Assembly: GCF_964188315.1 (NCBI RefSeq)
Contig: NC_135667.1
Coordinates: 5,704,001-5,768,000 of the forward strand
Direction of reading: 5' to 3'
From: Podarcis muralis
Taxonomy: Eukaryota
DNA length: 64,000 nt
A model generated the notes under the pieces. The model saw nothing but the letters and a program-made list of their open reading frames with translations. It searched no databases and was not told the DNA's origin. The translations under genes were made by a program, and so were the position numbers. Position 1 is the stretch's first letter. The number at the start of each line of letters is the position of its first letter. Shown one piece after another: positions 1 to 64,000 of the stretch.

Positions 1-112
1 AACACATAAATACAGATATGTGCTGGGGTAAAGAAAAACCTCACATGGGGAGAAGGCAGTTGTGATGGGCTAACCTGGTTCTCTCCCCCCCTTTTTTGTT
101 CTCCTCTTGCAG

Positions 113-364
113 ATATCGTGATGATGGAGGAGGCAGCGCCCAGCGCGACCCCCCCTGCCCCCGCGCCCAGCGTCACCCCTGACCGGGAGGCGCAATACCG
201 CAAAGTGGGGCTGACAAAGGAAGTCCTGTCCATCCACACCCAGAAGGAAGAGCAGGCCTTCCTCACCCACTTCAAGGACCTCAGCCAGCTGCACGTCTTC
301 AACTCGCACTCGGGGCTGAGCTGGCAGGAGCTGCGCCAGGCGGGACCCCATGCCAACGAGCGAG
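113..364 (+). CDS. PER1: Period circadian protein homolog 1, internal coding exon (DIVMMEE...VGLTKEVLSIHTQKEEQAFL)
   Basis: Polypyrimidine+CAG acceptor at 111-112 and GTAAG donor at 365. The translation contains the PER motif VGLTKxVLSxHTQKEEQAFL, and DIVMMEE matches human PER1 DIIMMED. Phase 1/1. Confidence 0.93.
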
Positions 365-488
365 GTAAGCCTGGTGGGCAGGACGGGGGGGAGGAGGAGG
401 AGGTGGAGGAGGAAGCGGTAGAAAAGGGGAAAGAAGAAAGAGAAATGGGGTCCCCTCGTCCTCACCCTGCCTTTTCCTTGTTCCGCAG

Positions 489-1225
489 GACACAAAGGTC
501 CCCGCCAGGCGTCCCGAGGCCCAGGCTGCCGCGGACGGAGCCGGAAGTCGAAAGCCAAGCGTGTCAAGCAGAACAGGCTGGCGGAGAGTACCAGCTCCCC
601 GCAGAGCTCCGTCTCCCCTCCCCAGCCGCCCTGCGCCCCCAGCTCCTCCTCCTGGCCCCACTCTGGCAACTCCCAAGCCAGCCTTTCCGCCATGCCGTAC
701 CCGGCTGTCATGCCCACCTACCCCATCCCCGTCTTCCCCCCGCGGCCGGCCGCACCCCCGGTCACTGAGCCCTCCCAGAGCACCCTGGCTGCCCCCCAGT
801 TTCCCACCCCACTGGTCACCCCCATGATGGCGCTCGTGCTGCCCAACTACGTCTTCCCCCAGATGCACGGCCCCATGCCCCCGCAGCCCTACTTCGCCGC
901 ACCCCCTGTGTTCCCCTTCACCCCTCAGCCAGGGAGCATGCCCGTCGTCGTCCCCGAGGCGGGCACGCAGGCCCCGTCACGCTCCTCCACCCCGCACTCG
1001 CTGAGTCAGCCCGAGCGGCCTGAGTCGCCTCTCTTTGAGTCGCGCTGCAGCTCCCCGCTGCAGCTCAACTTGCTGCAGATGGAGGAGATGCCCAAGCTCT
1101 GCGACCGTCAGGAGGCCGCTGGTGGAAACCAAACAGGGCCAGCTGGGGCCACCACCGACTGGGCCGTGGTGACGGGCGGGCAGAGTCTGGCGAAGGAACT
1201 CAGCACTCAGAAAGAAGCGTGCATG
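489..1225 (+). CDS. PER1: PER1 coding exon (basic NLS-like RSRKSKAKRVK, Pro-rich region, LFESRCSSPLQLNLLQMEE)
   Basis: Acceptor ttccgcag at 488 and donor GTGAGT at 1226. The frame continues from the previous exon and contains PER motifs PLVTPMMALVLPNYVFP and SRCSSPLQLNLLQ. Confidence 0.93.
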
Positions 1226-2086
1226 GTGAGTCCCAAGGGATGGGGGGGGGGCTGGCTTTCTCCCCTGGGGCACTGTCAGGCCCTTTGGAAGGGCAAACGA
1301 CCCAACATTTATTGATTTTTAATTTATGTTATTTCACTTACATCCCACCTTTCTTCTAAGGAGCTCAAGGTGTGACTCACATAATTCTCCCCCTTTCATC
1401 TTCACTATTATCCTGTGAGGCAGGCTAGGCTTAGAGGCAGTGATACTGACTCCCAAGGTCACCCAGTGAGCTTTATTGGACAAGTGGGGGTTTGGACCCT
1501 GGTCTCCCAGGTCTTATTCCGACACTGCGCCACACTGGCTCTCCACACCACAAAATCCAGGTGTTCATCATCTTTCCACTTGAGAGAACTGAGGAAACTG
1601 CTGGGGTTCGGATTTTTTTTTGAGAGAAAGTCAGAGGGGGGTCTTCAGATGAAGGAGCAGAGGTTCCTCTCCCCCAAAGCATTGAAATCTGAGAGCCCTG
1701 GAATGCATTCAATAAGAACAACGAACTTTCTCCTTCCAACCGAGGTCAGAGAATGACGTCACAAATTCCTGGATCTCTCCTGCCCTTTCCCCCATGGCTG
1801 GGGGGCTCATTCCTTCCCCTTCTTCCCTACCCGCCAAGGGGCTTCCCACACAAACTGGAGGATCAGAGGGGCAGCTTGCTTCCTCTGGGGTATCTCCAAG
1901 CAGAAGGCTGGAACAGCAGCATCTCCAGCTCAGGCTGGGAGCGTTTCCTGCCTGAAGCCCTGGAGAGCTGCTGCCAGTCAGTGTAGTCGGTACTGAGTTA
2001 AATGGATGAATGGGCTGACTGGATCAGGCAGCCTCCTTTCTTTCCATCCCATTGCTTACATTTTGAATTAGATATGTACGGGGGCT

Positions 2087-2329
2087 TCCTGCCACCTTAG
2101 CAGTTCGAAAGCACATCAAAGTGCAAGTAGATAAATAGGTACGGCTCCGGCGGGAAGGTAAAAGGTGTTTCCGTGTGCTGCTCTGGTTCGCCAGAAGCAG
2201 CTTAGTCCTGCTGGCCACATGACCCGGAAGCTGTACGCCGGCTCCCTCGGCCAATAAAGTGAGATGAGTGCCGCAACCCCAGAGTCGACCATGACTGGAC
2301 CTAATGGTCAGGGGTCCCTTTACCTTTAC
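2087..2329 (+). mobile_element. Sauria SINE, 5'-truncated (PER1 intron)
   Basis: Body GCAGTTCGAAAGCAC...GTAGATAAATAGG and (ACCTTT)n tail, shared with other copies in the window. Confidence 0.85.
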
Positions 2330-2547
2330 TTATGTATGGGGGCACCAACATGTTTTAAGTGCTTAGGGCCTCTAAAAGTCTTAATCCGGCTGTGCTGTGC
2401 GCGCGCTCCCTCTCTTTCTCTCCCTCCTGTGGTGGCTAATGGAGCAGTGAGGTTGGAAAGGGCGTGAGAGCTGTTGAGGCAGCGACCTTCCTGCTTTGGG
2501 CCTCTGACCTAACCCTCCTGCTCCCCTGCCTCTTCCGCCCCTTGCAG

Positions 2548-2725
2548 GCAGAAGCGCACGACTCCTCCAACAACGATGCGCTCTCCAGCTCCAGCGACCT
2601 CCTGGACCTGCTCCTGCAGGAGGACTCTCGCTCCGGCACGGGGTCGGCTGCCTCCGGGAGTGGCTCGGCCTCCGGCTCCATGGGATCCGGTTCCAACAGA
2701 GGCAGCACCTCCGCCAGCGGCACCA
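2548..2725 (+). CDS. PER1: PER1 coding exon (DALSSSSDLLDLLLQEDSRSGTGSAASG)
   Basis: Acceptor cttgcag at 2547 and donor GTAAGT at 2726. Contains the SSDLLxLLLQED motif and the S/G-rich tract. Confidence 0.93.
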
Positions 2726-3637
2726 GTAAGTCATACTCCTCCGGCGTGTGGTGTGGGTCTCATGGAGTGAGGCTTTCTCTGTGAACTGGCTCAGTATTGT
2801 CTCCACCAAGATTTCCCAAATTGGGGTCTCCTGCTGTTGTTGGACTACAACTCCCATAATCCCTAGCTAGTAGGATCCAGTGGTCAGGGATGGTGAGAAT
2901 TGTAGTCCTAAACAGCTGGCTTGGGAAACGGTCTGCACAACACCTGGCAGCGGTGGGTGGCTCTGTAGGGTTTTGTGTGGGGTATTACCTGGCGATACCA
3001 TTTAACCCAGGATCCCCTGCGCACCAGGCACATGCTCTGCCACTGAGCTATGCCACAAGCAGGGTGAGCACAGTGGCCTTCTCGCACTTGTGATCCCCAG
3101 AGACTGGTATTTGGAGGCACGCTTGCCTCTGATCATGGTAGTTCGTCCTCTCTCACTACCAACTTCCAGGAGGAATCAAAGAACATCCCTGTTTACCCAG
3201 GCCAATTATATGCTGTTGGGAAGTCCTCAGCACAGGAACCTGCCTTATACCAAGTCTGACCATTGGTCTGTCTAGCTGACTGCTGCTTCCACTGACCAAT
3301 GGCTGTCCAGGGTTTCAGGCAGGGAGTCTCTCCCAGCCCCTGGAGATGCCAGGGGTTGAACTTGGGACATTTTGCAAGTAGAGCAGGCAATGAGCGCCAG
3401 CCCTTGAGTGCTGGTGGATGGAAGAAGCAGGGCTGTTGAGCTGAGCATGAAGGCAGCAGTCCCTACACTTGTCTTCAAAGGAAAAAATGGTGCCTCCTCC
3501 ATCTTGCATGGCGATATTCTTAGCACGTCCCAAATGTGAGGGTTTGAGAGCTCCTGAGTGGAATGGACTGGTCACACGTGCTGACACTCCTTTTGGGGTT
3601 CCTGATTGTGTCTTGACCGGCTCCTCTTCTCTCCCAG

Positions 3638-3830
3638 CGAGCAGCAAGAGCAGCGGCACCAGCAAGTACTTTGGAAGCATCGACTCCTCCGAGAACGACC
3701 TGCGGGGCAAGAAGCGGGCGGAGGTGGAAGACAACGAGCACTTCATCAAGTACGTCCTGCAGGACCCCATCTGGCTGCTGATGGCCAACACCGACGACAA
3801 GGTCATGATGACCTACCAGCTCCCTGCCAG
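3638..3830 (+). CDS. PER1: PER1 coding exon (TSKYFGSIDSSE...FIKYVLQDPIWLLMAN...MMTYQLP), Period_C region
   Basis: Acceptor ctcccag at 3637 and donor GTGAGG at 3831. Conserved Period C-terminal motifs; phases join the neighbouring exons. Confidence 0.95.
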
Positions 3831-4255
3831 GTGAGGAGGCTGAGCTGCTCCCAGGCAGATCCCCTTTCCCATCTCGCCATGGAAGTTGCCAGGCTGCCAC
3901 TGCCTCTGGTGGGCACTTCCCTTCCAGGCTTTGTGCTGCTTGTTGTCTCTTGACCCAGAATCCCTTCACCCCAGCAGAGAAGGGTACTCAATGTGGCAGG
4001 GTTGTTGCAAGTGCCAATGAAAGAGATCTGGCTTTTGTTTTCATGGGTAATTTAATACCCGAAGCAGTGGGAGGAAAGACTTAAAGCTTTGAGGGGAAGA
4101 TTTTAGCTTGCTCTGTCTCTTAAAAAAAAAAAAAGTCGCTGGCCACTTCCATTCATTCTGGCCTCATAGCCAGGAGGATTTTGGCTCCATTTCCCTCCCT
4201 CTCACTGCCCACTGCGCCTCTTTCCTGACCCATTTGTCCGCTTGCCCTTTGCCAG

Positions 4256-4406
4256 GGACCTGGAAACTGTTCTGAAGGAGGACAGGGAAAAGTTGAAACA
4301 GATGCAGAAGCGGCAGCCGCGATTCACCGAGGAGCAGAAGAAGGAGCTGGCCGAAGTTCACTCCTGGGTCCAGAAGGGGAACGTGCCCAAGGCTATCAAC
4401 ATCACG
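4256..4406 (+). CDS. PER1: PER1 coding exon (DLETVLKEDREKLKQMQKRQPRFTEEQKKELAEVHSW), CRY-binding region
   Basis: Acceptor ttgccag at 4255 and donor GTAAGG at 4407. Matches the conserved PER C-terminal helix. Confidence 0.95.
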
Positions 4407-4747
4407 GTAAGGAGTGTGACGGGTGGTGTGTTTGGAGTGAGCAGTGCAGAAACCAGAATGGTGTCTGTGTGCCGTTTAGCGAGCATGGGTGCTTTTCTGT
4501 CGGCAGGAGAGTTCTCAAACTTTGTGTGTGCCTCTGATGAGATTGAGTGGTTCTGTTCCTACAGCAGCCTAGATTCCTCATAATTGTGTCCATAACAGTT
4601 GACAGCCTCTGCAGCCTGTAAGGGAACGTCTGCTGGGCAGTGAGAACAAGTCCCTAGACTTTGCGTGTGAGATGAGGCGGCTCTCCCAGATCATCGAGTG
4701 TGGGCCAGCTGCTCACCGTCTTTCTTTTCCCTCCCTTTGAACCCCAG

Positions 4748-5005
4748 GCTTGCATGGACTGCGGGAGCAACCCTTCCTCCAAAGTGGCCCCTCTCTACGA
4801 CGTCGAGATTCAAGACATGGACTTGAACGGCATGTTGGAGCCCATGGAGGAGGGCAGCAGCGCGGGACAGGTGTGCCTGCCCTCCTTGCCCCCCGAAATG
4901 GCCATGGACGAAGAGGAGGCTGGGGCAGAGAGAGGACAGCAGCAGCAGCAACAACAACAGCAGCCGCCAACTCCAGCCGTGGAAGTGGTGCAGGACTCAG
5001 GCTGA
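4748..5005 (+). CDS. PER1: PER1 terminal coding exon (ACMDCG...LEPMEEG...polyQ...stop)
   Basis: Acceptor accccag at 4747. ACxDCG and LEPMEEG match the human PER1 last exon; TGA at 5003-5005. Confidence 0.9.
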   Translation, partial: ACMDCGSNPSSKVAPLYDVEIQDMDLNGMLEPMEEGSSAGQVCLPSLPPEMAMDEEEAGAERGQQQQQQQQQPPTPAVEVVQDSG

Positions 5006-8000
5006 GCTGGCAAGCCGCAGACTCCTTTCTCCCCCAAATCGGGAGCCGCTCCTACTTGCCCTGAGCAGGGTGCTGCTGGACAGCAGGGCTCAGAGGCAGG
5101 TGCTGGCCGCAGGTCCTTGTAGGATCTGCCGCTGCAGCCCCACCTCCCTGGCAACAGGGAGAGGAAGCTCACATTGTGGGTGTTTTCGGGACCGTGGGAC
5201 GGCTGCCTGGCCCACAGAAGAGGAAGCTGCAGGACTGTGAGCCCAGGCACCAGCTGCTTCAGGTGTGGAAGCGCCGCCTGGCCTGGCCTGCTTCCAGGGA
5301 TATGAGACATCCCTCTGGACCTTTATCTGCCGGACCAGCCGCCCCCAATCCTTGCTGCCTTATTAAGGATTTGGACACAGACAGACAGCCCACAACATTG
5401 GGCGTGGGAGGGACCGGGTTTTTATGTATTTATTTTTGCAGAATTGTCTGTCGGTGTTGTTCAGTGTTTCTTTTTTTACTGATCTGCTGCTGTGCTCTTG
5501 AATGGGCCTTCGTGCAGTCCCAATGATAATAATAAAAAAAAAAACGAGAAAAGGAAAGAGAAAGAGGTTGGTGGCCTGCGGAGAATTATCGTTGATGCAC
5601 ACCCTGTGCCTGGTCCCCCACATTCAGTTGCCTCCTTGTTGTGATCTGGCCAGAAAGTGGAGGTTTCTTCTGAATACCCTTCAAGAGCTCCCCTAAGCAA
5701 GAGCCCAGGGTGGAAGCAAGAGAAAGGGCCCTGAAATGTCACCACCATCTACCCACTGCCACCGCCGAACTGCCAACGCTCCTCTCCTGCTGGTGCCTCT
5801 TTGCCAGGGTCATCTCCCACATTCGCACAGCTCAGTTTTGTCAACTGGAAGAAAAAAATGGGCCAAAGAGCGTTGCGCTACACATATACCCCCACCCCCT
5901 CTTTTCGCCTGATCTCGGCAGCCTTGCCACCAAGCGGCCTGTGAGTGAGTGAGGGGGACGTGTTATTTCAGCTACATAAAGAGCACACCTCTTACTTCTT
6001 GTGTTTCCAAAGAGAGCCTGGATCTACCTGTGCAGAGAGTCCCCTTCCTGCCTCCCCTTCCTTCTCCACATCCTATTGATTGAACTATTTATATATCCTG
6101 CTCCTGTTTCCGGAGTAAAACAGGGAAGGTCCAGGGATTTTCTGTGGACTGTCCCATGGACAGGTGAGGAAATTGGACTGAACTAGCAAGCCATTTTGGG
6201 TTGTGCCTCTGGATGGAAAACCGGCCTCTTTTGGGGTTTCTGTGGGGCTTTTTGGAGCGCGGGGACAACACTTGATTCTCCCCTCCCTCCCATTCATTTT
6301 CTTGTTTTCAGTTCCTAATGTGCTTCAGCTGGCCTTGTTGCGTTTCAGAGGCAGGGCGAGAGCCCTTAACAGAGCAGAGAAGTTCCACCTTTGGCACACG
6401 ATTCCATGCTGCTGCTCTTTGCCCGCATCCATGTCCGAAGCAAAAAGGGGGAAAAAGCAATTTTCAGTTTCCTTTCTGCCTTTTTGAACCAGCCAATGAC
6501 TTTGAATGATTTGTGCATATGGCAAAGCCTTGCTAAGGTTTCCAGGTTTCCAAAGAGAGGAAGGGTCTCGCCCCCAAACTTAGTACTTGGTGACAAAAAC
6601 ATCCTACCCTTTTTATCAATTGGAGGGCAGCAAGCCAAGCCAGCCTTAACAGCGACCCCGGCAAGAGTGTTGGGTTGTGCCTCTCCTTGACAATCCCACA
6701 AATGGGTGGGAATCGTCATTTGATTTTGATTGCTGCTAGTTACATGAAAAGAGAATCTCTGTCTTCAACCGCACCCCCTTCCCATGCCCCAGTCCAGGAA
6801 ACTTACCGTATTTTTCCATGTATAAGACTAGGTTTCCCCCCTAAAAAATGTCAAAAATTTGGGGGCGTCTTATACATGGATACATCTCCCCCCATTTTCT
6901 TAAATCGGAGTCCCTAAAAATAGGGGGTGTCTTATACATCGGGGCATCTTGTAGATGGAAAAAGACGGCAATTGGATTCTTGTTAGGGTAGCCAGAGTGA
7001 CTTTTAAGTTGCAATCCTCTATTTACATATGTAGGATTTAATCCTCCTGAGCTCATTGGGGTTTATTTCTCAGTAGACGTGTGCTGTAAACTAAGCTATT
7101 GTACCAGCAAGCATTCCACACCAGCAGTCCTTTCAGAAATCCTCTAAAAAGACTATTATTCTCTCTCCCACCTCGACCTTAATGAATGTTACTGTGTGTT
7201 TTAGGATCACTCAGGGTGGAACTGGAAAAGTGATTATCTTTGCCCCAAAGGGACCAACAGTAATGCTCCTTTGTTGGCTTTGAAGAGCAAACCACATCAC
7301 CCCTTTCTGCTATTTGCCCAACAAGCATTGGCTTTGCAGCTTCTGGGCTGTGTGAATCCCTGGAGGTGACCTGTGTGCTGGATTTCCAGAGACGGGGGTA
7401 ACCCTTACGAGTCACGTGTGACACCGAGTCAGAACAGCTTGCCTGAATCCACTGTCAATATCTCTAGTCGTAAAATCCTCCTGGCTCTGATCATCTTTGG
7501 ACACCCGAAAGCAATTTGTGTGGTTCGTGATGGGTGAATGCTATGAGCCATTTTGCAGCCTTTTCTTACTGCAAGAGAAAATTGCATTTCCAGAGAGCCA
7601 ATGTCTATAAATGCAACGCACACAACTAAAAGTGGCTATTGTAGAAAACTAGCATTTTCTGGTGTTGCTGAGCTTTCAGAGGTTAGCAGAACATGTCCTT
7701 TTGCTTTCCACAAAATCTCTTCAGTGTGAATAACTTGGTAAGACCAGGCGGATGCCAGTTAGTGCCTTGCAAAGGGCTGGGGAGTGGACCTGTGACTCCG
7801 ACTGCATTGGCCTTTGGACATTTCGATCCCTTGAGATGTGAACTTCTCCCTTTAAAGCTCTTCAAAATACAGAACTGGTTAGAAGTGCACCGATTATGGA
7901 AGTATTTTAATCACATCGCCTTTTCGAGGTTGCAGACATTTACTTGAACGACAAACACTTATTCACCGCTTGTATCTGATTTTCCCTTCTGCAAATCTCT

Positions 8001-8280
8001 GACCAAGCCAAAAGGAGGGAGCCTCAAAGTCTCCAACTTTCCTTGCTTAGAATTAACTATTTCCCCCACGACTGCCCAGAGAAGAAACCTCTTTTGCTCA
8101 GTGCGTTTCTTTGTTGCATGGTCAATGGAAAACCCTCCTAAATCTGGGGACTCATAAGCTTTAATATTTACCGCCTTTTGTGGGGAAGGGGTATATTGGA
8201 GCATGCTGCTAAGAGAGTATTGTTTTTAAAGCTTTCTCTTTCGGAATGGGACCTCATTAATATTTCCTACTCTCTGTCTA

Positions 8281-8650
8281 GGGACGCAGGTGGCGCTGTG
8301 GGTAAAACCTCAGTGCCTAGGACTTGCCGATCGTATGGTCGGCGGTTCGAATCCCCGTGGCGGGGTGAGCTCCCGTCGTTCGGTCCCAGCTCCTGCCCAC
8401 CTAAGCAGTTCGAAAGCACCCATAAGTGCAAGTAGATAAATAGGTACCGCTTTATAGCGGGAAGGTAAACGGCGTTCCGTGTGCTGTGCTGGTGCCGGCT
8501 CGCCAGAGCAGCTTTGTCACGCTGGCCACGTGACCCGGAAGTGTCTTCGGACAGCGCCGGCTCCCGGCCTCTTAAGTGAGATGAGCGCACAACCCTAGAG
8601 TCGGTCATGACTGGCCCGTACGGGCAGGGGTACCTTTACCTTTACCTTTA
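8281..8650 (+). mobile_element. Sauria SINE, full length
   Basis: tRNA-like head GGGACGCAGGTGGCGCTGTGG...GGTTCGAATCC and (ACCTTT)n tail. Confidence 0.88.
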
Positions 8651-8876
8651 CTCTCTGGAGAACTGGGAGAATTCTACCCCAGGGAGATTCTGGCTTTGAA
8701 CACTATGAACTGTACATTATCAAGGGGAAGGGCATTTTGCACAAAGCTGTGACGCGGGTGGGGACGGGGACATAAAGTATCAGCTCCTCTGTCCCCTACT
8801 GTGACCCCCAAAGAACAACGGCGTATCTCTGCCATTGGTTTGTGGTGCAATATCTGTGAATCTCAGTCTGTACCCA

Positions 8877-8882
8877 AATAAA
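8877..8882 (+). promoter_or_regulatory. Candidate distal polyadenylation signal of PER1
   Basis: AATAAA followed by T- and GT-rich sequence. Another AATAAA lies near 5530, so usage cannot be determined from sequence. Confidence 0.3.
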
Positions 8883-9177
8883 GCACTTTTGTTTTTTCAT
8901 GCAGTGTCCCAGGCATGTTTTGGAGAAGGGAATGTTTGCAAAACTGAGTGGTGGTGTAGACTGGGTTGGTGGATTGTGTATCACTGTGTTAAGATTATTT
9001 ACTCACAAGGAGTGCCTCTGCTGACATCTGCAGAATTATCCCTTCTCTGCTGTTGGCCTGTGAATGTTAATACTAGCATTCCACGTTTCCTATTGCTGTG
9101 TCTCTTACCACCGTGATGCTGAGAAAATAGAATGGTTTTGGGAATTTAGGAACATTGTTTTGCAGTACCTTAAAACG

Positions 9178-9485
9178 TAGCAAAAATCTCCACCCCCATC
9201 GTTCAGCCTGGACACTGAGGTCCAGCTCCGAAGGCCGCCTGGCAGTTCCCTCCCTGCGAGAAGTGAAGCTACAGGGAACCAGGCAGAGGGCCTTCTCGGT
9301 GGTGGCGCCCACCCTGTGGAACGCCCTCCCCTCAGATGTCAAGGAAATAAACAACTATCTAACTTTTAGAAGACATCTGAAGGCAGCCCTGTTTAGGGAA
9401 GTTTTTAATGTTTGATGTTTTATCACATTTTTAATATTCTGCTGGGAGCCACCCAGAGTGGCTGGGGAAACCCAGCCAGATGGGC
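9178..9485 (+). mobile_element. L2-type LINE 3' fragment
   Basis: RAFSVVAPTLWNALP...TFRRHLKAALF. Confidence 0.8.
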
Positions 9486-9632
9486 NNNNNNNNNNNNNNN
9501 NNNNNNNNNNNNNNNNNNNNNNNNNNNNNNNNNNNNNNNNNNNNNNNNNNNNNNNNNNNNNNNNNNNNNNNNNNNNNNNNNNNNNNNNNNNNNNNNNNNN
9601 NNNNNNNNNNNNNNNNNNNNNNNNNNNNNNNN
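9486..9632. other. Assembly gap (run of N)
   Basis: 147 N characters. Confidence 1.
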
Positions 9633-10407
9633 TATTACCAAATCAGCCTTTAGGATTTAACATCTGGCGTTTTTGTGCAATAATTTGTAAAACTGGGCAG
9701 ACCAGCATCAAGGTTTGCAAAGGACAAGAAAACTATGCGTATCAATCGACCTGAGCTCTGCTTTTGGCTTAGTGAACAGGGTCTTCCTTTGCAATACACT
9801 TGCACATGCTCTGTCAGTATCCAACTGAGACATGAGACCAGTTCCTAGGTGGTCTCAAACTATTGTTTTCCCGTAGAGCAGAAACCAACCTGTTGCTTTC
9901 CTGATGAACGTGAGAAGAGCCTACTGGATCAGGCCAGTGGCCCCTCTCATCCAGCACCCAACCAGATGCCTACGGGAAACCTGCAAGCAGGATTTGACCC
10001 CAAGAGCCCTCTCCTGTCCTGTAGTTTCCAGCAACTGGTATTCAGAGACATTGAAGGCAGAGCATAGCCATTTTGACTAGCAGCCATCAATAGCCCTTGT
10101 GCCTCCAGGAATTTGTCTAATCCTCCAGATGTTTTGGACCACAGCTCCCATCCCATCATATGGTCCCACTGGCTGGGGCTGATGGGACTTGTAGTCCAAA
10201 ACTGTTTGGTAAAGGCTGCTGAAAGAGTAGGGCCAGAGCTTTTCATGCTGGTGACACACTTTTTAAGACGTGCATCATTTCGTAACACAGTAATTCAATT
10301 TTACTAGCAAAGCAGAGGTTAAACTACCGTAACTCCTTTCCAGCCCCAGGAGGAACGCAGAGAGCGTTCTTCTGACACATCTACACACTGCAGCCGACAC
10401 ACTAACG

Positions 10408-10655
10408 CAGGGGTCAGCAAACTTTTTTAGCAGGGGGCCGGTCCACTGTCCCTCAGACCTTGTGGGGGGCCGGACTATATTTTGAAGAAAAAAAATGAAT
10501 GAATTCCTATGCCCCACAGCCCAGAGATGGCATTTTAAATAAAAGGACACATTCTACTCATGGAAAAACACGCTGATTCCCTGACTGTCCGCGGGCCGGA
10601 TTTAGAAGGCAATTGGGTTGGATCCGGGCCCCAGGCCTTAGTTTGCCTACCCATG
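10408..10655. mobile_element. hAT (Charlie-like) MITE
   Basis: Imperfect TIRs CAGGGGTCAGCAAACT / AGTTTGCCTACCCATG; 8-bp TSD CACTAACG. Confidence 0.85.
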
Positions 10656-11296
10656 CACTAACGTGTCACAACACACAGCTTGGAAAGCTCCGGAGTAAGA
10701 GGTGTGTGTGTGTGTGCATGCATTTGGGAACTGACTAACAAAATCTGAAGAGCTGGAGGAGGTAGGAATGCCTTTTCTGTCTCCACATGAATCACATAAT
10801 CAAAAAGGGCTTTCATTCCTGCCCTCCCATCTTCTCTTGAAGATAACAAAACTGATATATGCCGATAGTATTAACTGCATGCTTTTCTCACACATGTGGC
10901 TCAGAGTCATAGACTGAAGAAACAACCTGGGACTTCATGCGCAAAGGGAACCCCACACCTTGAAGCTGAAGGTGCGCCTGTTTGTCGAGTCCTTCATGCC
11001 GCCTGTGTTGCCATGGATGGCTTTGCCGTAGAACAAGTGAAAAGTTTTCGATTGATTTCTTAGTGTATATTGTTCCACAACAGCTTCAAGATCAACACAT
11101 CTGATCTTGAAACTTGTCTGGGGCAAGAAAGGGACTTTGGAAGTTCCAACTTAAAATGCCCTATATCATTCCTTTGTACTACCTTTTAAACCATCCCAGT
11201 GTGGCATAAACGATCTCTCGTCCATCATTCTCTCCCTCCCCCCATTTATCCTTATACCAGTCCTGTAAAGTGGACCAGAGAGTGATTGGCCTAAGG

Positions 11297-11552
11297 CATG
11301 GGTAGGCAAACTAAGGCCGGGGTGCCAGATCTGGCCCAATCGCCTTCTAAATCTGGCCGGCAGACAGTCTGGGAATCAGCGTGTTTTCACATGAGTACAA
11401 TGTGTCCTTTTATTTAAAATGCATCTCTGGGTTATTTGTGGGGCATAGGAATTCGTTTATCCCCCCCCCAAAAAAAATATATATAGTCCGGCCCCCCACA
11501 AGGTCTGAGGGACAGTGGACCGGCCCCTGCTGAAAACGTTTGCTGACCCCTG
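11297..11552. mobile_element. hAT (Charlie-like) MITE, opposite orientation
   Basis: Same family; 8-bp TSD GCCTAAGG. Confidence 0.85.
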
Positions 11553-12087
11553 GCCTAAGGTCATGCAGGGAACTTCAAGGCTGAGATTTGAAACTGCCCA
11601 TCATCCATGGTCCTGGTCTGATGAATTGAAAAAAAAAAAATCATGCTGGCAAAATGTATGTCTCTGAAGCATAGATATTTGAAGATCTGGGAATAATCCT
11701 GAATCCTTTTTGACCCAACGTTTTAGCATCAAGCACTATGCTATGTGCTGAAGTGATGCTACATTTAATCAGGTGAAACTCCAAAATGTTTCACATAGCA
11801 GCTATTTTAAGAAGAGTCGCCAGACAACCAGTTTGGACACAGTTGCAATATGGAGTGGTTTGCCTTCATGCCTGTGAACGTTCACTAGAAATAATAATAA
11901 TATTAACAACAACCTTTTGTTGCTGTAGAATTTGAGGCTACCAAGAAATCAGAGGATCTATTTGAGAGGCACTAAGAGAAGAATAGGTGAAACATCCGGC
12001 AGACTTCTGTTCCATCACAATATTGTGTTAATAAAAAGCATCCTAGAGTCCCAGGTGTATTTTGATTAACTTACCTTTGCTCCTCTG

Positions 12088-12245
12088 CAGTGGCGTAGCG
12101 TGGGGGGTGCAGGGGGGGCCGGCCGCACCGGGCGCAACATCTGGGGTTAGGGCAAATCCACAGGTTAGGGGGCGCAAATCCACGGGTTAGGGGGCGCAAA
12201 TTACTTGCCTTGCCCCGGGTGCTGACAACCCACGCTACGCCACTG
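12088..12245. mobile_element. hAT MITE
   Basis: TIR CAGTGGCGTAGCGTGG; 8-bp TSD CTCCTCTG; internal GGTTAGGGGGCGCAAAT repeats. Confidence 0.85.
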
Positions 12246-13968
12246 CTCCTCTGAGAAGGTAATTTACTAAACCCAGTTCCCAAACCCTGTAGAAGGTAAA
12301 TTAGGAAGATCAAATAAATCAACAACGTACGCAGGCAAAACTCTGTGGATTATAATGGGCATTCTTCTTATACTGCCCATTAAATAAGAGATTTATTTAT
12401 GATAGTACTACTTAGAAATCTCTCTGGAATAACAGATCCTGTCAGGATTATTGATTTGCTAGCAGATACTGATAAAACACATGATCTGTAAAACAGCTTT
12501 CTTTGCTGGGGAAAAAGAGAGCAAGCTATCTTGCCAAGTCCATCACTCTGAATAGACTCTAGAGGCATTGTGTTAAGATCTTTTAAAAACAAGAAAACCC
12601 CAAAACTCATTTGTACGTATTATGAATCTCGGATTTGTTTGTGAAATCCTAACTGGGTGTCCCCCCCTTTTTTGCTATGATCTTTGTTTTTGTGGTGTGT
12701 TTTTTAAGCAAACAAAACTGACTGAGAAGGAAATCTTACACAGATTTACTTGGGAGTAAGTCCCAATTCTGACTGAGTAGGATTCACTACTGAGTATAGT
12801 TTACATGTATGAGTGGTGGCTTTTCCACACACGCCAGATAGGCAACATAGGGATTTATGTGTGTGTGCTTCCTGTGACAACAAACACAAATGCATCCATT
12901 CCTGTGGCACCTTCAACAACTGATAGATTCATCGTGGCACCTGCCGCAGAGTCTTCTTTATCGGTTGCGTGAAGCTAATCTGTTCTTTCAGTTACTTGGT
13001 AAGTTACTGCAGTCCTGGGCTGCCGCAGCTGCTCTGAACTTGCACACTTCTGAACTTGGCACAGAAGTATCACACACAGGCACTACTTGCACTGCATGGC
13101 CCGATTACAATATTTGCGTGAACAGATCTGCTAAGAATTAAGTCGCAGCACAAATCGGTTAAGTTTTCAAGTTGCTAGAAGACTCTGCTTTGTATAGCCA
13201 ATAGAGAGTTGCATTACCGGTAAACACACAAGCAGAGCTTAACTACAACCAACTCCCAATGGATTGCATTTAGGGTACTCTACCCCTCGCCTATTCCCCA
13301 AAAGAGACCCCCGTGTTGAACTTTCGGCGACATCTAGATTTATTTGCTGAAATTAATTTGAAGACAGAAATGATAAGCTCCATAGGCTGACATCTCCCGA
13401 TCTCTTTGCCTAGGAGAGTCAAATGCGGATGACTTTCAGAAAGGTGTTGAATAAAGCCCCATTTTTTAAAAACCCAAGTGCAATTTTTTTTTTACTCATC
13501 CGTCCAAACCGACCCTCTTCGAATAATCCCAATCCCTTCCCATCACTCTGTCGCTCATTTTCTGGGGCCGGCGTTGCAATCATGCCTTATAGCAATTTAA
13601 CCCGAAGCTCGTTGTCAGATGTGTTACTTGACTCGATGAAAGAAGCGGCTGCCGCGAAGTTCCCGGCCGAAAAGCCTTCCTTTCTTCACCGCCCGGGTGC
13701 AGACCCCCCAGGCTATCTTATGCCGGACCTCCCGCGCCCGCTTCTTAAAAGCAGCATTTGCTATTTTCGTCGAAAAGCAAAAGTTTGCAAATTTTCAGGC
13801 CGGGAGAGCGAGCCGAGGCTGAGTTCCCCGCTCTTTTCCGGAGGAACCCTGCCACCCCGGAGCGTGAAAACCAGGTCCACGAAAGCCCGCATCCTCCCCT
13901 TCGATCCAGCCTGGAACGGGAGGGATCCGCGGACGGGACTCGGAGTAATCGACTCTTTTGTGCGGGTT

Positions 13969-14068
13969 AAGAAACACAAAAGTTGCCCGGACCAGGAGCC
14001 CAGGTCTGGCTGTCAAAGCGCCGTGCTCGGAACGCACCAATCAGCGCGCAGCTCCTCCCCTATAAATA
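13969..14068 (+). promoter_or_regulatory. Histone H1 promoter (H1/AC box, CCAAT, TATA)
   Basis: AAGAAACACA at 13969-13978, GCACCAATCAGCGCG near 14034-14048 and TATAAATA at 14061-14068, in the canonical H1 order. Confidence 0.85.
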
Positions 14069-14154
14069 CGAGGCAGCGCCGCCGCCGCGTCCATTCAGCT
14101 TCTGCTTTGGTGACTCGACGGTGTGCTCAGGGGGCGGTATAGTTTCGGATCAGG

Positions 14155-14820
14155 ATGACTGAAGAGGTTCCCGCCGCGCCCGTCGCCGCGCTGCCGGCTG
14201 TCAAGGCTCCGGCCAAGAAGGCCAAGAAGGCGGCGGCCGCCGCCCCGAAGTCCCGCAAGGCTTCGGGCCCCAGCGTGACGGAGCTGCTGACCCAGGCGGT
14301 GACCGCGTCCAAGGAGCGCGGCGGCATCTCCCTGGCCGCGCTGAAGAAGTCGCTGGCGGCCGCCGGCTACGACGTGGAGCGGAACAACAGCCGTATCAAG
14401 CTGGGCCTGAAGAGCCTGGTGACCCGGGGGATCCTGCTGCAGACCAAGGGCACGGGCGCCTCGGGGTCCTTCAAGCTCAATAAGAAGCAGGCGGACAACA
14501 AGGACAAGGCGCCCAAGAAGAAGCCGGCGGCGGCGGCCGCGAAAAGCAAAAAGCCCGCGGCCAAGAAGCCCGCCAGCGCCGCCAAGAAGGTGAAGAAGGC
14601 AGCCGCCACCAAGAAGGGCGTCAAGAAGCCGGCCAAGAAGCCCGCGGCAGGCGCCAGGAAGGCCGCCAAGAGCCCCAAGAAGCCCAAGGCGGCGGCGGCC
14701 AAAAGCAAGAAGGCCGCCAAGAGCCCCGCCAAGGCGAAGGCAGCCAAGCCCAAAGCGAAGCCCAAGACCCCCAAGGCGAAAGTCGCCAAGCCCAAGAAGG
14801 CGGCGCCGAAAAAGAAGTAG
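14155..14820 (+). CDS. Replication-dependent linker histone H1 (221 aa)
   Basis: Globular domain GPSVTELL...[13 protein letters not shown]...[13 protein letters not shown]...[13 protein letters not shown] and a Lys/Ala/Pro tail. Intronless, with H1 promoter and 3' stem-loop. Confidence 0.97.
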
Positions 14821-14874
14821 GAAGGACCCGCTCGGCTTCCGCGAGAGGCAGCAGCGCTCCTCGTTAACCCCAAA

Positions 14875-14890
14875 GGCTCTTTTAAGAGCC
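14875..14890 (+). terminator. Histone 3' stem-loop (H1)
   Basis: GGCTCTTTTAAGAGCC followed by ACCCA and a purine-rich downstream element (AAAGAAAG). Confidence 0.95.
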
Positions 14891-15505
14891 ACCCACAAAT
14901 TCAAAGAAAGTGCTGAATTTCCTTTGCCATGTGAGGTGTTTCGGTCATGTGATGCGAGTGCCGCAGTTGTAGAATCTTAGTTGGTCCTATCCCTTGCACA
15001 GCCCCCCCTCCAATTCGAAACCACACCGCACCCGGCTGAGCAAATGTGTGGTAGTAGTAACGTTATTGCTGCATTTCTAGGCTTTCCTTTTCGGGTATCC
15101 CGTTGCTCATTTCCCCCCGCCGGCTTTTTTATCCGTGCTAAGTCACTTGACATTAATGTTTCTGCAACTTTGTTTTACGGGGGGGAGGGGAAGACACGTG
15201 GCAATGTGGGTGGGGAGAAAGCAAGTGGTTGCTGCCATGATGCTTTTAGGCGGAAGGGGGAGGGTAAAAATGGATTTGCTTTCCCTTAGAATGCGACCCC
15301 AGGGCCTCCTAAAAAGGGGGCAAAGTCGCTGAAGGAGGGTACAAGTCGAAGGGGCAAGATGCATGTGAGACGCCTGTAAATTGCACAGAAGTACCACGCC
15401 GCCGTGTCCTTTAACATTCCCAGCAACTGGTGCTTAATGCACAATACCGAACTAGCAATTGAACATAAGATTGCAGTAATTAACAGCTTTTTAAGGTTAT
15501 GTGGT

Positions 15506-15521
15506 GGCTCTTAAAAGAGCC
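15506..15521 (-). terminator. Histone 3' stem-loop (H3)
   Basis: Reverse complement reads GGCTCTTTTAAGAGCC followed by ACCAC. Confidence 0.95.
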
Positions 15522-15567
15522 TTTGGGTTTTTGAACGTAGGAGGCCCCTACTTTGACAACGAGTATC

Positions 15568-16002
<435 letters not shown>

Positions 16003-16244
16003 TCAGCAAATGAGACAAAGAGCCCGGTTGCTGGTTATTTATAGACCGCTCTCGCAGTCTTGATTGGCTGAAGACTGAGCATTGTCAGTTGGAAAGTTTG
16101 AATTTCCTGGGCTGAACAGCAATTGGCTAGACAAGATCACGCAAGAGGGCTAAGTGGGGCGGGGCCACAGCCTGGGTTTTTCCCCCCCGCCAGGAATCTC
16201 ATTGAGCAGCTGCAAAAGAAGTGCATTTGATTGGACGAAATTGA

Positions 16245-16691
<447 letters not shown>

Positions 16692-16724
16692 TTCTAAATA
16701 TCAAGGCTACATCTTCAAGCCAAA

Positions 16725-16740
16725 GGCCCTTTTAAGGGCC
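16725..16740 (+). terminator. Histone 3' stem-loop (H4 copy 1)
   Basis: GGCCCTTTTAAGGGCC followed by GCCCA, then GAAAAGAG. Confidence 0.95.
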
Positions 16741-17292
16741 GCCCACCTTTTCATGAAAAGAGATTACTTTCGCTTTTTTTTAATGGGTATACTTAATTCA
16801 AAACTTTGTAGACAGTGGTTTTTGTTACCAGTAATCTGGGCCGCACTTGCAGAATATTTACTATTTGTATAACAATAAATATTTTGGTAGGAAGTCTATA
16901 TACTCCGTGGTGTACTATACTACGCTGAAATGTTTAAAGGTTCGTTTCTCCGATCTTCCCGCTACATTCCCATTTTCTAGCCATACTACTAACACCTTTT
17001 GAGAACCACTGCCTTACAATAGCGCCTGTATTTAAACATAGGCACGTACATGTGTTATTTGGGCGAGGGGTGGAGACGCCAACCTTGAGATCCTTAGTAG
17101 AATGAATTATGGGAACAGGAAGAAAGGCATACAGAGCGCATGGGCTTAGCCAGAATTTTGTTTGGGGGACGTGCAGGCTTTAAAGATGGCAGCAGCGAGT
17201 GCAGTGCTCATAAATTCACAATATAGCGTTCTCAGAAATCCAGTTTGAAACTTTCCGCAATATAAACTCAGCTCTCTTATGACAGGGTGGAC

Positions 17293-17308
17293 GGCTCTGA
17301 AAAGAGCC
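17293..17308 (-). terminator. Histone 3' stem-loop (H2A variant)
   Basis: Reverse complement reads GGCTCTTTTCAGAGCC, with downstream AAGAGAG. Confidence 0.93.
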
Positions 17309-17350
17309 TTTGTGAAGTCCAGACGCCTCGGTCTGATTTTTACTGGGCCT

Positions 17351-17695
17351 TCACTTCGTGATCTTGGGCAGGACGCCGCCCTGGGGGACGGTGCCTTTGG
17401 CCAGCAGCTTGCTCAGCTCCTGGTCGTTGCGGATGGCCAGCTGCAGGTGCCGAGGGATGATGCGCGCCTTCATGTTGTCCCGCGCCGCGTTGCCGGCCAG
17501 CTCCAGGATCTCGGCGGTCAGGTACTCCAGCACCGCCGCCGTGTAGACAGGGGCTCCGGCTCCCACGCGCTTCGCGTAGTGCCCTTTGCGAAGCAGGCGG
17601 TGCACTCGACCCACAGGGAACTGCAAGCCCGCCCTGGACGAGCGAGACTTCGCCTTGCCCTTGGCTTTGCCGCCCTGCTTTCCACGGTCAGACAT
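17351..17695 (-). CDS. Divergent short histone H2A (114 aa, no C-terminal tail)
   Basis: The ATG at 17695 gives MSDRGKQGG...[12 protein letters not shown]...GGVLPKITK*. It has an H2A core with 17 substitutions and ends at residue 113. Promoter and stem-loop are retained. Confidence 0.85.
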
Positions 17696-17765
17696 CGTAC
17701 AGCTAAATCCACCAGGAACTACAACAACGAAGAGCAGAATGAGAAACACAATTTTGCAAGCCGCC

Positions 17766-17964
17766 TATTTATTTACTCCTGATGGATTCTTTCTGTCAAA
17801 TCTGATTGGGTGAAAGAGAGATAGGACGTGCTTAGCACCCAATGAGAATGTGTCTTCTTGCAACCAACCAGAAAGTTACATTTAAATTACGTATATGCTT
17901 GCGCGAGCCAATAGAAATGTCACATGGGGCGAGTTTATATTTGCATGTTCTGCTTTAAAAAAAA
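17766..17964. promoter_or_regulatory. H2A/H2B-type bidirectional promoter (TATA, CCAAT boxes, octamer ATTTGCAT at 17939-17946)
   Basis: Minus-strand TATA-like element at 17766-17775, ATTGG at 17805, CCAAT at 17839 and 17908, the octamer, then a degenerate TATA (CTTTAAAA). Confidence 0.7.
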
Positions 17965-18019
17965 GGGGGTGTTACGTCATTGCTCTTTCGTCTGAGAAAT
18001 AAACGATGGTGACCATATT

Positions 18020-18039
18020 GTTGTTGTTGTTTAGTCGTT
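18020..18039 (-). mobile_element. 20-nt extreme 3' end of a Bov-B/RTE LINE with 8-bp target-site duplication
   Basis: Reverse complement AACGACTAAACAACAACAAC equals the tail of the Bov-B copies at 21646-21665 and near 57000. Flanked by ACCATATT at 18012-18019 and 18040-18047. Confidence 0.75.
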
Positions 18040-18873
18040 ACCATATTAGATCGTGTTAAAAAACGAAAAGGAATACCTTTGATTGGTGTTTTTTCTTAAC
18101 GTGACAAACTATGACCAGTACTTACATTCAGAGCACAATATAAAATTAAAGTCAAACAAGCAAACTACATTCTCTTTTGTCTCTGCACGCGTGTAAATAA
18201 GGTATTGCGAAAGGCATGTGTTCCTGTACTTCTGCCACGGAAGCGAAAGCTGGTAGCGTAAAAGGAGACCAGAACGTCCTTCATCGAGGCAGCACCAAAT
18301 GCCATATTGTTATTTTTTTTTTAATGTATAGATTCAGGCTGATCGTTATCCTCATTTAATTGCAATGAAAGACGCCAGATGGATCAGATAACTATTGGGA
18401 TCCCTTACAACTCTACAATTTTATAATTCTAATGCGACATAAACCTCTGAATTTTACAGTATGCTTTTCTAATTCCTGCTCTTCACAAATTTGCAAATGT
18501 TACGATAAGAGTTTTCAGGTTCTGTTTTACTCTTTTCCCCGCCTGTACGCTACTATTTTGTTTTTCCATTCTGTTCTGCACCATTTCCAGATTACAGTAC
18601 TGTACAGTACTTAGTATCACCGGACAGAATCATAATTTTGTAAATTATGAAACGTGTCTATAACTCTCCCGGCTGCACTATCCTCCCCAAATCAAAGGCA
18701 CATATCCGTTTGAGGAGAAAGATCTGTTTTGATTGGAGAGTTTAAAATGCCCAGAAGCTGATTGGTGGAAAGTATAGCCTATAGCGTTATGGAGTTTGGA
18801 AAGAGGGCGTGGCTCAGTCAAAGGCTAGCATTTGCCCTTTCAGTCTTCCCTCTGGTCGGACTTTGCTTTATAA

Positions 18874-19251
<378 letters not shown>

Positions 19252-19287
19252 TCAGAATATCAAGATTATATTACAAACGAGCTCAAA

Positions 19288-19303
19288 GGCCCTTTTAAGG
19301 GCC
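19288..19303 (+). terminator. Histone 3' stem-loop (H4 copy 2)
   Basis: GGCCCTTTTAAGGGCC followed by GCCCA, then GAAAAGAG. Confidence 0.95.
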
Positions 19304-19818
19304 GCCCACCTTTTCATGAAAAGAGCTGACGCAGTTTGGGTTGCTAAAAGGTTTTTTTTGCTTAGGTAACCTTGGTTATCTGAAATATATGAGCCACTTT
19401 GGAAAGCGCAATATCGCATCTAAACGGGTGGGATTGTACCAGACGTGCTCAGTAATGAAGTGAGGCGATTTAAATAAATGCTGGGAAGTCGTGTAAAAAG
19501 CACATTTTGGTATACGCAGTGGAAGCAACGAAGGATAATTGATTAATAGCAGCAGCAATACTGATAGGTACACTGGAAATGTAGAAAAATGGTGTTCTGG
19601 GAGAGAGCACTAACCTAAAAACGGGCTAGGAGGGCAGCAAAAATACCGAGACTACAAGACTGACTGCGTTGCCTTCATATTGATATTAACTTTGAGTCTC
19701 TTTCCCCAAACTTTAGAAGCCAATATGCGTGTCTAAAAGATACACAGTGTTGCTAGGGATGAAGGATGGGGAAACAGGTGACTTCTACACTTTCCGACCT
19801 ACGTAGCTGCTGGCTCCA

Positions 19819-20079
19819 CTATTCCGGGATCAGCTTTTTGGGGTGAGCAATCTCCATGCAATTTATTGCCCGGGGTTTAGCTTCCTCCGCTATTAACATC
19901 CCACCCCGCTCCAAAGCTGCATTGCGGCAGGCAGCTCCTGTTTCCAGAGCTTTACTTCGCAACGTTGCTGGTGAAAAGAAACCCCTTGCTTTTACTACAC
20001 GTGTCGGGTGCAAGAACGTGCATTTCTTAAGGGCAGCCTTGGAAGCGCAGCAAACTCCTTCGGGAAATTGGTGATTCAT
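19819..20079 (-). pseudogene. Possible highly degenerate H2A-like ORF (86 aa)
   Basis: Lies directly downstream of the orphan promoter. Weak resemblances only: QFPEG vs QFPVG, LKK vs LRK, SKALE...NAA vs AEILE...NAA. No stem-loop seen. Confidence 0.2.
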
Positions 20080-20164
20080 AGAAGAGCCTGCGGAGGGGCA
20101 GGGGGGTTTCGCTGCTCAAAGGAAAAAGGAAAAACGTGAGATGATTGCAGCCAAATCTTGCTTT

Positions 20165-20293
20165 CTATATACTGTACTCACCTTTAGCTTCCGAGAGCCG
20201 GCGCTGATTGGATGAGAATGGAACTCGCTCACCAATGAAGACGTGGCTTTATCGCCCTAGCCAATCAGAATGCTGATTCCGGAAATAACCAAT
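20165..20293 (-). promoter_or_regulatory. Orphan histone-type (H2A-like) promoter
   Basis: TATA-like element at 20165-20172, ATTGG at 20207, and CCAAT at 20232, 20261 and 20289. The layout resembles 17766-17912. Confidence 0.45.
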
Positions 20294-20585
20294 AAGGTCC
20301 CCCCTAAAAAAACCTCTATGGAGGTTTTTAAGCAGAGGTTGAATGACCATATGTCATGAATGATCTAGCTGAGATTCCAGCATTGCAGGGGGTCAGACTA
20401 GATGACTCTCGGGGGTTCCAGATGTCAAAGAGAAAAAGAACTACCAGACTGTTAGAAGACATCTGAAGGCAGCCCTGTTTAGGGAAGTTTTAATGTTTAA
20501 TAGATTATTGAATTTTAATATTCTGTTGGAAGCTGCCCAGAGCAGCCGGGGAAACCCAGCCAGATTGGCGGGGTATAAATAATAA

Positions 20586-20625
<40 letters not shown>

Positions 20626-20783
20626 CTTCCAAATCTACAATTCTGTGATTCTGTGAAATGGCTAGCTTAGCTCCTGGAAACGGAATAATGAAGGCTGCCA
20701 TTCCAGCACTGGGGAAATGGAGGAGCAGAGCTCACTTGAATGGCTCTGCTGCATCAGGCCTCCTCTCCCTCAAATGTCATTAA

Positions 20784-21121
20784 GGGTTAAACCACAGAGC
20801 CTAGGACTTGCCGATCAGAAGGTCGGCGGTTCGAATCCCCGTGACGGGGTGAGCTCCCATTGCTTGGTCCCTGCTCCTGCCCACCTAGCAGTTCGAAAGC
20901 ACGTCAAAGTACAAGTAGATAAATAGGTACCGCTCCGGCGGGAAGGTAAACAGCGTTTCCATGTGCTGTTCTGGTTCGCCAGAAGCGGCTTATTCATGCT
21001 GGCCACATGACCCGGAAACTGTACGCTGGCTCCCTCGGCAAATAAAGCGAGATGAGCGCCGCACCCCAGAGTCGGCCACGACTGGACCTAATGGTCAGGG
21101 GTCCCCTTTACCCCCTTTACC
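20784..21121 (+). mobile_element. Sauria SINE
   Basis: B-box GGTTCGAATCC, family body and tail. Confidence 0.85.
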
Positions 21122-21308
21122 TCAGTGGCAGAGATAGGAAGCAGAGATCATTACATCCACTTAGCCTAAGGCCCCAGCTACTGCCTCTGAACTATGCCTG
21201 CTGGTCAGGAGGAGTCTCAAATATATGGTCTCCCAAGCCCACAATCCCAGCATGTTCGCACTCCTGTCTCAGCGACTTTTATTTATTTTATTATCAGTTT
21301 AATGTCTG

Positions 21309-21665
21309 TTGCTGGAGGAGACTCTTGAGAGTCCCATGGACTGCAAGAAGATCACACCTCTCCATTCTGAAGGAAATCAGCCCTGAGTGCTCACTGGAAG
21401 GACAGATCCTGAAGCTGAGGCTCCAAGACTTTGGCCACCGCATGAGAAGAGAAGACTCCCTGGAAAAGACCCTGATGTTGGGAAAGATGGAGGGCACAAG
21501 GAGAAGGGGACGACAGAGGACGAGATGGTGGGACAGTGTACTCGAAGCTACCAGCATGAGTTTGACCAAACTGCGGGAGGCAGTGGAAGACAGGAGTGCC
21601 TGGCGTGCGCTGGTCCAGGGGGTCACGAAGAGTCAGACACGACTAAACGACTAAACAACAACAAC
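21309..21665 (+). mobile_element. Bov-B/RTE LINE 3' fragment
   Basis: CWRRLLRVPWTARRS...LEKTLMLGKMEGTRRRGR; (CAA)n tail. Confidence 0.88.
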
Positions 21666-22708
21666 GTCTCAGTGACTTCTATGCTGGCTTGGTGGTGTCC
21701 ACAGAACTGAAGAGGGCAGGATCCTCAAGAATGTGCTCTGTGGGGAGCTGGCTTCAGGCACCAAGTCCATTGGCAGACCAACTCTGCATTACAAAGATGT
21801 CTGCAAGGTTGACATGAAGTTTGGCGATATCAACCCCACCGTGTGGGAATCCGTTGCAGACAACCACTGGGTCTGGAGATAGTCTTGTTGTGCATCCATA
21901 GCAGTGACCACAGAAGGAATGTTTAGGGAAGCCTTTAATGTTTAATAGGTTATTGTATTTTAGTGTTTTGTTGGAAGCCGCCCAGAGTGGCAGAAGAAAC
22001 CCAGCCAGATGGGCGGGGTATAAATAATAAATTATTTATTATTATTATTAGGAATGACTGCAGTGAGACGAAACGCCATTGCACATCAGCAGCAGCAAAA
22101 CTGGATGCCTTCATCTGCCCCAGCAGCAACCTTCAAACAGTTCGATTTCATCAGCAACAGTGCTCTCCTCCATCGTCTCCCAAGACAGACAGATGCCAGC
22201 AACAGGCCAATATGGGAACAACTATCTAGAAATTGGTGCCTGAGTTTATTCTCCTCTTCCCTCCTTGTTCCTTTTTCCTTGTGTGTTGTGTGATTTTTTT
22301 AAAAAAATGGGTCTGTTTGCTTATTTATTAGAATGTAAGCATGCAGGTAGCAAATGTCTTGTTTTGATTCATATAAGCCAGTCTGGGAGCCTTTTTTGGC
22401 TGAAGAGCAGGGGACAAATGCTCTAAATAAGTAAACAAATAGAGATGACCCATTTCAAATCCTTGCGTTTATTTTTAATTCCATCTTTGCCAACCCCTCC
22501 ACCCCCAAGCTACCCCCGCCCCAGGGTCGTACGCAACAGCTGCCCATAGCCTACAGGGGATGGTGTTGAAACCTGTATTTTTTAAATAGTTTTATTTATT
22601 TATTAACGTTCTTATGTTACATTGGTAAACATTGTCATATTACATCACAAGGCTTATTATAATATAATTTTCAGCATGTATACAAAGTTTATATACAAAG
22701 TTTATATA

Positions 22709-22980
22709 CCCGTTGTTTGGTCCCAGCTCCTGCCAACCTAGCAGTTCGAAAGCACCGCAAAGTGCAAGTAGATAAATAGGGACCGCTCCCCGGCGGGAAG
22801 GTAAACGGCGTTTCCGTGCGCTGCTCTGGTTCGCCAGAAGCGGCTTAGTCCTGCTGGCCACATGACCCGGAAGCTGTCTGCGGACAAGCGCCGGTTCCCG
22901 GCCTATAAAGCGAGATGAGCGCGCAACCCCAGAGTCGGTCACGACTGGACCTGATGGTCAGGGGTACCTTTACCTTTACC
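22709..22980 (+). mobile_element. Sauria SINE, 5'-truncated
   Basis: Family body and ACCTTT tail; TTTATATACC on both flanks. Confidence 0.85.
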
Positions 22981-22995
22981 TTTATATACCTAAAG

Positions 22996-23691
22996 AAAAG
23001 AAACAAGGACAAAAATCAAAGGAGCTTGTGGTGGACTTCAGGAGACAGAAGAGCAATGTCCAGCCACTTTTGACTGATGGGGTCTGTGTGGAGAGGGTAA
23101 CAACGTTCAGATTTTTGGGCATTGAATTACAAGAGGATCTGTCCTGGAGTGTCAACACAAGGGGGCTTGTGAAGAAGGCGCAGCAGAGACTGTACTTTTT
23201 GAGAATTCTAAGGAAAAACCATCTTCCGCAGAAACTGCTGCTTGCCTTCTATCACTGTGCCATTGAGAGCGTGCTCACCTATGGCTTATGTGTGTGGCAC
23301 GGAAGCTGTACTACCCAGGACAGGATGGGGTTGTGCAGAGTTGTTAAGGCAGCAGAGAGCATTGTTGGCTGCCCATTCTCCACCTTAGAGCAGATTTATG
23401 CCACAAGGTGCCATAGGAAGGCACTGGACATAGTAAAAGATCCATCGCATCCTGGTCACTGTCTCTTCGAGCTCCTGCCGTCGGGACGGAGATACAGGAC
23501 GATGAAGACAAGAATGAGCCGTCTTAAGAACAGCTTCATCTCCAGAGCGATCTTGGCCCTGAATGGGAAGCCTGGACTTTGAAAGTCATCTAATCTTTTT
23601 TGCTGTACTATATTGTATTGTTTTAATTAGTGTTTTTATGGAGCAATCAAGTAATTTCGTTGTCCCCGAGAGGGGGTAATGACAATAAAGA

Positions 23692-23725
<34 letters not shown>
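22996..23725 (+). mobile_element. Rex1/Babar-type LINE 3' fragment
   Basis: KELVVDFRR...FRFLGI...KKAQQRLYFLR...DPSHPGHCLFELLPSGRRYR; (ATT)n tail. Confidence 0.82.
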
Positions 23726-23738
23726 TCAAAATCATATA

Positions 23739-23964
23739 CAGTGGTACCTCAGGTTAAGTACTTAATTCGTTCCGGAGGTCCGTACTTAACCTGAAACTGT
23801 TCTTAACCAGAAGCACCACTTTAGCTAATGGGGCCTCCTGCTGCCGCTGCGTCACCGGGGCACGATTTCTGTTCTCATCCTGAAGCAAAGTTCTTAACCT
23901 GAAGCACTATTTCTGGGTTAGTGGAGTCTGTAACCTGAAGCGTATGTAACCCGAGGTACCACTG
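23739..23964. mobile_element. Tc1/mariner (Tigger-like) MITE
   Basis: TA-CAGTGGTACCTC...GAGGTACCACTG-TA. Same family at 49480-49721, 52197-52438 and 63511-63736; a relative at 61379-61643. Confidence 0.85.
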
Positions 23965-23999
23965 TATGTACCAACACTTTGGACTTCCTGTCTATCCTA

Positions 24000-24420
24000 T
24001 TGTATATTCCTTTTTTAACAAATGAATGTACTCTTATTATTGTATATTTCTTTCCATTTTATCCAATACATTCCTATACCAATATGTACTCTTGGTCTTA
24101 TTTCTCAATTCAGTCTCTCTCCAATGTCAATCGAATGCTAGCATAGATAGCGAACCTTTACTGTATTTTTGAACATATCTCTTATATCTATCCCACTTTT
24201 CCATAATTTTTTGTTTTGAATTGCTTCTCAGGCTATTTGTCAACTGCGCCATTTCAGCAAATTCTTGTAGCTTGTTATGCCAATCTGTTATTGTTGGGAC
24301 TTCTTCTTCCTTCCACCCCTGTCTGAGCTGCAGGCGTTGCATGAATCCTGTATTTGAATTAGGTGTAATTCGAAGGAAGTCTGTCCCTTGTTCAGAAAAA
24401 GTAGCAGCCGTTGTAGACTC
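24000..24420 (-). mobile_element. L1-like LINE 3' fragment (approximate bounds)
   Basis: EEVPTITDWHNKLQEFAEMAQLT resembles an L1 ORF2 C-terminus. Confidence 0.5.
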
Positions 24421-24496
24421 CCTGTGTTTTAGCCACAACACCTCCACTCCCACCGCAAAATATTGTGGAAGGTTTGGCTGAAACAGAAGCGACTGC

Positions 24497-24972
24497 AACA
24501 GCCCTACAATGTCATCTACCTTAAGTGTCCAGAGGAGGGCAACCAAAATGGTCAAAGGCCTGGAAACGATGCCTTATGAGGAACGGCTAAGGGAGCTGGG
24601 CATGTTTAGCCTGGAGAAGAGGAGGTTAAGGGGTGATATGATAGCCATGTTCAAATATATAAAAGGATGTCCTATAGAGGAGGGAGTAAGGTTGTTTTCT
24701 GCTGCTCCAGAGAAGCGGACACGGAGCAATGGATCCAAACTACAAGAAAGAAGATTCCACCTAAACATGAGGAAGAACTTCCTGACAGTAAGAGCTGTTG
24801 GACAGTGGAATTTGCTGCTGCCAAGGAGTGTGGTGGAGTCTCCTTCTTTGGAGGTCTTTAAGCAGAGGCTTGACAACCATATGTCAGGAGTGCTCTGATG
24901 GTGTTTCCTGCTTGGCAGGGGGTTGGACTCGATGGCCCTTGTGGTCTATCCCAACTCTATGATTCTATGATT
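24497..24972 (+). mobile_element. CR1 LINE 3' fragment
   Basis: [13 protein letters not shown]...[16 protein letters not shown]; CTATGATTCTATGATT tail. Confidence 0.88.
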
Positions 24973-25708
24973 AAAACAGATATACACAGTTAAGAGACAC
25001 AAGAAAATCCAGCTTTTGCTACGTTAGCTGAGAAGGTAGGTTTGCTTTTGGCCTCTAGAGGCCGCTAGAGACTGCAGTGAAGCCAGGAGAATATTTTTCC
25101 AAGGGAGCTGTTCCAACAGCACCAGGAAAATTTACTGTCTGCCTCCCACTGTAAACGTTTGACATTCCTTCTTTGTGAATTTAAAGCAAAGGAAAAAAGC
25201 ACCCGACTCCTTCGATAAGTGCTCAGCCAAATATATTATGATTACCTACATGTCTCAAACTAAAAGAGGGGGAAATGATCCCCGACTAATTAAGCAACAA
25301 TGTAAAATTTAAAATGACAAGAGCAAGAAGATTCAATTACGGTAGCTTTGTAATAAGTCTATTTACACAAAGTGTTATGGCTGAGGTGGCCCAAAACATT
25401 GAGAATACTCTCAGGATGGCCAGATTTTAGTCATTTCCTCACTAGGATGGGCAAAAGTTAGAAATGCTCTTGAGACTTGCTTGTTTCAAAGTCCCTCCTT
25501 TCCCTATTAGGAGGCATTAGCTAAATATTTATTTAGAAAACCCAGATTCCCAGCAGGCAGGTGCCTCAGCAGAACTTCTCTAACTCTCTCAAGGAAAGGT
25601 ATATTCTTCCTTTTCCATTCCCGCCTTGCTGTTTAGTGTGGGTTTTTGTGGCAAAATGGCCAAGTTCCCCGTTTGAAAATGGTCAGGTATTTATTTTACT
25701 TCTTAGAA

Positions 25709-25960
25709 CAGGAGTCAGCAAACTTTTTCATCAGGGGGCCGGTCCACTGTCCCTCAGACCTTGTGGGGGGCCAGACTATATTTTGGAGGGGGGGAAAAGG
25801 ACGAATTCCTATGCCCCACAAATAACCCAGAGATGCATTTTCAATAAAAGGACACATTCTACTCATGTAAAAAGACACTGATTCCTGGACCGTCTGCGGG
25901 CCAGATTGAGAAGGCAATTGGGCCGGATCCAGCCCCTGGGCCTTAGTTTGCCTACCCATG
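25709..25960. mobile_element. hAT (Charlie-like) MITE
   Basis: Same family; degenerate TSD TCTTAGAA/CCTTAGAT. Partial copies also occur near 29667-29895 and 31089-31268. Confidence 0.8.
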
Positions 25961-26418
25961 CCTTAGATCAAGATGTGTACATATTGAGTGGGTTGCTGCC
26001 TGCTTGCTTTGTATGCTTTTGCTGTCTGATAATTGGGATTTTGCTTCTGTGATTTTTTCCCCTGTTACTTTTGTTTCATACAAGAAGCCTAGCTTTCTTT
26101 ATTCCTTTGGTGTGGGCCTAAGGTTAAGGCTAAACACACATATTCATAAAAAGCGCATGTCTTAACTCCAGTAAAATATCAAAAACTTCTCGGTGGCGTG
26201 TGTATGAATGCACATGAGTGCTTGCACACACTAGTGGGTTGGTGACACAGACTGTAACACCATTTCTGAGTGTTTGTTTGCATGTATAGTTTCTTCTTAA
26301 ATACCCAGCATGATAACTGTCATATTGTACCAAAACAACAACAACAACACATCAGCAAGTTTTCTGTAGGGAGCGGCCTTCAGATTCCTTTCAAAAAAAA
26401 TTAAGTTCTATACACAGA

Positions 26419-26761
26419 ACTCTTGAGAGTCCCATGGACTGCAAGAAGATCCAATGCATCCATTCTGAAGGAAATCAGCCCTGAGTGCTCACTGGAAGGA
26501 CAGATCCTGAAGCTGAGGCTCCAAGACTTTGGCCACCTCATGAGAAGAGAAGACTCCCTGGAAAAGACCCTGATGTTGGGAAAGATGGAGGGCACAAGGA
26601 GAAGGGGACGACGGAGGATGAGATGGTTGGACAGTGTTCTCGAAGCTACCAGCATGAGTTTGATCAAACTGCGGGAGGCAGTGGAAGACAGGAGTGCCTG
26701 GCGTGCTCTGGTCCAGGGGGTCACGACGAGGCGGACACGACTAAACGACTCAACAACAACA
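26419..26761 (+). mobile_element. Bov-B/RTE LINE 3' fragment
   Basis: Same peptide and tail. Confidence 0.88.
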
Positions 26762-27210
26762 TACACAGAACATGAACCTGTTGTTTGTGATACATCAGAA
26801 CAAATTTATTACTGGGATGTACATTGTTAACAAATCTTCCTAATTCTTGGGAGTCTGTCCTCAGTCCCCAGGCATATAATAAATAGATAGTCCAGACATT
26901 TATTCTGTAGCGATATACCACCCCATGCAATTTCTTTTCCATTCAATAGGAATGTTCATTCAAATTTACCTATATAAAGATAGTCTAAGTCAAATGCAAA
27001 TCTGCAGCCTGTGACTTTATCAGAAATTTGCAATAACAATCTTTCCTGAAACTGAGTTTGCTCGTTTCTTTAGTGCTAGTTCAGCTAAAGCACAAATGAA
27101 GCTGGTGTGTGTAATGCTTTCATTTTGGTTAAAATATCCTCCGTCATCGCACAGAATGTTGGCTTTTAAAGCCCCAAGTTAAAAGCCGGATATTAGTTGA
27201 CTCTTTCATA

Positions 27211-27891
27211 GATCACTGTCTTTTTGTGGCGAAGGGGCTTGATTAACTCAGAGAAGCTATGAGCCATGCCGTGCAGGGCCACCCAAGATGGACAGGTCAT
27301 AGTGGAGAGTTTTGACCAAACGTGATCCACCTGGAGGAGGAACCGGCAAGCCACTCCAGTATCCCTGCCAAGAAAACTCCATGGACAAAGACAACAGGCA
27401 TATAAAAGTTATGACGTTGGAATATGAGCCCCTCAGGTCGGAAGGTGTCCAACATGCTACTGGGGAAGAGCGGAGGACAAGTACAAGTAGATTCAGAGCT
27501 GATGAAGCGGCTGGGCCAAAGCCAAAAGGACGCTCAGTTGTGGATATGCCTGGAAGCGAAAGGAAAGTCCAATGCTGTAAAGAAAAATATTGCATAGGAA
27601 CCTGGAATGTAAGAACCATGAACCTGGGTAAGTTGGATGTGGTGAAAAATGAGATGGCAAGAATAAATATTGACATCCTGGGCATCAGTGAACTAAAATG
27701 GACGGGAATGGGCGAATTCAGTTCGGATGACTATCATATCTACTACTGTGGGCAAGAAACCCGTAAAAGAAATGGAGTGGCCCTCATAGTCAACAAAAGA
27801 GTGGCGAAAGCTGTCCTGGGATGTAATCTCAAAAATGATAGAATGTTCTCCATACGAATACAAGCCTTTTAACATCACAGTGATCAAAGTT
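27211..27891 (+). mobile_element. Bov-B/RTE LINE 5' end with start of APE domain
   Basis: IGTWNVRTMNLGKLDVVKNEMARINIDILGISELKWTGMGEF. Confidence 0.88.
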
Positions 27892-28227
27892 GTGGCGCTG
27901 TGGGTTAAACCACAGAGTTTAGGACTTACCGATCTGAAGGTTGGCGGTTCGAATCCTGCGACGGGGCGAGCTCCTGTTGCTCGGTCCCTGCTCCTGCCAA
28001 CCTAGCAGTTCGAAAGCACGTCAAAGTGCAAGTAGATAAATAGGTACCACTCTGGCGGGAAGGTAAATAGCGTTTCCATGCGCTGCTTTGGTTCGCCAGA
28101 AGCGGCTCAGTCATGCTGGCCACATAACCCGGAAGCTGTACGCTGGCTCCCTCGGCCAATTAAGCCAGATGAGGATAAATAATAAATAAAGCGACTGGAC
28201 CTAATGGTCAGGGGTCCCTTTACCTTT
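27892..28227 (+). mobile_element. Sauria SINE embedded between Bov-B 5' and 3' parts
   Basis: Family head, body and tail. Confidence 0.85.
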
Positions 28228-28231
28228 CACC

Positions 28232-28340
28232 TAACATGAGTTTCACCAAATTGCGGGAGGCAGTGGAAGACCGGAGTGCCTGGCGTGCTCTGGTCCAGGG
28301 GGTCACGAAGAGTCGGACACAACTAAACAACAACAACAAA
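28232..28340 (+). mobile_element. Bov-B/RTE LINE extreme 3' end
   Basis: KLREAVEDRSAWRALVQGVTKS and (CAA)n tail. Confidence 0.8.
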
Positions 28341-31265
28341 ATGAAGCTTATTGCTGCTGGCCATCTTTTGCCGAGATTCCTGCATTGCAGAAGGTGGGAT
28401 TGGATGATCTTGGGGGGTCCCTTCCAAGTTGACTCCAAGTAACTAAAATCAGAGAATTCTCTCTTCCGTGTCAGTTTTTACGAAAAAGAGCCCTTCACAT
28501 TTGGGTTTTGAGATACGCCCCGGACAAATGCTTCGCCCATTAAACACGCTACCTCTTTATAAACTGTACAGCTGGGGATATTTTCGCAAGGAATACACTA
28601 CAGGCCACCTGGCCTTGTTGTCTAGATGCTTCCTGAACCCATCTCTTCCTCTCCCTGAGAACGAAGCAGTTCCCCTTTATCTGATGGCTTGCTGAGAACA
28701 TCCTCCCTATTTTTCAGCTTCTGCAAGGTCAAATTTCCCTCAGAGGTTCAAGTTAAGGCAAACAGGCGTGGCTTATCATTGTACAGTTGCTGCCTCTCCT
28801 TGGGTGACTTGATCCTGTAAGCCCCCTCATTGATGGGTCGCTGGAAGAGGGATTAAGAGCGGATTTTCATCCGAGACCTGCCTTTTCAGGTAAATCAAAT
28901 TTTTAATCTAATTTTCCTGATTTTGCTATTCGGGTTGCTATGGTGCGAAAGGAGCGATGTTTCGGAGCCGGAATGAAACTCCCTTTGCATGGTATTAAAT
29001 CTAAGTCAGAAAATTGAAAAGTTGCTGAGGTTGAATATTGCTTGGGTCTCGAAAGTTTGGGTCTGTAGCCTGTCTTGGGTCTCTTCCCATAGTGTCCTCT
29101 GACAAAAAAAGAGGAATGTTTGCTGTCAGACGCAGCTACGGTCTTATTTTATTCCGATATGTGTTGTTGATTCTGTGTCTCTTCCTTTGGCGATCAAGTG
29201 GGCTACTGGGACTTGATATATTGATGCGTAAATCTTGGTGACTCCTCTCCCGGGAGAAATCAGAAGGAGCTGATCCAAAGGGAACCAACCGTCTCTCCTG
29301 TTCACAATGACTCACCACATTCCGGTGGTTTGGAGTCTCCCCAAAATATAAGGCTAGTTCAAATAAGATGGATTTCTTAGAAGCTCTTCCGTAGACATAA
29401 ACTATTCCTGGCTGGCACTAAAAACTTTCAGCGCTCATTCGCAGCCAGGGAAGGCAGGTTTTGCAAGTCTTTGTTCTTTGGCGGTGAATTTTCAAGCTCT
29501 ACCTTAGCTTAGCTTACTTTAGATGCCCAAGAAATTCCCTTCTCTGCCCAGGGACTTGCATGCTGATTTCGCCCCCCGTATCTTGGACTCCCTATCCCCT
29601 TTGTTGCTGAAAAGGCCCCCACGTCTCCAGCCCAGCAAACCCCCAAGCAGGGAAAGGTATTAAACCATGGGTTGGCAAACTAAGGCCGGATCCGGCCCAA
29701 TCACCTTCTCAATCCAGCCTGCGGACGGTCCAGGAATCAGCGTGTTTTTACATGAGTAGAATGTGCCCTTTTATTTAAAATGCATCTCTGGGTTATTTGT
29801 GGGGCATCGGAATTCATTCATATATTTTTTTCAAAATACAGTCCGGCCCCCCACAAGGTCTGAGGGACAGTGGACCGGCCCCCTGCTGAAAAAGGTTGCT
29901 GTATTAAACTCTTTCTCAATGCAAGCTGCTGGCAAAAAGCTTCTTCCCCTGTTGTCGTTTTTCTGCCCAGCCTGGTCCTTCTTTCTTGGGGAGGGGATGC
30001 TCTCTTCCTCCTCAGTTATCATGCCCCCCCCCCCGAATCTCTGTGTCGTCAAAATCCATAGCATCCCGCTGTCAATATGGGCATTTTGCTCTCCGCCATT
30101 GCCTCCCATCTCCTTTCCCCTGAGTTTTACCCAATGCTGGATTTACGTATAAACTAAACGTATAAACTATAGCTCAGGGCCCCTCTCTTGGGGACCCCCC
30201 AAAAATTAAAGGGGAAAAAAACCCTGGATGTACATTTCCAAAATATAAGATAAAAAAATAAATAAAATAAAACTGACATTCAGCAACAGTGTTTTGTGTT
30301 GTGTAGGCTCCTGTGACGTAAGTCATGGGCCCCGTCTGCTAGCCTGCTCCCTAAAACATCACTGGTTTGCTATTATTATTTCATGTTATAGCAAGTTTCT
30401 ACAGACTAGATTATAAATCTTTGTAAAATGTGTTTCTAAAGGAACTTGTGTTATTGCCAAATGCCAATGTGTTTGCATGATTAAGTTTGTTATGAATAAA
30501 AAAATCATTTTAAGTTAGAGCTTAATATTTATTTCACTATTAATATACTTCTTCTTAATTGTGTTTCAGTTTGACAATTACTTTGATAAAATAAGTATTT
30601 TGTTATGTGCAAATGGCTTTAGATACTTGTTAGGTCCCTAAACTACCACATAGCATATATTCAACACAAAAAGCAGCGACAATTTGTTGTTGACAAAGGA
30701 CAGCTGGAAATATAAAAGGCCCCATTACCTTCAGTAGCTGAGGACCTCATCAAACCTACATCTGGCCTTGCTGAAGCCCCACAGATTCTCTCCCCAAATT
30801 CCCTCCCTCCCTGAAAATACTTTCTGTTTCTAAAGCAAGATGATACCTCGGCCGCGATGCACCCATTTCCCTGACCATATTCTAGTTCCCTCCTCCATGG
30901 AACCCAGACTTGCTTTGAAGGAAAACTCTTGCATGGGTTTTTTAACTCGTTTTGAGTCCCGTCACCTCCAGCTGATTCCGTTTGAGTTCCTGTTAGACTC
31001 TTTGTAGCTGTTTTCATTTTGGTTTCTGCTGGCCATCTCCGAAGTTAGCCAAAGCAGCTAGAGTTTTGTCCAGTGACTCAAATTTCTTACAGCAAACTTT
31101 TTCAGCGGGGGGCCGGTCCACTGTCCCTCAGACCTTGTGGGGGGCCGGACTGTATTTTGAAAAAATTATAATGAACAAATTCGTATGCCCCACAAAAAAA
31201 CAACAGAGATGCATTTTAAACACAAGGACACATTCTACTCATGTAAAAACACGCTGATTCCTGGA

Positions 31266-31512
31266 CCACCATAATTCAAAAGCATCCGTTCTTCGGCGAT
31301 CAGCCTTCTTTATGGTCCAGCTCTCACTTCCATACATCACTACTGGGGAAACCACAGCTTTGACTAAACGGACCTTTGTCGGCAAGGTGACGTCTCTGCT
31401 TTTTAAGATGCTGTCTAGGTTTGTCATTGCTTTCCTTCCAAGAAGCAGGCGTCTTTTAATTTCGTGACTGCTGTCACCATCTGCAGTGATCATGGAGCCC
31501 AAGAAAGTAAAA
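31266..31512 (-). mobile_element. Bov-B/RTE internal fragment
   Basis: FLGSMITADGDSSHEIKRRLLLGR. Confidence 0.82.
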
Positions 31513-31773
31513 CTATACAAAAACTATACCATTCTGTATTCCATTACTGCTTCCGTCAAAAGTTATTTACACTGCTGAATTTGTCTTAATGCTGTCCGCG
31601 TTTTCGTTTGCCAACACCTTTTTGTGCTTGGGCATAAGGGCGCTGGCGCTTCCAAGCCATGATTATGCTAAAATCCTGGCCCCCTCCTTCCTTTTCTATG
31701 GGCAGGCCCCACTTTTGCGGCCCCCGTCCCCAGTTGATAGGTGCGGGTGGGGAGCAGGGGAGGAAAAAAAATA

Positions 31774-32032
31774 CCGTATTTTTTGCTCTATAAGACTCAC
31801 TTTTTCCCTCCTAAAAAGTAAGGGGAAATGTGTGTGCGTCTTATGGAGCGAGTGCAGGCTGCGCAGCTATCCCAGAAGCCAGAACAGCAAGAGGGATTGC
31901 TGCTTTCACTGCGCAGCAATCTCTCTTGCTGTTCTGGCTTCTGAGATTCAGAATATTTTTTTCCTTGTTTTCCTCCTCCAAAAACTAGGTGCGTCTTGTG
32001 GTCTGGTGCGTCTTATAGAGAGAAAAATACGG
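31774..32032. mobile_element. pogo/Tc2-like MITE
   Basis: TA-CCGTATTTTT...AAAAATACGG; related copy at 6806-6968. Confidence 0.7.
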
Positions 32033-32209
32033 TGCCTACTGGAACCAGGACTTGCCGTTTAGTGCGGAAAAGCTTTCTATGCCCTGAGGCAGCCTGCTGC
32101 CCCAACATCCTGCCCTCACCAAATGTTTCTGACTGCAGCCCAGGTCCAAAAATCTCTGGAGAGCAGCAGGTCCAGGGAGGCTGCACCTCTAAGGTTATAT
32201 ATCTATTTA

Positions 32210-32455
32210 CAGTGGTACCTCGCAAGACGAATGCCTCGCAAGACGAAAGAGTTTTTCGTTTTTTGAGTTGCTTCGCAAGATGAATTTCCCTATGGGCTTG
32301 CTTTGCAAGACGAAAACGTCTTGCAAGTTTGTTTCCTTTTTCTTAAAACCGTTAATACATGCATTCCTATGGGAAACCGTGCTTCGCAAGATGAAAAATT
32401 CGCAAGACGAAAAAACTCGCAGAACGAAGTAATTTCGTCTTGCGAGGCACCACTG
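32210..32455. mobile_element. Tc1/mariner MITE (GCAAGACG-rich family)
   Basis: CAGTGGTACCTCGCAAGACG...CGTCTTGCGAGGCACCACTG with TA flanks; longer relative at 62249-62921. Confidence 0.85.
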
Positions 32456-32505
32456 TAATTGCATTTCTAGGCCACCTTCTCTGCCAAGGAAATCAAAGCT
32501 CTTGA

Positions 32506-32630
32506 GGAATAGCAAAGTCGGTAGAGCATGAGACTCTTAATCTCAGGGTTGTGGATTCCAACCCCACATTGGGCAAAAGATTCCTGCATTGCATGGGGTG
32601 GGCTGGATGACCCTCGGGGTCCCTAGGATT
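32506..32630 (+). mobile_element. tRNA-Lys-derived SINE with CR1-like tail
   Basis: GTCGGTAGAGCATGAGACTCTTAATCTCAGGG head followed by GGGCTGGATGACCCTCGGGGTCCC. Confidence 0.6.
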
Positions 32631-32865
32631 CGATCTTCAAGGTGGTTTCCGGGGGTTTTCCTGTTGTTATTCTGTCTCTCAAGGCTACAGTAAACCTACT
32701 ATGAAAATTATGGACTGGTCATTTCTTTGTCAGAGGGCAAACGGGCAAATTTAGCAGGGGATCAAATACTTTCCCCCCTCAGTGTACATACTTCCCCTCC
32801 CTTCGCTCCATTCCTGTGAGGTATGTTAGGCTGGGAGCCTCTGAGGCCACTCTGTGGGGATCTTT

Positions 32866-33810
32866 CTGGCTTTTTATAATAATAATGATGATAATAATAA
32901 TAATTTATCATTTATACCCCGCCCATCTGGCTGGGCTTCCCCAGCCACTCTGGGCGGCTTCCAAAAGAATATTAAAATACTATAATACATCAAACATTAA
33001 AAGCTTCCCTGAACAGGGCTGCCTTCAGATGTCTTCTAAAAGCCTGGTAGTTGTTGTTCTCTTTGACATCTGGTGGGAGGGTGTTCCACAGGGAAGGCGC
33101 CACTACCGAGAAGGCCCTCTGCCTGGTTCCCTGTAACTTGGCTTCTCGCAGTGAGGGAACCGTCAGAAGGCCCTCGGCGCTGGACCTCACCTCAGTGTCC
33201 GGGTAGAATGATGGGGGTGGAGACGCTCCTTCAGATATACTGGACCAAGGCCGTTTAGGGCTTTAAAGGTCAGCACCAACACTTTGAATTGTGCTCGGAA
33301 ACGTACTGGGAGCCAATGTAGGTCTTTCAAGACCTTTCAAGACCAGTGTAATGTGGTCTCTGCGGCCGCTCCCAGTCACCAGTCTAGTTGCCGCGTTCTG
33401 GATTAGTTGTAGTTTCCGGGTCACCTTCAAAGGTAGCCCCACGTAGAGCGCATTGCAGTAATCCAAGCGGGAGATAACCAGAGCATGCACCACTCTGGCG
33501 AGACAGTCTGCGGGCAGGAAGGGTCTCATCCTGCGTACCAGATGGAACTGGTAAACAGCTGCCCTGGACACAGATTTGACCTGTGCCTCCATGGACAGCT
33601 GTGAGTCCAAAATGACTCCCAGGCTGCACACCTGGTCCTTCAGGGGCACAGTTCCCCATTCAGAACCAGGGAGTCCTCCACACCGGCCCACCTCCTGTCC
33701 CCCCAAAACAGTACTTCTGTCTTGTCAGGATTCAACCTCAATCTGTTAGCCGCCATCCAACCTCCAACTGCCTCCAGGCACTCACACAGGACCTTCACTG
33801 CCTTCACTGG
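32866..33810 (-). mobile_element. L2-type LINE 3' fragment
   Basis: LGVILDSQLSMEAQV...LVISRLDYCNALY...RAFSVVAPSLWN; (ATT)n tail. Confidence 0.82.
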
Positions 33811-35060
33811 TAGGTTTGGTATGCTTTAACGTATTATAACCCCCCCCCCCCCAATTTTATTATTTTTATTATTTTGTAAGCCTCTTAGGTTTGTTTGTTT
33901 TTTCACAATCATACAACCAAGCAGTGTATAACTGTTACAGAATAAATAAAACAAACAAATAAAAAATGACTGACTTGGGGAGGGGATTTGAACCTTGGTC
34001 TCTCCCAGGCTTTGCCCCAAACTTTCTTTTTTGTGGTTGAATAATTCTTATTAATTTTCAGTTACAAAAATCCAATAGGCGCCATATTCCATTAACACCA
34101 AACGGCAATACCAATTCAAATACAAATCAATTGCGTAGGCAATTATAAATTTTGTTTGGCTTCCCACGTGCTGTACTTCCAAGGCCCGATTCCCTTCAGT
34201 TCTGCCTCCAGACTTTTGCTCAAACCAAATACAATCCACTCTTGATAAAATCCCTTATACCGCAGCTACAGTAATTAACTTCACTTCGCGTTCACACATA
34301 TAATAATTTGCAAATTCGCAAGCCAAGTTCTCCTTTCTTCTTCCTGTGTGAGGTTTTAATTTGTTCCTTTAATCCTTTATCAATTATTATGCCCATATTA
34401 GTTATTCCTGATCCCTGTGTGGCTTACGGCTTGAAGTCTCTCTCTTTCTTCTCAACTCTTCTGATTGCAACTGTAAAATTCCACTTTCGATTTCAGGCAA
34501 GGGAGTATTGCCCAGTCTTAAACCAGCAGTTTCCAAACCTTTTCAGCCTAGCGCACCCCTTTTACCAGCTCCATAAACTCACCCCCCTGACCCGACCCCA
34601 TTAGAAGCACGATTCAGATTTGCACAACCCACTAAGGAAGATAATAGCACAGTAAAATTAAAAAAAGAGTAGCAACTGACTGCACATTTTATTCAAAATT
34701 CAGTTGAAACCATTAAGTTGAACCAATTCGACAAACTGGTGAACTTGATTTTAAAAAATACCAGCTTTCCAAAGTCTAAAAACCAGGTGCCCCTCTAGCA
34801 CACACACACACCACCACCCTAGGAAACCCCCACCCAATTTGGGAAACCAGTGCTCTAACCACTGCTCCTTGCTGCCTTTCCACCCAGCGGGGTTCTGCCC
34901 CTCCGATTCTTTGGAACATCCTCCCATTGTGAAGGTTCATCCCTCTGTCTCCTTTTCTTTTTAATAATATTTTTTATTAGTTTTCAATTAAAATCCAATA
35001 ATAGCCTCATGATAACAACGCCAATTTATAATGCAATTATTGATACCAATCGTTCAAATC

Positions 35061-35403
35061 GGCCTCGGTCCAGTATACCTGAAGGAGCGTCTCCACCTCC
35101 ATCGTTCTGCCCGGACACTGAGGTCCAGCACCGAGGGCCTTCTGGCGGTTCCCTCACTGCGAGAAGTGAAATTACAGGGAACCAGGCAGAGGGCCTTCTC
35201 GGTGGTGACACCCACCCTGTGGAACTCCCTCCCACCAGATGTCAAAGAGAAAAATAACTACCAAACTTTTAGAAGACATCTAAAGGCAGCCCTGTTTAGG
35301 GAAGCTTCTAATGTTTAATAGGTTATTGTATTTTAGTGTTTTGTTGGAAGCCGCCCAGAGTGGCTGGGGGGACCCAGGCAGATGGGCGGGGTATAAATAA
35401 TAA

Positions 35404-35457
<54 letters not shown>
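35061..35457 (+). mobile_element. L2-type LINE 3' fragment with (ATT)n tail
   Basis: GLGPVYLKERL...FRRHLKAALF. Confidence 0.8.
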
Positions 35458-35459
<2 letters not shown>

Positions 35460-36022
35460 AATCCCTCTGTCTCCTGGAGGCTGGTCTCGGCTGCAACTGT
35501 GTTCAGCTGAACTTTTCCTTTCTTTCTATGGAAACTTTTGTTTAATTCTCGTTACGATTTTGTGTGAGGGCTCTGCGGAACTCCCAGCTGCTTTGGTTAG
35601 AAGGTTTAACGGCCTGCCTGCTTTTCTGACCTTCTGCAGGAGACGAGGATTCTTGGAAGAGAGAAGAAAACCCACTTCCTCAGAAACCAAGGGGGCCGGG
35701 CCAGACGGGGCTGCCTGCCTTTGTGGCCTGCCTCCACTTCCGCCCAGGCTGAGATCGCGGCACAGAGTGAGGGCTGCGTGTGGGGATTTCTACTGCCGAA
35801 GAGCTTTCTGCACAAGAAAGAGAGAGACCAGGAGGCCAAGCACCCCTGCAGGACTCATTTCAAGAGGTGGCCTTGACCCAGAAGCCCTCCTCCTCACCCC
35901 ACATCAGACTGACTTGAAGACCGGCCAACGTCGCCTTCAAGGAAGCCCAGGACCAAGAAGGGAGAGAGAGAGAGAAAGGAACACATTGACATCAACCTTG
36001 GCACCTGAGATCTCAGCTGGAG

Positions 36023-38041
36023 ATGGTATCATACCCGAGGCTGGCCACCCAGTGGCAAGAAAAATGGCTTGCTGAGCTCCAGCGAGCCCCTGATTTTGAG
36101 GAAGCCATCCAGGAGCTCACAAAGGACCTCTCCGCAAGAGGGAGGAGGGCAGCCCAGGGCAGATGGAGAGGCCCTGTGCAGTACCACAGCGCCACGGCCA
36201 CAAAGAACATCCAGTACTTGTACGACGTCAACAAGGCCGAAGCTCTGAGGAAGATCCTTGAGCCTCCCCCTCCTCCTTGCGAGATCCCCGCCACGGAGAT
36301 CTACAAACACTTCTCCGAAGCGTTCGCTAGCGAGGGCTGGGGCCTTTCCCCGCGTCTGCATGGCTGGCCTCGCCTTCCCGCCATGAGAGGCTCCGCCGGC
36401 CTGGAGAGAGACTTCGCCCCCAGAGAGGTTAAGGAGATGCTCCACCACATCAAGAAGAAGAACGTGGGGAAGGATAAGCTGACGCCCGCCTTTCTGAGCC
36501 AGCAAGACCCCGGGTGCCTGGTGCTGACCGCCGTTTTCAACCAGTGCAAGCGGCTGCGTCGCATCCCCTCCGAGTGGAAGAGATCGGAGACCATCCTCAT
36601 CTTCAAAGGCGGCGACGCCAAGGAGCTGAAGAGCTGGAGGCCCATCGCCATGTGCGACACCCTGTACAAGATGTACGCCCGGTGTCTGAACCGCCGCATC
36701 CACACCTGGGTCATCGAGGGTGGCGCCATCTGCCCGCAACAGAAATACGACACGGGGTGCGTCTTCATCTTGCAGGCTTTGCTGGACGAGTGCCGGCGTT
36801 CGGGGCAGGAGTTTGCCCTCGCCAAGTTAGACCTCTCCAGTGCCTTCAGCTCCATCCCTCACCAGCACGTCTTCAACGTGCTGTCGGAGCTGGGCATGCC
36901 CGAAGGCTTCCTCAGCGTGGTCCGCGATCTGTATAATGGGTGCACCACCACTCTGTCCAGGCTGGGTTGCCCGGATATCCCAATCCAGAAGGGGCTGAAG
37001 CAAGGGTGCCCTCTGAGCTACACCATGTTCAAGCTGGCAATGGAGCCGGTTGTCCGATACATCGCCGCTCGATCCACTGGATTCGTTCTGCACGGCCGGA
37101 AGATCGACATCCTGGCTTACGTCGATGATCTGGTGCTTGTGGCCAGCAGCAGGAAAGGGTTGCAGGACGCGTTGGACGCCGCCAGTGAGGCCACCCGCCG
37201 GGTGGGCTTGCGCTTCAACACCGCCAAGTGTGCGTCTCTCCACGTCCGACAATGCCAGGTCCTGCCAACCGAGTTCACCATCCAGGGAGAAGCGATGACC
37301 GGCCTTCAGAGAGGAGAAACGTTCAAGTACTTGGGGGTTCTCCTGAGCTTCCCCGAACAGCCGTCCTCCAAAACCTTCTACAAAGAGTGGCTTGAAGAAC
37401 TGGGAGAGATCGACGGTTCGCTGTTGACCCCCGGGCAAAAGATGGACGCTCTCAAGACTGTCCTGCTGCCCAAAATCTCATCCTTCCTGAAAGGGCCACC
37501 GGCCGCGAGGAAATGCCTTGAGGAAGCTGACGCCGTCATCGTCAACATGGCGAACAGGTGGCTCGGGGTGGCCCGTAACACCCTCCGGGCCCCCAGGCAT
37601 TGTGGAGGACATGGGATTCTGGAAATGGGACACCTGGCTGATGTTGCAGCGATCACCCACGTCTTCCTTCTGCTGACCAGCCCGGACCCCACCATGAGAT
37701 CGGTGGCGCAAGGCTCCTTTGCCAACACTGTTGCGGAGGAGCAGAACCTCCGTGCAAATCCCTCTGGCAAAGCGCTGGCCCGCTTTCTCAACAGGTCCTC
37801 CAGAGGCCATTTGAGGCTTGGCGGAGGCGTCAGCCCCTGGCACCAGGCTGCCAATGCCACTTGGCACCTCAACAGATCCATTCAACTCCAGTGGTTCTGC
37901 AATGAAAGGCATGTGATTGGCGTGCAGATCCAGATAGATGGCATGAGGCAGCAGTTCTCAGCTGAGAATAGGAGCAGCCTAGAAGGTATTCTGAAGGACC
38001 TCATCTGCAAGAGCTACCCAAGCTACCCTGGGTGGAATTAG
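36023..38041 (+). CDS. Endonuclease-less reverse transcriptase ORF derived from an R2-superfamily (Utopia/NeSL-like) non-LTR retrotransposon; candidate domesticated gene
   Basis: Uninterrupted 672-aa frame. Contains the RT -1/0 region (IQYLYDVNKAEALRKILE), WKRSETILIFKGGD, WRPIAMCDTLYK, KLDLSSAFSSIPH, GLKQGCPLS, AYVDD, FKYLGV, PGQKMDAL and CGGHGI. No C-terminal CCHC finger or PD-(D/E)xK nuclease. Confidence 0.85.
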   Translation: MVSYPRLATQWQEKWLAELQRAPDFEEAIQELTKDLSARGRRAAQGRWRGPVQYHSATATKNIQYLYDVNKAEALRKILEPPPPPCEIPATEIYKHFSEAFASEGWGLSPRLHGWPRLPAMRGSAGLERDFAPREVKEMLHHIKKKNVGKDKLTPAFLSQQDPGCLVLTAVFNQCKRLRRIPSEWKRSETILIFKGGDAKELKSWRPIAMCDTLYKMYARCLNRRIHTWVIEGGAICPQQKYDTGCVFILQALLDECRRSGQEFALAKLDLSSAFSSIPHQHVFNVLSELGMPEGFLSVVRDLYNGCTTTLSRLGCPDIPIQKGLKQGCPLSYTMFKLAMEPVVRYIAARSTGFVLHGRKIDILAYVDDLVLVASSRKGLQDALDAASEATRRVGLRFNTAKCASLHVRQCQVLPTEFTIQGEAMTGLQRGETFKYLGVLLSFPEQPSSKTFYKEWLEELGEIDGSLLTPGQKMDALKTVLLPKISSFLKGPPAARKCLEEADAVIVNMANRWLGVARNTLRAPRHCGGHGILEMGHLADVAAITHVFLLLTSPDPTMRSVAQGSFANTVAEEQNLRANPSGKALARFLNRSSRGHLRLGGGVSPWHQAANATWHLNRSIQLQWFCNERHVIGVQIQIDGMRQQFSAENRSSLEGILKDLICKSYPSYPGWN

Positions 38042-38422
38042 GCCTCGTGTGGCTCAGGCACAAGGCACAAGCCCCTGCTGTTCTCTTGCAAGCTGATCCC
38101 GGACTCTTAACCTCAGACACTGTGCAGACGAATTCTCTCGACCTCACCAAAGCTCAGACCTGGAGAACAATTGTCTTTCAGCCAGTTTCCACCCAATGTC
38201 CATGCAGGTGTCCGTGTGCTTCTCCTGGTCTGTAACTGTGGGTGGGTGGGTGGGAACTGGACAATTGCGGTCCCAGGAGTGAATTGGTGGAAAGGGTTCG
38301 GGGGGGGGGGAGTAAAAGGGCTGCATTCCATTCATTTTGACTCGGACCCATTGAAATCAATGGCCACGTCTAGCTTCTGTCCATTGGTTTTGTTGGGTCT
38401 CCTTGCAGAAAAAGCTAAATTG

Positions 38423-38428
38423 AATAAA
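38423..38428 (+). promoter_or_regulatory. Candidate polyadenylation signal for the RT ORF
   Basis: AATAAA about 380 nt after the stop codon, in non-repetitive-looking sequence. Confidence 0.4.
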
Positions 38429-38640
38429 GCCCACAGGGATTAAGCATATACAAGAACAAGTCTTGCTGAGGAAGGATTCTGTAAAGGGGAATCTTGCCTC
38501 GCCAAACTTCTGGATTTTTTTTTTAATGGGAGTGCTAATAGGCATGCTGATAAAGATGGACCTGGTGGATACTGTGTATATACTTCATGTTCCAAAATGT
38601 TTCTGACAAAGTCCCTTGTGGCCAACTAAATTTAGCCACC

Positions 38641-39790
38641 GTGGAATAATAATAATGATAATGATAATAATTTTTTATTTATATCCTGACCTCCCCGGCC
38701 AAAGCTGGGCTCAGAGCGGCTAACAACAAGTAAAAATAGCACAGTGTACATAAAATCACACAGTCAGTTAATTAAAATACATTCTAAAATCAATTCAGAA
38801 TCAAATTAATGGCAACCATTGGGCTACAGTTCTATGAGGATTACAGGAGACAGGGGGTCAGACTGTGCCTTGGCCAAAGGCCTGGTGGAACAGCTCTGTC
38901 TTGCAGGCCCTGCGGAAAGATGTCAAGTCCCACAGGGCCCTAGTCTCTTGTGGCAGAGTGTTCCACCAGATTGGGGCCACGACCGAAAAAGCCCTGGCTC
39001 TGGTCAGCCTAACCTCCCTGTGGCCCGGGATCTCCAAGATGTTTTTATTTGAAGACTGTAAGGTCCTCCGTGGGACATATCAGGAGAGGTGGTCCCGTAG
39101 GTACGGGGGTCCTAGGCCATATAGGGCTTTAAAGGTTAAAACCAGCACCTTAAACCTGATCCTGTACTCCACCCGGAGCCAGTGCAGCTGGCATAGCACT
39201 GGGTGAATGTGAGGACCCCGTAAGTAGTCTCGCCGCAGCATTCTGCACCCGCTGGAGTTTCTGGGTCAGTCTCAAGGGCAGCCCCACGTAGAGCGAGTTA
39301 CAATAATCCAGTCTGGAGGTGACCGTCGTGTGGATCACAGTGGCGAGGTCAGGGCGAGAGAGGTAAGGAGCCAACTGCTTAGCTTGGTGGATGTGAAAAA
39401 ATGCCGCCTTTGTTCAGGGCCGTCTTAAGCCTATCCGGCGCCGTGGTGCAAAGAATCCCCCTTTCCCAGCGTTGTCGACCTTTCCCCAAACCTCTGCGGG
39501 GATCGCTGTCCTGCAGCGAAGGCTTGGGAAGGAAGCTGCAATCCCGCCAGCCATATGTTTGACGGGGCGCAGCTGGTGGACGTGCAGGGAAAGGGGAGGC
39601 CGCCGGCAAAGCCGCACAGCTCCCCCACTTGCTGGGGGCGGCCCTGAGAGGCCGGCGCCCTGGCGCAACGCTCCCATAAGCCCAATGGAAAAGACGGCCC
39701 TGCCTCTGTTACGGCTGCAACCTGCGCCTCCATAGAAAGGGAGGTGTCGGAGATTATACCCAAACTCTTAACGGACGGCGCTGGCACTAA
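38641..39790 (-). mobile_element. L2-type LINE fragment (second family), interrupted by a hAT MITE
   Basis: VTSRLDYCNSLYVGLPL...VQNAAARLL. Confidence 0.75.
39415..39702. mobile_element. hAT MITE
   Basis: TIR CAGGGCCGTCTT; TSD CCTTTGTT/CCTCTGTT. Confidence 0.8.
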
Positions 39791-40170
39791 TTGCGCCCCC
39801 GAAAGAGATGGGAGTTGCCCCCCCAATCCCATATCGTCCAGACCCAGCCAAAGGACCTCTGTCTTCGAAGGATTTCAGGAGAGCTGTCCTTTGGGTTAGT
39901 AGCTCCAAGTGTCATTAAGACTCCCAGTTCCCATCAGCCTGAGCCAGCACAGTCAATGATCAGGCATGATGGGAGTCGTAGTTCAACCATTTTTGGAGAC
40001 CACAGCAGTTGGCTATGGCTGTCCTCTAAGAAACCTGCAGGCAGGATGCAAGCACCGGGATCCAAGCGCCTGTGTTTTTCAGCAACTGAGCATAGATATT
40101 ACGGCTAGGAGCCATCAATAGTTTCTATAATTTGTCCAGTCCTATTTTAAAGCCATTAGGTTAGCAGGAA

Positions 40171-40534
40171 GGGGACGCGGGTGGCACTGTGGGTAAAAGC
40201 CTCAGCACCTAGGGCTTGCCGATCGAAAGGTTGGCGGTTCGAATCCCCGCGGCGGGGTGCGCTCCCGTTGTTCGGTCCCAGCGCCTGCCAACCTAGCAGT
40301 TCGAAAGCACCCCCGGGTGGAAGTAGATAAATAGGGACCGCTTACTAGTGGGAAGGTAAACGGCGTTTCCGTGTGCTGTGCTGGCTCACCAGAGCAGCGA
40401 TGTCACGCTGGCCACGTGACCCGGAAATGTCTCCGGACAGCGCTGGCCCCCGGCCTCTTAAGTGAGATGGGCGCACAACCCCAGAGTCTGTCAAGACTAG
40501 CCTGTACGGGCAGGGGTACCTTTACCTTTACCTT
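40171..40534 (+). mobile_element. Sauria SINE, full length with 15-bp TSD
   Basis: TTAGGTTAGCAGGAA at 40156-40170 and 40535-40549. Confidence 0.9.
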
Positions 40535-42249
40535 TTAGGTTAGCAGGAAAGGAGGGCAATAAGTATAAGAGGCTACCATATGTGGTGGCAATGTAAAATG
40601 GTTAAAAAGGGCCTGGGAAAAGACATATAAAGATTTGAAGAAAATGTGGGAAATGACTGTTGTTAAAAAAACCCCTGAAGTTGTGATACTGAGATGTACA
40701 GGATTTGATGGACTTATCAATAGAAAGACTTGATTCCAGTATTTGAGAATGAATCCCAGGCCAGGATCAGCCCATCTCTATAGAAGCAAGAAGCCATCGC
40801 CAAAGAAGACTGGCAAAACAAATCTATGAACTATGCAGGACATATTAGATAATCTGAATGCATTTTTTTGAAGCTTTGCGTATAGGTTTCTACATTGGTA
40901 TAACCTTTAAAAGTCACCTGTAATAAGACGGAAAGGTTTCAAAATTGGATTGTTAAGAATAGAAGGTTTTATGGATGTGCATGAATACGTGCTAAACGAT
41001 GAAACCAAGAGGGGGAGTCAACTAAAATTGTGGTTTAAAAATGTGTTCATGGTTTTTTAATATATATACATTGTTGTTGTTTTTATGCATTGTTGTTATT
41101 TTATTTTATTTTATTTTATATTTTATTTTATTTTATTTTATTATTATATGTTATTTTTGGGAGATGAGTAAAATCTCCTAAAAAAACACACATAAAAATC
41201 AAAAGTCATCTAGGCATGGAGTTCCACAGTTTAACTAGAATGACATGTATATATTGACGGGGCTCAACGACCAATCCGGAAAGAGAGTCATGTCATGACA
41301 TGGAATGAAGTCTTTGGCGCAACAATTCTTTATTTCCTTAGGATTTTTTAGATTGGCAGGAATTTCGCCCCCTCTCAGCCAGCCTGCCGCTTGCTACAGC
41401 TGCTTCAGGCTGTGTTGCCGTTTCGTCCATCTTCTCTGAATGCTAACTTTTTGCCGCCTCACAAAAACCCTTTCGGGTTAAAAAGCAGGATGTTCGCTGC
41501 TGAAAAATCATGGCACCCATGGCAAAGATGACTTAATTCAGCCACTGCTAACATATATATATCTCACAAAAGCGCTGGCTTGTTTCGCACTCTGCACGTC
41601 CTATATTCTCTACCTGACATTGCTGTCATCTGAATGTGTGTTTCGTGGCTGTTTGTGTTAGTGCAGGCAGTGGTGGTGCAGTGGTTAGAGCACTGGACCA
41701 GAGATCAGGGTTCGAATCTCCCACTCAGTCATGAAGCTCCCTGGATTTGACCTTTGACATCGGTCCCTGCCTCTCTCAGCCTAGCCCTACCTCACAAGGT
41801 TGTTGTGGCGATTAAAAAACCACGCACACCACACCTGCAACACTTAGGAGAAAAAGGTGAGGTAGAAATGAAACAAACAAACAAACAAACCACAATCTTA
41901 AGCATTTCTAATAATTTCTAATGTCTGATCAACATTTTCTGGCCTTTGAAATGTGTTTGTGGGAGGGGGGGTTAAGGGTTTGGGTTTTTTTACCTTGTTT
42001 TTATTATGTATTGTGTGTTTTTATTTTGTATTTTTATACTGTGAACCACCCTCGCATCTTTGGGTGAAGGGCGGTGTACAAATTTAAAGAAAAATAAATT
42101 TAAATAAAGATCTTGTTGGCCCTTTGAGGATGTCTGAACCAGGTAACTGTGGCCCTGACCAAGGAAGGGGTTGGAAGTTTGATTCCTCTACAAAATACTG
42201 AAGAATATCTGTCCTGAAGCCATGAACACCATACATAGATTTGTGAAAG

Positions 42250-42296
<47 letters not shown>

Positions 42297-42401
42297 TTAT
42301 TTATACCCCACCCATCTGGGTGGCTTCCAACAAAATATTAAAATACAATAGTCCTTCATATATTAAAGGCTTCCCTAAACATGCCTTGAGGTCTGGCTCA
42401 T

Positions 42402-43193
42402 GTTGTTGTTTAGTCGTTTAGTCGTGTCCGACTTCGTGACCCCCTGGACCAGAGCACGCCAGGCACTCCTGTCTTCCACTGCCTCCCGCAGTTTGGTCGA
42501 AATCATGCTGGTCTCTTCGAGAACACTGTCCCACCATCTCGTCCTCTGTCGTCCCCTTCTCCTTGTGCCCTCCATCTTTCCCAACATCAGGGTCTTTTCC
42601 AGGGAGTCTTCTCTTCTCATGAGGTGGCCAAAGTCTTGGAGCCTCAGCTTCAGGATCTGTCCTTGCAGTGAGCACTCAGGGCTGATTTCCTTCAGAATGG
42701 AGAGGTTTGATCTTCTTGCAGTCCATGGGACTCTCAAGAGTCTCCTCCAGCACCAGAATTCAAAAGCATCCATTCTTCGGCGATCAGCCTTCTTTATGGT
42801 CCAGCTCTCACTTCCATACATCACTACTGGGAAAACCAGAGCTTTAACTATACGGACCTTTGTTGGCAAGGTGACGTCTCTACTTCTCAAGATGCTGTCT
42901 AGGCCTGTCATTGCCCTTCTCCCAAGAAGCAGGCGTCTTTTAATTTCGTGGCTGCTGTCACCATCTGCAGTGATCATGGAGCCCAAGAAAGTAAAATCTC
43001 TCACTGCCTCCATTTCTTCCCCTTCTATTTGCCAGGAGGTGATGGGACCAGTGGCTATGATCTTCGTTTTTTTGATGTTGAGACCATATTTTGCGCTCTC
43101 CTCTTTCACCCTCATTAAAAGGTTCTTTAATTCCTCCACACTTTCTGCCATCAAGGTTGTGTCATCTGCATATCTGAGGTGGTTGATATTTCT
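42402..43193 (-). mobile_element. Bov-B/RTE LINE, 5'-truncated
   Basis: RT C-terminal peptide through the tail; TCTGGCTCAT on both flanks. Confidence 0.9.
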
Positions 43194-43522
43194 TCTGGCT
43201 CATAGGAACATACCTTGATTTGGGAATCCCAAGTAGCCACACATAACAAACTACGCTTGCTGATTTCCTCCCTCTTCTACACAATTCTCAAAAGTGAAGG
43301 AGCCCTGGCTTCTTTCTCACCCGACCACCATACCTGTGTCATACTAAAGCCGGCCGTTACTAATCTAGAAATCCAACCTGCAGATACACCTTCTGAAACC
43401 TGGGAGACTTGGGCCAAGGATTCTGTGCTCGGGGGCACCAAAACGATATTGGTTTGTTGAAAACAACGACGGCAAAGGCGCAGCACAAAAGGAAAATGGG
43501 TTGGGAGGGAGGAGGAAATGAG

Positions 43523-43897
43523 CAGACGCCGCTTGGAACCCAAAGGCTTCTAAAGGACCACTTTGGCCTCAGCCAAAGAGCAAAACTAACTCTTTTCCAA
43601 ATCTGTGTACTCTCTGGGTTGCTAAAAGCATTTGCTCCTGGTTGCTACTGAGAGATGAACCGCCTCTCGTGGGCTAATTCATAGAGCAATCATATTTGCA
43701 CAGTAGTAAATCCCAGTGAGTTCAATCTGCAATGCTGTTCACACTTATCCGGGAGTAAGTTTCATTTAACACAATGGGGCTTGGTGATTATATAAAGAAA
43801 ATACAGTTATAAAGGGGAAACCAATGAAATTTATAAACTATTAGTAGAAATGGAGGATCAAGAAGATCAATTAAAAGAGGTGTGTGAAAAGGAGACG

Positions 43898-43940
<43 letters not shown>

Positions 43941-44186
43941 TTTTATTTATATCCCGCCCTCCCCAGCCGAAGCCGGGCTCAGGGCGGCTAACAACAATAA
44001 AACAGTACAAAAGTACAGCATAAACAGCACTCTAAAACCATTCATTATAAAATTAATTAATTCAAGCCACTGGCAACCATTGGGCCAGAGCTCCGCGAAG
44101 ATTGCCGAGGGAGGGAGTCAGGCTGTGCCCTGGCCAAAGGCCTGGTGGAACAGCTCTGTCTTGCAGGCCCTGCGGAAGGATGTCAA
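43523..44186 (+). repeat. 664-bp direct repeat, copy 1 (left flank of the LINE)
   Basis: CAGACGCCGCTTGGAACC...GGATGTCAA; appears identical to 47953-48619 apart from one AAT unit. Confidence 0.95.
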
Positions 44187-47100
44187 CTCAAACCTTTATT
44201 GCATTAGCAAACTGCCATAGCAAAATAAGACAATACAAAAAAGAAAAAAGACAAACTAGAGACAAGCAACCCAGCAAAATTCAGGTGTTTTGGCTGGCGT
44301 AGTGACATTTAAGTTACCCGAAGACAATAATGCAAAGATATAGTAGCCAGCGCCCAAAAACTAGTATGCGGGTATATATAAAGCACAAAATGGCCCCAGA
44401 ACAGACTCAGCATATTGAGTTAAAAGTAATAAAAGAATTAAAACAGGTCCAGGTCTAGGGCACGCTACCCTGTCAGAGTAGCCCTGAGTTTCAGAGCCTG
44501 CACTATGAAGATTGCCACCCCACGTGAGATTTGGGGATTTGCGTCCACAAGAAGCGATTTCAAACAGTCTTCCTTAGATGTAATGGTGGACGGGATCAAA
44601 AGGAGGAGCTTAGATCTTATTGGCTCATAAATAGGGCAGTAGAAAAAGAAATGTATGAAGTCCTCTACTTCATTCATTGTGCATGGACATAGACGCTGGG
44701 TAATAGGGGTCTTAGAGTAAATCCCCTGCAGGAAGGCCGTGGGTATAGAATGGAAGCGGGCCATTGTAAACGCTCTTCTCAAATTGGGCTCCGTCAGGTC
44801 TATCAAGTAGTTGGCAAGTGATCTTACCACTTTCACTTTAGGGAGCCACATGGAAAGGCGAGCTGAGGTGGACTGTGCCCGGTCCATGGCCTCGTCTCTT
44901 GTAAGAATCCAGGCCCGGATTTTATGTTTGTCCCAAGAGGACAGCGAGTCAAGATTTGGGAGAGAGTAGCGTGCAGTAATAGTCACCATGGCCTTGGACC
45001 ATTTATTGCTTTGAGAACACGTTAAAAAGGCTTGCCTGGCTAGTAGGGAACCTGGGGCATTGATTAATTTACAATAAAAGCTAATAATTCTAATGTGGGC
45101 TCTCGCAACAATGGAGGGGAGGCCCAGTTCTGTTCTTAACTGTGCTGCAACCGAGCCCTTGGGGAGACCCAGTATCTTCCGTGCAAAAGAGTTTTGTAGA
45201 ATCTCCAGCCGTTGTAGTGTTTTTAAATTCCACCCCCAGATTTCAACCCCATACAGTAACATCGGGAGGACTTTGCTGATAAATGCTTTTCTGATTGGTG
45301 GAACCAGCTGGCCGCCTTTTGCATAGTAGAATTTCTCCAAGGCTTTGATGGTTCTGCGGGCAGCCAGGATGGTTGTATTTAGGTGAGCTGACCAGCTAAG
45401 CCCATGCTGAAAAAAGATACCCAAATACTTGAATGCTGAACAATGTTCAATAGAATGGCCCTCAAAATTCCAGAGTGACTTCCGAGTTTTCGTGCCAAAA
45501 GTAAGAATTTTGGTTTTGGCGAAATTAATTTTAAGGGAGTTGGTATCACAATATGTCATGAGCCCTCTGAGCGTGTTGTTTAAGCCCAGCTTGGTTAATG
45601 ACAGTATCACCATGTCGTCCGCATAGAGTAATATGGGGATCTTGAGCTGTTGTAAGGAGGGGGCAGATTGATTTAGGGCCTTCATAGTTGTGACGATGTC
45701 ATTGATATAGAAATTGAATAGAAAAGGGGCCAAGAGGCAACCCTGTTTGACCCCTTTATTCAGAGGGAAAGAATCAGAAAGAGCTCCCAGAGGGCCGAAT
45801 TTTACTCTGGCCGATATGTCATTATGAATTTCCATAAGAAGGAGGAGGAGTCTCTTATCTATGCTGGTATGACTAAGCTTCTGCCATAGCCTATCTCTGG
45901 GAATGGAGTCAAAGGCGGAGGTCAGGTCCACAAAAGCCGCGTGTAGTTTGCAGTTGAACCTGTTTAGGTATTTATCAATCAGGGTAAGTAGAACAAGACA
46001 TTGGCCAGATGTGCTGTGACCTTTGCGGAAGCCAGCCTGTTCCGGATGGAATAGCTTTGTTTCTTCTGCCCACTCAATTAATTTCTCTAGCAAGAATCTA
46101 GAGTAAACCTTGTATGATATGTCCAACAGGCTGATAGGTCGGTAGTTACGCGGATCTTGTGGGTCCCCCTTTTTATGTATTGGGATAACTATGCTCTGTT
46201 TCCAGTTAGGTGGGATCTTAAGAGTAGCATTAATGGTGGTAAAGAGAGATGCTAAGATAGGGGCCCACCACGACTGGTTCGATAAGAATACCTCAGGTGG
46301 TATCATATCCTCCCCCGGGGATTTATCCCCTGATAGCATGCTAATTAGTTGAGTACATCTCTCTGGGGAGACTGGCTCCCAGGTGGGCAAGGCAGATGCT
46401 GGAAGGGTGGTGACTACATTTACGTCAGAATCTGAGGTGGAATACAGCTGAGCAAAGTGAGAGTGCCAGCTGGCTGCTGTGATGTTATTAACAATGAATG
46501 AGGGGGGTCTTAGACCTGCATTAATTAAATTCCAAAATTTCTTGTCGTCACGGGTTTTAATGGCCACTGACAGAGCCGACCAGCGTTCTTTCGCAAAGAG
46601 CAATTTCTTATGTTGGAGCAGCTTCTTATAGTATGAACGAAATTGGGCTAACTCCCTGATTTTGCTCTGAGTGCTGTCTGATTTCATGTCAGACTGAAGA
46701 AATCTAAGCCTACTTCTGCACTGTTTGCATTCTTGGTCGAACCAGGTTTGATTCTTCCAGGTTAGAATCGCACGGGAAGGTTTCGTAAGCGAAGGGAGCA
46801 AGTAGGCTAGAATTTGCTGGAAAATTGAGAAATGATTCACATTCGTTGTTAACAGCTGAGCTTTCAGGGCTAGGATCTCAGGGGAATTTAGGAGGACTTT
46901 TATGTCTTGCTCCAGGTAGATGTCCCACTTCTTGCGTCCGGGGGCCAAGGTCAGTGAATCCTGGGGGTGTGGTGAGCTGGGAGGCCCCAGCTGTGTGTGG
47001 TGAAAGGAGATGGCAATTGGAAGGTGGTCACTTTCGGTTCTGTTGAACACGTTGAAACAGTATGCCTCATCATTAAATGCTGAGGAGGACCAGATGTAAT

Positions 47101-64000: not shown

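Follow-up and report, generated by a model that had tools for sequence, protein, structure and literature searches.

The 64-kb stretch of DNA analysed here (the window) carries, within a small histone gene cluster, an H2A gene of the replication-dependent type whose reading frame ends before the C-terminal tail. Judged from its sequence, this tail-less H2A is probably (at about 60%) a lacertid-specific gene that has been retained as protein-coding while selection on it was greatly relaxed, though not abolished. Its putative product is probably a working histone rather than plain junk, with expression predicted. Retention is supported by an open reading frame (ORF) that is intact in five species, lesions confined to the tail, lack of indels, conservative replacements and conserved cis-elements.

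The gene, its product and its flanks

The cluster, the gene and its expression signals are located as follows (window coordinates).

14155..19251: host mini-cluster, consisting of H1 (14155-14820, plus), H3 (15568-15978, minus), H4 (16380-16691, plus), the short H2A (minus) and H4 (18940-19251, plus)
17351..17695, minus: tail-less H2A coding sequence (CDS), 114 codons plus TGA (ORF list, Pfam, database protein matches)
17308-17293, minus: histone 3' stem-loop GGCTCTTTTCAGAGCC, perfect, with 6-bp stem and 4-nt loop (Rfam RF00032)
17278-17267, minus: purine-rich downstream element AAGAGAGCTGAG, 14 nt past the stem, candidate U7 snRNA pairing site
16720-16765 and 19283-19328: stem-loops GGCCCTTTTAAGGGCC of the two H4 genes, with GCCCAC after the stem (Rfam)
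17775-17766, minus: TATA-like box TAAATAAATA, about 70 nt upstream of the ATG, invariant in four species
17809-17805, minus: proximal CCAAT box (sequence and four-species alignment)
17843-17839 and 17912-17908: inverted CCAAT boxes (sequence and four-species alignment)
17939..17946, plus: orphan H2B-type octamer ATTTGCAT, relic of a divergent H2A-H2B promoter

The tail-less H2A gene is intronless, with one continuous ORF inside the histone cluster, running from the ATG at 17695-17693 to the TGA at 17353-17351 and encoding 114 amino acids including Met, with the C-terminus GGVLPKITK. Pfam identified both the histone fold (PF00125, E 4.7e-14) and the docking motif (PF16211, H2A_C, E 1.7e-05), and the best matches among solved structures are all canonical H2A, aligned without gaps over residues 1-112 only (E about 1e-58), with 86% identity to canonical H2A over these residues. 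The short H2A ORF reported in the preliminary description of this DNA (113 residues after Met, same C-terminus) is thus confirmed. The last canonical residue is 111, followed by T-K; residues 112-129 are gone, a truncation of the kind that characterises short H2As, and the alignment agrees with the earlier statement that K118, K119 and T120 are missing from an H2A of replication-dependent type. N-terminal lysines are kept, as is the docking domain up to residue 111.

Alignment with canonical H2A gave 15 replacements (G2D, R11K, A12G, N38H, E41K, L51T, K74M, T76A, E91Q, N94S, G98A, V100G, I102V, A103P and N110K) and two new residues (TK), matching all 17 of the substitutions listed in the preliminary description. 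Five of the six acidic-patch residues (E56, E61, E64, D90 and E92) are retained, with only E91 changed (to Q); the P. raffonei protein has a further acidic-patch change, E56Q.

One database protein is 100% identical to the product of the window gene, which has 97-98% identity to three Podarcis orthologues. The window protein represents a 90% protein cluster with three further members, all of 114 aa, from Podarcis lilfordi, P. raffonei and P. muralis; each departs from it at two or three residues. The automatic name that these proteins carry in public databases ('histone H2A-beta, sperm-like') is misleading. Lacerta agilis encodes a 118-aa tail-less H2A (ending ...NIQAVLLP), the only other protein scoring above canonical H2A among the matches listed. 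L. agilis, P. lilfordi and P. raffonei all have the gene order H4, H2A, H4, H3, H1, which identifies their H2A genes as orthologues of the window gene. The search for orthologues proposed in the preliminary description has thus yielded a 114-aa form common to four Podarcis species and a syntenic L. agilis orthologue that is also tail-less. Protein searches with a Podarcis or Lacerta query placed only each other's clusters above the canonical score, with the Podarcis cluster unlisted for the Lacerta query, so that absence from Zootoca or other lacertids cannot be concluded from searches of this power. By tblastn, no second H2A was found in the 64-kb window, and no canonical lacertid H2A CDS, suitable as a nucleotide outgroup, was found in the window plus six fetched loci.

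On the 3' side, the stem-loop of the tail-less H2A gene scored 29.1 bits against RF00032 (E 2.9e-05), below the 34-bit gathering score, as do those of both neighbouring H4 genes (33.7 and 31.0 bits). All 16 of its bases are identical in four species, and the base directly after the stem is G (consensus A). The downstream element has one variable base across the same species and presumably pairs with U7, a role that we assign from established knowledge of histone 3' processing. The gene thus has the 3' architecture of replication-dependent histone genes, in which a purine-rich element comes after the stem-loop and a polyA signal is lacking, and the predicted mRNA would be made and 3'-processed like other histone mRNAs via the stem-loop/U7 route. 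Exactly 42 nt (17350-17309) separate the stop codon from the stem. On the 5' side, only the distal CCAAT box is mutated, and only in P. raffonei. Sequence and Rfam concur with the preliminary description that TATA box, CCAAT boxes, perfect stem-loop and downstream element are intact in the window.

Further upstream lies an orphan H2B promoter half (17939-17990, plus), in which the octamer ATTTGCAT is accompanied by a TATA-like run rich in T/A and, at about 17972-17979, by a TGACGTAA motif. In P. lilfordi the octamer is mutated and flanked by an 8-bp deletion. No H2B coding sequence was detected by tblastn, using a Lacerta H2B query, in the window or in the orthologous Lacerta and Podarcis loci. 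An orphaned, decaying H2B promoter half is one of several observations that would fit a slowly decaying relic, i.e. a pseudogene or dispensable 'zombie' gene that, once cut off from the main cluster and deprived of H2B, ceased to matter to selection, gathered a nonsense codon, a frameshift and a deletion and is now drifting, in which intact ORF and signals would reflect limited time and chance, and which could still be transcribed. We regard such a relic as a serious possibility, although at clearly less than even odds. The database records of the tail-less H2A proteins all derive from genome annotation only, and no transcript or peptide of the gene was found, which likewise speaks for a relic.

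Two other histone clusters were also recorded. L. agilis has a lone H2B (fetched locus L004:3299-3679) located between H4 and H3 without an H2A partner, on the chromosome that carries the short H2A and about 90 kb away from it; it mirrors the H2A without H2B, and its exact protein was found only at its own locus. In the amphisbaenian Rhineura floridana the cluster is arranged H1> <H3 H4> ... H3> <H1, with neither H2A nor H2B.

Loss of the C-terminal tail

A four-species DNA alignment (the window with P. lilfordi, P. raffonei and L. agilis) revealed separate lesions in the two genera, with the following traces in the window.

17360..17361, minus: junction of a Podarcis-specific 35-bp deletion that removed old codons about 112-123, giving the new frame I-T-K-stop (TGA)
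17340..17360, minus: old-tail remnant in its original frame (H, K/E, V, K, A, Q, TAA; old stop at 17342-17340), now the last two codons, the stop and 3' UTR

In Lacerta, AAG is changed to TAG at K118 and 1 nt is inserted, and the former tail is still legible in the DNA alignment (P-TAG-K-T-(+1 nt)-E-S-H-K-V-K-A-Q-TAA). The 35-bp gap is common to the window, P. lilfordi and P. raffonei and absent in L. agilis, and starts midway through codon 112, running up to the H-K-V-K-A-Q-TAA remnant. This deletion is responsible for the short distance between stop and stem; the preliminary description had given the 42 nt exactly, and the cause can now be added. The PKKTE-like trace (CCC AGT AAA...) that it saw in the UTR is an out-of-frame reading, the true remnant being H-(K/E)-V-K-A-Q-stop at 17360-17340.

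An assembly error had been raised beforehand as a possible explanation. An artefact of assembly or annotation in the window genome is now of negligible probability and can be excluded, since P. lilfordi and P. raffonei, assembled independently, carry this very deletion and ORF, and the annotation of P. muralis contains the same 114-aa protein.

The three disabling events (TAG, +1 nt and 35-bp deletion) all lie at the end of the old 390-bp CDS, within its final ~54 bp. Conservation of the stop position, named earlier as a check, does not hold: with a nonsense mutation, a +1 insertion and a 35-bp deletion, the proteins end at 118 aa in one genus and at 114 aa in the other. Three lesions of pseudogene type and stops that differ between two genera are what a relic would be expected to show. 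Against a relic, every lesion is confined to the tail end, codons 1-111 contain no stop and no indel in five species from two genera, with lesions only from codon 112 on and none disabling the fold-coding region, and the 114-aa form was kept throughout the radiation of Podarcis.

By the time of the Lacerta-Podarcis split, three of the final seven tail codons were already altered, which suggests that the tail was by then untranslated. If so, we infer, short of proof, that the K118 TAG is ancestral and that the Podarcis deletion came later. Seven replacements (R11K, A12G, N38H, L51T, T76A, E91Q and G98A) are common to both genera and hence predate the split, and sites 41, 100 and 103 were changed differently in Lacerta and Podarcis. 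On the reading that we prefer, a retained gene under relaxed selection, the history would have begun with an H2A in a peripheral H1-H3-H4-H2A-H4 mini-cluster that lost its divergent H2B partner. About ten replacements may then have been gained (the seven common ones and those at sites 41, 100 and 103), followed by loss of the C-terminal tail, for which the K118 nonsense codon surviving in Lacerta would be the trace, and finally, in the Podarcis ancestor, by the 35-bp deletion of codons 112-123 that would have created the ending K-I-T-K.

Selection on the reading frame and its signals

About 7 kb of the cluster was aligned for the same four species. For the short H2A, dN is 0.05-0.06 and dS 0.03-0.06, and pairwise omega is 0.9-1.75 when Lacerta is compared with Podarcis and 0.27-0.54 among Podarcis species. 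For the neighbouring H1, H3 and H4 genes, omega between the same genera is 0-0.07 (dN about 0, dS 0.13-0.29), so that the tail-less H2A protein has evolved at least 10 times faster than the products of its neighbours, and a relaxation of constraint by more than 10-fold relative to canonical histones fits best. Codon-model likelihood gave omega of about 0.9, with omega = 1 not rejected (2*delta lnL 0.14) and omega <= 0.3 rejected. Codons 1-111 have undergone 16 nonsynonymous and seven synonymous events, which is the neutral proportion (expectation about 69:31). The 16 replacements that followed the split hit near-invariant sites of canonical H2A (e.g. G46E in Lacerta, E56Q in P. raffonei, K74M and V100G/A) and show no preference for tolerant sites (P 0.28), per-site variability being taken from 179 distinct canonical H2As (a 50%-representative search gave near-canonical H2As only). 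The omega within Podarcis favours retention; the other results for the short H2A, the between-genus omega included, are in line with the drifting relic described above. The dN/dS comparison proposed in the preliminary description is, on its own, indistinguishable from neutrality; signs of residual selection on the ORF and its signals come from other tests.

Compared with single-base changes made at random, however, these 16 replacements are of a more conservative kind (mean BLOSUM62 +0.56 vs -0.45, P about 0.006), a bias that speaks against a relic. Variable columns make up 6.9% of the tail-less H2A CDS vs 10-15% of clean intergenic DNA (Fisher P 4e-4), the CDS having diverged at about half the intergenic rate, which likewise disfavours unconstrained decay, and its nonsynonymous count differs from that expected at clean intergenic rates with P 0.004-0.04. 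There are no indels in 333 coding bp, compared with 102-132 gap events in about 5 kb of surrounding intergenic DNA. The number expected in the CDS is 6.6 (P0 0.0013), or 4.0 when only windows with GC >= 0.55 are used (P0 0.02); under the strictest matching, for GC and homopolymers, it is only 2.2 (P0 0.12), a figure that a relic could accommodate.

The cis-elements (stem-loop, its 5' flank, downstream element, TATA box and three CCAAT boxes) are variable at 3/58 positions, compared with 54/297 in the rest of the same flanks, i.e. they are 3.5-fold better conserved (one-sided Fisher P 0.007), which counts against a relic; beyond them, promoter and UTR sequence changes as fast as the background, a point against retention. 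The conservation tests were picked after the data had been seen and local rate heterogeneity is large, so that the Poisson and Fisher P values are optimistic and each test amounts to moderate evidence only.

Other features of the alignment were also recorded. In H3 and both H4 genes (15568-15978, 16380-16691 and 18940-19251), Lacerta-Podarcis synonymous divergence is 0.15-0.29, well above that of intergenic DNA (about 0.08-0.10) and of H1 (0.13-0.15), and could stem from gene conversion among paralogues or from CpG hypermutation. A noncoding block at 18100-18200, with no Rfam match or obvious ORF, has 4/101 variable columns in four species, against a background of 10-15%. The 500 bp upstream of H1 (13718-14217) show two- to threefold stronger conservation than intergenic DNA elsewhere (divergence of 1-2% within Podarcis and about 4% to Lacerta). 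A 28-bp insertion at 18020-18047, which resembles a duplication of local sequence around ATATGGT, is peculiar to the window genome, being absent in P. lilfordi, P. raffonei and L. agilis.

Relation to known H2As and significance

The lizard gene has the fold, intronless structure, histone-cluster location, CCAAT and TATA boxes, 3' stem-loop and downstream element of canonical replication-dependent H2A genes (H2A type 2-C, chicken H2A-IV), from which it differs by lacking residues 112-129 (with K118/K119, T120 and the basic tail) and an H2B partner gene. TH2A (H2A type 1-A) is a divergent, cluster-edge stem-loop H2A of mammalian germ cells, full length and with a divergent TH2B partner; both are divergent H2As of stem-loop-type genes, but the lizard gene is truncated and partnerless. 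Like histone pseudogenes of vertebrate clusters, it has lost its partner gene, shows omega near 1 and bears lesions of the nonsense, frameshift and deletion types. It differs from them in that its lesions are in the tail only, and the fold-coding ORF and cis-elements are conserved beyond the flanks in five species.

If produced, the tail-less H2A would pair with ordinary H2B and enter nucleosomes, which would then be devoid of the PRC1 site K118/K119, of T120 and of the part of the tail that runs past the DNA ends and touches H1. E91Q would slightly weaken the acidic patch, and K74M and T76A would touch the L2 DNA-binding loop. The L1 loop is the only H2A-H2A contact in the nucleosome, and N38H and E41K would alter both L1-loop residues. 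The closest biochemical model is human H2A 1-114, engineered or proteolytically clipped at almost the same point, which is able to form nucleosomes and chromatin both in vitro and in cells (Vogler et al. 2010; PMC3000355). H2A 1-114 nucleosomes are salt-labile and thermally mobile, are remodelled poorly by ISWI/SNF2H and bind H1 weakly (PMC3000355). By analogy, nucleosomes built with the tail-less H2A may be less stable, more mobile, poor substrates for ISWI/SNF2H and weak in H1 binding. The lizard truncation differs in being genetically encoded, in having T-K at 112-113 and in being combined with replacements in the L1 loop, L2 loop, acidic patch and docking domain; it is known from sequence alone.

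Among natural variants, H2A.B, H2A.L, H2A.P and H2A.Q form a monophyletic, X-linked, eutherian-only clade (PMC5880237), and short tail-less H2A variants are currently regarded as a eutherian invention (PMC5880237, PMC7226823). Like them, the lizard H2A is fast-evolving and lineage-restricted (PMC5880237, PMC7226823). Loss of the C-terminal tail together with fast protein evolution (PMC7226823) could be taken to indicate that it is a true orthologue or family member of mammalian short H2A.B/L/P/Q, an idea to which we attach almost no probability. The lizard protein is 86% identical to canonical H2A, its best matches everywhere are canonical and five of six acidic-patch residues are kept, so the loss or neutralisation of the acidic patch typical of short H2As is not seen. 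The gene has a stem-loop and lies in a histone cluster, unlike the X-linked short H2As, and its truncating mutations are still visible and specific to Lacerta and Podarcis. Lineage-specific visible lesions and near-canonical sequence rule out membership in the mammalian short H2A family, and the gene does not descend from the eutherian X-linked short-H2A/H2A.R clade; its origin is independent. The likeness to mammalian short H2As noted in the preliminary description is upheld for tail loss and is otherwise limited, with one of six acidic-patch residues lost. Its suggestion of an independently evolved squamate short H2A stands as regards independence from mammals, but 'squamate' is too broad for a gene identified in Podarcis and Lacerta only.

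A stronger version of retention would hold that lacertids independently evolved and selectively maintain a tail-less H2A convergent with mammalian short H2As and mimicking clipped H2A 1-114, with no PRC1-dependent ubiquitin at H2AK118/119, no T120 phosphate and poor H1 binding, its fast evolution reflecting diversifying selection, possibly in the germline. We consider this version unlikely.

A literature search found no paper on a tail-less or short H2A in reptiles. In Lacerta femoral-gland proteomics, only a 129-aa H2A is listed. A green-lizard transcriptome study includes an entry named only 'Histone H2A' among expressed, fast-evolving genes with high omega (Kolora et al. 2021; PMC8382678), and this entry could be the orthologue of the tail-less H2A.

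Should the gene be a relic, it would illustrate clearly for how long a histone pseudogene may retain its open frame along with perfect processing signals, and would be a warning for automated annotation. If instead it is a retained H2A under relaxed selection, as we favour, short tail-less H2As would have a second, independent and very young origin, in which the truncating mutations are still readable and the rest of the protein is near-canonical. Lacertids would then offer a natural experiment on removal of the H2A tail alone in vivo, with respect to PRC1 ubiquitylation, H1 binding and wrapping of the DNA ends, and a view of how histone variants are born from cluster copies.

What the first reader, a model, noticed from the sequence alone, without database searches (positions are those of the whole stretch)
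35613..38428. Intact, endonuclease-less Utopia/NeSL-like reverse transcriptase with host-gene features: candidate domesticated vertebrate RT
Seen in sequence: a 672-codon ORF (36023-38041) with no stop or frameshift. The catalytic aspartates are retained (KLDLSSAF, AYVDD), and third codon positions look C/G-rich. A polypyrimidine+CAG acceptor (cttttctgaccttctgcag) ends at 35639, and AATAAA lies at 38423. The N-terminal LYxxN...ALRKILE...CEIP region and the PGQKMDAL, CGGHGI and ITHVFLLLTSPD motifs resemble, from memory, Utopia/NeSL members of the R2 superfamily. Established knowledge: these elements carry a C-terminal CCHC finger and a PD-(D/E)xK restriction-like endonuclease, and Utopia targets U2 snRNA genes. 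Here the ORF stops just before that region, no downstream frame shows it, and no U2 sequence flanks it. RT motif 2 is also shortened (PQQKYDTGC, where QKGF...EGCxEH is typical). Inference: a dead element this remodelled should have accumulated stops, like the L1, CR1 and L2 relics around it. An open frame points to purifying selection on an immobile RT or RNA-binding protein expressed through a spliced host transcript.
Basis: partly seen in the sequence, partly recalled or inferred. Interest (0 to 1): 0.92.

Follow-up and report, generated by a model that had tools for sequence, protein, structure and literature searches.

The report
Domesticated endonuclease-less reverse transcriptase gene, lizards
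A lizard genome carries a single-copy gene, descended from a Utopia/R2-type jumping element that lost its DNA-targeting and DNA-cutting parts, which natural selection has kept intact with its reverse-transcriptase active site, making it a rare candidate for a host-adopted non-LTR reverse transcriptase in a vertebrate.

Summary
Window 36023-38041 (+) is an uninterrupted 672-codon ORF encoding an R2-superfamily reverse transcriptase (RT) core. It has no N-terminal zinc fingers, no C-terminal CCHC knuckle and no restriction-like endonuclease (RLE), and no remnant of these nearby.

- The ORF is single-copy in same-species DNA.
- It lies at a collinear locus in Podarcis lilfordi (96% aa identity, same length).
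- Between the two species dN/dS is 0.23 (P ~ 9e-9), with no indels while the flanks have many. Off-frame controls give 1.4-1.9.

An exhaustive search found two more endonuclease-less proteins that end at the same position: one from Anolis carolinensis and one from an unidentified host. The four form a clade (support 100/98) sister to full-length turtle elements that carry the RLE. All three catalytic aspartates are kept, but motif 2a is shortened.

Not supported:
- The proposed splice acceptor has no read support.
- The AATAAA is not conserved.
- One RNA-seq run had no reads on the ORF, and others held only trace contigs.

Anolis synteny could not be tested. No earlier scan note covers this locus, and no prior report was found in the searched literature.

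The parts
36023..38041 (+). Complete coding sequence: 672 codons plus stop, for an endonuclease-less RT
   Evidence: ORF list. The P. lilfordi orthologue is 672 aa and 96% identical. dN/dS 0.23 with no indels. Single-copy depth.
36023..36622 (+). N-terminal spacer and NTE region (aa 1-200). Includes the motif-0-like NVGKDKLT at 36461-36484.
   Evidence: Aligns to the spacer/NTE of turtle elements and to R2Pm residues 293-430. dN/dS 0.21 for aa 1-130 and 0.12 for aa 131-260. Helical in the AF2 model.
36623..37339 (+). RT fingers and palm (Pfam RVT_1, aa 201-439)
   Evidence: Pfam E 1.4e-29. All 12 family-invariant residues are kept: Q240, G245, D270, A274, G324, Q327, G328, S332, F336, D368, D369, K402.
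36737..36766 (+). Shortened motif 2a (QQKYDTGCVF, where relatives have QKGFxxxEGCxEHNF)
   Evidence: Alignments A1 and A3. The conserved G, F, E and H are lost. The motif is also degenerate in Anolis but canonical in P0021.
36830..36832 (+). Motif A catalytic Asp (D270, in LDLSSAF)
   Evidence: Sequence. Invariant in all 44 aligned relatives.
37118..37129 (+). Motif C, YVDD (Y366-D369), the catalytic Asp pair
   Evidence: Sequence. D368 and D369 are invariant.
37343..37702 (+). Thumb (aa 441-560), with the PGQKMDAL and CGGHGI motifs
   Evidence: Aligns to the R2Pm thumb. Helical, pLDDT about 90. dN/dS 0.25.
37703..38038 (+). First part of the Linker (aa 561-672). The ORF ends where relatives continue into KPDQGK, the CCHC knuckle and the RLE.
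   Evidence: Folds confidently as helix, three strands, helix. dN/dS 0.31.
35458..36022 (+). Upstream non-coding stretch between a SINE tail and the ATG. Possible 5' UTR or promoter; function not shown.
   Evidence: 92-95% identical to P. lilfordi, with 26 gap columns that break any frame. An in-frame stop lies 12 codons before the ATG. No RNA reads.
35621..35639 (+). Unverified.
   Evidence: Present and conserved in P. lilfordi with one C>T change. No joint or loose end in any run. A similar tract precedes the ORF in L003.
38042..38646 (+). Downstream non-coding stretch up to an inverted SINE. Contains AATAAA at 38423-38428.
   Evidence: Neutral-like divergence with indels. The AATAAA is not conserved between species or individuals. 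No RLE remnant.
35000..35457 (+). High-copy SINE with an (ATT)n tail, bounding the unit upstream (extent approximate)
   Evidence: Summed contig depth of 1e6 in DNA runs, and loose ends at 35060. Microsatellite at 35404-35457.
38647..39400 (-). High-copy repeat(s), starting with an (AAT)n tail in inverse orientation, bounding the unit downstream (extent approximate)
   Evidence: Depth 1e4-1e5. Sequence.

Best explanation
This is a single-copy host gene of lacertid lizards, probably of much older squamate origin. It descends from a Utopia-type, RLE-class non-LTR retrotransposon of the R2 superfamily. The ancestor lost its N-terminal zinc fingers and its C-terminal zinc knuckle and restriction-like endonuclease. 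In R2 these are the modules that bind, melt and nick target DNA. What remains is the spacer/NTE, RT fingers and palm, thumb and first half of the linker. In R2 these hold the template RNA and polymerise.

Shown here: the locus is fixed, single-copy, orthologous between two lizard species, and under purifying selection on the protein in every domain. The catalytic Asp triad and all family-invariant residues are kept.

Inferred: the protein cannot retrotranspose itself. It acts in trans as an RNA-binding protein that is most likely still a polymerase, using 3' ends it does not create itself. I put roughly 45% on real RT activity and roughly 30% on RNA binding only. Motifs 0 and 2a are altered, which suggests changed template handling. 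The biological role is unknown; germline, repair, telomere or defence roles are all possible.
For: Identity and fold:
- RVT_1 domain.
- The best solved-structure hits are R2 proteins, by sequence at 1.4e-39 and by fold for a confident model: pLDDT 88.8, TMq 0.70 to R2Pm 9nl2_A.
- No ZF, CCHC or RLE in any frame.

Single copy:
- One 3194-bp contig at unique depth 12.2 spans 35469-38637 in same-species DNA. Nothing else matches at >=90%.

Orthology:
- The window from 25 to 44 kb is collinear with P. lilfordi OX395138.1.

Selection:
- 68 differences, falling 15/12/41 by codon position.
- dN 0.020, dS 0.085, ratio 0.23, P = 9e-9.
- The ratio is 0.12-0.31 in each of five segments. Off-frame controls give 1.4 and 1.9.
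- dS matches the flank divergence of about 7%.
- No indels in 2019 nt, against 26 gap columns in the 400 nt upstream.
- Only 0.7% of neutral simulations keep the frame open.
- Within the species there are 3 variants in the 2019-nt ORF against at least 8 in the roughly 600 nt downstream.

Depth:
- Anolis P0020 (712 aa) and P0021 (663 aa) also lack the RLE and stop at the same alignment position.
- The four form a clade with support 100/98, sister (100/99) to RLE-bearing turtle elements. One of those turtle copies is a decayed intronic copy with stops.

Active site:
- D270, D368, D369, K402 and the QG of motif B are invariant.
- 75-80 of the 99 element-conserved residues are kept.

Domain logic of R2: PMC11601368.
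Against: - Expression is not shown. About 1.9 Gb of one bulk RNA-seq run gave no reads. A second 'RNA?' run held only two short low-depth contigs, which could be DNA carry-over.
- No gene model for this protein is on record for the window species.
- Selection was measured on a single species pair. Organism B is P. lilfordi-like and so not independent.
- Anolis synteny could not be tested, and the host of P0021 is unknown.
- The lacertid-Anolis protein distance (1.69) is about 44 times the within-lacertid distance (0.038). That is more than the likely ratio of divergence times. Either evolution was faster in the past or these are not strict 1:1 orthologues.
- Motif 2a has lost 6 residues, including the near-invariant G, F, E and H. 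Motif 0 is altered, and Anolis has HADD where others have YxDD. Polymerase activity may therefore be impaired.
Confidence: 0.72

Rival explanations
1. A domesticated but non-catalytic protein. The RT fold is kept only as an RNA-binding scaffold or as a dominant-negative inhibitor that sequesters RNA of related elements.
For: Motif 2a is shortened and motif 0 altered. Anolis has HADD in place of YxDD. The vertebrate precedent RTOM is an RT-derived gene under purifying selection that has lost its catalytic Asps (PMC9514029). In R2, the NTE, thumb and linker form the RNA-recognition surface.
Against: All three catalytic Asps, the motif D Lys and the motif B QG are invariant in all four endonuclease-less proteins, despite only 38-43% overall identity. 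That is hard to explain without selection on the active site. A repressor would lose its purpose once the parent family died out, and no active parent is seen.
Confidence: 0.3
2. A low-copy, endonuclease-less retroelement lineage that is still occasionally mobile, for example inserting at pre-existing DNA breaks. It would then be a surviving 'master copy' and not a host gene, and the similar proteins in Anolis and the unknown host would be independent insertions.
For: Endonuclease-deficient retroelements do exist, such as the telomere-associated Penelope-like elements (PMC3846280, listed). The deep branch lengths exceed clock expectation. Anolis synteny is untested. Kojima and Jurka could not find termini for the Anolis Utopia because of its low copy number.
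Against: A fixed copy at an orthologous site evolves neutrally unless the host benefits. Here dN/dS is 0.23 and there are no indels between orthologous copies. The gene is single-copy with no other insertion at >=90% identity. It lacks every DNA-binding module. No target-site duplication, poly(A) or microsatellite tail, or U2 remnant is visible at its ends.
Confidence: 0.08
3. A dead, truncated transposon relic whose frame has stayed open by chance or because it is young.
For: Young LINEs with intact ORFs occur in this very window (44465-47773). Expression is not shown.
Against: The copy predates the split from P. lilfordi (dS 0.085). Only 0.7% of neutral simulations stay open even when indels are ignored. 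Substitutions fall 15/12/41 by codon position, and the binomial P is 9e-9. The flanks carry many indels and the ORF none. The truncation point is shared with proteins only 38-43% identical.
Confidence: 0.04

Closest known systems
Utopia (U2-snRNA-gene-associated, RLE-type non-LTR retrotransposons; Kojima and Jurka 2015, PMC4640811), including the reptile families Utopia-1/2_CMy and Utopia-1_ACar
   Same: The RT core and the spacer/NTE, thumb and linker sequence. The nearest mobile relatives are turtle elements with CCHC and RLE (36-43% identity, sister clade at 100/99). Next come elements from ants, Nasonia and nematodes, which is Utopia's reported host range.
   Different: No N-terminal zinc fingers, no C-terminal zinc finger or RLE, no U2 flank or U2-like target motif, and a single copy at a fixed orthologous locus under host-level purifying selection. 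No Repbase reference sequences were available, so placement inside Utopia is indirect.
R2 retrotransposon proteins (R2Pm 9nl2, R2Tg 9nl3/9dou, R2Bm 8gh6)
   Same: The best solved-structure matches by both sequence and fold. The order NTE, RT, thumb, linker is shared, as are motifs A to E.
   Different: Only about 22% identity. No ZnF or Myb, no ZnK or RLE, not in 28S rDNA, and motif 2a is shortened.
RTOM1-3 of monotremes (PMC9514029)
   Same: Vertebrate genes derived from an RT, conserved between species under purifying selection.
   Different: RTOM derives from a retroviral RT and has lost all three catalytic aspartates. The lizard gene derives from a non-LTR element and keeps them. RTOM has testis expression shown; this gene has none shown.
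rvt genes (single-copy domesticated RT-like genes of fungi, rotifers and bacteria; PMC10680173)
   Same: Single-copy, endonuclease-less RT genes under purifying selection with intact catalytic residues.
   Different: A different RT lineage and different hosts. rvt performs non-templated polymerisation. No relationship was shown here.
Telomerase reverse transcriptase (TERT)
   Same: A cellular RT with no nuclease of its own that extends pre-existing DNA 3' ends from an RNA template (established knowledge).
   Different: A far older and different RT lineage, with TEN/TRBD domains and a dedicated RNA. No evidence links this gene to telomeres.
Lyosin (L1 ORF1p-derived exon of MYL4 in sauropsids; PMC12129022)
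   Same: A non-LTR-derived coding sequence co-opted in reptiles and under purifying selection (dN/dS about 0.4-0.5).
   Different: Lyosin derives from ORF1p, an RNA chaperone, and is an exon of a host gene. Here the enzyme (RT) itself is kept as a stand-alone ORF.

Membership tests
Utopia non-LTR retrotransposon | RT groups phylogenetically with Utopia elements | tested here: inconclusive
   The sister group is RLE-bearing turtle elements (100/99). The next relatives come from ants, Nasonia and nematodes, matching Utopia's host list. No Repbase Utopia, NeSL or R4 reference sequences were available to place in the tree.
Utopia non-LTR retrotransposon | One to three N-terminal zinc fingers | tested here: not met
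   The ORF starts in the spacer region. There is an in-frame stop 12 codons upstream, and no ZF hit upstream by tblastn.
Utopia non-LTR retrotransposon | C-terminal zinc finger (CCHC) plus restriction-like endonuclease | tested here: not met
   There are 307 aa after YxDD, against about 540-560 in full-length relatives. No remnant in any frame, in the window or in L001.
Utopia non-LTR retrotransposon | Insertion in or next to U2 snRNA genes or U2-like target sequence | tested here: not met
   Rfam finds no U2. No U2-like junction motif in 35000-39500.
Utopia non-LTR retrotransposon | Mobile: multiple copies or polymorphic positions | tested here: not met
   Single-copy depth with one contig. 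Same locus in P. lilfordi.
R2 retrotransposon | Myb and ZnF DNA-binding domains and insertion at the 28S rDNA site | tested here: not met
   Pfam finds only RVT_1. The flanks are SINEs and unique DNA, with no rRNA hit in Rfam.
R2 superfamily RT core | NTE, RT, thumb and linker fold with motifs A to E | tested here: met
   phmmer 1.4e-39 to R2Pm. Foldseek TMq 0.70, E 1.5e-29. All family-invariant residues are kept.
Domesticated (host) gene derived from a transposon | Single copy at an orthologous, syntenic position in different species | tested here: met
   Met for the window species against P. lilfordi. Not testable for Anolis.
Domesticated (host) gene derived from a transposon | Purifying selection between orthologues | tested here: met
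   dN/dS 0.23, P = 9e-9, no indels, off-frame controls above 1.
Domesticated (host) gene derived from a transposon | Loss of the functions needed for its own mobility | tested here: met
   No ZF, ZnK or RLE.
Domesticated (host) gene derived from a transposon | Transcribed and translated | tested here: inconclusive
   No reads in one raw RNA-seq run. Two short low-depth contigs in one 'RNA?' run, and eight such runs hold 8-14% of the sampled words. No proteomic data.
Catalytically competent reverse transcriptase | Asp triad (motifs A and C), motif B QG, motif D Lys | tested here: met
   D270, D368, D369, Q327, G328 and K402 are invariant.
Catalytically competent reverse transcriptase | Intact finger motifs 0 and 2a of non-LTR RTs | tested here: not met
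   Motif 2a lacks 6 residues, including the conserved G, F, E and H. Motif 0 has lost A, P and Y.
Catalytically competent reverse transcriptase | Polymerase activity | not testable with these tools
   Needs a biochemical assay.

The most novel reading that the evidence does not exclude
Squamate reptiles have carried, for well over 100 million years, a host gene encoding a catalytically active non-LTR (Utopia/R2-type) reverse transcriptase stripped of all DNA-targeting and nuclease modules. It works in trans on cellular or foreign RNA at pre-existing DNA ends, for example in repair, at telomeres, in the germline or in defence. Apart from telomerase, it would be the first co-opted RT enzyme of this class in a vertebrate.
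Probability: 0.3. Interest if true: 0.9.

Novelty: new variant of a known kind. Interest (0 to 1): 0.78.

Why it matters
Vertebrate co-option of retroelement genes is well documented for gag, env, protease and integrase, and recently for L1 ORF1p. For the reverse transcriptase itself the record is almost empty. There is telomerase (ancient) and the monotreme RTOM genes, which have lost their catalytic residues. The searched literature states that domestication of non-LTR retrotransposon proteins is still largely unexplored (PMC12129022), and I found no report of a co-opted RLE-class RT.

A single-copy, selected RT core with an intact active site and no nuclease would give a natural experiment on what an R2-type RT does when freed from retrotransposition. 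It would offer a new cellular RT to test for roles in repair, telomere, germline or antiviral biology. It would also provide a compact, naturally nuclease-free relative of the R2 enzymes now being used for genome engineering. In addition, it warns that some 'low-copy, old' entries in repeat libraries, possibly Utopia-1_ACar, may in fact be host genes.

Tried and rejected
- **Word-indexed protein searches.** The search with the ORF alone found only P. lilfordi as a close hit. With the four-protein alignment it was swamped by generic RTs and missed even P0020 and P0021. With the C-terminal region of P0021 it returned only P0021 itself. None added clade members.
- **Anolis locus.** It could not be fetched because the exact product is not on record, so synteny is untested.
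- **Transcript contigs.** The window's exact protein is not on record in public assemblies, so no transcript contig could be examined.
- **Host of SRR13336341 (P0021).** Not found in the literature. The L003 flanks match nothing in the lizard or turtle loci.
- **Metagenome scan.** Only distant RTs, at most 32% identity.
- **Third orthologue.** Organism B turned out to be P. lilfordi-like, so it is not a third lineage.
- **Rfam.** No HDV-like ribozyme, U2 or other RNA family near the ORF. Only chance-level miRNA and sRNA hits.
- **RLE on the other strand.** Weak tblastn hits at 43.5 kb (-) belong to the C-terminus of the neighbouring APE-type LINE and were rejected.
- **(ATT)n/(AAT)n flanks as a Dong/R4-type microsatellite target.** Rejected. 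The two repeats are in opposite orientation and are tails of high-copy SINEs.
- **Upstream 171-aa ORF (35560-36075) as coding.** Rejected. It is in a different frame, and indels between the species break it.
- **A misreading corrected.** I first read NeSL-1_ACa as an Anolis element. It is from Acanthamoeba; the Anolis entry is Utopia-1_ACar.
Full report
**1. The observation**

Window 36023-38041 (+) is an uninterrupted ORF of 672 codons starting at an ATG. An in-frame stop lies 12 codons upstream. The protein has a Pfam RVT_1 domain (aa 201-439, E 1.4e-29). GC by codon position is 0.57/0.45/0.76. The polypyrimidine tract plus CAG ending at 35639 and the AATAAA at 38423-38428 are also there.

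**2. What kind of RT it is**

By sequence, the best solved structures are R2 retrotransposon proteins: turtle R2Pm 9nl2 at E 1.4e-39, with query 61-583 matching chain 293-828, followed by R2Tg, R2Bm and then L1 ORF2p.

An AlphaFold2 model built on a 44-sequence alignment is confident (mean pLDDT 88.8, pTM 0.87). Its best structural match is again R2Pm (TMq 0.70, E 1.5e-29).

Full-length relatives (P0002, P0003, P0005, P0022 and a Chelonia mydas genomic copy in L002) continue for about 240 more residues. That extension runs through a KPDQGK motif, RFCDWRF, a CCHC knuckle and a PD-(D/E)xK restriction-like endonuclease. Some relatives also start with C2H2 fingers. The lizard ORF has 307 residues after YxDD, against about 540-560 in those elements.

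tblastn with the full-length proteins finds no trace of the missing N- or C-terminal modules in any frame. This holds for the window and for the orthologous P. lilfordi locus.

In R2, the ZnF/Myb and ZnK/RLE modules bind, melt and nick target DNA. The NTE, thumb and linker hold the template RNA (PMC11601368). The lizard protein therefore keeps the RNA-handling and polymerase part and lacks every DNA-targeting and cutting part.

**3. Is it one gene or a repeat?**

I laid contigs of a DNA run of the same species on 34000-39999. One 3194-bp contig at depth 12.2 covers 35469-38637. Unique neighbouring contigs have depth 7.6-12.9, and nothing else matches at 90% or more. The SINEs on both sides reach summed depths of 1e5 to 1e6. 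The ORF is therefore single-copy at this stringency.

The only other RT signals in the window are unrelated LINEs at about 27% identity.

**4. Orthology and selection**

The closest protein in 5.8 billion is a 672-aa 'hypothetical predicted protein' of Podarcis lilfordi, 96% identical. Its locus (L001; OX395138.1 at about 48.3 Mb) is collinear with the window from 25 to 44 kb at about 93% DNA identity, interrupted only by repeat indels.

Within the ORF:
- There are 68 substitutions, distributed 15/12/41 over codon positions, and no indel.
- The 400 nt upstream carry 26 gap columns, and the downstream flank also has indels.
- Nei-Gojobori estimates are dN 0.020, dS 0.085 and a ratio of 0.23. 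A binomial test against neutrality gives P = 9e-9.
- The ratio is 0.12-0.31 in each of five segments.
- The two off-frames give 1.4 and 1.9.
- dS equals the flank divergence, so the deficit is specific to amino-acid-changing sites.
- With 7% random substitutions and no indels, only 0.7% of simulations keep the frame open.

A second individual of the window species differs at 3 sites in the 2019-nt ORF (Q174R, I506V and one synonymous change) against at least 8 sites in the roughly 600 nt downstream.

A second DNA data set, organism B, shows an indel-free ORF as well. Its differences match P. lilfordi almost one for one, so it is not an independent lineage.

A transposon copy fixed at an orthologous site evolves neutrally unless the host benefits. 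This pattern is therefore the signature of host-level constraint.

**5. How old is it?**

An exhaustive phmmer search of 1.84 billion representatives put two proteins far above all others. One is Anolis carolinensis A0A803TJC4 (P0020, 712 aa, 43% identity, E 1e-144). The other is a 663-aa ORF on a 2.3-kb Logan contig of run SRR13336341 (P0021, 41% identity).

Both lack CCHC and RLE. Both stop within a few residues of the lizard stop, after the same conserved helix.

In a careful ML tree (41 rows, LG+C20), the four endonuclease-less proteins form a clade with support 100/98 and the topology (P0021,(Anolis,(two lacertids))). This clade is sister, at 100/99, to three turtle sequences that represent full-length RLE-bearing elements. 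One of those turtle sequences is a decayed copy with at least three stops in an intron of renalase, mis-annotated as a renalase isoform.

The simplest reading is one ancestral truncation inherited vertically since before the Iguania-Lacertoidea split. From general knowledge, not tested here, that split is on the order of 150-190 Myr old.

Caveats:
- Anolis synteny could not be examined.
- The host of P0021 is unknown.
- The lacertid-Anolis protein distance is about 44 times the within-lacertid distance, more than the likely time ratio. Either past evolution was faster or the relationship is not strict 1:1 orthology.

**6. Family of origin**

After the turtle elements, the next relatives come from ants (Ooceraea, Cataglyphis), Nasonia and nematodes (Plectus, Caenorhabditis). 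This matches the host list of Utopia, which includes Chelonia mydas, Chrysemys, Pelodiscus, Anolis (Utopia-1_ACar, formerly NeSL-1_ACar) and Alligator. In reptiles Utopia has weak U2 specificity. For Anolis its termini could not be determined 'because of low copy numbers, old ages' (PMC4640811).

I could not place Repbase references in the tree.

The locus itself fails every defining feature of a Utopia element other than the RT core: no zinc fingers, no RLE, no U2 or U2-like junction, and no additional copies.

**7. Function**

All residues invariant across the 44 aligned relatives are kept: Q240, G245, D270, A274, G324, Q327, G328, S332, F336, D368, D369 and K402. The Asp triad and the motif D Lys are invariant among the four endonuclease-less proteins despite 38-43% identity. 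Of 99 positions that are at least 80% conserved in the mobile elements, the lizard keeps 75, Anolis 80 and P0021 79. The elements themselves keep a median of 91.

Losses cluster in motif 0 and motif 2a. In the lacertids, motif 2a lacks six residues, including the near-invariant G, F, E and H. It is degenerate in Anolis and canonical in P0021. Motif 0 (VGKDKL) is close to the R2Pm version, PGPDKV.

I infer a protein that still binds RNA and probably still polymerises, with altered template handling, and that depends on 3' ends it does not make itself. A purely RNA-binding or inhibitory role is the main alternative.

The ORF body has a CpG observed/expected ratio of 0.64-0.81, against 0.17-0.42 in the flanks. 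This is compatible with germline hypomethylation but is not evidence of expression.

**8. Expression and gene structure**

This is the weak point.
- About 1.9 Gb (12%) of one bulk RNA-seq run gave no read between 35400 and 38600.
- One 'RNA?' contig set holds two short pieces, 36826-37021 and 37919-38222, at depth 3-4. The second crosses the stop codon unspliced.
- Eight such runs hold 8-14% of the sampled words. DNA carry-over cannot be excluded.
- No joint or loose end supports the proposed acceptor at 35639/35640.

The acceptor-like tract is conserved in P. lilfordi, but so is its neighbourhood. A similar tract precedes the ORF in L003. The AATAAA reads AATACA in P. lilfordi and AATAAG in another individual. 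The 5' region carries frame-breaking indels, so the protein is encoded entirely by the 672-codon ORF.

**9. Novelty**

Full-text searches found no report of a co-opted RLE-class or other non-LTR RT enzyme in vertebrates. The nearest analogues are:
- RTOM in monotremes, which is retroviral in origin and has lost its catalytic Asps.
- The rvt genes of fungi, rotifers and bacteria.
- Lyosin, derived from L1 ORF1p.
- Telomerase.

**10. Verdict**

The central interpretation, a domesticated, immobile RT under purifying selection, is supported for lacertids and probably extends much deeper in squamates. The proposed spliced-transcript and poly(A) model is not supported. Function and expression remain to be shown.

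Noticed in passing
window 44465-47773 (-): An APE-type LINE with an intact 1102-aa ORF2 (Exo_endo_phos plus RVT_1). Young, intact retrotransposon ORFs therefore exist next to the finding.
   Followed up: partly
window 35000-35457 and 38647-39400: Very high-copy SINE-like repeats flank the gene in opposite orientations, with (ATT)n and (AAT)n tails. Summed contig depth in DNA is 1e5-1e6, and they are abundantly present in RNA-seq reads.
   Followed up: partly
window 36301-37800: The ORF body is CpG-island-like (GC about 0.6, CpG observed/expected 0.64-0.81), while the flanks are CpG-depleted (0.17-0.42). This could reflect germline hypomethylation or codon constraint.
   Followed up: no
window 14155-14915 (+) and 15481-15978 (-): Linker histone H1 and core histone H3 genes, each followed by a histone 3' stem-loop (Rfam RF00032). 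This is part of a replication-dependent histone cluster.
   Followed up: partly
window 57465-57537 (-) and 57671-57744 (+): A divergent pair of tRNA-Gly(GCC) genes with identical Rfam scores. A weak tRNA-like hit at 32510-32567 is probably a SINE head.
   Followed up: no
L002 10001-13200 (Chelonia mydas CM026904.1, renalase intron): A decayed Utopia-like element copy with stops and a frameshift. Its 5' part is annotated in NCBI as 'renalase isoform X1' (P0004), which is probably a gene-model artefact.
   Followed up: partly
P0022 (UniParc UPI0007041B95): A turtle-like element protein model that contains the thumb-linker-CCHC segment twice in tandem. This is either an assembly or annotation duplication or a real internal duplication.
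   Followed up: no
L003 1-120: The unidentified-host homologue has a long polypyrimidine tract ending in AG about 105 nt before its first ATG. This echoes the tract upstream of the lizard ORF and hints at a shared upstream intron, but it is untested.
   Followed up: no
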